This document shows positions 1 through 64,000 of a stretch of DNA of 64,000 bases, piece after piece. How positions within the stretch are numbered: position 1 is the stretch's first letter; each line of letters starts with the position of its first letter. Where the stretch lies: contig OZ320316.1 of the NCBI GenBank assembly GCA_976226885.1, positions 101,928,001-101,992,000 of the forward strand, written 5' to 3'. The position numbers were made by a program, and so were the translations under genes. The notes under the pieces are model-generated. The model did no database searches and was not told the origin of the DNA. It saw only the letters and a program-made list of their open reading frames with translations. The DNA is from Iphione sp. A-MEVVRFRX5 (Eukaryota).

Positions 1-2342
1 CCTGGGTTGACCCAAATCTTTGGACATCCATCAGGTTTTCTATTCGTTACCATTGCTGACTATAGGGAATGACTTACTGGTATTGTTCTGCAATTCTAAC
101 TAAGCGCTTAGTCAATTTACAAGTTGCATGATAGGCGATGTATATTGTTACTGCATGTTCACTTCTCCTATGACAGTGGTTGTTGTTTTCATAGTCATGT
201 CTTAAAATACAGTAGCTACTCACCTTGCAGGCAACTTGACAGAGAGGGTAACTCAGGATTAAGGGCAAGTTTGATTGCTCCCCATGGTTTATTTACTATG
301 ATATAAGCAATTCAGGTAGGAGGGCAACTCACAGTTAAGGGGCAACTTTGTCTCGTCCCATTGGTAGTATTGGTTCTGAGTTGCTATATACTGTACATCA
401 TTTTGAGAGTTTGTATAGCATTATTATGCACTATAGAACATCGCTAGGATTATATGTGATCCACCTAGTAGGGACAACTTACTTACAGCTAATATAACTT
501 GTCTTTTTTCACATTCAAGGAGGACTTATAGTTATCTAAACAACCGATAGAATCACTTTTTAGTGATAGCCCGTTACTTCAAGGTTGAAGCTTTTAGTAT
601 GATATCCCTTCAACATCAGTTTTCCCTCTTGACTATCTTTGCAGGTATACATGTATACCTACTGGCATAGGACATGCAACTACATTCCAGCAGAGTAGAC
701 AAATTTAACACCCTTGATGAATCTTTACATATTTGTTGGTTTTTGTGGCACTTCTCGTAACCAATCTTTTATCATCTCATGCACAAGTACCCATAAGTTT
801 CATGTGAGTGGGAAGTCCAAAACGGATATCCAAGTGAAAAGCTGACAAATTTCATATACTTGTTCCTGTGTGGCCAGTTGCATGGACACTGTATGCACAT
901 GAATACTCTGAACAATGGATTTGTTTCTTCCTTGCGAACAAAAAATGAGTAATGTCACATTTAGTTTACTAATTTAAAAGCTGGGTCGAGGTCTACTTTA
1001 GTCTAGATATATGTTGAATATTACATAATATGCTCCACTGTACTATTTTTGACAAACGCAGAAATGGGCTATTTCATAAGGCAATTTCACAGGAATAGAA
1101 TTTCCCTGCAACTAACAAAGCGTGTACTCTGCCTAGATGGACTTGCCTCACTGTGTTTAGCTGATGTATAACTAGGTTTTTTGGCAGGAGTACATATATA
1201 TCTAACAGAACCGCTTAGATGTTTGAAAACCCGATGGGTTGCCAAGTTGGCAGTTAAATGAAACAGTTTCACAAAACGCAGTTTCATCACAAGGGGACAC
1301 TCTTCTTCAGTAGCGGACCTTTGATTCATACCTATCTCACTTTGAGGGGATATTTGTGTCTTTTGTAGCGTGAGGCCAACCCTGAAATGACTACATAGAA
1401 GCCCAAGGGCCTACACAATTGAAACTCCATATCTTAAAGGCCAACAAGAAAATACCTGGGTTTCTGGTAACGTGTAAACATGTGCAGTTGGTAGATAGGT
1501 ATTTTTTCTTTTGTTATTGTTAATGGATCCTAAAAACAAATGTGTATAGCAATACCACTACTACTGCTGAGATTTCAATAAAACTGGTATCATATGAAGG
1601 CTAATGATGGCAGGAAGGTAAGGGCGTATTGTATGTGTATTGTATGTGTATCTTTATTAACTCTGAGGATATTTATGAACACATTTTAGGGAAAACCGAA
1701 CCTTTTGCTGGACAGTATACAGAACTGCACAGCAATGAACATCTCAACCATGATGACCAATTAATCCAACCACTACGTTTACCCCTATAGTTGCAATTAA
1801 GGATGACAAAAAAATCTGTTTTAAGAGTGTGCAATTCCCCAAATGGGTCATACAGTGAGACAGAGCTGTATTGATTTCTAAATAGTTCAGCGTACCTTAC
1901 GGAGAAAAGTTTAAAGAGGCGGAAGCTGAGTTGTTGTCTGTCTACTTCACATCGCATTTATTTCTTCTTACTTCCCTAAATTACTTGGCCAATAGAGAAT
2001 ATGGAGGGTAATGCAGATGTTCCTAAATATATCATGGCAATTTTACTCTGCTCGGCAACCTTTTGATCGTCGAAAAATCCAGAATCTGTCAATAAACCAT
2101 CAAATACAACCAATTCCAGTGGCAATCCATGAGATCAGATAACCTCTCCCCCCAACCTAGAAAAAAGATGTCCGACACATTTTACCTCCGTTTACACTGG
2201 ATACCACTTTTCGTTTAGCCCCGCTCCCCCCGTTACAAGTGACCCCTATCGTATCATTCAGTGGTTAAATCGATACCTTTGTCTGGTATGACAATATTTA
2301 GCCAGTCGACTCTGATATCTGCGTCCGGCCTTCATCTTGTTC

Positions 2343-2650
2343 GTGTCCTTACTGCACCCCGACTGCATCTTATACAGTTATGACTTCTCTTGTGTCTTTA
2401 CTGCATCCTGACTGTATCTTACCCATGTTATGACTGCTCTTTAACTGTGTCCTTACTGCATCTCGACTTCATCTTACCCATGTTCTTGCTACTGTTCAAC
2501 TGTATCCTTACTCTATCCCAACTGCATCTTATCCATGTTGTGACTGCTCAATAACTGTATCTTTACTGCATCCCAACTGCAATTTGCCCATGTTCTGACT
2601 ACTCTTTAACTGTATCCTTACTGCATCCGGACTGCACCTTGTCTGTTTTG
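2343..2650. repeat. 55-bp minisatellite, about 6 diverged copies
   Basis: c(c/t)ttact(g)ca recurs at 2347, 2396, 2451, 2506, 2561 and 2616 (period 55). Confidence 0.9.
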
Positions 2651-3329
2651 TAACTGACTCTTGCATGTCCTACCTTTGTCAACTTCCTTTTGCCTCATTC
2701 TTACCTGCGTCCAACTTACATCTTGACCGTGTTTTACCTGCAAGTTGACTTTGCCTTCACCTAGACTTAGATATGACCTGACGTCTTGATTGCTTACTTA
2801 CTACATCCGTACTATGCTTTGCATCGTGATAGGGGAAACTATTTAGTTCGCCGATTGACTGTCTATACTCAAACGATAGAGCCCTCAGAGGACACTTTGG
2901 CCCTACAGGGCGGTGCAGTTAGGAGAAGGGGAGTGTGTGTCTGCGTGTTTATGTGTGTGTGTGCGCGTGCGTTTGGGTGCGGGGGTAGAGGTTGGAGAGG
3001 GAGGATGGGGTTTCTTGTTGACTCCATGATGAGAGACGTCCCGGTTTTCAGGTGGTAATCATATTGACTGGCCGGGATAAGCAGCGAGTGGCTTGTTGTG
3101 TTGTCTGTCAGTGCCACGTTATTAATTGACTGTCACCAACAGGGCCTCCACCGCCCACAACACTACTACTACGAACAGTACTTTTATTACATTTAATTAC
3201 TTATCAATAGAACTACAGATACCTACACCGTCAATATCATGTAATATTGTCACGTTTTGTAATAATTCAGTACAATCAGCATGCTTTGTTTCACCTAAAT
3301 CGTCCGGATAACGGGTCTAGATACATCAG

Positions 3330-3655
3330 TAAATGTATGACTGTCAGTAAAACTACTAGCAGCACTACCCTCTCTACTACCACTAGTAGATGTATGACTA
3401 TCAGTAGAACTACAAGCAGCACTACCCTCTCTACTACCACTAGAAGATGTATGACTATCAGGAAAACTACTAGCAGCACTACCCTCATCCAATACTATTT
3501 TCTCCACAGTTACTACTCTTGTATATGGACAACTACTTAATGAAAAATGTCTACTACTAGCAGCACCACCAAAACCTGCATCACCACCATTACCACCATC
3601 ACTACTACTATTACTACTGCTACTACTACTACTGCTACTACTACCAATGGAAAAA
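3330..3655. repeat. 57-bp tandem repeat (about 2.7 copies) followed by (ACT/ACC)n low-complexity tract
   Basis: agcactaccc at 3361, 3418 and 3475; ACT/ACC triplets at 3550-3650. Confidence 0.85.
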
Positions 3656-5151
3656 CAATTCTTACTGCAGTTAGTATCATTGCTCCTGTTAGCATAACAA
3701 CCATCATTTTCCAGCTTTGCAAGAACTATCACTTGTACTCTTACCATACTTAAACATATCCTTACTACATGTATACTTAATTTGTTATTAGTATGCATGT
3801 GTATAATGAATCAATCTAAATGAAAACCAAAACTTTGAGGCCCTAGGAACATGGTACCTTCCGGAACGATCCGATCGGTCTCTATGCAGGGGTTAGATTA
3901 AGACAACAGGCTCCCCCTAGTGGAGAAAGCCCCCTTCTACTAAATACTGGGAATCCAGTACCACCATATCGTTACTAGTACCAGCCAAGCAGTGGTCTCC
4001 ACCACCGCCGCCCGCCACTACCACCATCATCGAGTGGATCTCCGGATTTTACCGCGCTGTCTGTTTGGTCTTGAATATATCTGTCTGTGGTGACATCCCA
4101 GGAAGTAAACACTCCATGCATGTCAGACACCACGCAGACACGCCCAACAAAGGCTATCACAGCTGAACCATAGACCGAGGCAGACGGGTCATACTAAGGA
4201 GCTTTGCCATCCATATGTCATCCTTTCCCCTCCAGAGTAGACAGAGGCTTCATCTGTTACTCCATCTATGTCGGCACTCCCGAGGGATATACATATTTGT
4301 TTTCCAGTCTGAGATTTTTACCTCCGTCTTCTTACTGTCGCCGGCTTTTCATGTCGACTGAGTCTTCGGGAGATGGGGCGGAACACACACAGACAATACA
4401 CATGTAGAGGTGTTTGATTAAGTACGCCGGCGACGACCGGGGAAATATGCATGCTGGGGTTCGGTGGAGCTGATAAACAAAGCGCAGTGATTCCCGATCG
4501 TATCATATGTGTTGGTCAGAATGAAGGACGAGTCTCAGATTATTTCCCAGCTTATAATTATTCGTCTTCTGTGTTTATCTTATTCCCAGACACCCCTTGT
4601 CCATGCTCGTCGTTCAACATAAGGCATTGTCACAGACCAATGACGTATGCCCGCAGGAAACGTAGGCCTATACATGTATATGGAGCGGTAATTCAGCCGA
4701 AGTAGTTTGTGATACGAATATTTAGGCTTTTCATATCTGTCACAACATGGAGAAGTTAACATAACAACAAATAAGTACAGGAAGCTCTATATCAAGCTGT
4801 ATTATTCTCCCGAAAGGTCATGTGTATAATGTTGGGTGTTTTTTCCCTGGTATAAATTCAAGGAAACGAATGAAATCAATATATATGTACTGCCCCCTTG
4901 CTCTATATACACTTGCACATTGTTTGTTGTTTGTTTGTTTGTTTGCTTGTGGTTTGCAGTTTACAGGGAGGCCCGGCTTTACGGTGTCATGTTCTCCTGA
5001 ACTGGCTCCTTGCTTGCCGGATGTCTGTAGTAATGCAAATCACCTACTTAACGTAAAAAAAAACAAATTTTTATCTAATTTGAAATATTTATTCAAATCT
5101 TCTCTCTCTTCTCTTCTCCACCATCCACCCATCCATTCATCCACCCCTCAG

Positions 5152-6218
5152 ACGGTCACGGAGGTCGGGTGGAGTTCGACAAGCAGGGCGACGGCCTGGG
5201 CCGCTACTACATTCTCAACTACCGGCGCAACCGCACCACGCGCCGCTTCGAGTACGTGCGCGTCGGGCGCTGGTCGTCGTCGGGGCTCACCATGTTCGAC
5301 GATCAACGCGTCGTGTGGACGGGCGGCACCTACGACGTGCCGGACAGTCGCTGTTCTCAGCCGTGCGGGCCGGACGAGATCAAGAAGGGCCAGCAGGGGG
5401 ACACCTGCTGCTGGATCTGCACCAAGTGCCGCCCGTACGAGTACGTCCGCGACGAGTTCACCTGCGAGGACTGCGGCGACGGTTACTGGCCGCATGCGCA
5501 CAAGCGCTCCTGCTACAAGCTTCCGGAGAAGTACATCCGCTGGAACAGCGTCTTCGCCATCGTGCCCATCTGCCTGAGCGTGCTGGGCATCCTCCTGACC
5601 TGTATAGTCATCCTGACCTTCCTGCGTCACTGGGACACCCCCATAGTGAAAGCCTCCGGCCGCGAACTTAGCTTCCTGCTGCTGGCCGGTTTCCTCGTGT
5701 GCTACTCCATGTCGTTCATCCTTATCATCAAGCCCTCGGCGCTCGTCTGCGGCGTGCAGCGCTTCGGGGTCGGCTTCGGCTTCAGCATGACGTACGCCTC
5801 GCTGCTCACCAAGACCAACCGCATCTCGCGCATCTTCGACAGCGCCAGCAAGTCGGCCAAGCGCCCGGCCTTCATCAGCCCCAAGTCGCAGCTGCTCATC
5901 AGCGCCATCTTGATCGGCTTCCAGGTGGTGTTCGCCTGCGTGTGGATGGTGCTCGAGCCGCCGGCCACCCGCCATTACTACCTGGGCGGCCAGCGTGACC
6001 AGGTGATCCTCAAGTGTCGCATCAAGGACATCTCCTTCTTGGTGTCGCTCATCTACAACATGCTGCTCATCGTCGTGTGCACGGTGTACGCTGTCAAGAC
6101 GAGGAAGATCCCCGAGAACTTCAACGAGTCCAAGTTCATCGGCTTTACCATGTACACCACCTGTATCATCTGGCTGGCCTTCGTGCCCATCTACTTCGGC
6201 ACGCTCAACTCCTTCGAG
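5152..6218 (+). CDS. mGluR: Metabotropic glutamate receptor (group II / DmGluRA-like), internal exon: end of Venus-flytrap domain, cysteine-rich domain, TM1-TM6
   Basis: Acceptor ...ccacccctcag|AC at 5151/5152 and donor TTCGAG|gtaagt at 6218/6219. Translation has FDKQGDGLGRY, a 9-Cys CRD (CSQPC...CCWICTKC...C..C...C), KASGRELS, LLTKTNRISRIF and KTRKIPENFNESKFIGFTMYTTCIIWLAFVPIYFG. Codons are strongly G/C-ending. Upstream exons are outside the window. Confidence 0.97.
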
Positions 6219-6560
6219 GTAAGTATCTTAACCTTGAATTGACCTTATCCCGGGGTCAAAGAGCTTCACTATGTTTGCTACTTGTATTGCCTGTCTCACC
6301 TTTGTGTTGATCTTAGACATGCTCAACTCCTTCGAGGTAAGAACCCTGACCTTGAGATGACCTTATCCTGGGTCAAGCAGCTTCACTAGGTTTGCTACTT
6401 GTAAATGCCTGTCTCCCCTTTGTGTTGATCTAAGACATGTTTAACTCCTTCGAGGTGGGGAACCTGACCTTGAGATGACCCTGTCCTGTTCACTTTAACA
6501 TTGCCTGTGTGACCTTTAGGTTGATCTCAGACTTGGCTAACTCTTTTCAGGTAAAGTTTG
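6203..6560 (+). repeat. 118-bp tandem repeat whose unit contains the mGluR exon end and 5' splice site (4 copies)
   Basis: aactccttcgag|gt with the GT at 6219, 6337 and 6455, plus a diverged aactcttttcag|gtaaag with the GT at 6551. Confidence 0.9.
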
Positions 6561-9500
6561 ATATGCTTCACAATATGCACTCGTTGGACGACCTGGTTGC
6601 GCTTTGTGTCACATTTTTAGACTGTGTCCAAATCATTTAAGCAAGAACTTTTCTTCAGACAAATCTGTATAGGTTGATCAGCCTCTCAGTGTTAACCACA
6701 TGTAGAACCTGGTTGACCTTTATGTCTGCCTGCTTTGCTACGACCATATCATGTAAGATAAGACACTCTGGTCAATCAGATTTTTCAAGTATACTAGTTG
6801 AATCGCTGTCCATTTGCTTAACTCATTCCTATACCCTTGTCTGAGAGCTTGCCTATAGAACATTAACTGGCTTCACTATGCAAACCACCTGAATAAATGG
6901 ACTGACCTCCTGGTTAGTTTATGCCGTCTGCGACTGTCAGATGAGACCTAGTATCTTTACGTCGGCCTATAGTCGGATTGGTCTTCATGTTAACCACTTT
7001 TCTTTGTGGCGTATTCATGGGAGGTGAAGGAACCACAAAGCTGCTGTTTTCTCACTAGGGATGTTATGCACATGTACACTCATTATCGAAATCCCCACGC
7101 ACATGGACATACAGTTGAACGTCCTGTTTGCGACCACACTGACTTGCGACCATTCTCGCTCATACGACAACTTGGGCTCGGACCAGAGGGGTGGTCACAA
7201 ATAGGCGTTCCACTATATACACAGTAGCTTCTTTCTTCACTTTCCCTTATGACATTTTACTGATTCCTGATGTGCTACGTGAGAGAATACGCTATTTAGT
7301 AGAGGATGATTTATTTTCACTCAGTTGACTCGAAAGAATACCCATAGCCACGTAGATTCTTACATCATTTTGTTCTTAACAAATGCATTCATTGCTAATA
7401 CCGCCTGTTCCCTTGATTTGAAAATCAAAGCAGAAACAAAGTAAGAGTCTGCAGATGTTATCGACCTACACTTCCGTAGAGAGGGCAATGATTATGAGGC
7501 TGTTTTTGCTTTACTCTTTACAAAACCCACTACCTTTTATCGACAATATGTCAAGTTTTGTAATCTTCTGTGAATATTAACACCGTAAGTCTGGTTCCCT
7601 TTCAGTCGTTTATAAGAGATTATACTTATAATGACAACGCTAGTCTTGCTTCGCCCCTGTATTTTGTCCCGCCTTTTTCTAGCTATATTGCTATTTATTA
7701 ACTACGTATAAACATATTTGACATTTAGTATTACCTCATTTCTAATTCACATAAGAATGAAACACAACTTTCCGTACAACAGTTTTTTCTGCCCACCCTA
7801 AAATCCAATTTCTTCTTTCATTTCCGAAGCATATTGGAAGGTTCCCCAAAAGGTTACCTTTCATTTGTAGAGATAATATTAGTCAAGAGGGATTCAGTAT
7901 CATACCTCCCTTAATGTATCAATCAAGCCCTACGTTACAGTTCCAGCCAATCAGCTGTCTTAGCACAACCTCAATGACTACTGGCCTCTTGCGCTACTTG
8001 TAACGTGTCCTCTGTGTGGCTCGTTGTATCGTTTGATCTACGCTTGACTTGCCTCTTTACGGATCAAGCATCTTCTCTATGAGTTGTTCCTCTGTAGTTT
8101 CATTCCTCGCTCGACCTGTTTGCTGTGTCTGGTCCCCTCTCTGTGTGTCTATCTCTATCTTGTTTTTTCTGTCTCTTTCTTTCTGCTTCTCCTCCTCTCT
8201 TCTTGTCCCTCGCTTTACCTTGCGCTCTCTACCTTTCCTCTTCTTTGTTTTCTTCTTTGTTTACTTTCTCCCACTCTCTCGTGGCGTTTTCTTCTCTTTT
8301 CGGTAACTTTCCTTCTCGAACTTTGTCTTTCTGTGTTTCTTGCATTCTCTTCCGTCTAAACACACACACATACACACACACAAATATATACACATGCATA
8401 CACCATATCCCCATATATGTCTATTGACCTTCGCCAGGAAACATCTCCGCCCACTACCACAAGTGAACGAAATCCCACAAGTACCAGTCTAGCCGTCTCC
8501 CCTGTAGTTTATGCCCCATTAGTTAGCGGTATCAACGACCAACGTCGTCATCCAAGGGGGGGGGGGGGGCTGGGAGGGGTACCTTCATTTCTTCAGACCG
8601 TGGATGGGGTTGGGGGGGGGAGGTGAGGGGGGGGGGAGATTCGGCGGTCGTCGTGCAGGTAGGCGTACTAAAAGGTACTATTGATGTGGAGCGGGGGGGG
8701 GGGGATGCACCGCTCCACTGCCTCACCTGAGAGAAGCTAGGACCCCGAGTACAACCTTATCGACCTGGGCGTATCCGGCGTTTTACCAACGAGGAGAAGA
8801 GACGAGACAGAGTGAGTGGGGTGGGAGCTAAAAAAAACGGAGGGGAGTGTGTGTGGGGGGGAGGGGGTCTGCAGTCGTGGGAGCTGGAGCGAAAAGACGA
8901 CGACGGAGACGACGACGAGGAAGAAGGGCAGAGCAGACATGAGCAAGGGGGTAAAAAAAACACCCTCACGGTGAAACTAGTGAGAAAAGACATCGGCGGT
9001 GTTATGTGAGACGAAGAGTAGTCAACAGCACAAAACTATTGAACGTTTCGGTATGTATAGGAGATAAAGTATAGGGTAACGTAGATGTAAGTGAAATCGT
9101 AAAGGTAGGGGATCGACCCCCCCCCCCCCTCCAAAAAAAGGGAGGTGTTTTCTAGTGATGCGAACCTTGCCAGGAGGACCTATAAAGGAAAAGTAAGAAG
9201 ACTCTTCGGTTTAGGTTTTATAGATGACAGGGGTACAATGCGCACCTAAAGGTGAACTGTGGAATAGGAAAACTTTGTTCAAAAATACTTAAAGTATGAG
9301 ACGGCAATACGTCAGAGGAACCTTTGATAGGAAAACGTTCAGGCGAGTGCGCTTTAGAGTTTTAACGGTAACCCATGTTGAAACTTTGCTTTTATGCGGT
9401 TTCTGCAGACTAAAACTGTTGTTACAACGATCCTCTTAGTCATTACACAGATCTGTTATTGTCACTCAAGCTTCCCCATAGTTAATTCAATCCTCCTACC

Positions 9501-10669
9501 TGTGAAATAATATCATTCTTTCATACCAAAAGTTACCTTGGTAAGCCCTTATACGGAGCCCCACTGTAACATCAAGTTCACTCTTAATACCAGAAAGGTA
9601 GCATTTCTGTACACAAACCCACTCCCACTTCTATATTACAAATTAATTATGCCATCTTTATTATAACCCCAACACATCACAATTCACTATATATGATATT
9701 ATTTATTTACAAGAACAGACTCAAAGTTGTTTCTTCAATTCTTATACATAATTCGGCAGTCTTTACCCTAACCCCCCCTTTACTTAATCAACTGCTCCTA
9801 ACTGGGAAGTACAACTGTAGCATTTTTGTACAGGGAAACACTTAAATGTTATCCTAGTTCTGCTACATAACTTATTAGCTACGCTACCTAAAAGTAAGGT
9901 TTCTGTACAGGACATATCACAATTCTCTTTTAGTAAATGTTACTCATCATATCTGTATCATAGTTTTCCCATACTTAATTCACTCTTCCTGGCAAGCTTC
10001 AATTTGACATCGTCAGTCAAAATTTATGAGTTCCATCCAACTAGCTCTTTTTTAGTTCGTCCCCACCATATATGTACATGTATAGTGAGAATTTTGCTAC
10101 TCCCCGTCGATCAAATATTGACATTCGTAAAAGTTTATCTACTGCAGAGTTATTTCACATGAGCATTGTATATCTCCATCTCGCCAATCGTTGCAATATA
10201 CAGTAGCCCTCTATGCTGGTGCCCAAGACTTACGATCGATTCCTTGTAAGGATAAAGTTATATCAGAAAAACAAAACCAAAAAATGGTCAACAACCAAAT
10301 ACTCATCAATCGAGATCGTTACAGTGTCATATACATTGTATGGTGTGGCCAAACTGGGAAAAAAAGCTGAATCTTAAAGGGTTTTAGTCAAATAGGCAAG
10401 AAAAAGAAGGAAAAGAAAAGTGCAGGCAACGAGCTCCAGCCGCTGACAACCTAACCCATTCTCTATTTACCCTCCTCCAGCAGCTTTGGCTAACTAGGGC
10501 TGTGCCCGGTAACTTGCAGGTGACCCTAGCTATCCTCTGCGTCACCTGGGGCGATTGCCGGGCCTTATTGGCGAGAAGACCGGGGGGTGCGGGGGGGGGG
10601 GGTAGTAGTGTGAGAATCGATTGAAGCGACCTGGATGAGGTGGTGCCTAGGGGGGGGAGGAGCTGACCG

Positions 10670-11240
10670 CTAGGTGCGTTATAGACAGGACTAGATAGAG
10701 CAATAAAGGACAAGACCCTATGAGGACATCAGAGGGATGAGGGAGGGAACCATAAGGAGTCGTATTTAAGAGAGGGTTTTTAATGGAACTTTACTTTTAG
10801 ATATGTTATATACAGGACTAGATAGAGCAATAAAAGACAAGACCATGTGAGGACATCAGAGAAATATGGGAGTAAGCATTTGAAGTCGTATTTTAGAAAG
10901 GGTTTTTAATGGAACTTTACCATTATATCCACTTAAGACAGGACTAGATAGGACAATAAAGGACAAGAAGGTGTGAGGATGTCAGAGGGATATGGGATGT
11001 AAGCGTAAGGAGTGGTATTTTGGAAAGGTTTTTTAATGGAACTTTACATCTTAATAGATGCATTATAGACAGGACCAGATAAAGCAATTAAAGACAAGAC
11101 CATGTGAGGATATCAGAGGGATATAGGAGGTAACCATTAGGAGTAGTATCTTAGAGTGGGTTTTAATAGAACTTAACTGTTACATGTGTTATAAATAGGA
11201 CTAGATAGAGCAATAAAGGACCAGACCACAAGACAGATAT
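10670..11240. repeat. About 127-bp tandem repeat, about 4.3 copies (intronic)
   Basis: ggac(t/c)agata...caataaa(g/a)gacaagac at 10688, 10815, 10941, 11072 and 11198. Confidence 0.9.
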
Positions 11241-14200
11241 GAGCCGGTGTTTTGGAAAGGCTATTTAACTTTATTGTGTTTTAATAATGCAGGGAGATCA
11301 TTTTTAAATGCATGTATTTATGAAACCTGTTAAAGCATGTTAGAATTTAATATTCAAAGAACGGGGAAAATCCAGGTCCTCTCCAAAGCTAGCCGGCGGG
11401 TAAAACTAGCAATAGAAATCGGTAGTCCAGAGTAAAGAACTGTAATGTGTGAAAGTTCTTGAGATGAGGAGAATAAGTAGGTAGTTTGACCCTGTGACAT
11501 ACAATTCAAGATGGCGGCTCGTCAATGTAAAGAGGGGGTGGAGGAGGGAGGTTGCCTTGTCGTTTCAACAGCCGGCGGTGGTCGCGCCCGGGAGAATGGC
11601 GACGGTGGCGGCGGCGGTGGCGGCGGTAACGACGGCAGGAGCTGCTCGATTGGCAGCGGGAGCGGGAGGCAGTTGGCAAGGAGAGCACCTCCTCTCCGGG
11701 CGGCTAACTTCGTTACTGGTTGTTTGCCGGTCCGGTTGGCCTTTTCAAAGTGGTCGCCAAGATTCTGGCGCTTGTCTTTTCGAGTGGAACTAATGGGGGG
11801 AGCAGCTCAGAGCAAACATTACGCGGGGGAACTGTGAGCAGCTCCTGAGTCGGCCGCCAGCTTGATAGAGGACAGATGGTTTATGGGTTGTATGTAAGAA
11901 TCTGGGAGGGACACGCATGTAAAAAGGGGCTTGTTATATATTGGGTTGGTACTTGGACTATGCAACGTTGGTTATGTGTGTGCGTGTTGGTGTGTGTCTG
12001 TGTGTTGCTGCACTATATGTCTTTCCGATCAGTGTGTTTAGAGCTGTTCTGGCTGGCTATATTTATGCATACGTGGATGTCAGTGTGAATGTTTGCTGGT
12101 GTCGATGTTTCAGCATGTGTATGTGCGTACGTGTGTGTGCATGGAACCCTTTTTTTCTTGATTAATGGTCGTCTTTATAGGAGGAATTTTCGTAGAGAAA
12201 GTCTCACAGTAAGAATTGATTCCATTCTGAAAGAAAACTGTGTTGAGAGATAAAGAGCTTCACTGACTTTGAATCTTCAACGGAGTATCTATTTTACTTG
12301 CGCATCAGTGTGGGTGGGCAGGGACAAGCGAATGAAACGTCTCTTACCAGACATCACGCCGGCGAGTATGTGTTTACTTGCGCGTGTGTCTGTGTATGTG
12401 TGTGGGGAGGAGGGGGCGGAGACAGGAAATTACACTTTTCATCCCATCCACGACACTGGCGGGCATTTGTTTGTTTGTGGTTTGTATGTCTATCTGTGTG
12501 TGTAGCGGAGGCACGGAATAGATACTTCTCCATCCAGAAGTCACATCAGCTATGGTGTGTGTGTGTGTGCACGCACGTGTGTGTGTGCGTGCGCATGTGA
12601 GCCGCGGACACAAGAAAGTAATACAATGTACTTTTCTTTCGAGGCAAGCGCAAAGGCTGATGTGCAGTGGGCCGCGAGTGTGAAAGTGTTGCTCGACTTG
12701 TCAGTTTATAGGTTCACATGCGAACTACGGGCCGATTTCACAACGGAGGGGGGGGGTCTTAGCATTGTTAACTATATGCAACGAGCCGGACTTTAAGTGT
12801 CAAACTCCTATGCTCACAATCTTAATCTCCGGGGGGTCGTGAAGGGGCAGCATTTAATCAGGATACACTGCTTGCTTGACAGGCGTGGAGTTAATCTCTG
12901 GAAGACGAAGAGCACTATCTTCACACTGCGATGTGCCAGACACAGAGACCCTAATGCATTGCTTTCAGAACATCTGAATGTGCCTTCTCCTGCTGAAGGA
13001 ACCTTAAACTTTTGAAGTGGATGAGTAACTATGTTTATGGAATGTTATACTTAGAAGCAACAGCTTTCCAAATAACAATTTTCTTTACAACTTACTTTCA
13101 ACTTATCTTCCAATATGGCAAACTCATTTCCTTACTGCCAGGGGAGTTCTTAGTATAATGTGGAGAAAACTATTAATCCTTTGAGTTTGAGACGCGTTTG
13201 TTGCAAAAAAACGACAGCTCTGTAGCGTTTTCTGAACCAGTGGCCATAGGAGCTATCCCAAACCTTTGCCTGGGTCGTACTTGCCTTCATGTGGGGTGGG
13301 TGACTGTGATAGAGGGCCGTCTAACCAGTGTTAGAGAGGGTCGGCGGGTAAATAGTCCTAGGTATACCTATGTAGACGGTGTATTTAAATTGATGGCTGG
13401 GTAGAATAGGTATTTACACTGTTTTTAGTGGCGGGTTGTTGACTATGTACATATCGAAAGAGTATTAGTTGGTGAGTAGGTAAGTGCATATGTAGGTACA
13501 AGAGTGCTGAAAGGGGGATTGGTTATTAATTCTTACATTGATAATCCATGTGATGTTTTGTAGCTAGCTTATATTGTTAGTATATATAGACTAATGGCAT
13601 TTTTTATTTATAAAAGTGTATGAATTATGAAAGGTCACCTATGACAGTGTTTACATTCCTGTATGCTCCATAAAAAGTGTTATAGCCACAATGACATCTT
13701 AATTACTATATTATAATGTTAGTCAGCGATGGATTAATAAGTCAGTGCAGAGGTGGGCTCTCAGGTGGGTGGTTAGAGGAGATTTAAGCGTGTTCACGTG
13801 TAGGTAAGTGCTTGTGCTTTACAGAGATGTGGTGGCAGTGAGGCAGGTCAGGTTCTAGATAGGTGAACGAAGATTGAGACACTTACATCATGGCTTAAGT
13901 ACACTACACCAGTAGGTTCAATCACAGCCTTTGTTCTTCTTCACAGCATACAGCACAGCAGAGTTCAGTAAGTGTCCAAAAATAGCATTGGAGTGACCCC
14001 TTTATATAATCAAACCTTATGACAAAAACTGCACACAAACATCACATCATCTGGAAACAACCGTTAGTTAAAGTAGCTCAAATAAAAGTTATCAATTTTT
14101 TCATATACAGTGTGACATCACAGTGTCAAGTATCCTGGGTACCTCATAAGATGAAGACAATCAGATTTTCTTTGTTCACACATGACATGACAATGTGAAG

Positions 14201-27921: not shown

Positions 27922-29240
27922 TCACACTCCCCACTATGTTTTTTCTAGACACCACGATTAAAATCAGGGGAGGGTTATAATATAGAGGACGTTGCTGATA
28001 ATTTGATTTTATTACCCTTATCATTAATTGTCTCTTTCCCTACATGAAGATGTTGATCATCGTGACAGGGTCTCGTGTACCAAGGCATCATAATCTAGGA
28101 CAGATCGCAGTGATGTAATCGCTGTTAATAAGGCATGCGAAAACAAAACAAGTTGGTATACGAAAGTTTGCAAAATTGTTTTTAAATAAAAGAAAACATA
28201 GTGCAATATTCACATTGTATTTGTCTTTTATTGAGCAGTGCATTATACAGTCGATTCTCACTTAGGAGACCACGTCTTGAACTGGAGATATTGGGTATCT
28301 GCTGAGGTCTGGTCTCCCTTGTGATCTGGTCTTCCAAGCGAGAATCGACTGAATTTCTTAATTTAGCCTTATTTTTCTCCTAGTATTAGTTATTTTTTCA
28401 TAATATCTAGCCAGAGCAAAACTGTTCAGATCATTTCTTAAATATAACAAACGAGGTAGGTTAGCGAGATCACATTGGTTTACTTCCTTAAGTCCATTCT
28501 GGAGAGCAAAAGAAACCTTATTGAAGCTAACGCTGACTAAAAAACATGAAAAAGACTGGTCAAGCGAAACCATAAACGGACATCTTGGAAAAGACAATTA
28601 AAAAGAAATCTGATTGCATCTGAAAAGTTTTATTTTGATTCGTCATAAGAACGTAGGGTCACATTCACGCCTTCAGAAAGCTGGAAATGAATTGAAAGTT
28701 AAAGTTTCAGAGTACATGTATTGTTTTTGACTTGCATTTTTCGGGTGTGCACGTTTTCTATATTTTGAACAGTCGATTATACCGTATATATTGTTAATGG
28801 TTGACGTAGACAAAATTCCTCTCCTTTTTTTCATTATTATTATGTACATTTATTCGTACATTATGCGTGTAGTTAGGGTCAATCCTAACTCAACTGATGT
28901 ATCGACAGATAGTTAAAAACAACAGGGGGAAAACACTGCTTTTAATCTGGGTGGCCAACACCTCGGTGATGGGTGCATAGGTGAGATAGTCTGATCATTG
29001 AAGGTACCAATCCAATACGTCAAATCCGCCAATTGAAGGAAGGGACCGTACGTACTGCCTTAATATTTTGGTACATCATTACAAGGAACCAATAAACAAT
29101 TTTCGCACATAAATCAAAAGGAAGCAATATATATAAGTACATATGTATATGATTGGGTAGTTACAGGAATAAGCGGATAAGGAACGTGAAAGGCATCGAG
29201 TGAAACTAATGTGGATGTAGGTTTATGTGTATGTAAATAT

Positions 29241-29478
29241 TGTTCGCCCCGAACGAAGAGACATGACAACTAGGTTACTTTTGAAGGTTTATTCTCGAAG
29301 AACAGAAGGTGAATGACGACAGGACTCCGCCCGGTTCTAATTTATACACATAACGTAACTCCGGGCGGAGCCCCTCACGATACCGGACATAACTCCGGTG
29401 ACACATCACTCCCTAGCGGAGTAACCCCGGGCGGAGCCCAACACTCCCTAGCGGAGTAACCCCGGGCGGAGCCCAACA
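29241..29478 (-). repeat. 3' LTR (238 bp)
   Basis: Direct repeat of 38183-38420 (231/238 identical). On the - strand: TATAAA (plus tttata 29341-29346), AATAAA, and a 35-bp tandem duplication at the U3 end. Confidence 0.97.
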
Positions 29479-29489
29479 CTGCCCCCCTC
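29479..29489 (-). promoter_or_regulatory. Polypurine tract
   Basis: The - strand reads GAGGGGGGCAG immediately before the 3' LTR TGTT. Confidence 0.85.
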
Positions 29490-29587
29490 GAACAAAGAGC
29501 TCAGTCCCTGAGCAACCATGCGTAACCGAACATGCAAAACAGCAACTATAACAGTCAGCAACAAGATAAATCAACCCGGGGGAACCT

Positions 29588-32506
29588 CTACTGGTCCCCT
29601 GATGATCTCTCTACTGAGACCTTAAACTCTTCCTCCAGAGACAGGTCTAATTGGTCTGTCTCCGGTACGTTGGCAGTCAGTTCTGAGTGCACCAATGTCG
29701 GATGCACCCGGGGCTCCTTCCGCCCGTGCATTTGGAGCCACTCTGTCGGAGACTTTGCCCTGGATGGGTCTGGGGTGCGGAGCCGAAGCTGCACCCCCTG
29801 CCGGATCCGCACTAGGGTGTTGCTAGTCTGGGGAGTAACTGTTGCTATCCCGCGCGCAGAGAGTAAAGGCCACCCCTCAGGAGGAACGGAGAGGGGTGTA
29901 ACGACCCGAGCCTGGGCCCAACGCACAACCGGCCCCAGCACCTCGGCCACCTCCAATCTCAGCTGGCGACAAGCCACAGGCCTAGTGTTGGTCCGCCTGG
30001 CTACGTCCCCAGCGGACCCTGGTGCTGTCCCCGGGCGGGAGGGCCCGACCGAGGCCGGAGTGCTGGTAGCCAGTGGTGGAACTGTCTGGTCTCTACGCAT
30101 GAGTCCTGCTACTACCCCGGGGCGTCGTTCCACCAAGACAGAGTGGGTGGCACGTCCCAGGCGTCCCAGGAGTGCTGGGGAGAGGATCCCTCGGCTCGCT
30201 GAGGTAGCGGGCTGTACTCCCTCTCGCCGTCCCGGGAGTGCCGGGGGGAGGACCTCCTGGAGCCTTGGAGGAGGGGCCGGTTGCTCCCCCTCCTCCTCGC
30301 GTCATCCCGGGAGTGCCGGGGGGAGGACCTCCTGGTCCACTGGGGGACAGACTGGCCGCTCACTCTCCTCGTCGTGTCGTCCCGGGGGTGCTGGGGGGGG
30401 GGGACCTCCTGGTCCTTGGGAGGAGGGGCCGGTTGCTCCCCCTCCTCCTCGCGTCGTCCCGGGAGTGCCGGGGGGAGGACCTCCTGGTCCACTGGGGGAG
30501 GGACTGGCTGCTCACTCTCCTCGTCGCGTCGTCCCGGGGGTGCCGGGGGGAGGACCTCCTGGTCCTTGGGAGGAGGGGCCGGTTGCTCCCCCTCCTCCTC
30601 GCATCGTCCCGGGAGTGCTGGGGGGAGGACCTCCTGGTCCGCCGGGGGAGAGACTTGCTGCTCCCCCCCCTCCTTGCGTTGTCCCGGGGGTACCGGGGGG
30701 AGGACCTCCTGGTCCATCGGAAGTCGGGTGGTCGCTCTCCCTCCTCCTCGTGTCGTCCCGGGGGTGCCGGGGGGAGGACCTCCTGGTCTGTTAGGGGAAG
30801 GGTTGGCGGTCCTCCCTTCCCCTCCTGCTGGCTAGGGAGGGTGCCGGACGCTGTCGCCCTTACTGGAGTACTGGAGCTGGTGACGAGTGAGGGCGGTACC
30901 TCACCCTGCTGGCCGCAAGACTCTGGCGAAACTCCGCCTTCACCGGAGTCCGCTGATTCACTCCGCCCCGCCTGTAGATCACCGGAGTCCGGTCGCCGCT
31001 CCGTCTCAAAGGAGGAGGGACCCCAGCCGAGCTCCGCCAAGGTAACCGCCGTCTCCTCCTCAGTGGGCAAGTCTTCTTCTGACTCCTCGGCGATAGCTCC
31101 CCCCGTGAGCTCCAGCCGAGCATAACGCACCCGGCCACACGTGCTTCCCGGGCTCTGACTCAGCTCGGTGGCCAGGGTGCTCGAGGCGACTGTCTCATCC
31201 TGTCCCTGACTTGCCTCCTCATCAGAGTCCGGATCGGACCCTATGATCACGACGTGTGGGGCTGCTCCGACCGCTCGACGTTTTCCCAACCTTCTCCCAG
31301 GCGCTCATCCAATTCCCTCGCTGCTGCACTGTACGAGGAGGACCCCGCGGAGCCGGGAGTAGACTGAGGAGTGAACCCTTGGCCCTTGATGCCAGATGTG
31401 ACCAGGGCCCTCTGCAGTGGAGACATGGTGGATGACGCGGCGCCCTTCTTCGCCGGGGAGGGCAGGCTAGCTGGGGTAATCGGACTGGTCTGCGGCTGGT
31501 ACTTCCTCTTTTCTCGAGCCTCCTCCCTCATGGCGGCCAGATTCCAGCCACGTCCGGGAGTGATCGGGTCTTCTTCTTCTGGGGGGGACCTCGGCCTGGC
31601 CCGCCCTCTGGCCAGCACTCGAACTCGCGCTGCTCCGGGGGTGGAAGGAAGGGCGGGTGCAGGGGACCTCGCGGAGGTAGAGGGAGACCACCCCTGCGAT
31701 CGGATCCCGCGCCCGACTCCTCGCAGAGGTACGCCCGGAGACATATCCAGCCCGTAGAGTTGTGCCTCGATGGAAGCCGTGGACACCGGTGTGACAGGGG
31801 TCCTCGACCCCCCAGGCGTGGACACCGTGGAAGAAACTTGGGCGCCCCTCCCCGTCTGAGGCCGAAGTTGGCGGGGCTCCACCACTTCTTTGCACTCTCC
31901 CTCACTGGTGGAAGAGACTGAGACTGAGACTTGGGCACCCCTCCCCGTCCGGGGCCGGAGTTGGCGGGGCTCCACCACCTCCTCTTGTTCCTCTTCTCCC
32001 CCTTCTTCCGCCTGTTCCTCTTCTCCCTCTGCCTCTTCCCCTTCATCTTTGTCCTCGTCCTCCCAGTCCTTGTCCAACGAGACCTCAGCAGCAGCTGACG
32101 CAGCCGGGGGAGGGCGCCGGCCTAGCTTCGGGCGGGACGGCGGAGCTTCCCCCCGACACATGGCCAGTTCCTTAGCCCTCTCGTAGGCCTCGGCCTTCAT
32201 CTGGCGCTGGTACTCCACTTCCTTCTCGGGTGGCACGGGGATGATCTCTTTCCTGGTGAGGTCCATATACACCACATCCACGAACTGGCCCAGTTCCAGA
32301 GGGCGCTCGGCCTCCTTGTCATGCTGTTTCTCAAGGTGCCGCCGGAAATCGTCCCAGCGGCCAAAATCTGCCCCCCGGCAGCGGGGAACCGGGCAGATCC
32401 GGACAAATCCTCTCCTCGCATGCCTCTTCTTATGGCGTTTAAAGTTGGAGGGGTGGTCCGTGGTGTAACCACAGGTCTGACAGAGACGGACCTTGTTCCT
32501 TGGCAT
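29588..32506 (-). pseudogene. Accessory ORF3 of the Gypsy element: about 970-aa C2H2 zinc-finger protein (3 frameshifts, 1 in-frame stop)
   Basis: First ATG at 32506 (MPRNKVRL). CQTC-x12-H-x3-H and CPVPRC-x13-H-x4-H at 32482-32321. Frames join across indels near 31290, 30740 and 30400 and a TGA at 30304-30302. Ends at stop 29588-29590, about 100 nt before the PPT. Confidence 0.85.
30235..30790 (-). repeat. 75-bp coding tandem repeat x8 (25-aa DQEVLPPA(P/L)PGRxxEEGEQPxPPP) inside ORF3
   Basis: gacctcc at 30251, 30326, 30403, 30478, 30553, 30628, 30703 and 30777. Confidence 0.95.
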
Positions 32507-32754
32507 TTCGTCCTCCACCCGGGCAACGAGGCAAACTCCGGCAGCTTGAGTGAACTCCGGTGGCGGAGTGGTAGACTCCGGTGACCCAAGTGAGTTCTGA
32601 AAAGAACTCCCAACGTACTCCGGTGGCAGAGCGATGCGGCCTCGGCCGTCGGGCGGTGGACAATCTGGCACGTACTCCGGTGGGGCCCAGCAAAAACTCC
32701 GAAGTCGGGGCAGAGCTCGGCGGTGAACAGTACGAATGGCCTCCTGCAGGGCCA

Positions 32755-32930
32755 CCTCCTTATATCTGCGCGCCCAGGACTCCGCCGGTCTCTGATTGGC
32801 CCAGCATTCCCGCGCTTCGCACTGATTGGTCGATGTCGAGCGGAGTGCGGTAATTCGCCCGCCCGGAGTCTGTTGTAGGACTCCGCTGACTTCGTGGGGA
32901 CTCCGGGCGGAGCTTAGGGCGAACTCCGGC
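32755..32930 (-). promoter_or_regulatory. Putative internal Pol II promoter upstream of ORF3
   Basis: In - strand order: GC-rich GCGGAG sites (32912-32840), CCAAT (32829-32825), CCAAT (32799-32795), TATAAG (32764-32759). No ATG until 32506. Confidence 0.65.
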
Positions 32931-35900
32931 CGCTACACGCTTCTTCCAAGTCGGGTGCCGCCTCTCTCCTATCTTCCTCCACAGCACCTGCACCAAGTGG
33001 TCAGTGGCACGACGCCCATACTGGCGCTGTAACCTCCTCCGCAGGCCCAGCAATTTCTTCATGGCCCAGTAGAACCTGAGGGCTGGGCCGACCCACTCTC
33101 TCCCGGTGACCAATGGCTGACAAACAGAGAGGGGTTGGAGGGCGCGGCAGGTCCGGTCACTCAGGATGCGAAGCTCGGCAGCGACCAGATCTACCCACCC
33201 CTGAGGAATCCGGACGACCGGCGGGGGGCGCGGTACAGAGGGTGGAGGTCTGGAGCTCTGTCCCTGGACCCGTCTGTACCAGCGAGGGGGGGGCACCGGA
33301 GGTTGAACCCGACCTCCTTCCAGGCCCCGGTGGTCCGGCTCATGCCGTAGCATCCTGACTCGTCCCAGCACCTCTTCTTGCTCTCCCACCATCGGGTCCA
33401 CGGCTCGCTTTAAGAGGTCTGCGTTTACTACCCGGCGGCGCTGTCCCCGTTTAATCCGGTAGACCACGGCGCTTAGTCTCGATTGGACCTCCCACGGACC
33501 TTGCCAACGGCTTTGCAGTTTGGGGGACCGCCCCTTCTTCTTGATAGGACTGTAGAGCCACACCCGGTCTCAGACATCGAACTCCTGGGGCCTGACCTTC
33601 TTATCGTACCAATCCTTCTGACGTTCAGCGGCTCTCTGTAAGTGCCACCACACGGCCCGGTGGGCCTCCACGAAGCGACGGTGGACCTCCTCCACGTACC
33701 CGGCTACCGATCGCCGCTCTTCCTTCGGGGACCCCACCATCAACTCGATGGGCAGAGTAGTCTCTCGTTGCAGGGTAAGCCAGTTTGGGGAGAACCCTGT
33801 CGTACGATGTGGTGTGGCTCGGTAGGCGGCAAGGACGTACGGAACCTTCTCATCCCAGTCAGACTGGTCTACACGCACCACTTTGGCCAGCATGCTGAGA
33901 AGAGTCCTATCAAACCTCTCCACTACCCCGTCGCTCTGAGGGTGGTTGGGGGTAGTTCGCGACCGTTGAATCCCGAGAAGTTGTAGCAGCTCCTGCACGA
34001 CCGCCGCCTCGAAATTCCTTCCTTGATCCGAATGGAGGACCCGCGGAGGCCCGAACTGGCAGATAACTTCCCGTAGTAAAATCTCAGCGGTGGCTGTCGC
34101 AGTTACCTCCTTCGCCGGGAAGGCTTCGGTCCACTTGGTGAAATGGTCGGCCACCACCAGGATGTACTTGTTCCCCCTGACCGTCTCGGGGAACGGGCCG
34201 CACACGTCCATGGCGACGAACTCCCAGGGGGCGGGGGCTACTCACAGCTGCAAGGGGGCCCGATGCCGCCGGGAAGGGTCCTGCCTCTGCTGGCAAGGGA
34301 GGCATGCCCGCCCCCACTGCTGGACGTCACGTGCCAGCCCAGGCCAGCAATATTTGCGTCGTAGAGCCCCTTCGGTCTTTTCGGGGCCAAGGTGCCCCCC
34401 CATGACTCCGGCGTGGACCTCCTGCCAAACGTGGAAGCGACGTCCCTCGGGTACATAGGCTTGATACCAGGTGGTTCCGTCTTCGCCTTCCCACCGGCGG
34501 CAAAGGAGACCTCCCCTCATCTCCAGCCGGGGCGCTTCTCCCTTCAGCCAACGCTCCTCTCGTCCATCTCCGCTGCTCGGCGGGGGAATTGCCTCCCCCA
34601 ACTCGAGAGCCCGCAGCACAGGCCCTGCCCTGTCGTCTTACTTCTGGGCATAACTCAGAGTGTCCTCTTCGACTGGCTCCACGGACACCGCCGCTACCTG
34701 CCCCATCTCGTCCAGCTCCGTCGGCTCCCTCCCGCACTGTGGGCATATCTGCCTCGAGAGGCCGTCCGCGTTACCATGCTTCTTACCCGGTCGGTGGATG
34801 ATCTCCAGGTCGTAGCAGTGTACCTCTTCTAGCCAGCGTGCGAACTGGCCTTCCGGGGCTCTGAAGTGGCACAACCAGCACAGTGAACTATGGTCTGTAC
34901 AGACCACTAGCTTCAGGCCCCCCACATACGAGCGGAACTTGCGGAGACCAAACACGACCGCCAATAATTCCTTCCGGGTCACGCAGTAGTTCCGCTCCGG
35001 GCATGTGAGACTCCGGCTTGCATAGGTCAACACTCGCTCCCTTCCGTCTTGCTCCTGTGAGAGTACCGCTCCTATGCCGGCAGCGGAAGCGTCCGTGTCC
35101 AATGTCATCGGTCCTTCCGGTCGGGGATAGGCCAACACCGGAGAGGAGACCAGCCTTGCCTTCAAAGTGACAAAAGCCTGCTGACAGTCAGGGGTCCAAC
35201 GGTACTCCTTGCCTTTCTCCAGCAGTTCGTGCAGGGGAGCGGCCACCGCGGCGAACCCCTCCACAAAGCTGCGGTAGTAAGAGCAGAGGCCGACGAAGCT
35301 CCGAAGTTCGGTAATGCAACGGGGGACCAGCCAGGCTTGCACAGATGCGATCTTCTCCGGATCCGGCTCCACTCCATCGGCCGACACTTGATGTCCCAGG
35401 TACGCCACCCTCTTCTGAAACAGCTGGCACTTCCGGGGTTTCACCTTAAGGCCTGCCATCCGAAGCCTGCTGAACACCTCGTCCAGGCGCCGGGTCATCT
35501 CCTCCACGGTTCTGCCGATCACGATCACGTCATCCAAGTAGACCAGGCAGGACTGGCCAACCAGTCCTCACAGCACGGCTTCCATCAGACGCTCAAAGGT
35601 AGAAGGCGCGTTACACAACCCGAAGGGCATGACGCGGAATTGGTAGAGTCCCCTGGGCATGCACACGGCCGTCTTTCCCTTATCCTCGGGCCGCACTCCC
35701 ACCTGCCAGTATCCGCTGGCCGGATAGATTGCCGAGAAATAACGTCCCCCTTGCAGAGCGTCCAACGTCTGGTCGATGCGGGGTAGGGGATAGGCGTCCT
35801 TCTTGGTCACCCCGTTCAGCGCCCGGTAGTCTATGCAGAACCTCCAACTCTGATCCTTCTTGCGCACCAATACCACTGGCGACGCCCAGGGACTCGTTGA

Positions 35901-37061
35901 GGGTTCCAGCACTCCTTGCCACAACATCTTGTCCACTTCTTGCTGGACCAGAGCCTTCTTGGCCGGCGGTAGGCGTCGGACCCTCTGCCAAATCGGTCCG
36001 TGACCCTGCGTGTCTATCCGATGTTGGACTACCTCTGTCCGACCCAGCGCTCCTCCCTCCTCCTGGAAGCAGTCCGCGTTCTTCCGTAGCATCCGCTCTA
36101 CCTCTTCCCTCTGCGACTCATCTAGTTCCTTGGGCAATTGCTCCAACAGACCTTGCAGCGCGGACCCGGGCCCGGGCTCTCTACCGGCTCGGGCACTCTC
36201 CTCCTGCTCCAGTCTGTCCGCCCCGTCGACCAGCTGGACTCTCGCGACGACTGTCCCTTGCCACAAGCAATGTCCCCGAGCACTCACGTTGGCAATCTCT
36301 ACCGCTCCCTCTCGGCTACCAGCTGGGCACACCGTGCGTGCCAGCACCATACCTGAGCGGCCCTCCCACTCGGGGGAGGCCTCCACCAACACTGGTTGAT
36401 CCTCATCATCGAGCCCTTCCCAGCGCACGCGGGCCTGTACCGCGCTCCGCCCACTGAGCTGATAATCCTCAACCAGTACAGCCCGACATCCTTCCGTGCT
36501 GTCGTCCTTGGGGACACGCACCCGAAGTGCGGTCCCCTCCGTGTCCACCTGCGCTCTCCAGCAGCATAGCATGTCCAACCCCAGTATCGCGGGGCAATCA
36601 ATTCGGGCCACCCAGGCCTTGACTTCGAGCTCCACTCCAGCGAACTGTACCCGTACTCGGGTCCGGCCCCTCACCCGGAGAGGCTGCCCATCCGCACACA
36701 GGATCCGCCCCGCGGCAGGCTCCAGTTCAGCCAGAGCCAGGGCGTCGGCTACCTCCTCTGAAAGCAATGTGAGGGAGGCTCCCGTATCCACCAACCAGGG
36801 CACCCGGAGCCCGGCCACTTCGCTGGGGAGCACAATGTTCATCCCTCGGTTTTGCTCCCCTTCTAGAACCACTTCCTCCCCCGCCTCCAGGTGCAGCTTC
36901 CGCAGGTGCTCGTCCAGCGTGTCCTCACCATCATCACGCCTCTCCTCGGCCGTCACCCCTACTGTGGGGGGATGGCCGCTCCCCCGTTTCCCAACGGCTG
37001 TTCCTTGGGGGGATGGGGACAATTCCACTTGAAGTGTCCCAACTCGCCACAATTGAAGCAC
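32760..37061 (-). pseudogene. pol: Gypsy pol (protease, RT, RNase H, integrase); single frame with 4 premature stops
   Basis: LVDTGAS (PR), WRFCIDYRALN / MPFGLCNAPSTF / YLDD (RT), LDTDAS (RH), H-x6-H...C-x2-C, MDVCGP / HSDQGRNFE / VERF (IN DDE), WQGPW (GPY/F). In-frame stops at 35570-35568, 34640-34638, 34244-34242 and 33572-33570. Confidence 0.96.
36940..36992 (-). promoter_or_regulatory. -1 programmed ribosomal frameshift signal (gag-pol)
   Basis: G GGA AAC heptamer in the gag frame (plus 36986-36992). A 7-nt spacer precedes a CGGCC...GGCCG stem with an inner CCCC/GGGG. pol is in the -1 frame. Confidence 0.8.
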
Positions 37062-38134
37062 TTTTTACTCGCCGGTCGCCGGTTTTCCTTGTTAGCTTCG
37101 GTCTGCCCTGCTAGTAGCTGTTGCAGCAGCTGCTCTAAGCGTTCCCACCCGCCAGACAGAACCTCTTTCTTCGGGGCCGTAGTAGAGGGAGCGGGCGCTT
37201 GCCCCAGGGCCTCCAACTTGTGTACTTTCTTGGGACTCCCCCTATCCATCTTATTCTGGTAGTACGATTCCGCGACTTGCGAGGCCGAAAGCGCTTCACG
37301 GAAGGTGGATATCCGGGCTTGGGTCACCCACTTCCGGACCTTCTCGTTAGAGAGGGCTCCCACGTAGTACTCCCGGCACATCCGATCTTTCCACTTCCCC
37401 TTCGCCTCCGGGTAAGCCAGCTGGATCAGACGCTTGATCTCGTCGGCCAGGTCCGCCAGTGCTTCGGACTTCTCCTGTCGCCGCCCCTTTAACTGCTGGA
37501 TGTAAGCATCCGTCTGATGCTTGGACTGGAAGCGTTCGGTGAGGGCATTTACCAACTGTTGGTACGCCCCTGCTTGTTCCACATCCACGCCAGTGCTTCG
37601 CAGAACCGCTCGTGCCGACTTCCGAAGTGTGATTCCTAGCTGGAGGGCCTTGTCAGCCTCCGTACAGTGATTGGCGAGTGCCACTAACTCGAAGTGCTGA
37701 AGGAAATGTCGGAGCGGAGTGCTACCATCGTAGGTGTCTGGTTTCACCTGGCCCTTCCTGCCGCCTTCAGGCCATAGCGCGGAGCGAAGTCCTTCCACAA
37801 ATCCGGTCCACAAGGGGGGCGGAGTGGCCGTCTCCGCCTCTCCCTCCTCAGCACCTCCTTCGAGGTGTAGGTCATTACCTCCTACGCCTTCGTCGACCGG
37901 GGCGTGGGGAGCAGAGCCTTGGGCCGGTGTTGGCCCCTCTTCCTCCTCTTCTGGCTCGACTCCCCTTCCTGGTGGGGCATCTTCACTCTCTGGGGAGCAA
38001 CTGTCCTCTTCTCCTGACAGTTCATGAGCCCCGGCAGACTCCGGGCGGAGCTGGGCGGAGTCCGGCCAGACCACGGCGAACTCCGCCCCTTCACCGGATT
38101 CCCCTGGTTCAGCTACCTCCGCCCGGATCTTCAT
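36959..38134 (-). CDS. gag: Gypsy gag (capsid-like domain and CCHC knuckle), frame open
   Basis: VKPDTYDGSTPLRHFLQHFELVA capsid motif and CFNCGELGHFKWNC knuckle. ATG at 38134 after the PBS; the frame is open back to an ATG at 38206 inside the LTR. Confidence 0.92.
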   Translation of the reverse strand: MKIRAEVAEPGESGEGAEFAVVWPDSAQLRPESAGAHELSGEEDSCSPESEDAPPGRGVEPEEEEEGPTPAQGSAPHAPVDEGVGGNDLHLEGGAEEGEAETATPPPLWTGFVEGLRSALWPEGGRKGQVKPDTYDGSTPLRHFLQHFELVALANHCTEADKALQLGITLRKSARAVLRSTGVDVEQAGAYQQLVNALTERFQSKHQTDAYIQQLKGRRQEKSEALADLADEIKRLIQLAYPEAKGKWKDRMCREYYVGALSNEKVRKWVTQARISTFREALSASQVAESYYQNKMDRGSPKKVHKLEALGQAPAPSTTAPKKEVLSGGWERLEQLLQQLLAGQTEANKENRRPASKKCFNCGELGHFKWNCPHPPKEQPLGNGGAAIPPQ

Positions 38135-38162
38135 CGACTCCGCCGAGCTCCCTGGAGGGAAG

Positions 38163-38180
38163 ATCCCACTGCTGCCACCA
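38163..38180 (-). promoter_or_regulatory. Primer-binding site, tRNA-Leu type
   Basis: The - strand reads TGGTGGCAGCAGTGGGAT, 2 nt after the 5' LTR. It is complementary to a ...ATCCCAC(C/T)GCTGCCACCA tRNA-Leu 3' end (from recall, not searched). Confidence 0.8.
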
Positions 38181-38182
38181 AT

Positions 38183-38420
38183 TGTTCGCCCCGAACGAAG
38201 AGACATGACAACTAGGTTACTTTTGAAGGTTTATTCTCGAAGAATATAAGGTGAATGACGACAGGACTCCGCCCGGTTCTAATTTATACACATAACGTAA
38301 CTCCGGACGGAGCCCCCCACGATACCGGACATAACTCCGGCAACACAACACTCCCTAGCGGAGTAACCCCGGGCGGAGCCCAACACTCCCTAGCGGAGTA
38401 ACCCCGGGCGGAGCCCAACA
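38183..38420 (-). repeat. 5' LTR (238 bp)
   Basis: Direct repeat of 29241-29478, followed by PBS and gag on the - strand. Confidence 0.97.
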
Positions 38421-38577
38421 ATATATTAATCTATCAATTTTTTTGGAAAAAAATACCTTAAACATTATGAAAACCATACGTCAAAAAACAAAGGTCTCTC
38501 TGTCTGTCTGTCTGCCTATTTCTCTCTATTCTTCTCTCTTACTCTCTCTTCCCCCTCTCTCTCCCTGGTTCTCTTTC

Positions 38578-38619
<42 letters not shown>

Positions 38620-38859
38620 ATACAGGCCTCACAACTGCAAACAGTCTTGGTTAGAGTTTAAGTGCTCCCAGTCCCGGCCGGCATCATGTATGGTCCAAAT
38701 ATAATGCCGATGCAGCCATAGGTCTACCCAATTTAAAGCTGTTTCCTTTCTTGGGTGTTTTAATCCAAAAGGGCCCACTTTAATTCCACGAGTAATATAA
38801 AGCATATTGAGAAAGAGAGGAATGGAATTTTGCAATAAATAAATGCCTGTAGATATGTA

Positions 38860-39035
38860 TACTGTCACCTCCCTATTAGGGCCATTCTCGCTTTCAACCT
38901 CAAATGGTCGCATCAGGGAGTGGTCTTACTTGAGAGAGGTGTGTATGTACATGAATGTTGTTCTGTTCCTTACAGATGATCTTATTTCGGTGGTGGTCTT
39001 ACTAGAGAAGTGGTCGCAATCTGATGGGACACTGT
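38860..39035. mobile_element. Degenerate short DNA-transposon derivative (GTGGTC subterminal repeats, Tc1/pogo-like MITE)
   Basis: Repeated gtggtctta / gtggtcgca motifs ending ...gggacactgta|ta. Related GAGACCA-rich remnants occur near 46790-46930 and 52790-52910. Confidence 0.35.
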
Positions 39036-39759
39036 ATATGTACATAAGATTACTTCGGTTTTGCCCCAGTTCTATGAAGATATCAGATAATACGGCTGGT
39101 TGCTATTTTGTTTTCTCGCTTAGTTACGAAAATAACCTCAAAATTGACATAATGAACCCTGAGTATGAATATCCAATGACTGGAGCTATGCATGCAAACG
39201 CTCTTCCAGGTATAGGGGAAAATCTAACCTAAGCCGAGATCTAACAGAAAGGAAAGTATGTGTAAGATAAACACGCTAATAAAGTGCCATTACAGTCCTC
39301 TGGACAGGTATGATTCAAAAATAAGCAGTGCCCATGTACAATAAATTGTTGATTTTAAGTAGGCGCAGCTACATAAAAGACAGAGGACACAGAATCACTA
39401 ACTTGTCTTTTTATTGCGCACTTGGTTTTGACGCCTGCGGAAATCACCAGTGAATATCAGATTATCCTCTAGGAGGCGCCACTGAGCGCCACCACCTGGC
39501 GTCATTTTCCAGCACTTCGGTCGTCCTCCTCCAGTAAATGTGCACGTGACTGAACGTTACAGACAGCGCTAATTGGTTTGGATTATTTCGGGGAATCGTT
39601 TCATCCCTGGCTAGCGTAAAACCACCGGCTATTTTCTCTCGGATAATTTTCCCTGGAAACATTTTCGCGATTTCCTTAACTTCGCTTGGAACCTGTTTTA
39701 CTTTCAAATCACCTTTGCCTGGGCCCGAAGTTCTTGGTCTGAATTTGTCTCTGTCTGTC

Positions 39760-39913
39760 NNNNNNNNNNNNNNNNNNNNNNNNNNNNNNNNNNNNNNNNN
39801 NNNNNNNNNNNNNNNNNNNNNNNNNNNNNNNNNNNNNNNNNNNNNNNNNNNNNNNNNNNNNNNNNNNNNNNNNNNNNNNNNNNNNNNNNNNNNNNNNNNN
39901 NNNNNNNNNNNNN
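39760..39913. other. Assembly gap (154 N)
   Basis: Run of N. Confidence 1.
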
Positions 39914-42152
39914 ATTAAGAACTAAAAAAAATAGCACGAAACAAGGAACCCTTTCACACAAAATATATTATGATTTATATCATGTACGCACAACCAAGAA
40001 CATTATACACTTTACAACATATATGGGCGGAGAATAACAGTAAAAAAAGGGTGCGTTACGAACAGCTGAGGATCCGCGAAGCCATAGAGGGGAGCGGGTT
40101 CGCAACGTGTCAATACGCTGATTGTAGTACATGCACATTGAGCAGAGGTTTAGGAAAGGAATTTCTCCTCAGTTTTTAATCTAAATATATGAACTGCAAC
40201 CTATTCCCACACACCCCTGTCGGATGTCCCGCTTGACTCTAGAGCGTAATAACGTTGTGAAGTGCATACTACAAATGTATTTTTATGTGTTGATACAGAA
40301 TACAAATTCCAAATTATAAATACTCGTCTTAATTAGTAGATGCGGCATAAAGGTATACCTTTCAACATTAAGAAAATTCATCTCTTCCTGCTAACGCTAA
40401 TGCTTGAATCTATACTAACATACTTATATGTAAAAAGAGATGTAATCAAAGGGTGTTAAAATTCATTACACTAGTGATGTCGGTCGAGGCTTCCTTTATT
40501 GCAGGGAAGATAGTACAACCAGAGCATAAGCAAAATGCATATTAAGTAGGCATCTGCTGAAATACAACTACCAGTTAGGATAATGGGTGCTAAATACCAA
40601 TTGGCAAATATATACATTAAACCCATAGGTCACCAACTAACCTTCAGAGGTCATATTCTAATCTCTCTTTGACCCTATTTTTCACCTTAAGTTAATATGT
40701 ACGCAGTCACTTTCAAATGTATACAGTTAATCATTCGGATTACTGCCGAGTTGAAGGCTCTAATCCATACCACCTGCACTACACATTATTTTTACAAATA
40801 CATATGCTGTTACCACAATGAAGGAGAGAACAAAAACATTCTTTGCGCACAATGCTTCTCTAATATCCAATTAAAAGCCGTACTTTAATCCTACAGTGTC
40901 TATTTATTCTAAAATAGCATAACTGTGTAACAATTGCTTTCACAGTATAATTATAGCTATGTCATTATACACACATATAAGGTCATTTGCATCAGTAGGA
41001 CATAATCAAAATATAAACAGGATTAACTGAATATAAGAATGTTATAAAAGAAGAAGGACATAAAATAGATACGGATGGAATCATTCAGGCTAAAATTCAA
41101 GACATCCAGTATACTAAATATCTTTTCGGAACGAGTGGAGTCTGATATAAAAAATTATTATAATTCGTTAACTGAATATCGTAATGTCAAGTGATTTGAC
41201 ATAAAATTCTTCTCATTTAAAGCATATTGAGAAACGGAGATATAAGTGAATATTTTACAGTTTTGTATAAATTGTAATATTTAAAAGGTTTATATTAATC
41301 GGGAAAATGCAAACCAAAACACATAGCTTCGTTTTTCTAGGGACATTTTGATGGTAATTTTCCGTTACGCGTACATGAAGATTTTATTTACTTTAATGGG
41401 CATCTCACGTAAGGAGAAGTGACGAAATCAACCCGGAAGGGGTGCCAAAGGGTCCCAGGAGGCTGACATTCTATCCCTTACTCAATATGGCGAATTTCAT
41501 CGTGGGGCGACTAGCGCCTCAACCAAAAGCAATCACCTTATCTTTTCTTGGGGGTGGGGGATGGCAGGGGGGAGGGAGAGGGTGCTGGGACTATTTTCGT
41601 CAAGAGATTTCAAACGGGAATGTTAGGATAGAAGCGACAGTTCAATATGGCTGGTCGCCTCAAGGTGTTAAAGTCGAAGCAACCTTTATTAACCCTTTTT
41701 TTAAATGGAGAGTAACAGGAATTCCCTAAACGGTTGACAACTTTGGTACCATCGAGCTTCCTGCTTTGGTGGTCAGTTCGCTGATTGAAAATCGCTTTTT
41801 CACGCTTATATTTAATTAGTATTTTGTTCTGTTCATCAGAGTTAATATAAATTAATAGCTTTAAAATTCTTGGCAATCACCGGGGGCTTTTTATCGGCTA
41901 ATGGCATTTTCAATGAGCAGAGGTCGTCAGCAAAGGACAATTAACGTGATAAAAATGTTTGATCTAAGATTGGTACTCCGACCATGTTCTGTCTCACCAG
42001 TGATTGGGAATTACCAGCAAAGCACACCCTGTGCTCCAACCAATTTCCTGCCCTCCCCCCCACCCCTCATGCATCAAGAAAGTATTTGCTAGTTCAGTGC
42101 GTTTCACTCTTCCCGTTTTCCCTTATTGCATATATCATTGAATCATATGTAT

Positions 42153-42500
42153 CAGACCAAAAAAGATGTATCTCTGGTTACCCACCCCTACCTAGTAAAA
42201 CCTCACTCTACCTAGCTAAATTTTTTTTGGTCCCAAAGAGTTTCCAAGACTGAATTTTATTAGATACATGTACATGTACACACCTGTTTTTGGTAAATTC
42301 AGTAGAAAAACGACAAAATCCATGGAAATTCAGTAAAGAAAATCTGTAAAACTCATGCAAATTTGTCAAAATTATTCATATTGTCTTTTTCTTATTGGTT
42401 ATAATCATTAAGGGGAGGCACAGGAGGGTGTGTTATATCATGGAAATATTCGTATTCCACTTTAAAAAAGTAGGGCCACAACTCTTTTCAATGCACACTA
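42153..42500. mobile_element. MITE-like element, copy 3 (right end eroded)
   Basis: gaccaaaaaagatgtatctctggttacccacccctacctagtaaaa...ccaaagagtttccaagactgaattt aligns with 63798-64000. Confidence 0.65.
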
Positions 42501-45500
42501 TTTACGAAATAGTGTCTTTTTAACATATCAGTTCCAAATGTGTGACTAGATAAAATAAGTAGTGTCTCTTAAATCACACCACCATGAGACAATGGCTCTT
42601 ATGAGCAGGACCTATTTTCAGGCAACATTTGATAAAGGTAGTAAAACAAGTAAATCCAGTAGTGGTTTGGAGACGTTTAATTCGGAGGGATATTTCAAGA
42701 TAGTCTACCACCCACTGCAAAACAAAAAAAACATAAAGATACATCCAACTCGCATAAATGTTAAACAAAATACCTAAAAACAATTCCAGTTAAAAAATAC
42801 GCAAAGCTGACGGGAATTTACTGAATAAATGTCTCACTTTATTATGTCGATTGATACATAAGATAGATACTGACATGGACGGGTTGGGAACCCTTCTCGT
42901 CCTCTCACATTCCACCTTGTCATCACCACACAATAGCAGATATTCAGCATACGTAAGTCCAGTGTAAGCAGGAAGATGGCAAAATATTAAATTGTGACGG
43001 TAAATACATATAAGACACTCTCACATGCCAAATATTTTACATGTCCACTTCAGTGACTGGATGACAGTATGCATTTTCGTATACCGCTCGCACTTCAAGT
43101 TCTTGTCTTCAACTCACAAGTAAGCCAGCCTAACGTGCTACGGGGGGGGGGGGTGATGTCTGGTCGAACTTCCCGAAGCCGCCACTGACCAGAGGCGAAG
43201 CTTGAGTGCTAACTGCTGTATGTAGTGCGGCGTAGAGGGAACAGGGTGGTGAGGCGGTTCAAAGGTCAAGGGAGACGCATCACTGAATGCCTCCCCGATG
43301 TACCCATCCGCTCCTGACCTTGGCACTAAGGAGCATGTCTAGAGGGTAAAATCTATGTGCCGGTCAGGACATTCATCGAACGGGCAGAGGAAAGATGGAA
43401 AAGAAATGAAAGCAAAGGTCACTTTTGCAGTCAATACCGATGTATGTACGTCACCCCACCCCCCACCCCGACCACCATACCCGTCGTGCTTACGGCCAAT
43501 AACTTTCAAGGATAAAATGATAATGTGATTAGCACTCATATTAAACTACATAGGAGTTGACAACATAAGTGCGTTGTAATTAATGAAGAGTCTTGCAACC
43601 AGTCCCAAACGTAGTCTGTATATTTGCAACACGGGGTTTACATTAATCATAGAATGATGGCCAGGTGACCAGCTCAGTAATGACCTATTAAGATCTCAGC
43701 ATGGAAATTAATAAATACATGTACATTGGTTCTGGCCAAAGACTGCTTAGAATGTTTCTTAAACAACGTCGTATAGATACAGATTAACAACGCCACCACC
43801 AAATAGAGCATAGCAGCCCTAATATAATGTCCGACTTTCAGAACAGGGGATCTCAATGTGCGAAAGATATGAATAATACCAACCTCTTTCTTATCACTAT
43901 CAAAATAAGTGGCCTGATGATGCTAAAGATATGAATGATACAATCTTATTTGGTAACTCTGTCAGCACAGGTGGCCTGCTTATGCCACAGATACGATCTC
44001 TTTACGTAGGCGCTAACAGCATCTTTTTTCATACTGAAATAATCAACAAGGAGATTTGAGCAAAGTTTCATCATAAAATAAAGCCTAGAAAAAATAACCT
44101 AATAACATATGGAGGGAGCAAGAGACAGGGAGACGAAAACATTTGCGAAAGAAATACACAGAATGTTAGAGGAAGAATGTGAGAGGAACAACAGGAAGAG
44201 AGATACAGAGTGACAGAGAGACAGTGAGAGAGACAGAGATATGCGGTGAGAGCGAGAGTCTGACAGACAGACAGACAGACAGACAGATAGACAGATGAAG
44301 AGAAACGTAGTGGGAAACCGAATATGTCAGACAGATGGAGACTGTTAGTGAGATAGTAAAGGCAGCAAAAAGGGAAGATAGAGACTCGAGACAAGTGTGC
44401 ATTACATAAACATCCGAAGGACGTTGAAAACAAACAATCAACTTTCCACAGTGTTTATTGGAAATATTACTCATTGACCTTTTCATCACCTTACGGCCCC
44501 TTTTCTGAACGAATCTTCTTTTGTGGTTGTGGGGCAATCATAGTTAGGCGGACATGCAAGCGAGAATCTCCAAAATGTTGTTATGACAATACGCCAAAGT
44601 CGTCAGGTCAAACTGACGGGCCGTCAAGACGAGGCCCGAAATCTGTACTACAACCACGATTGCAACTGTCACGCCGTCGGTCACTATTGACAGCACATGT
44701 TTATCCAGATTTCTCCATCATCGCAATTGCAGAGGATAACGTCACTCTAGTAGCAATCATCAACTGCTGTGCCGATGGAATTTACCGTTCTATTTCGTGA
44801 TAATTTATTAAGCTCGTCATTTTGACGTATGGCTCTTCATAGTGTCTGTTAGGCTAGAAAGGTTAAAGTATAATAAATATTTGACAGTTGGCACTACACG
44901 CAAACAATTCTGCCTTCTGGGTAAACAAGGTCATTTCAAGGTAGCCATCTAGTGAGAAACGGGATTCCCAGGGAGCGAGAATTCATATCACACTGACGTC
45001 CTCACATAGAGTACTCATAAAGAAGAACATTACCCTGAAATACAATTAAACATGATCCGCCAAGAACGTTTAAGATCATTCGAAATGGAAATTACGTACG
45101 AGGGCGGAAAAAAGGAGGAAAGAGACGATTACTCTTAATCTCCTGTACCAATGAGGAATCCCTCCTGGCGGAAGTGGTGTTATCTTAGCTACCAGCACAG
45201 TCAACAATTTCCCGCCAGTCGCATTTGGAAGTCCGAATGTCGTCTGCTTACTATTCCATATGTCTGACGTCTATGACATTCCCTGGCGCCCCCTTGGGAG
45301 ACGCTGAGCCAAGCGGATAAGGCGAAGAACGCATGCGCTCTAGGCTTCCATGTTCCTCCTCTTCAACAATCGATGGATCATGCGCAAGCGCATTAGAATT
45401 ATTTCAATATTTAGGCGCAGGGAACGGTACGGAGAATTACGATTACACTTCGGGGAAATCAAAGCAATACTAGGAGGGAATGATAGAAAAGGAAATGATT

Positions 45501-48500
45501 ACACAGCCATTCCTATTTACGCCATTTTTCTTTCCTGGATGGCAGGCTCCTCTCTTTAACATTCGATGTAGCCTAGAACAGTGTTTAACAAAAACAAAGC
45601 AGATTGTACACTTCATTATTTACATTATCAGCATTTCATTATATGTTGAAGCTGGAATAGGACCTCTTTACCGGTATGTGTTTGCCGTGCTATACCCTGT
45701 ACTCCTTTCATATACATATACGATATACGTGTTCATAAAATAATATTTTATATATCGGTGCGATCTAATGAAATGGTAACGGCACAATCGAGCAATGAAG
45801 TAGAGTCTTTTGTGATGAGAGTGAATTATCATGGAAACAGAGGGTTAACTTAGGGAGTATAGACTCAGTGACAGCATCCTTATCGATGGTAAGAGACAGG
45901 GAGCTAAATTTGCCCGCCACGCACCCTCAGTAGCCAAGTAGAAAGTATTTGAAGTCCTTCTGTTCAGATAGCGCCCTCCTCTGGGCAGTGTCAGTTTGCC
46001 GTCTAGCAATTAATTGATGTTTTAAAAATATAAATTATAATTGTTTTTTCTTTACCTCCGTACTTGCTCATTTCTGCCACTGACCTCTAACACGTGCTTC
46101 ATCCATTCAGCCAACAACTATCCATACAAATAAGGACAAATTTACCAGTTGCAATTAACTAGGCCGACCGAAAAAGGACAGAGGCGCTGGCACCCCTTCA
46201 TTTGCATTTTAATTCATTTTCTGTGAATTCTTGAAAGCATAGTCAACATGTTAAAGACTCATCTCGGCAGAGAATTTGTCCTTCAGGTAAAATTTCCCGT
46301 CAGCGAAAAACCGCTAGTTTGTCGTCACATTCATTCACAAAATTGCTGACATTCGCAAAATTGTTGATCAGAACGTCTTCATTGTCTCTTTGATTGATCC
46401 CTTGATGATGGGACAAAAACACACCATGCAGTCTCCGCGGTCCACCCTAACCACCACCCCAAAAGTCCCAATTTCCCAATGTCTCTCTTGCCCTGGACGT
46501 TGTCCATCATGCCAGCCGGAGTATTTCTAAGGGCTTGAAGTGGGCGTGGCTAGGTAGGGAGAATTAGGTCAGATCTACAGATGACAATACGATACGTGCT
46601 TACCAAGGGCGGGAAGGAAATATATAGTCAACAGATGATATGAAAGGACCAGCAGGCCTCGGCCAACATGGCTGCTCACGAATTTCTCCTTAATTTACAT
46701 TGGTATGTAGCAAGCCTCCCCCGACTTCTGTGAGTACCTCAATGCAACCCCTTGTGAGTATAGTAGAGACTCAGTAAAAGACCATCTCGCAGGGAAGACC
46801 ACACCGAGGGAGAGACCAAGTTCAGCCAGAAGGAAAAAAACAATCTTGGAAGACAAGTGCTTCACAGGGGATACTAGCTCTCAGGAGAGACCAAAATCAG
46901 TCAGTCCCAAGCTTGGTCTCCTAAGTAAGGCTCTACTGTACTTCTCTCTGTTTAGAGAGGAGAAACCATGTCCCATCCTGAAACTGGAGCGTCACCAGTT
47001 CCGTGAAAAGCCACCCCAGAGAGATATAGGGACATAGGCTGTAGTGTGGACGCTTTGAAGAGGAACAGAATGTGTTTGTTGTGTATGGAAAGACCAGTTT
47101 AGGAAAGCGCCTGGGATGTCCTCATTAGAAGCTTTCCATCCCGCTTCTTAGGATGGTCTAAATACCCTTCTAATAGAGGAACTATAAGCATACATGTACC
47201 TTATTGTCCCGGCTAGTGCGGAGGCCACCTTTTTAATATTAATCCATCCACACATTGTGTGTCAGTCTCGCCACATATATCAATATGGCTTTATTACTGC
47301 TGAACCTTTGAGCACTTTTGGAATCTTCCTTTTTGTCAATGTCAACGAGTATCTTAAAAATCATTTGATGTGTTACATGACTTGGCAGTAAGGGAAAACC
47401 GGTCATTTTTCTTATTTGAATATAAAAGCAAGTGTACTTTGTTTCATACAGAATACAAGTGCTGCACGATAAACACTTTCAGTGACCTAGTGTTAATTGT
47501 AGTAGGCCATTCTGCATAGACCGACACTCTAGACATCAGAACTAGTGAATGCTTTCCGTAAAACGCATTGTTTTTTTTTCAAATGTACTGAAAATTTTTA
47601 AACATGCTAATCTATATATTTCTTATGCACAAGTTAGATCTTATTATCTCAGGTAAAATGTGTGTAAAACTAAAGACTTTCGTTAGTTTATATGCTGTGC
47701 ACGTACATGACTTGCACGTTTCTTCGACGGATTGAATTCGGTTCACGTGTCTTTTCACGTCTCGTCCAAGTGAAAGCCACATCATTACAACCTTGACAAC
47801 TTGTGAAAACGGGCCTTTCGATATGTTTGAAGGCGAAGCTGAAATATTCGGGGAAATTCTCGAAGAGACGGAAACTGTACCCAATTCAGGGGGCTGGATA
47901 GCCTCCCCTGCCGATACCCGGCGGAGGGGTCCTGGTCATCAAAGGCTATTGAGCGCCGGTCTTTGGCAACCAGCGAAGGTGGGCGATAAAAGAGGCATAT
48001 TTAAGGAGTCCTTTGAGGTCGCCTAGCGGCGGTGGGCTTGGTCATGCGCCAACTCCAGCTTCTGTCCTGCGAGGGGGGGGGGCGTAATGTTGGGTGAGGG
48101 TCTGTGTGAGTGAAAATGTTTACTTAAATGTGCGCATTTGTAAGTGCGTTTGTGCGTGCGTGTCTGTTTAAGTGCCGGTGTGAATGGTAGTGTATATGTC
48201 TGAGCTGGATGCATATTCTTGTAAGGTAACATTAGTACTCACCTGTAGGCCTATGTTTGGACGTGTTTGAACGTCTGTGTGTATATATGTGTGTGCAAGT
48301 GGTACGATAATTTGTGCTATGTTTCAGTTGCGTGAGGCCATGGGAAGTCGGGTGGATATTTTTGATAATCTTTTTGCTTCGCGGCCAGGCATGAGGACGG
48401 GGAAGCGGAAAACGCTATGGGTGAGGATTGCCAGCGCCCTCTTCAGGGCGTCATCACGCCACACTCGGAGGCGCTCCCTAACGTCAGGCATTAAGAGTTA

Positions 48501-49709
48501 CTCATGCTACAAAGCTAAACATGACATTTCAAAGATAGACAGTGCTTCGTGGCTTCTGATATTTTTTTAATAACCCTGAAATAACAGCCTCTGTGATAGT
48601 AGGAAAATACAACATGGAGGAGGAGAAATACAATTGACGAGCACCGCTGAAGTTTGTCAGCTATGAGTTGGATGTGGAAGGGACAACTCCTTCTTAATAT
48701 ATCATGAGTTTGACTCTCGCAATAAACTTCTTATAGTATTGATTCAGTTAAGAGACTAGGACTTGTTCCACCTCCCTTAACTCTTCCTTGCCCATGACGA
48801 TAGTACAGCACACCCCGAGACCTAGTATACACTATATCGCGATCCTAGTCTAGTGACTAATAGAATACAGTCCAATTAGGGAATAAAGAACCTCCAGTTG
48901 AAATATCTGGTTCACTCCATATGCAAAAGTCTGCTGGGTGTCTCTCTCAGAGTGCAGGGAGAGAGTGTCTGTTTATTCAAGAAAACATTAGCCTTTATAT
49001 AAAATGACAGGTGCATAACAATGTCTATTCGGAGTTACAAATTAAATAAAGTTTGTTGTTTTTCCAATTCACAGTTCCATTCCAGAACATACCGGAAGAG
49101 ATTATTTGAGTACTGGAGTATCAGGACTTATTCCATTATCTTTGTTTACATACGATGCAATTTTATTTCAGCTGTCATCAGGGTTATGCACTTCATTCCC
49201 AATGGGGCGGGTCCTGTCTGTGCAATATGTGGTAACTCCAGATGGATGTAAGTTGAATAAAGACTGACACTGGTTTCCAACAACAAGATGGCGTTTAATG
49301 AGTATTTTGCGTTACAACTTGATACGAGTTTTCGACCCTCTCATGGGCCTTCTTGAGACAGTTGTTTTTTCCAGAAGGATACGCTCTGGTTCATGGAGAT
49401 CTAATATTTTTGATAATGTTTGTGAGATTTGTAAGCAAAATGGCTTCAGGGGGCTTTTCCCTTTCAGTGTTGCATGCTATAGCGAAGTAACCAATCTTTG
49501 TGTATGTGCATCCACCATGGTATGTTTTCTCATTATTAGAAAGGGAGGCTTCTTTAATTAGAAAGCTCTCCTCCTATACATGATGGTAGCACCCCACAGT
49601 AGGCATGTACGATTGGCTTGAGAGGGGGATAATTCTCATATTCTCTATAGTTTTTGGGTGATATTGACAATGGGGGAGAGAGGGCATGTTATTCTCATAA
49701 TGATATTAC

Positions 49710-49741
49710 CTGAAGAAGTCCTTGCGAGAGGACGAAACATT
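49710..49741 (+). ncRNA. Hammerhead-ribozyme-like core (probably degenerate; Penelope-like element remnant)
   Basis: CTGAAGA-A-GTCC(TTGCGAGA)GGAC-GAAAC. Stem II is perfect, but no convincing stem I was found. Confidence 0.45.
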
Positions 49742-51419
49742 CACTCATTTCTTGCAACCTCCAAAGTCCCAAAAGCTTGGTACTTACAGTGGTTGGGTGT
49801 TCTTTGTCCTTCATAGTTATAAAAATTATAATAAGATATATATATATATTGGTTCATGTTATATAAGTTTGAGGGTGTACTGGTTCTGTGTCCACACCCA
49901 CTGTCAAGTATAAATGACTAGTGAATACAAATGTACCAGATAAAAAGTATGTATATATGTAGTGTTGAAGAAAGCCCTCTCTTCATGTTTCTAATCCATA
50001 GACACAACGTCTAAAGGCAAGATAAATGAAAGCAAGGGTCAGAAAAAAATGAATTACATGGACCCAGTTTCATATTAGGGTGTACCGACCTTCATATCAT
50101 ACATCACCTACTGTGGCACAAAGCGGACACCACAGTGTGCGGTTCGATAACAGCCTTTTATTCTTCTTCAGCAAATAGTACAGCAAGTCAGCATTAGGAA
50201 GGCGAGTCCAATGACAGCATTAGTTCAACTCTCTTATATACTTAACTTTACCAAAGTGAATACATGGTCAAACCTCGTAGACCAGACATGGTCATTAATT
50301 ACATGTCAACTATACAGTGGGTTGTTATGTCTTAGGTATCATGATATCACAAGCTCCCCATGACTTCTCAGCATCCATCTTTGTTATTTATCCATTATCC
50401 AGCACATAGCCTACACCTGGAAATGACAAAATGAAAAGTTTGTTGGTCGATAAGGAACCGAGGTAACTAAGGGACTATTTGTCGATGATATTTGAAGCAT
50501 TTCCAGAGAGTTCCTGGCGAGAGATGGTATATAGTTTTACAGTATCTGTGTGGGTATGAGATCAACACAATGTGCTTGTAGTTATTGCCTGTTCGCCCGT
50601 AAATGATGATGTCCCCCGGGAGCTACCCTCCTCACAATGGGCATGTCTCTATGAGTAAGATTTGCTGATACATTTACAGTGGAACTCCTAAGTATGCACC
50701 TTTGGTCCCTAATATGGACAAATCCTTTTGCAAAGTAACAGAATAGGCACCTATACACAAAATGTACTCTGTTGTTTTCCTCGATCATGTACAAATATCA
50801 TATGATCTAAGGGAGCCAGTGAGCCACTGTGTCCACACAACACTAATTACTTACAAAATAGAATAAATTAAATAGCACGGCGTGCATCCTTAAGGATATA
50901 CTATCCAGGACGGTGTATATCCTTAAGGACACAGGTATAAAGCATGTTACACAGAAAATACACGCGAATTACATGCATAATATTCATAATGGGAACGGCT
51001 CCTATTATAACATGTTGTCATGTACAGGGTGGCGTGTATCCTTAGGGATACCTGTATAAAACACATTAAACACAAAATACACACAAAATACACTTATAAT
51101 ACATGTATACACATGGAATACATGTATTTAAAACATGGCTGTCATCTTTAATTCTCCATTCACCTTTATTGCAAAGTGTGGTAATATCTTACAAATTGAA
51201 CTCACGCCTGCGAATGATTATAGATTATAGATAATTTTACAGAGGGCACGGTTATATTAACACCCTGAAACGAGACAGTGAACAAGTGAATACAGACAAA
51301 GTATCTAGTTCTGAAGGAACAACAATTAACATCTCCACACACATTCTCTACACAGATCATAACAAGACAATGATAATTTCAAGAAAGCAACCTAGGAAAC
51401 CTTTGAATTAACATCATTA

Positions 51420-64000: not shown

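Follow-up and report, generated by a model that had tools for sequence, protein, structure and literature searches.

A C2H2 zinc-finger gene in the env position of an animal Gypsy retrotransposon family, with its predicted target repeated in the element's own control regions

LTR retrotransposons are generally thought to depend on host transcription factors. Some of them carry extra domains after the integrase; for instance, chromoviruses have a chromodomain as integrase tail. Tails with OTU, Ulp1 or PHD domains have been described for Ginger1 integrases (PMC2836005). Accessory ORF3s other than env are also known, such as the GDSL/DEDDy ORFs of rotifers (PMC5408684), plant 3′ aORFs including gene23 of Grande (PMC7264820), and CERV of Cer1, a spliced accessory gene involved in RNA export (PMC10309623). 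Two other systems offer closer parallels. Tas/Bel1 of foamy viruses binds elements in the LTR and in an internal promoter (PMC517496). Meanwhile, VANC is an accessory protein of the VANDAL transposons of Arabidopsis that goes with family-specific short motifs in non-coding regions, and protein and motif diverge together (PMC5735166; PMC6719617). A 2019 review counted only three transposon-encoded anti-silencing mechanisms, all of them in plants, and raised the question of their scarcity (PMC6719617).

We analysed a window of 64,000 nucleotides from Iphione sp. A-MEVVRFRX5 (assembly GCA_976226885.1, contig OZ320316.1, positions 101,928,001 to 101,992,000). As an earlier note on this DNA had claimed, its minus strand from 38420 to 29241 holds a Gypsy retrotransposon, for which the LTR pair, TSD, PBS and PPT were all found (Table 1). 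The LTRs of the window copy are identical at 231 of 238 positions and have the ends TG...CA, and the 4-bp TSD matched in 28 of the 30 family copies in which both LTRs were scored. The domain search gave the Gypsy-type order PR-RT-RH-IN downstream of gag. The pol of this copy is interrupted by stops at 35570, 34640, 34244 and 33572, and GGGAAAC is present in the gag/pol overlap region of 48 of 50 copies. The family is very active; it is very large and young, with 2,997 candidates (150 of them scored), and identical LTR pairs exist. In trees built without named reference elements, its neighbours were mollusc, fish, sponge and amphioxus proteins with 40-47% identity. The domain search found no chromodomain in any of 10 ORF pieces, so the element was not placed among the chromoviruses. 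Nor was it placed among the errantiviruses, since its third coding region has no signal peptide, cleavage site or transmembrane helix.

Table 1. Features of the element, in positions of the window
Feature	Position	Strand	Remarks
TSD, 5′ side	38421..38424		ATAT
5′ LTR	38183..38420	-	238 nt; TATA-like and AATAAA signals; 5 GCGGAG and 5 CGGAGT sites
PBS	38163..38180	-	presumably tRNA-Leu-like
Second [GC]CGGAG cluster	38044..38143	-	leader/gag start
gag	36959..38230	-	capsid-like, CCHC knuckle; 423 codons stop to stop
GGGAAAC	36986..36992	-	candidate -1 frameshift site in gag/pol overlap
pol	33405..37064	-	PR, RT, RNase H, integrase and SH3-like C-terminal domain
Linker	32507..33404	-	~300 codons; in the family, frame shared with pol and ZF gene
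Third [GC]CGGAG cluster	32541..32929	-	with promoter-like signals
CCAAT boxes	32829-32825, 32799-32795	-	inside third motif cluster
TATA-like	32766-32759	-	inside third motif cluster
Acceptor-like AG	32598-32597	-	inside third motif cluster
C2H2 finger 1	32420..32482	-	helix -1 H, +3 N, +6 R; code predicts GAG
C2H2 finger 2	32321..32395	-	helix -1 R, +3 D, +6 R; code predicts GCG
Post-finger hairpin and long helix	32147..32320	-	conserved, omega 0.08; common to sister families
Acidic tract and Ser/Pro/Arg-rich low-complexity region	30853..32146	-	omega 0.19
Pro/Glu-rich tandem repeats	30147..30852	-	unit 75 nt (25 residues)
Folded C-terminal domain	29588..29965	-	helix and long antiparallel sheet; ZF-gene stop at its end
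PPT	29479..29490	-	
3′ LTR	29241..29478	-	238 nt
TSD, 3′ side	29237..29240		ATAT

The zinc-finger (ZF) gene lies between pol and the 3′ LTR and runs from the ATG at 32506 to the TAG at 29590-29588 (2,916 nt). Both finger strings reported before were found in the window copy, and the damage was approximately as claimed (three indels and one stop): a stop codon interrupts the gene at 30304, and indels shift its frame near 31256 and within the repeat array (30346-30500). The copy number of the 75-nt repeat differs from element to element. The ZF gene belongs to the element, as the earlier note said, and sibling copies carry it. However, the earlier note took it for a separate third ORF, and this was not the case in the window family, in which the gene continues the pol frame though its own Met is kept; the free-standing form was found in distant relatives instead. 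The family state is a single frame of ~2,600 codons. Frames of at least 2,500 codons contain 40 of the 150 integrase matches, integrase-anchored matches of sibling copies continue through the ZF gene, and there is no fixed stop between integrase and fingers in the family. In addition, 27 of 50 copies have no stop in the 308-codon linker, compared with 26-29 of 50 for equal-length RT/RH/IN windows. This state is masked in the window copy because of a private frameshift near 32876, inside the linker.

The ZF gene is under strong purifying selection. Omega was computed on variants common to at least three copies, and it was 0.10 (0.03-0.18) for the fingers and 0.13 for the C-terminus, with 0.06 for integrase as comparison. 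Private variants gave 0.5-0.8 and the other two frames 0.95-3.8. A chance ORF and a decayed host-gene capture were both rejected. A selection test among copies had been proposed earlier, with neutral decay of the zinc ligands or absence of the ORF from siblings as grounds against the claim. Neither occurred: 49-50 of 50 copies retain each of the eight ligands, with changes that are synonymous. The product looks like a transcription factor, as the earlier note had described it.

Both fingers follow the ligand pattern C-x2-4-C-x12-H-x3-5-H, except that finger 2 has 13 residues from C to H; this spacing and the linker between the two fingers are non-canonical. The match of finger 1 to PF00096 (E 5e-4) did not reach the curated cut-off, and a cross-family profile matched CTCF fingers at E 1e-9. 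The structure model of the finger region was middling (pLDDT 61) and matched C2H2 proteins only, weakly. None of 73 candidates was a specific finger-region homologue at E ≤ 0.001. Another search gave 56 matches; 19 of them were scanned, and these were generic C2H2 or LRR proteins or fell into no family. The Atlas search gave generic C2H2 clusters. The C-terminal domain was modelled well (pLDDT 85, pTM 0.78) and belongs to no known family, with no sequence match and no fold match at E ≤ 0.001. In the structure comparison, a phage neck/tail-completion chain scored best (Z 7.4, with 99 residues superposed at rmsd 3.9), for which we claim no homology because the score falls among the tool's "common arrangements". 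Envelope identity was rejected, as the earlier note had done: the protein has neither a signal peptide nor a transmembrane helix, and it shows no env homology. No hydrophobic segment was found either; in a natural sibling copy, the highest Kyte-Doolittle mean over 19 residues was 0.79.

We applied the recognition code (R/K/H = G, N = A, D = C; PMC12264921) to the two fingers, and the predicted target was GCGGAG. This hexamer, which had been noticed by eye before the code was applied, ranked 2 of 2,080 in each of 4 copies of the window family (family 1) when LTR, leader and pre-ATG region were counted, with 15-20 sites. By comparison, RT-IN has about one such site per kb, and host DNA 0.2 per kb. 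About half of the family-1 sites are CCGGAG rather than GCGGAG, and the clusters are found both in the LTR and upstream of the ZF gene's own start. Furthermore, GCGGGG takes this place in families with Arg at finger-1 +3 (rank 2-3 in all 4 copies), a hexamer that ranks 488-2,067 in family 1. The strict code breaks down in places: for Asn at -1 it gives GCGGGA, whose actual rank is 89-414. The family with Lys at +6 has the motif GTGCG(A/G), and GCGGGG ranks 109-221 there. One sister family fits the code only partly. These comparisons cover three helix types in families related to one another, and 12 further loci added no new type. Like the motifs of VANC, the repeated motif is family-specific and differs between related families. 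The position of the predicted target in the element's own control regions suggests that the element may encode its own gene switch.

We consider it slightly better than an even chance that the element encodes a sequence-specific self-regulator acting like foamy-virus Tas or plant VANC. In the protein of ~1,000 residues, the two C2H2 fingers are followed by a long middle part that is acidic and disordered, and then by the folded C-terminal domain. The protein would bind GCGGAG/CGGAGT arrayed in the LTR, in the leader and immediately before its start codon, would activate same-family copies in trans or shield them from silencing, and would feed back on its own gene. Activation as the direction is our guess, made because the middle region is acidic. 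Two forms are probable, one from the own Met on a subgenomic RNA (through a putative internal promoter or splice) and the other as the tail of the Pol polyprotein. This reading is favoured by the selection on the gene, the code match and motif switch, the conserved Met with the signals before it, the separate ORF3 of relatives and the motif-free insertion flanks. Against it stand the sighting of the motif before the code was applied, the small number of related helix types, the partial failure of the strict code, the CCGGAG sites and Sp1-type cores, the signals missing from sister families, the sister copy lacking the Met, and the atypical finger linker and spacing.

It is unlikely, in our judgement, that the Pol tail is the sole working product, with fingers on, or cut from, integrase binding the element's own cDNA/LTR motifs or chromatin and so helping with integration or retention in the nucleus, in the manner of a chromodomain tail. 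The continuous frame favours it, and at least three sister families also have such frames (2,150-2,650 codons). Selection at the protein level acts on the first two thirds of the linker (200 codons), with omega 0.27 against 1.0-1.1 in the other frames, and three of four common linker indels are in frame. Moreover, one young sister-family copy has no Met ahead of finger 1. However, the Met is conserved almost everywhere: in 50 of 50 family copies, in 10 of 11 sister-family loci (5-14 residues ahead of finger 1) and, by eye, in 16 of 16 finger-tailed distant Pols (7-17 residues ahead). The last third of the linker is constrained at the nucleotide level, and synonymous diversity falls from ~0.2 to 0.06 across the 108 codons upstream of the Met. 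CCAAT boxes (48 and 50 of 50 copies), a TATA-like signal (48 of 50) and an acceptor-like site (50 of 50) also stand upstream of it. The CCAAT and TATA signals are not conserved in sister families, and an acceptor pattern search in relatives gave no match, their acceptors being identified by eye. Furthermore, the fusion is not obligatory, because a clade with separate ORF3 is sister to a fused clade (SH-aLRT 99.5). Target sites also speak against this explanation; they are plain AT-rich NTAN, and in 39 of 60 copies the 7,800 nt of flanks lying within 100 nt of the insertion contain the motif 0 times, so motif-directed targeting near the insertion site is unsupported.

Quite unlikely is the explanation that the motifs are sites for host factors (Sp/KLF GC boxes, NF-Y, TATA), that the code match is chance, and that the protein has another nuclear job, such as protein binding or CERV/Rev-like RNA export. 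The sequence GGGCGGAGT resembles an Sp1 GC box. The Sp1-type GGGCGG is inside 8 of 28 (window copy) or 12 of 33 family-1 sites, CCAAT and TATA signals adjoin, and a Gypsy accessory protein exporting RNA, CERV, is already described (PMC10309623). Nevertheless, most family-1 sites are without the Sp1 core, which was found in only 0-2 of 30-37 sister-family sites. The motif switch tracks the residue switch at finger-1 +3, and the base-contacting residues are of the DNA-reading type. Very unlikely is the same binding with opposite sign, in which the protein would repress or insulate copies of its own family, either to limit their number or to compete with host activators at GC boxes. Three distant Pol tails have at their end a finger pair that may resemble the Ikaros/Hunchback dimerisation domain of repressors, but the middle region is strongly acidic and the family is very large and young.

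The ZF module was also found in at least three further families of the same genome. Finger tails were present on 16 of 120 distant Pols, and a separate finger-led ORF3 after the pol stop in 7 of 22 metagenome relatives. Some relatives carry a single finger. The ZF gene of the window is one case of a wider group, which the earlier note did not cover. One query of the source genome gave no separate-ORF3 type, and scans of viral contigs and prokaryote genomes gave no loci. Profiles of the source genome's module match tails of other organisms at finger level only, and the common origin of all such ORF3s is unproven for this reason. A literature search, with Repbase, Dfam and GyDB outside its scope, found no description of such an element. 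Tentatively, and at somewhat less than an even chance, we propose an undescribed, widespread group of animal Gypsy elements whose env slot would encode a C2H2 factor for transcription or anti-silencing, and in which finger helix and LTR motif may co-evolve per family and the gene may alternate between spliced ORF3 and Pol tail.

The self-regulator reading can be compared with the known systems. In errantiviruses and other env-carrying Ty3-gypsy elements (PMC13524379), the gene position and an acceptor-like site ahead of the start are alike, whereas the ZF protein lacks the signal peptide and transmembrane helix of an envelope and shows no homology to env. The rotifer, plant and Cer1 ORF3s are likewise extra genes between pol and the 3′ LTR, or spliced, some with nuclear roles proposed or shown; unlike the window group, they have no C2H2 DNA-binding domain or Pol-fused/separate alternation in those accounts. 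Chromodomain and Ginger1 tails are also extra in-frame domains after integrase, but the tail here has ~1,400 residues, its own conserved Met and a C2H2 pair, and is free-standing in relatives. One gene serving as both Pol tail and stand-alone protein would be a dual-expression design, and a retrotransposon reservoir of C2H2 modules is indicated. The motif clusters are in the same two kinds of place as those bound by Tas/Bel1. However, Tas is a separate gene of an enveloped retrovirus, and the window element is an env-less Gypsy with a Pol-fused C2H2 pair; no homology between the two proteins is claimed. VANC belongs to a plant DNA transposon and to another protein family, and demethylation has been shown for it, whereas here the activity is predicted and the element is an LTR retrotransposon of an animal. 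In this one genome, several families that are both young and abundant provide natural protein-motif pairs, and self-regulation is directly testable by binding swap and reporter because these families differ at one recognition residue. If true, the system would be an animal counterpart of VANC and the mirror image of the host KRAB zinc-finger defence, with the transposon reading itself.

The element claimed by the earlier note is a genuine Gypsy retrotransposon, with ATAT on both flanks, an LTR pair, a PBS, and a PPT. It encodes Gag, protease (PR), reverse transcriptase (RT), RNase H (RH), and integrase (IN) in the Gypsy order; by every feature tested it is Gypsy, and it is neither an errantivirus nor a chromovirus. 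The two C2H2 fingers claimed at the start of the ATG-to-TAG stretch (the ZF gene) are present. Downstream of them come acidic sequence, a stretch rich in Ser, Pro, and Arg, the 75-nt repeats, and finally a short C-terminal block. The claimed absence of a TM helix also held: no hydrophobic segment was found in a natural sibling copy, whose best 19-mer scores 0.79. The window copy itself is dead: its pol holds four stops and its ZF gene another, and it has several frameshifts as well. The repeat region is also open in antisense for 400-680 codons in many copies, probably as a by-product of the G+C-rich repeat. A large host-gene exon 23 kb from the element is, from its translation, presumably metabotropic glutamate receptor-like.

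Coordinates of the features in the window
Feature	Position	Strand	Remark
Gypsy element	38420-29241	minus	
LTRs, 238 nt each	38420-38183 and 29478-29241	minus	231/238 identical
ZF gene, ATG to TAG	32506-29588	minus	
GTACGT donor-like site above acceptor	32598-32680		
Repeat region, antisense open	30147-30852	plus	
Host-gene exon	5079-6242	plus	

For the family of the window copy (family 1), 40 of 626 candidates were scored in the DNA search and 150 of 2,997 (at least 86% identity) in the protein search. Thirty-three of the 39 fetched siblings span at least 8,700 of 9,180 nt, and some copies have identical LTR pairs. The ZF-gene ATG was found in 40/40 copies, and the frame is open to the same stop in three (919-1,045 codons). 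Because these copies were chosen through the ZF region, a search anchored on integrase was added, which gave open frames of at least 2,500 codons at 40 of 150 matches and of at least 1,600 at 70; PR to IN takes about 1,200 codons. In an alignment of 50 of 60 copies (10 truncated or rearranged copies omitted), the 308-codon linker between integrase and the ZF gene keeps the frame in 38 copies and has no stop in 27, and equal-length RT, RH, and IN windows keep it in 37-40 and have no stop in 26-29. Thus, by frame lengths and linker counts, the ZF gene of family 1 is in frame with pol and is not the separate ORF3 claimed previously, a look that the window copy owes to its frameshift near 32876.

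Furthermore, an unrelated Gypsy (RT 53% identical) is nested in one family 1 copy (locus L113, minus strand, reverse-complement bases 4585-6759). Behind its pol lies an ORF of 725 codons that starts like a signal peptide and contains an RKKR site and hydrophobic segments; by its sequence, this is likely a true env in the same genome as family 1. At L071, L112, and L114, a family 1 element is inserted into the integrase region of a family 2 element; the fragment upstream in L114 we take, by motif, to be BEL/Pao-like.

Selection was measured as omega from pairwise counts over variants common to at least three copies, with private variants (0.4-0.9) as the neutral baseline of the estimator. This dN/dS comparison among copies, as proposed in the earlier note, places the ZF gene under selection: fingers 0.10, post-finger 0.08, low-complexity region 0.19, and C-terminus 0.13, with 0.52 for the repeats. 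The values were 0.04 for RT, 0.06 for IN, and 0.7-3.8 in the other two frames. Decay of the zinc ligands, which would have spoken against the earlier note, was not seen: 49-50 of 50 copies retain each ligand, synonymous changes are present, and no exception involves more than one copy. In the linker, selection acts on the protein over codons 1-200 (0.27) but not over the last 108 (0.69), whose synonymous diversity falls to 0.06; this low diversity is equal across codon positions, which points to nucleotide-level constraint. The same stretch includes two CCAAT boxes 30 nt apart (48/50 and 50/50 copies) and a TATA-like box before the ZF Met (48/50), and an acceptor-like site lies 90 nt upstream of the invariant ZF ATG (50/50). 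About half of the 50 copies also have a donor-like GTACGT some 80 nt above this acceptor; the two could define a small 5'-UTR intron of a putative internal transcript. A purely Pol-linked role of the ZF protein seems rather unlikely to us.

The finger-bearing Gypsy arrangement is real, selected, and widespread. A second family in the Iphione sp. genome, with an integrase 56% identical to that of family 1, has the same fused layout, and a search with it gave further families with frames of 2,150-2,430 codons. The finger pair and a hairpin-helix are common to all 11 fetched sister-family loci, and a C-terminal domain to those that read to the end; its predicted fold is confident (pLDDT 85, pTM 0.78), with no significant match by sequence or fold search. 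A Met stands 5-14 residues before finger 1 in 10 of 11 loci (one young copy has none), and the CCAAT/TATA signals are not conserved among them. Among the best 120 of 764 long Pol homologues, 16 (five near-identical) continue in frame into a tail with a C2H2 finger, and in each a Met stands, by eye, 7-17 residues before the first Cys. Seven of 22 metagenome loci have a separate 560-700-codon ORF after the pol stop, with a Met-Pro start and the finger 6-7 residues on (six C2H2, one C2HC), most with an acceptor-like site, by eye, just upstream; two other loci retain only the end of ORF3, and one is fused. The RT-RH-IN tree pairs the separate-ORF clade with a fused clade as its sister group (SH-aLRT 99.5), and finger-bearing lineages are interspersed with Pols without a fused tail, the latter known from protein only. 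In ORF comparison and profile search, the ORF3s of these lineages matched one another only at the finger.

The relatives L097 and L099 share an internal deletion that removes most of ORF3 and with it the finger, with pol open to its stop; they are candidate elements relying on ORF3 in trans. The tails of three Gypsy Pols (P0077, P0087, P0112) end in a C2H2 pair, which we take to resemble closely the Ikaros/Hunchback dimerisation fingers; an interaction domain of a host transcription factor may have been captured here. Other related Pols carry PHD (P0121), OTU (P0136), env-like (P0129), PF24664 (P0148, P0157, P0159), or chromodomain (P0078, P0092) extras. The post-integrase slot in this Pol lineage accepts many modules.

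A short motif that recurs in the LTR, the leader, and the sequence ahead of the ZF start was spotted by eye first, and the recognition code, as given in the available text of PMC12264921, was applied afterwards. Finger 2 (R-1, D3, R6) and finger 1 (H-1, N3, R6) give GCG-GAG. In the LTR/leader/pre-ATG region of 4/4 family 1 copies, GCGGAG is rank 2 of 2,080 hexamers (15-20 sites), behind only the overlapping CGGAGT; 10-13 sites were observed in the LTR and upstream vs about 1 expected, and RT-IN has about 1 site per kb, host DNA 0.2. Where finger 1 has Arg at position 3, as in two sister families, GCGGGG takes its place (rank 2-3, with 13-22 sites); in family 1 this hexamer ranks 488-2,067. However, several results count against the code match: the strict code gives GCGGGA for these Arg-3 families, yet it ranks only 89-414; in the family whose position 6 is Lys, only GTGCG(A/G) appears; half of the family 1 sites start with C; and a third hold an Sp1-type core. 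That the motifs are host-factor sites and the ZF protein has another nuclear job is, in our view, improbable. Thirteen other or older sister-family loci (upstream GCGGAG in 1, GCGGGG in 11) brought no new helix type. In single-finger relatives, the 5' region contains tandem arrays of motifs. The 5' regions of L092, L093, and L094 hold long tandem arrays, with 8-22 copies of a 9-11-nt lineage-specific unit, that resemble VANC targets. The motif was found 0 times in 7,800 nt of insertion flanks (39 of 60 copies), which are AT-rich; this argues against motif-guided targeting.

We lean slightly towards the prediction that the ZF protein binds the LTR and the internal control region of its own family, promoting expression or resisting silencing. 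One product would be translated from a subgenomic RNA, starting at its own Met, and another would be the tail of Pol; we infer the binding, the transcripts, and the direction of effect. Self-repression of the family, the opposite direction, is the least probable reading. The proposed self-regulation is directly testable.

Non-env ORF3s are already known (PMC5408684, PMC7264820, PMC8220671, PMC11952523, PMC10309623), and the available text of these papers, like that of PMC13524379, PMC2836005, and PMC12859917, describes no C2H2 ORF3. No precedent was found in the mainly open-access literature searched, and annotation may exist in Repbase, Dfam, or GyDB. As far as the available text of the sources goes, the proposed way of working is like that of foamy-virus Tas (PMC517496) and VANC (PMC5735166, PMC6719617), but the window element is a member of neither system.

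Follow-up and report, generated by a model that had tools for sequence, protein, structure and literature searches.

Can a Ty3/Gypsy retrotransposon carry, inside its own coding region, a promoter for a DNA-binding protein of its own? This question was raised by a locus of Iphione sp. A-MEVVRFRX5 (assembly GCA_976226885.1, contig OZ320316.1, positions 101,928,001 to 101,992,000, forward strand). The whole analysed stretch of 64,000 nt is called the window, and all coordinates refer to it. LTR retrotransposons are usually viewed as transcribed via host factors, with self-encoded DNA-binding activators regarded as a mark of complex retroviruses. The first-pass annotation of the window had proposed an internal promoter dedicated to a free-standing ORF3, in analogy to foamy viruses.

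Structure and classification of the element

An LTR element of 9.2 kb, lying on the - strand at 38420-29241 (Table 1), contained the promoter-like block. The two 238-bp LTRs were about 97% identical, differing at 7/240 positions, and the target duplication was ATAT (4 bp). A primer binding site (PBS), which we take to be tRNA-Leu-like, and a purine tract (PPT) were also found. The internal region was thus bounded by LTRs, PBS and PPT. This is the arrangement given for Metaviridae (Ty3/Gypsy) in PMC7879559. Pfam identified a gag with capsid and nucleocapsid and a pol with the order PR-RT-RH-INT, each in a single frame in natural copies. No env with surface and transmembrane domains was found after the integrase, where the only Pfam matches were C2H2 fingers, accompanied by acidic and proline-rich sequence. 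With env absent, domains of Gypsy type and the predicted promoter inside the pol frame, the features of Spumaretrovirinae were not found; the element belongs to Metaviridae and a foamy virus is excluded. The genes gag and pol, which differ in frame, overlapped at 36959-37064 (-), an arrangement suggestive of ribosomal frameshifting.

The genome searched comprised 1.18 Gb, and all families compared come from this one genome; the letters A, C, G and K are labels coined in this analysis. The family C copies (L101-L130) were 99-100% identical across the 400-nt query, which points to recent amplification of that lineage. Elsewhere in the window, a host class C G-protein-coupled receptor exon was present at 5292-6242 (+; Pfam 7tm_3, NCD3G), as were host minisatellite-like arrays with units of 55-130 nt (2391-2665, 6170-6488, 10648-11228 and 17885-18481).

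Table 1. Features of the element in window coordinates
Feature	Position	Strand	Remarks
5' LTR (TG...CA, 238 bp)	38183..38420	-	TATAAA at 38288, GGCGGAG, TCATTC initiator-like site
Primer binding site	38163..38180	-	then GCGGAG cluster over gag start
gag: capsid-like domain, CCHC knuckle	36959..38206	-	Pfam zf-CCHC, weak Ty3_capsid
pol: PR-RT-RH-INT-GPY/SH3	33400..37064	-	four in-frame stops in window copy
Pol extension past integrase, conserved block	32946..33209	-	constrained as protein
Upstream array, six [G/C]CGGAG sites	32840..32929	-	conserved reverse-oriented site ~16-20 nt before CCAAT1
CCAAT box 1	32825..32829	-	28/30 close copies
CCAAT box 2, 30 bp from box 1	32795..32799	-	30/30 close copies
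GCGGAG between CCAAT2 and TATA	32780..32785	-	7/8 aligned representatives
TATAAG box	32759..32764	-	30/30 close copies
Initiator-like TTCR	32733..32736	-	118/125 copies; start near 32733 predicted
ATG-free leader, six more [G/C]CGGAG sites	32507..32732	-	also pol-frame coding in family
Conserved ATG and two C2H2 fingers	32321..32506	-	codons 9-29 and 38-62, predicted GCG-GAG reading
Zinc-finger ORF in window copy, 419 aa	31247..32506	-	truncated by 1-nt deletion near 31256
Further motif cluster inside zinc-finger ORF	30930..30990	.	also in families C and K
75-nt (25-codon) tandem repeat within ORF	30147..30852	-	
Conserved C-terminal alpha/beta domain	29588..30100	-	ends ~110 nt before 3' LTR
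3' LTR	29241..29478	-	AATAAA at 29293; purine tract precedes

Conservation of the internal promoter block

The two CCAAT boxes, the TATAAG and the ATG with A at -3 were all present where the first-pass annotation had placed them, and its ATG-free leader was borne out, with zero ATG between TATA and 32506 and a single one upstream of TATA (32807, - strand). A loose version of this architecture was matched by 0/400 dinucleotide shuffles of the element. Across the genome, the strict pattern CCAAT-30 bp-CCAAT-35 bp-TATAA gave 569 matches compared with 4 for the reversed control, and analogous patterns in which the CCAAT boxes were closer together or farther apart stayed at control level (11 vs 11; 2 vs 5). 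Because such a pattern search is circular, copies of families C, G and K were sampled via finger-coding DNA alone. The architecture was found upstream of the finger ATG in 30/30, 26/30 and 30/30 of them, respectively, so the CCAAT/TATA spacing is conserved among family copies, although the finger region of family C was only 55% and that of family K 43% identical to the window's. The close copies listed in Table 1 are 93-97% identical, and their motif retention therefore says little; the full architecture was kept in just 3/13 old, decayed relatives.

Aligning eight natural copies codon by codon revealed the level at which this conservation acts. Between distant families, identity at fourfold-degenerate sites was 0.79 (n=63) from just before CCAAT1 to TATA and 0.28 (n=569) in the integrase, where such sites are saturated; the 7 family pairs behind these values are not independent. 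The difference indicates that constraint acts on the DNA. Across four lineages, the same codon was kept in 11/14 invariant degenerate columns of the block and in 17/128 of the integrase. The kept letters were those of a reverse GCGGAG-type site, the two CCAAT boxes, GCGGAG and TATAA, and the intervening bases varied. An account of the block by protein conservation only was ruled out by fourfold-site identity and codon retention.

Further features were tallied in 125 distinct copies; 10 more copies had no findable finger or ATG. TTCR was found 28-31 nt past the T of TATA in 118 of the 125, which places the predicted start near 32733 and agrees with the earlier estimate of 32735. A purine occupied position -3 of the ATG in 124/125 copies. 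The leader was free of ATG in 31/38 copies of family A, 30/30 of C, 15/25 of G and 23/30 of K; pol has 8.5-13 ATG per kb. These results suggested that the block is very likely a real cis element. Of the internal promoter claimed earlier, the conserved motifs upstream of the finger ATG stood, and from their identity and spacing we infer, with good though lesser confidence, an active promoter.

A 79-nt intron had also been suggested in the leader. Its gtacgt at 32675 and the ttcttttcag ending at 32597 are present in the window copy, but conservation fails, as the donor context was found in 24/125 copies, nearly all from the window's subfamily. A pyrimidine-rich acceptor was found in every copy of A (38/38) and G (25/25) and in none of C (0/30) or K (0/30). 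Some families may splice the leader, but splicing cannot be the conserved route.

The zinc-finger ORF as the end of pol

The free-standing ORF3 had to be given up, because the zinc-finger ORF was in frame with pol across the family. It looks separate and short in the window owing to two deletions in this copy, one of 5 nt near 32876, which shifts the frame, and one of 1 nt near 31256. In 20/20 copies picked for long frames, the C-terminal motif of the integrase and the fingers were in one open frame of up to 2633 aa, and the longest of these frames extended almost to the 3' LTR. Without such selection, the continuous frame was kept in 21/38 copies of A, 28/29 of C, 15/22 of G and 22/27 of K, and the exceptions were mostly scattered indels. 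Leader length ranged from 216 to 472 nt, and the pol frame was nevertheless kept in 120/125 copies and at all 9 recurrent lengths, that is, lengths seen in two or more copies.

Protein-level conservation of the leader was low (0.21). Upstream of the block, the Pol extension showed amino-acid identities of 0.46-0.65 between families with fourfold-site identities of 0.26-0.31; it had zero Pfam matches and was absent from 120 outside integrase homologs. A second protein-constrained block was located at the extreme end of the ORF. Given the frame-keeping leader lengths and the conserved flanking blocks, selection keeps both the predicted promoter and the continuous frame. This frame may be maintained for a functional Pol fusion, or its sole effect may be to save the genomic RNA from a 3-kb untranslated tail.

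In four open natural copies the zinc-finger ORF comprised 799-1122 aa, with acidic and proline-rich stretches; an acidic stretch followed the fingers in three of the four. The fingers showed the classical C2H2 spacing (C-x2-4-C...H-x3-5-H) with a recognition helix and were joined by a linker not of the TGEKP type. The Pfam zf-C2H2 match was weak in the window ORF and above the cut-off for the family K copy alone, and sequence matches of the finger region were to CTCF and BCL11A. Its structural model placed helices at 19-29 and 51-62 with moderate confidence (pTM 0.54), and Foldseek returned no match for it at E<=0.001. No outside relatives of the finger region were found at E<=10, and searches of representatives and Atlas gave generic C2H2 proteins only. 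Fourfold sites in the finger region (32321-32506) were 0.55 identical between families (n=92), over the background of 0.28. The C-terminal domain was modelled with pLDDT 76-93 across residues 61-170 and had no Pfam, Atlas or homolog match. Its fold was left unassigned, since only generic alpha/beta matches were obtained in the fold search (best Z 7.7, rmsd 3.9, 104 aligned).

Predicted target of the fingers

In all four families tallied, RRDD[FL]RR was the commonest helix of finger 2. Finger 1 carried H[PA]SNFKR, KPGNFDR or RPGNLRR, in which N at +3 and R at +6 were kept; its position -1 was His or Lys, not Arg, in families A, G and C. Published tables assign RSDDLVR to GCG and RSDNLVR to GAG (PMC7317221, PMC5260015) and set the C-terminal finger against the 5' triplet (PMC7317221). 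Read with these tables, the helices predict the target GCGGAG. Clustering of CGGAG had been noticed before the helices were read, so this is a match and not a blind prediction.

GCGGAG was the top hexamer across the LTR and the internal promoter, with 55 occurrences in 2,698 nt and 8 in 13,164 nt of pol; this pooled count was made without the LTRs of 3/7 representatives, hence with none for family G. The LTR check was redone with fixed windows. Just after the LTR, 5 sites were counted in 300 nt (0.4 expected), and the mapped copies showed site clusters within the LTR, past the PBS, around the internal promoter and, in one place, within the ORF. In five representatives, the order GCG-GAG occurred 102 times and the reversed triplet order 13 times. 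Neighbouring sites were most often arranged head to head (19 cases), as might be expected of a target for a dimer. CCGGAG, which the recognition code does not predict, was read at 57 sites. Of the 102 GCGGAG sites, 48 had the form GGGCGGAG and 54 were without the GG prefix; GGGCGGG occurred just 5 times in the same regions. We take GGGCGGAG to resemble an Sp/KLF GC box.

The window's 5' LTR contained five GCGGAG sites and no CCAAT. The LTR core TATA..GGCGGAG..GTCATT was found in 10/11 copies; in the 260 nt before the PBS, a sense CCAAT was found in 1/11 and, in the upstream windows, a reverse CCAAT in 2/11. From the helices and the distribution of the hexamer, it is probable that the fingers bind GCGGAG.

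Proposed circuit and alternative explanations

These features can be joined in a self-regulating circuit. Host NF-Y on the twin CCAAT boxes would provide basal activity of the internal promoter, which the LTR, largely without CCAAT, would lack. NF-Y can reach CCAAT sites in closed chromatin, according to the available text of PMC3730095, and this would fit such a basal role. An RNA of ~3.45 kb would run from ~32733 to the AATAAA at 29293, and from ATG 32506 it would give a protein of ~800-1100 aa. Finger 2 would read GCG and finger 1 GAG, and the bound protein, via its acidic and proline-rich body, would activate both promoters. The finger-coding sequence is likely also translated as the C-terminus of Pol, and a Pol-fused regulator could ride in particles to the new DNA copy, which is the weakest step. 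Taken as a whole, an internal promoter that yields a C2H2 protein which binds GCGGAG at both promoters and activates the element is the explanation we somewhat favour. More tentatively, a sequence-specific transcription factor and a two-step switch might have arisen in a Gypsy lineage without any tie to complex retroviruses: a host-driven promoter in pol would yield the C2H2 protein, this would bind the GCGGAG arrays and turn on the LTR, and its Pol-fused form would travel in the particle and prime each new insertion.

The same promoter and binding could also belong to a repressor for copy-number control or to an anti-silencing factor of the VANC kind, which we consider unlikely. In its favour, the sites lie also over the leader and gag start, downstream of both predicted starts, GCGGAG contains a CpG, and the C-terminal domain is without assigned function. 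VANC proteins, as described in the text available of PMC5735166, act on targets that recur within the elements encoding them. Against it, no local protection from CpG decay was found at the promoter (p=0.91), an acidic stretch follows the fingers in three of four open copies, and the contrast between a CCAAT-rich internal promoter and a CCAAT-poor LTR fits a two-step start.

A real promoter whose arrays serve host Sp/KLF-type factors, with fingers that act mainly in Pol, for example by holding the new DNA ends or steering integration, appears improbable. In its favour, a CCAAT box, a GC box and TATA make a textbook host promoter, nearly half of the sites are GGGCGGAG, and the frame from pol to the fingers is strongly kept. 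Against it, classical GGGCGGG is rare, 54 of the 102 sites are without the GG prefix, and the finger helices fit the conserved hexamer, with its triplets in the order predicted. Another cis signal for RNA structure, packaging or splicing, with the finger protein obtained from Pol processing or LTR-spliced RNA only, is very improbable. In its favour are the frame shared by pol and fingers and the pyrimidine-rich AG in all A and G leaders, an acceptor that C and K lack. Against it, invariance is confined to the letters of two CCAAT boxes, GCGGAG, TATAA and TTCR, spaced as in a promoter, and under such a reading the ATG-free leader and the conserved initiation context would be superfluous.

Protein and predicted target can be read from one element, and the hexamer predicted by two fingers marks both promoters across families with fingers down to 43% identical. 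A domain of 60 residues and a pair of short reporters would suffice to put the circuit to a direct test. The locus is also a case of a promoter-like block and leader held inside a reading frame. As the genome holds hundreds of copies, dead copies, solo LTRs and GC-rich host promoters could all come under the action of the protein in trans.

Comparison with known systems

A literature search outside Repbase reports and most subscription journals showed no Gypsy element in which a C2H2 regulator is paired with sites of its own, and a term search for such a system gave zero matches in the available text of PMC13524379. An internal promoter alone is not new, because Tor3b env and Grande gene23 precede it. 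Relative to the search, what did not appear elsewhere is the combination of a self-encoded C2H2 protein, predicted matching sites at both promoters and a frame shared with Pol.

Among Gypsy elements, the two closest outside integrases (57-58%) stop right after the GPY region. An in-frame tail with Met and fingers was found in 13/97 homologs with locatable GPY, all in a separate clade, and the layout may thus have arisen more than once. In this clade (P0087, P0089, P0096, P0097, P0099, P0103, P0110-P0112, P0116, P0127, P0130 and P0136), Pol likewise runs past the integrase into a tail with a conserved Met, a pair of CCHC-type and C2H2 fingers, an acidic region and, at the C-terminus, a block that is conserved. 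This may be a case of convergence. The clade differs from the present element in its separate integrase branch (support 0.90), other fingers and an unrelated C-terminal domain; a relationship between the two C-terminal domains was rejected (probability 0.2%).

Partial parallels were found in other systems, whose descriptions here follow the text available of each source. VANC of Arabidopsis VANDAL is also an element-encoded, sequence-specific protein with short targets repeated within the element (PMC5735166); it belongs to a DNA transposon and acts by demethylation, whereas the indirect CpG-decay test gave no sign of local methylation protection here. Maize Grande gene23, an accessory gene in the 3' internal region of a Gypsy element, has a promoter of its own (PMC7264820), but unlike the present ORF it is antisense and separate from pol. 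Zinc, DNA binding and transactivation are unmentioned in the available part of that review of plant additional ORFs. Penv of Tor3b and Tor4b from Oikopleura dioica is an internal promoter in an animal LTR element, and for Tor3b, transcription begins within pol and gives a capped, unspliced RNA (PMC4402516). What Penv drives is a separate gene for an env glycoprotein and not one for a DNA-binding protein, and the text available reports no feedback on the LTR.

Foamy viruses also come close in layout. They have two promoters, the internal one within a coding gene upstream of the regulator, and regulator targets at both (PMC7390438 and PMC7828637, in the text available). In the present element, sequence and conservation gave the same layout of a predicted internal promoter upstream of a putative regulator gene. 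Binding of this regulator at both promoters is a prediction from the recognition code and from motif clustering. The differences, as far as these sources describe foamy viruses, are that their internal promoter lies in env and here in pol, in an element without env; that their Pol comes from a separate spliced RNA, and here a C2H2 protein that shares its frame with Pol is the putative regulator; and that the Tas targets of LTR and internal promoter share little sequence, compared with one common hexamer here. Basal activity and activation were measured for foamy viruses and are deduced here from sequence, in which the CCAAT contrast between internal promoter and LTR is suggestive. Of the analogy drawn in the first-pass annotation, ORF3 as a separate gene fell away and transactivation stayed a prediction, but the predicted internal promoter proved conserved and its product has predicted sites at both promoters. 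By this comparison, the element's mode of action likely resembles that of the internal promoter and Tas in foamy viruses.

What the first reader, a model, noticed from the sequence alone, without database searches (positions are those of the whole stretch)
32321..32482. The element's zinc fingers are predicted to read GCGGAN, and GCGGAG is clustered in its own LTRs, leader and internal promoter
Seen: helix residues (-1,+2,+3,+6) are H,S,N,R in finger 1 and R,D,D,R in finger 2. Known code: R-x-D-D-x-x-R reads GCG (as in Zif268-type RSD[E/D]L.R); N+3/R+6 reads GA-N (His at -1 is ambiguous). Antiparallel binding gives 5'-GCG GAN-3'. Seen: GCGGAG/CTCCGC occurs 6 times in the 238-bp 3' LTR (29325, 29365, 29416, 29431, 29451, 29466; four lie in the 35-bp duplication). 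It occurs 5 times in the first about 100 bp after the PBS (38045, 38055, 38081, 38117, 38138) and 5 times around the internal promoter (32563, 32780, 32840, 32881, 32907). The overlapping hexamer ACTCCG/CGGAGT occurs 13 times in 32535-32928. The dyad CTCCGGGCGGAG recurs at 29359, 32901 and 38039. Several sites (TAGCGGAGT, GAGCGGAGT) are not Sp/KLF GC boxes. Inference: the element encodes its own sequence-specific regulator, forming an autoregulatory loop (activator or copy-number repressor).
Basis: partly seen in the sequence, partly recalled or inferred. Interest (0 to 1): 0.92.

Follow-up and report, generated by a model that had tools for sequence, protein, structure and literature searches.

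The report
Retrotransposon zinc-finger gene matching its promoter motif
A dead Ty3/Gypsy retrotransposon in an invertebrate genome carries an extra gene with a Tramtrack-like two-finger DNA-binding domain, and the short DNA word that those fingers are predicted to read is the most over-represented word in the element's own promoters, which suggests (but does not prove) that the element makes its own transcription factor.

Summary
Every quoted position, count and helix residue was reproduced. GCGGAG and CGGAGT are far above chance in the LTR, in the 160 bp after the primer-binding site, and in a CCAAT-CCAAT-TATA region just upstream of ORF3.

Refinements:
- The recurring word is S-CGGAG-T: 28 CGGAG copies against about 4 expected.
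- GCGGAG accounts for 15 of the 28 sites.
- A 14-bp near-palindrome, made of two abutting hexamers, occurs once in each zone.

The fingers are real. They are coding-like, fold as two beta-beta-alpha units, and their best sequence and structure match in the PDB is the Tramtrack two-finger/DNA complex. Finger 1 has the same contact residues as Tramtrack, whose published site has an AGGA core. The published recognition code gives GCG-GAG. ORF3 also has an acidic stretch after the fingers.

Four of five informative distant relatives also carry a C2H2 ORF between pol and the 3' LTR, so this is a lineage feature. No close relatives could be found, so the co-variation test could not be run, and there is no binding or expression evidence.

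Verdict: the autoregulatory reading is plausible (about 0.4) and partly supported. Host-factor sites remain a serious rival. This copy is dead: pol has four premature stops.

The parts
32321..32482 (-). Two C2H2 zinc fingers of ORF3. Finger 1 helix is H-P-S-N-F-K-R; finger 2 helix is R-W-D-D-F-R-R.
   Evidence: Translation. Pfam sub-threshold hits to both fingers. AlphaFold2 with alignment A3: pLDDT 76.8, two beta-hairpin/helix units. Top PDB fold match 2DRP, the Tramtrack-DNA complex.
31247..32506 (-). ORF3, 419 codons plus stop, no internal stop. Order: N-terminal fingers, a predicted long helix, an acidic stretch (residues about 145-178), then a Ser/Pro/Gly-rich tail.
   Evidence: The first 122 codons show the same GC1/2/3 and codon-usage signature as gag-pol, whereas the stretch 32507-32755 upstream of the ATG does not.
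32507..32935 (-). Promoter-like region and putative 5' UTR of ORF3, with 14 CGGAG sites (13 of them CGGAGT). It overlaps the last codons of pol.
32792..32829 (-). Two CCAATCAG boxes, at 32822-32829 and 32792-32799.
   Evidence: only 6 copies in the whole 64 kb window, two of them here, 30 bp apart.
32760..32766 (-). TATA-like box (GATATAA) about 30 bp downstream of the second CCAAT box. It overlaps the pol stop codon.
   Evidence: Sequence read; pol ORF end.
38183..38420 (-). 5' LTR, 238 bp, TG...CA ends. U3 holds two 35-bp tandem units and 8 CGGAG sites, followed by a TATA-like box and an AATAAA.
29241..29478 (-). 3' LTR. It differs from the 5' LTR at 7 of 238 positions. It is preceded by a purine-rich tract and followed by the 4-bp target-site duplication ATAT (29237-29240; the other copy is at 38421-38424).
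38039..38146 (-). Cluster of six CGGAG sites after the putative primer-binding site. It is either leader or gag N-terminus, because the gag frame is open from an ATG inside the LTR.
38038..38051 (-). 14-bp near-palindrome GCTCCGCCCGGAGT, two abutting hexamers in inverted orientation; post-PBS copy.
   Evidence: 3 exact copies and 5 one-mismatch copies, all on the element's sense strand; 0.02 expected.
32900..32913 (-). The same 14-mer, copy in the internal promoter-like region. It lies inside a 33-nt module shared with the post-PBS cluster.
   Evidence: (alignment score 45 against a null of 18.7, sd 2.4).
29358..29371 (-). The same 14-mer, 3' LTR copy. The 5' LTR copy at 38300-38313 has one substitution.
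36959..38206 (-). gag (Ty3-type capsid, CCHC knuckle), no internal stop.
32760..37061 (-). pol (protease, reverse transcriptase, RNase H, integrase) in one reading frame. It is broken by four premature in-frame stop codons; no frameshift was detected.
   Evidence: Pfam on the separate ORF pieces; count only.
30147..30852 (.). About 8-9 tandem copies of a 75-nt unit between ORF3 and the 3' LTR, open in several frames.

Best explanation
The 9.2-kb element at 29241-38420 (minus strand) is a Ty3/Gypsy LTR retrotransposon with an accessory gene, ORF3. ORF3 makes a small nuclear-type regulator: a Tramtrack-type two-finger C2H2 DNA-binding domain followed by an acidic stretch.

The proposed mechanism has three inferred steps.
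1. ORF3 is transcribed from a CCAAT-CCAAT-TATA promoter at the end of pol. A spliced subgenomic RNA is the alternative.
2. Its fingers bind the 6-7 bp word S-CGGAG-T. Finger 2 reads (G/C)CG and finger 1 reads GAG. The protein may bind as a dimer on the 14-bp near-palindrome.
3. Because the word is concentrated in U3 of the LTR, just after the primer-binding site, and around ORF3's own promoter, the protein feeds back on both promoters. The acidic stretch favours activation over repression, in the manner of the foamy-virus Tas / internal-promoter loop.

Shown: the anatomy, the enrichment, and the kinship and fold of the fingers. Inferred: expression, binding, and the sign of the effect. This particular copy cannot replicate, because pol has four premature stops.
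For: **Element anatomy:**

**Fingers are a DNA-binding type**
- Best PDB sequence hit spanning both fingers is the Tramtrack domain 2DRP.
- Best Foldseek hit for the pLDDT-77 model is the 2DRP DNA complex, probability 0.99.
- 44% identity over 62 residues, E 2e-13, to the two-finger end of a crustacean BTB-zinc-finger protein (names).

**Specificity**
- Finger 1 has the same -1, +2, +3, +4 and +6 residues as Tramtrack finger 1 (alignment).
- Ttk69 binds a TCCT element with consensus GGTCCTGC, i.e. an AGGA core (PMC2651784; PMC5861416).
- The code review PMC12264921 gives Arg/Lys/His to G, Asn to A, Asp/Glu to C, and an Arg(-1)/Asp(+2) pair stabilising G. That yields GCG-GAG.

**Motif**
- GCGGAG ranks 2nd and the overlapping CGGAGT ranks 1st among hexamers enriched in the three zones.
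- No dinucleotide shuffle reaches the observed counts.
- Sites lie on both strands.
- Only 8 of 28 carry the GGG prefix of the GC-box-like subset.
- The 14-mer of two abutting hexamers occurs once per zone against 0.02 expected.
- Modules are shared between zones.

**ORF3 as a gene**
- Coding signature in the first 122 codons, none upstream of the ATG.
- Acidic stretch after the fingers.
- CCAAT x2 and a TATA-like box upstream.
- C2H2 ORFs in the same position in 4 of 5 informative distant relatives.
- In the sea-cucumber relative L006, finger 2 also has R/D/R at -1/+3/+6, and its LTR repeats carry GCGGA 22 times against about 3 expected.
Against: - 11 of 28 sites start with C, which Arg+6 of finger 2 should not prefer.
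- Tramtrack's identical finger 1 is associated with a pyrimidine, not G, after GGA (GGTCCTGC).
- Finger 2 has 13 rather than 12 residues between Cys and His and the linker is non-canonical, so code predictions are less reliable. Both fingers score below Pfam's gathering scores.
- A 6-bp site gives little specificity, and no dimerisation domain was shown.
- The finger ORFs of relatives L002, L003 and L007 have helices that do not look base-reading or do not match their LTR words, and their LTRs lack CGGAG.
- The L006 enrichment comes from one tandemly repeated 85-bp unit, so it is not independent evidence.
- No ORF3 homologue exists in 1.8 billion representative proteins, so selection on ORF3 could not be measured.
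Confidence: 0.4

Rival explanations
1. The CGGAG-type words are binding sites for host transcription factors, which the element uses as LTR enhancers, leader elements and an internal promoter. ORF3 has some other role.
For: Repeated host-factor sites in U3 and the leader are the rule for LTR elements. From my own knowledge, the leader of Drosophila gypsy carries a dozen sites for the host zinc-finger protein Su(Hw). The site class with C before the core (11 of 28) fits finger 2 poorly. Each distant relative has its own different repeated LTR word, whatever its fingers look like.
Against: The GC-box-like subset covers under a third of the sites. This reading leaves unexplained why the code-predicted hexamer of the element's own fingers ranks second of all hexamers, and why the same word surrounds ORF3's own promoter.
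Confidence: 0.3
2. The finger module was captured from a host Tramtrack-type BTB-zinc-finger gene. ORF3 has no BTB domain, so it acts as a mimic or competitor at sites that a host factor of the same specificity also binds, for example by displacing a host repressor from the LTR.
For: The closest relatives of the module are the two-finger ends of arthropod BTB-zinc-finger proteins (44% identity; names; BTB regions visible in alignment A3). Tramtrack is the top PDB match. Pfam finds no BTB domain in ORF3.
Against: The specificity positions of finger 2 (+3 and +6) differ from the Tramtrack type, so the site would differ from that of the nearest known host factors. No host paralogue with the same helices was found.
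Confidence: 0.12
3. ORF3's fingers do something other than read the element's promoters, such as RNA or protein binding, or tethering the integration complex to target DNA. On this reading the match to the LTR word is a coincidence.
For: The fingers of relatives L002 and L007 have acidic or small residues at the contact positions, which suggests the conserved feature is the fold rather than base reading. From my own knowledge, site-specific non-LTR elements such as R2 use N-terminal C2H2 fingers for target recognition.
Against: The window's fingers carry Arg/Asn/Asp/His at every canonical contact position and match a DNA-bound structure. The insertion site (ATAT duplication, AT-rich flanks) holds no CGGAG word. 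The chance that one of the four code-predicted hexamers ranks in the top two of 2080 is about 0.4%, by simple count.
Confidence: 0.1
4. ORF3 is not a functional gene in this copy or family. It is an open frame in GC-rich DNA with a decaying finger remnant, and the motif clusters are merely duplicated sequence modules.
For: GC-rich DNA here is open in many frames on both strands. Coding signal in ORF3 after residue 122 is weak. The copy is dead. Part of the enrichment comes from internal duplications: the 35-bp LTR units and the 33-nt shared module.
Against: All eight zinc ligands and the hydrophobic core positions are intact. The first 122 codons have the gag-pol codon signature in the right frame only. 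The model folds as two fingers. The feature recurs in four distant relatives.
Confidence: 0.08

Closest known systems
Foamy-virus (spumaretrovirus) Tas transactivator with its internal promoter
   Same: In both, an accessory gene lies 3' of the replication genes and is preceded by its own internal promoter. The proposed target sites sit in both that promoter and the LTR U3, which gives a feedback loop. Papers state that Tas is expressed mainly from the internal promoter and activates both it and the LTR (PMC13220597), and that the bovine Tas binds both promoters (PMC4929722).
   Different: There is no sequence relationship. Pfam and the protein searches return no Tas/Bel-type hit. The DNA-binding domain here is a C2H2 pair. 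The element is a Ty3/Gypsy retrotransposon of an invertebrate without env. Binding and activation are not shown here.
Tramtrack (Ttk69) two-finger DNA-binding domain, PDB 2DRP, and arthropod ttk-type BTB-zinc-finger proteins
   Same: It is the best sequence and fold match in the PDB. Both have a two-finger architecture with a long non-canonical linker. The finger 1 contact residues (H, S, N, F, R) are identical. Finger 2 shares R at -1 and D at +2. Identity to a krill BTB-zinc-finger protein is 44%.
   Different: ORF3 has no BTB domain. Finger 2 has D and R at +3 and +6 where the Tramtrack type has N and A/T, which predicts GCG in place of the A-rich triplet. Finger 2 also has C-X4-C and 13-residue spacing.
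Host zinc-finger sites in retrotransposon leaders (Su(Hw) sites of Drosophila gypsy)
   Same: Many copies of one short word lie just downstream of the 5' LTR of a Ty3/Gypsy element and are read by a C2H2 protein (my own knowledge, not tested here).
   Different: There the protein is a host gene with twelve fingers. Here the candidate reader is encoded by the element itself, and the word is also in U3 and at an internal promoter.
Ty1 p22 copy-number-control factor
   Same: It is an element-encoded regulator made from an internal promoter, giving dose-dependent feedback (my own knowledge).
   Different: p22 is a truncated Gag that poisons particle assembly. It is not a DNA-binding protein, and the element is Ty1/Copia.

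Membership tests
Ty3/Gypsy (Metaviridae) LTR retrotransposon | Direct LTRs with TG...CA ends flanked by a short target-site duplication | tested here: met
   238-bp LTRs, 231 of 238 positions identical, TG...CA ends, 4-bp ATAT duplication.
Ty3/Gypsy (Metaviridae) LTR retrotransposon | gag with capsid and CCHC knuckle; pol in the order protease, RT, RNase H, integrase | tested here: met
   Pfam on the separate ORFs: zf-CCHC and Ty3_capsid (weak); Asp_protease_2 and RVT_1; RT_RNaseH_2; rve; Integrase_p58_C, in that order.
Classical DNA-binding C2H2 zinc finger | C-X2-4-C-X12-H-X3-5-H ligand spacing with conserved hydrophobic core | tested here: inconclusive
   Finger 1 fits exactly. Finger 2 has 13 residues between Cys and His. 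Both fingers hit zf-C2H2 models only below gathering scores.
Classical DNA-binding C2H2 zinc finger | Beta-beta-alpha fold | tested here: met
   AlphaFold2 with a 14-row alignment: mean pLDDT 76.8, a hairpin and a helix for each finger. All top Foldseek hits are C2H2-DNA complexes.
Classical DNA-binding C2H2 zinc finger | Canonical 5-residue TGEKP-type linker (7 residues from His to Cys) | tested here: not met
   Eight residues, A-R-R-G-F-V-R-I, separate the last His of finger 1 from the first Cys of finger 2. The Tramtrack alignment also shows a long linker.
ttk-type BTB-zinc-finger transcription factors | C-terminal pair of fingers of the Tramtrack type | tested here: met
ttk-type BTB-zinc-finger transcription factors | N-terminal BTB/POZ dimerisation domain | tested here: not met
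   No BTB hit in ORF3 at E up to 0.1. The fingers begin at residue 9 of the ORF.
Retroviral transactivator plus internal promoter circuit (foamy-virus Tas type) | Accessory ORF 3' of pol with its own promoter | tested here: inconclusive
   The position is met. The promoter is inferred only from two CCAAT boxes and a TATA-like box. There are no transcript data, and a possible splice acceptor lies upstream of the ATG.
Retroviral transactivator plus internal promoter circuit (foamy-virus Tas type) | The protein binds sites in both the LTR and the internal promoter | not testable with these tools
   Only the shared over-represented word and the code prediction are available.
Retroviral transactivator plus internal promoter circuit (foamy-virus Tas type) | Sequence homology to Tas/Bel1 | tested here: not met
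   No such family or protein appears among the Pfam, PDB or protein-search hits.

The most novel reading that the evidence does not exclude
A clade of Ty3/Gypsy retrotransposons of marine and other invertebrates carries its own sequence-specific C2H2 transcription factor, with a Tramtrack-type module probably captured from a host BTB-zinc-finger gene. The factor drives or throttles the element through cognate sites in the LTR and in an internal promoter, and its finger helices and LTR words co-evolve family by family. This would be a retrotransposon counterpart of the foamy-virus Tas circuit.
Probability: 0.25. Interest if true: 0.8.

Novelty: new variant of a known kind. Interest (0 to 1): 0.6.

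Why it matters
LTR retrotransposons are generally thought to depend on host transcription factors. Self-encoded sequence-specific transactivators are a hallmark of complex retroviruses.

A Ty3/Gypsy lineage with its own C2H2 factor and matching sites in two promoters would show that such circuits arose independently in simple retroelements. It would also provide a natural system in which a DNA-binding domain and its sites co-evolve on one small molecule. And it would add a new source of lineage-specific zinc-finger genes and binding-site clusters to invertebrate genomes.

Four full-text searches found no description of a C2H2 ORF 3' of pol in Ty3/Gypsy elements.

Tried and rejected
- **ORF3 homologues: none found.** The exhaustive HMMER search with the first 122 residues gave only generic multi-finger proteins and LRR proteins. 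The LRR hits to residues 67-94 were rejected as repeat-like chance matches. The word-indexed search with the whole ORF3 found nothing, the metagenome scan found nothing, and exact look-ups of ORF3 and gag found nothing.
- **Single-sequence AlphaFold2** of 122 residues was too poor to use (pLDDT 52). It was replaced by the 66-residue model with an alignment.
- **Genomic context of N-terminal-finger proteins** P0037 and P0028: the contigs were too short to be informative.
- **L009**, the closest relative at DNA level (RT about 65% nucleotide identity), lacks a detectable LTR pair, and its 3' part is replaced by another element. It says nothing about ORF3.
- **Host.** My first guess, a vertebrate with a vomeronasal-type receptor, was rejected. 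The exon at 5169-6242 is a metabotropic glutamate receptor closest to invertebrate sequences.
- **RNA-level motif** (packaging or dimerisation) was rejected as the main reading. Sites lie on both strands (11 of 28 antisense) and in U3.
- **Rfam:** no match in the window.
- **Co-variation among distant relatives** was attempted. It was judged uninformative, apart from the suggestive but non-independent case of L006.
Full report
**What is there**

The window has about 42% G+C, except for a 9.2-kb block of 60-68% G+C. That block is bounded by two 238-bp direct repeats at 29241-29478 and 38183-38420. They are identical at 231 of 238 positions, have TG...CA ends, and are flanked by a 4-bp ATAT duplication.

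On the minus strand the block encodes:
- gag, with a Ty3-type capsid and a CCHC knuckle;
- pol, in the order protease, reverse transcriptase, RNase H, integrase.

It is therefore a Ty3/Gypsy LTR retrotransposon. All of pol lies in one frame but carries four premature in-frame stop codons. No frameshift was seen. gag and ORF3 have no internal stops. This copy is dead.

The host is an invertebrate. An exon at 5169-6242 encodes a metabotropic glutamate receptor whose best named relatives are annelid, mollusc and arthropod proteins (64-65% identity). An unnamed ENA assembly holds a 90%-identical orthologue. No other copy of the element is in the window.

**Check of the observation**

*Fingers.* ORF3 starts at the ATG at 32506 and ends at 31247 (419 codons). 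Finger 2 is C-X4-C-X13-H-X4-H, one residue longer than canonical. The linker is eight non-canonical residues. Pfam detects both fingers only below its gathering scores.

*Motif positions.* Every motif position in the finding was reproduced.

*Chance.* No dinucleotide-preserving shuffle of any of the three regions reached the observed counts, while gag-pol coding DNA is at expectation. An unbiased ranking of all k-mers in LTR + post-PBS + internal region against the rest of the element puts CGGAG first among 5-mers, CGGAGT first and GCGGAG second among 6-mers, and GCGGA third among 5-mers. The other three GCGGAN hexamers are absent.

*Site anatomy.* Of the 28 CGGAG sites, the preceding base is G in 15 and C in 11, and the following base is T in 22. 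Eleven are antisense to the element. The recurring word is best written S-CGGAG-T.

*Near-palindrome and shared modules.* A 14-bp near-palindrome, two abutting hexamers in inverted orientation, occurs exactly once in each zone. Five further one-mismatch copies all lie on the element's sense strand, against 0.02 expected. The post-PBS cluster and the internal region share a 33-nt module. The LTR and the internal region share a 24-nt one.

**Is ORF3 a gene, and what kind of fingers are these?**

- *Coding signal.* The first 122 codons of ORF3 show the same low GC2 / high GC3 pattern and codon preference as gag-pol, in the right frame only. The open stretch upstream of the ATG (32507-32755) does not. 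That supports the ATG at 32506 as the start and a non-coding region upstream of it.
- *Promoter-like region.* That upstream region holds two CCAATCAG boxes 30 bp apart (two of only six in the 64-kb window). A TATA-like box follows about 30 bp further on and overlaps the pol stop codon.
- *Rest of the protein.* After the fingers come a predicted long helix, a stretch with 23 acidic residues in about 34, and a Ser/Pro/Gly-rich tail.
- *Nearest solved relative.* The best PDB sequence match spanning both fingers is the Tramtrack two-finger domain (2DRP, E 0.019). With a 14-sequence alignment, AlphaFold2 gives two beta-beta-alpha units at mean pLDDT 76.8. Foldseek again ranks the 2DRP DNA complex first, with probability 0.99.
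- *Nearest full proteins.* The closest full-length relatives are crustacean BTB-zinc-finger proteins: 44% identity over 62 residues, E 2e-13. ORF3 has no BTB domain.

**Specificity**

In the alignment, finger 1 of ORF3 and finger 1 of Tramtrack share the residues at -1, +2, +3, +4 and +6. Ttk69 is reported to bind a TCCT element with consensus GGTCCTGC, which is an AGGA core on the other strand (PMC2651784; PMC5861416).

A recent review of the code assigns the 5', middle and 3' bases of a triplet to +6, +3 and -1. It gives Arg/Lys/His to G, Asn/Gln to A and Asp/Glu to C, and describes the Arg(-1)/Asp(+2) pair that stabilises a G contact (PMC12264921).

Applied here, finger 2 reads GCG and finger 1 reads GAG.

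Two positions do not fit cleanly:
- the first base is C in 11 of 28 sites;
- the base after GGA is G here, but a pyrimidine in the published Ttk69 consensus.

**Relatives**

No ORF3 homologue exists in the protein collections or the metagenome scan. The nearest pol proteins are only about 40-48% identical over protease-RT.

I fetched six such loci. The table summarises what lies between pol and the 3' LTR, and whether the LTR is enriched for CGGAG.

| Locus | Source | C2H2 ORF between pol and 3' LTR | CGGAG in LTR |
|---|---|---|---|
| L002 | Same ENA sample as the mGluR orthologue | Yes, opens with finger(s) | No enrichment |
| L003 | ENA assembly ERZ25070167 | Yes, opens with a finger | No enrichment |
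| L006 | Holothuria leucospilota | Yes, two fingers | See below |
| L007 | ENA assembly ERZ25073814 | Yes, finger(s) | No enrichment |
| L008 | ENA assembly ERZ26858540 | None | One CGGAG in the LTR |
| L009 | Same ENA sample as L002 | Uninformative; 3' part missing | Not assessable |

Sources.

A finger-bearing ORF3 is therefore a feature of a clade, not an accident of this copy. L002 also has tandem repeats after its ORF3, as the window's element does at 30147-30852.

The LTRs of L002, L003 and L007 each have their own repeated words instead of CGGAG. Their finger helices are either single, degenerate or not obviously base-reading.

In L006, finger 2 has R/D/R at -1/+3/+6 (GCG by the code). 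Its LTR carries GCGGA 22 times against about 3 expected. These all lie in six copies of one 85-bp unit, so this is suggestive but not independent.

**Weighing**

*For the autoregulatory reading*
- The fingers are of a proven DNA-binding type, with polar or charged residues at every contact position.
- An a-priori textbook reading lands on the second most enriched hexamer out of 2080 possible hexamers (strands collapsed), which overlaps the first.
- The sites lie on both strands and in U3.
- The 14-mer has the geometry expected for two 6-bp readers.
- The same word surrounds ORF3's own promoter-like region.
- An acidic stretch follows the fingers.

*Against it*
- The imperfect fit at two positions.
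- The non-canonical finger 2 and linker.
- The low information content of a two-finger site.
- The post-hoc nature of the match.
- The silence of the distant relatives.
- The complete absence of binding or expression data.

I put the probability that ORF3 protein binds these words and feeds back on the element at about 0.4. Activation is somewhat more likely than repression because of the acidic stretch. The main rival is host-factor sites with an unrelated ORF3 function, at about 0.3. A hybrid, in which ORF3 is a captured Tramtrack-type domain competing with a host factor of like specificity, is at about 0.1.

**Comparison with what is known**

The circuit would work like the foamy-virus Tas / internal-promoter loop (PMC13220597, PMC4929722). 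It is not a member of that family: there is no homology, the DNA-binding fold is different, the element is a Ty3/Gypsy retrotransposon, and it has no env. The DNA-binding module is homologous to the Tramtrack type, but the protein is not a BTB-zinc-finger factor.

Four full-text searches found no description of a C2H2 ORF 3' of pol in Ty3/Gypsy elements. I file it as a new variant of a known kind.

- The N runs at 39760-39913 and 62713-62868 were left untouched.

Noticed in passing
window 5169-6242 (+): A long exon encodes the cysteine-rich and 7-TM parts of a metabotropic glutamate receptor. The best named relatives are invertebrate (annelid, mollusc, arthropod, 64-65%). A 90%-identical orthologue lies in ENA assembly ERZ25767047. 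The host is therefore an invertebrate, not a vertebrate.
   Followed up: partly
L002 15710-16345; L003 14719-15183; L006 14395-14829; L007 14156-14386: Distant Ty3/Gypsy relatives (protease-RT 38-48% identical) from a sea cucumber and from unnamed ENA assemblies each have an ORF between pol and the 3' LTR that opens with one or two C2H2 fingers. L008 has none. This accessory gene seems undescribed in the literature I could search.
   Followed up: partly
L006 8147-8656 (and the 3' LTR copy): The LTR of the Holothuria relative holds six tandem 85-bp units, each with several TGCGG(A/C) words on both strands. Finger 2 of its ORF3 has R/D/R at -1/+3/+6. This is a possible second case of finger/LTR-word correspondence, but all sites derive from one duplicated unit.
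   Followed up: partly
window 38135-38206: The gag frame is open from an ATG inside the 5' LTR and runs through the putative primer-binding site. The 'leader' motif cluster may therefore be gag N-terminal coding sequence (weak in-frame codon signal). L003 likewise has its gag ATG inside the LTR.
   Followed up: partly
window 32597-32606 (-): A pyrimidine-rich run ending in CAG lies about 90 nt upstream of the ORF3 ATG and looks like a splice acceptor. ORF3 could be expressed from a spliced subgenomic RNA instead of, or as well as, from the internal promoter.
   Followed up: no
window 30147-30852 and 30360-31289 (-): About 8-9 tandem 75-nt repeats lie between ORF3 and the 3' LTR and are open in several frames. 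A 309-codon Arg/Ser-rich ORF overlaps the end of ORF3 in another frame, so ORF3 may once have been longer. L002 also has tandem repeats (21-nt units) after its ORF3.
   Followed up: no
window 32760-33389 (-): pol continues for about 200 codons beyond the conserved integrase C-terminal domain, with little coding signal. The promoter-like region of ORF3 overlaps its end, and the TATA-like box overlaps the pol stop codon.
   Followed up: partly
window 32224-32307 (-), ORF3 residues 67-94: This stretch gives weak HMMER matches to single leucine-rich repeats of large bacterial and amphioxus LRR proteins. I judged these chance resemblance to the LRR pattern.
   Followed up: partly
window 31833-31981: A 56-nt direct repeat (89% identical, 93 nt apart) inside ORF3 encodes a duplicated peptide segment after the acidic stretch.
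   Followed up: no
L002 782-1600 and L009 5452-5850: Long 9-nt microsatellite-like arrays lie in the flanks of two relatives from the same assembly. Translated, they mimic Cys/His patterns. They are unrelated to the finding but can trap pattern searches for zinc fingers.
   Followed up: no
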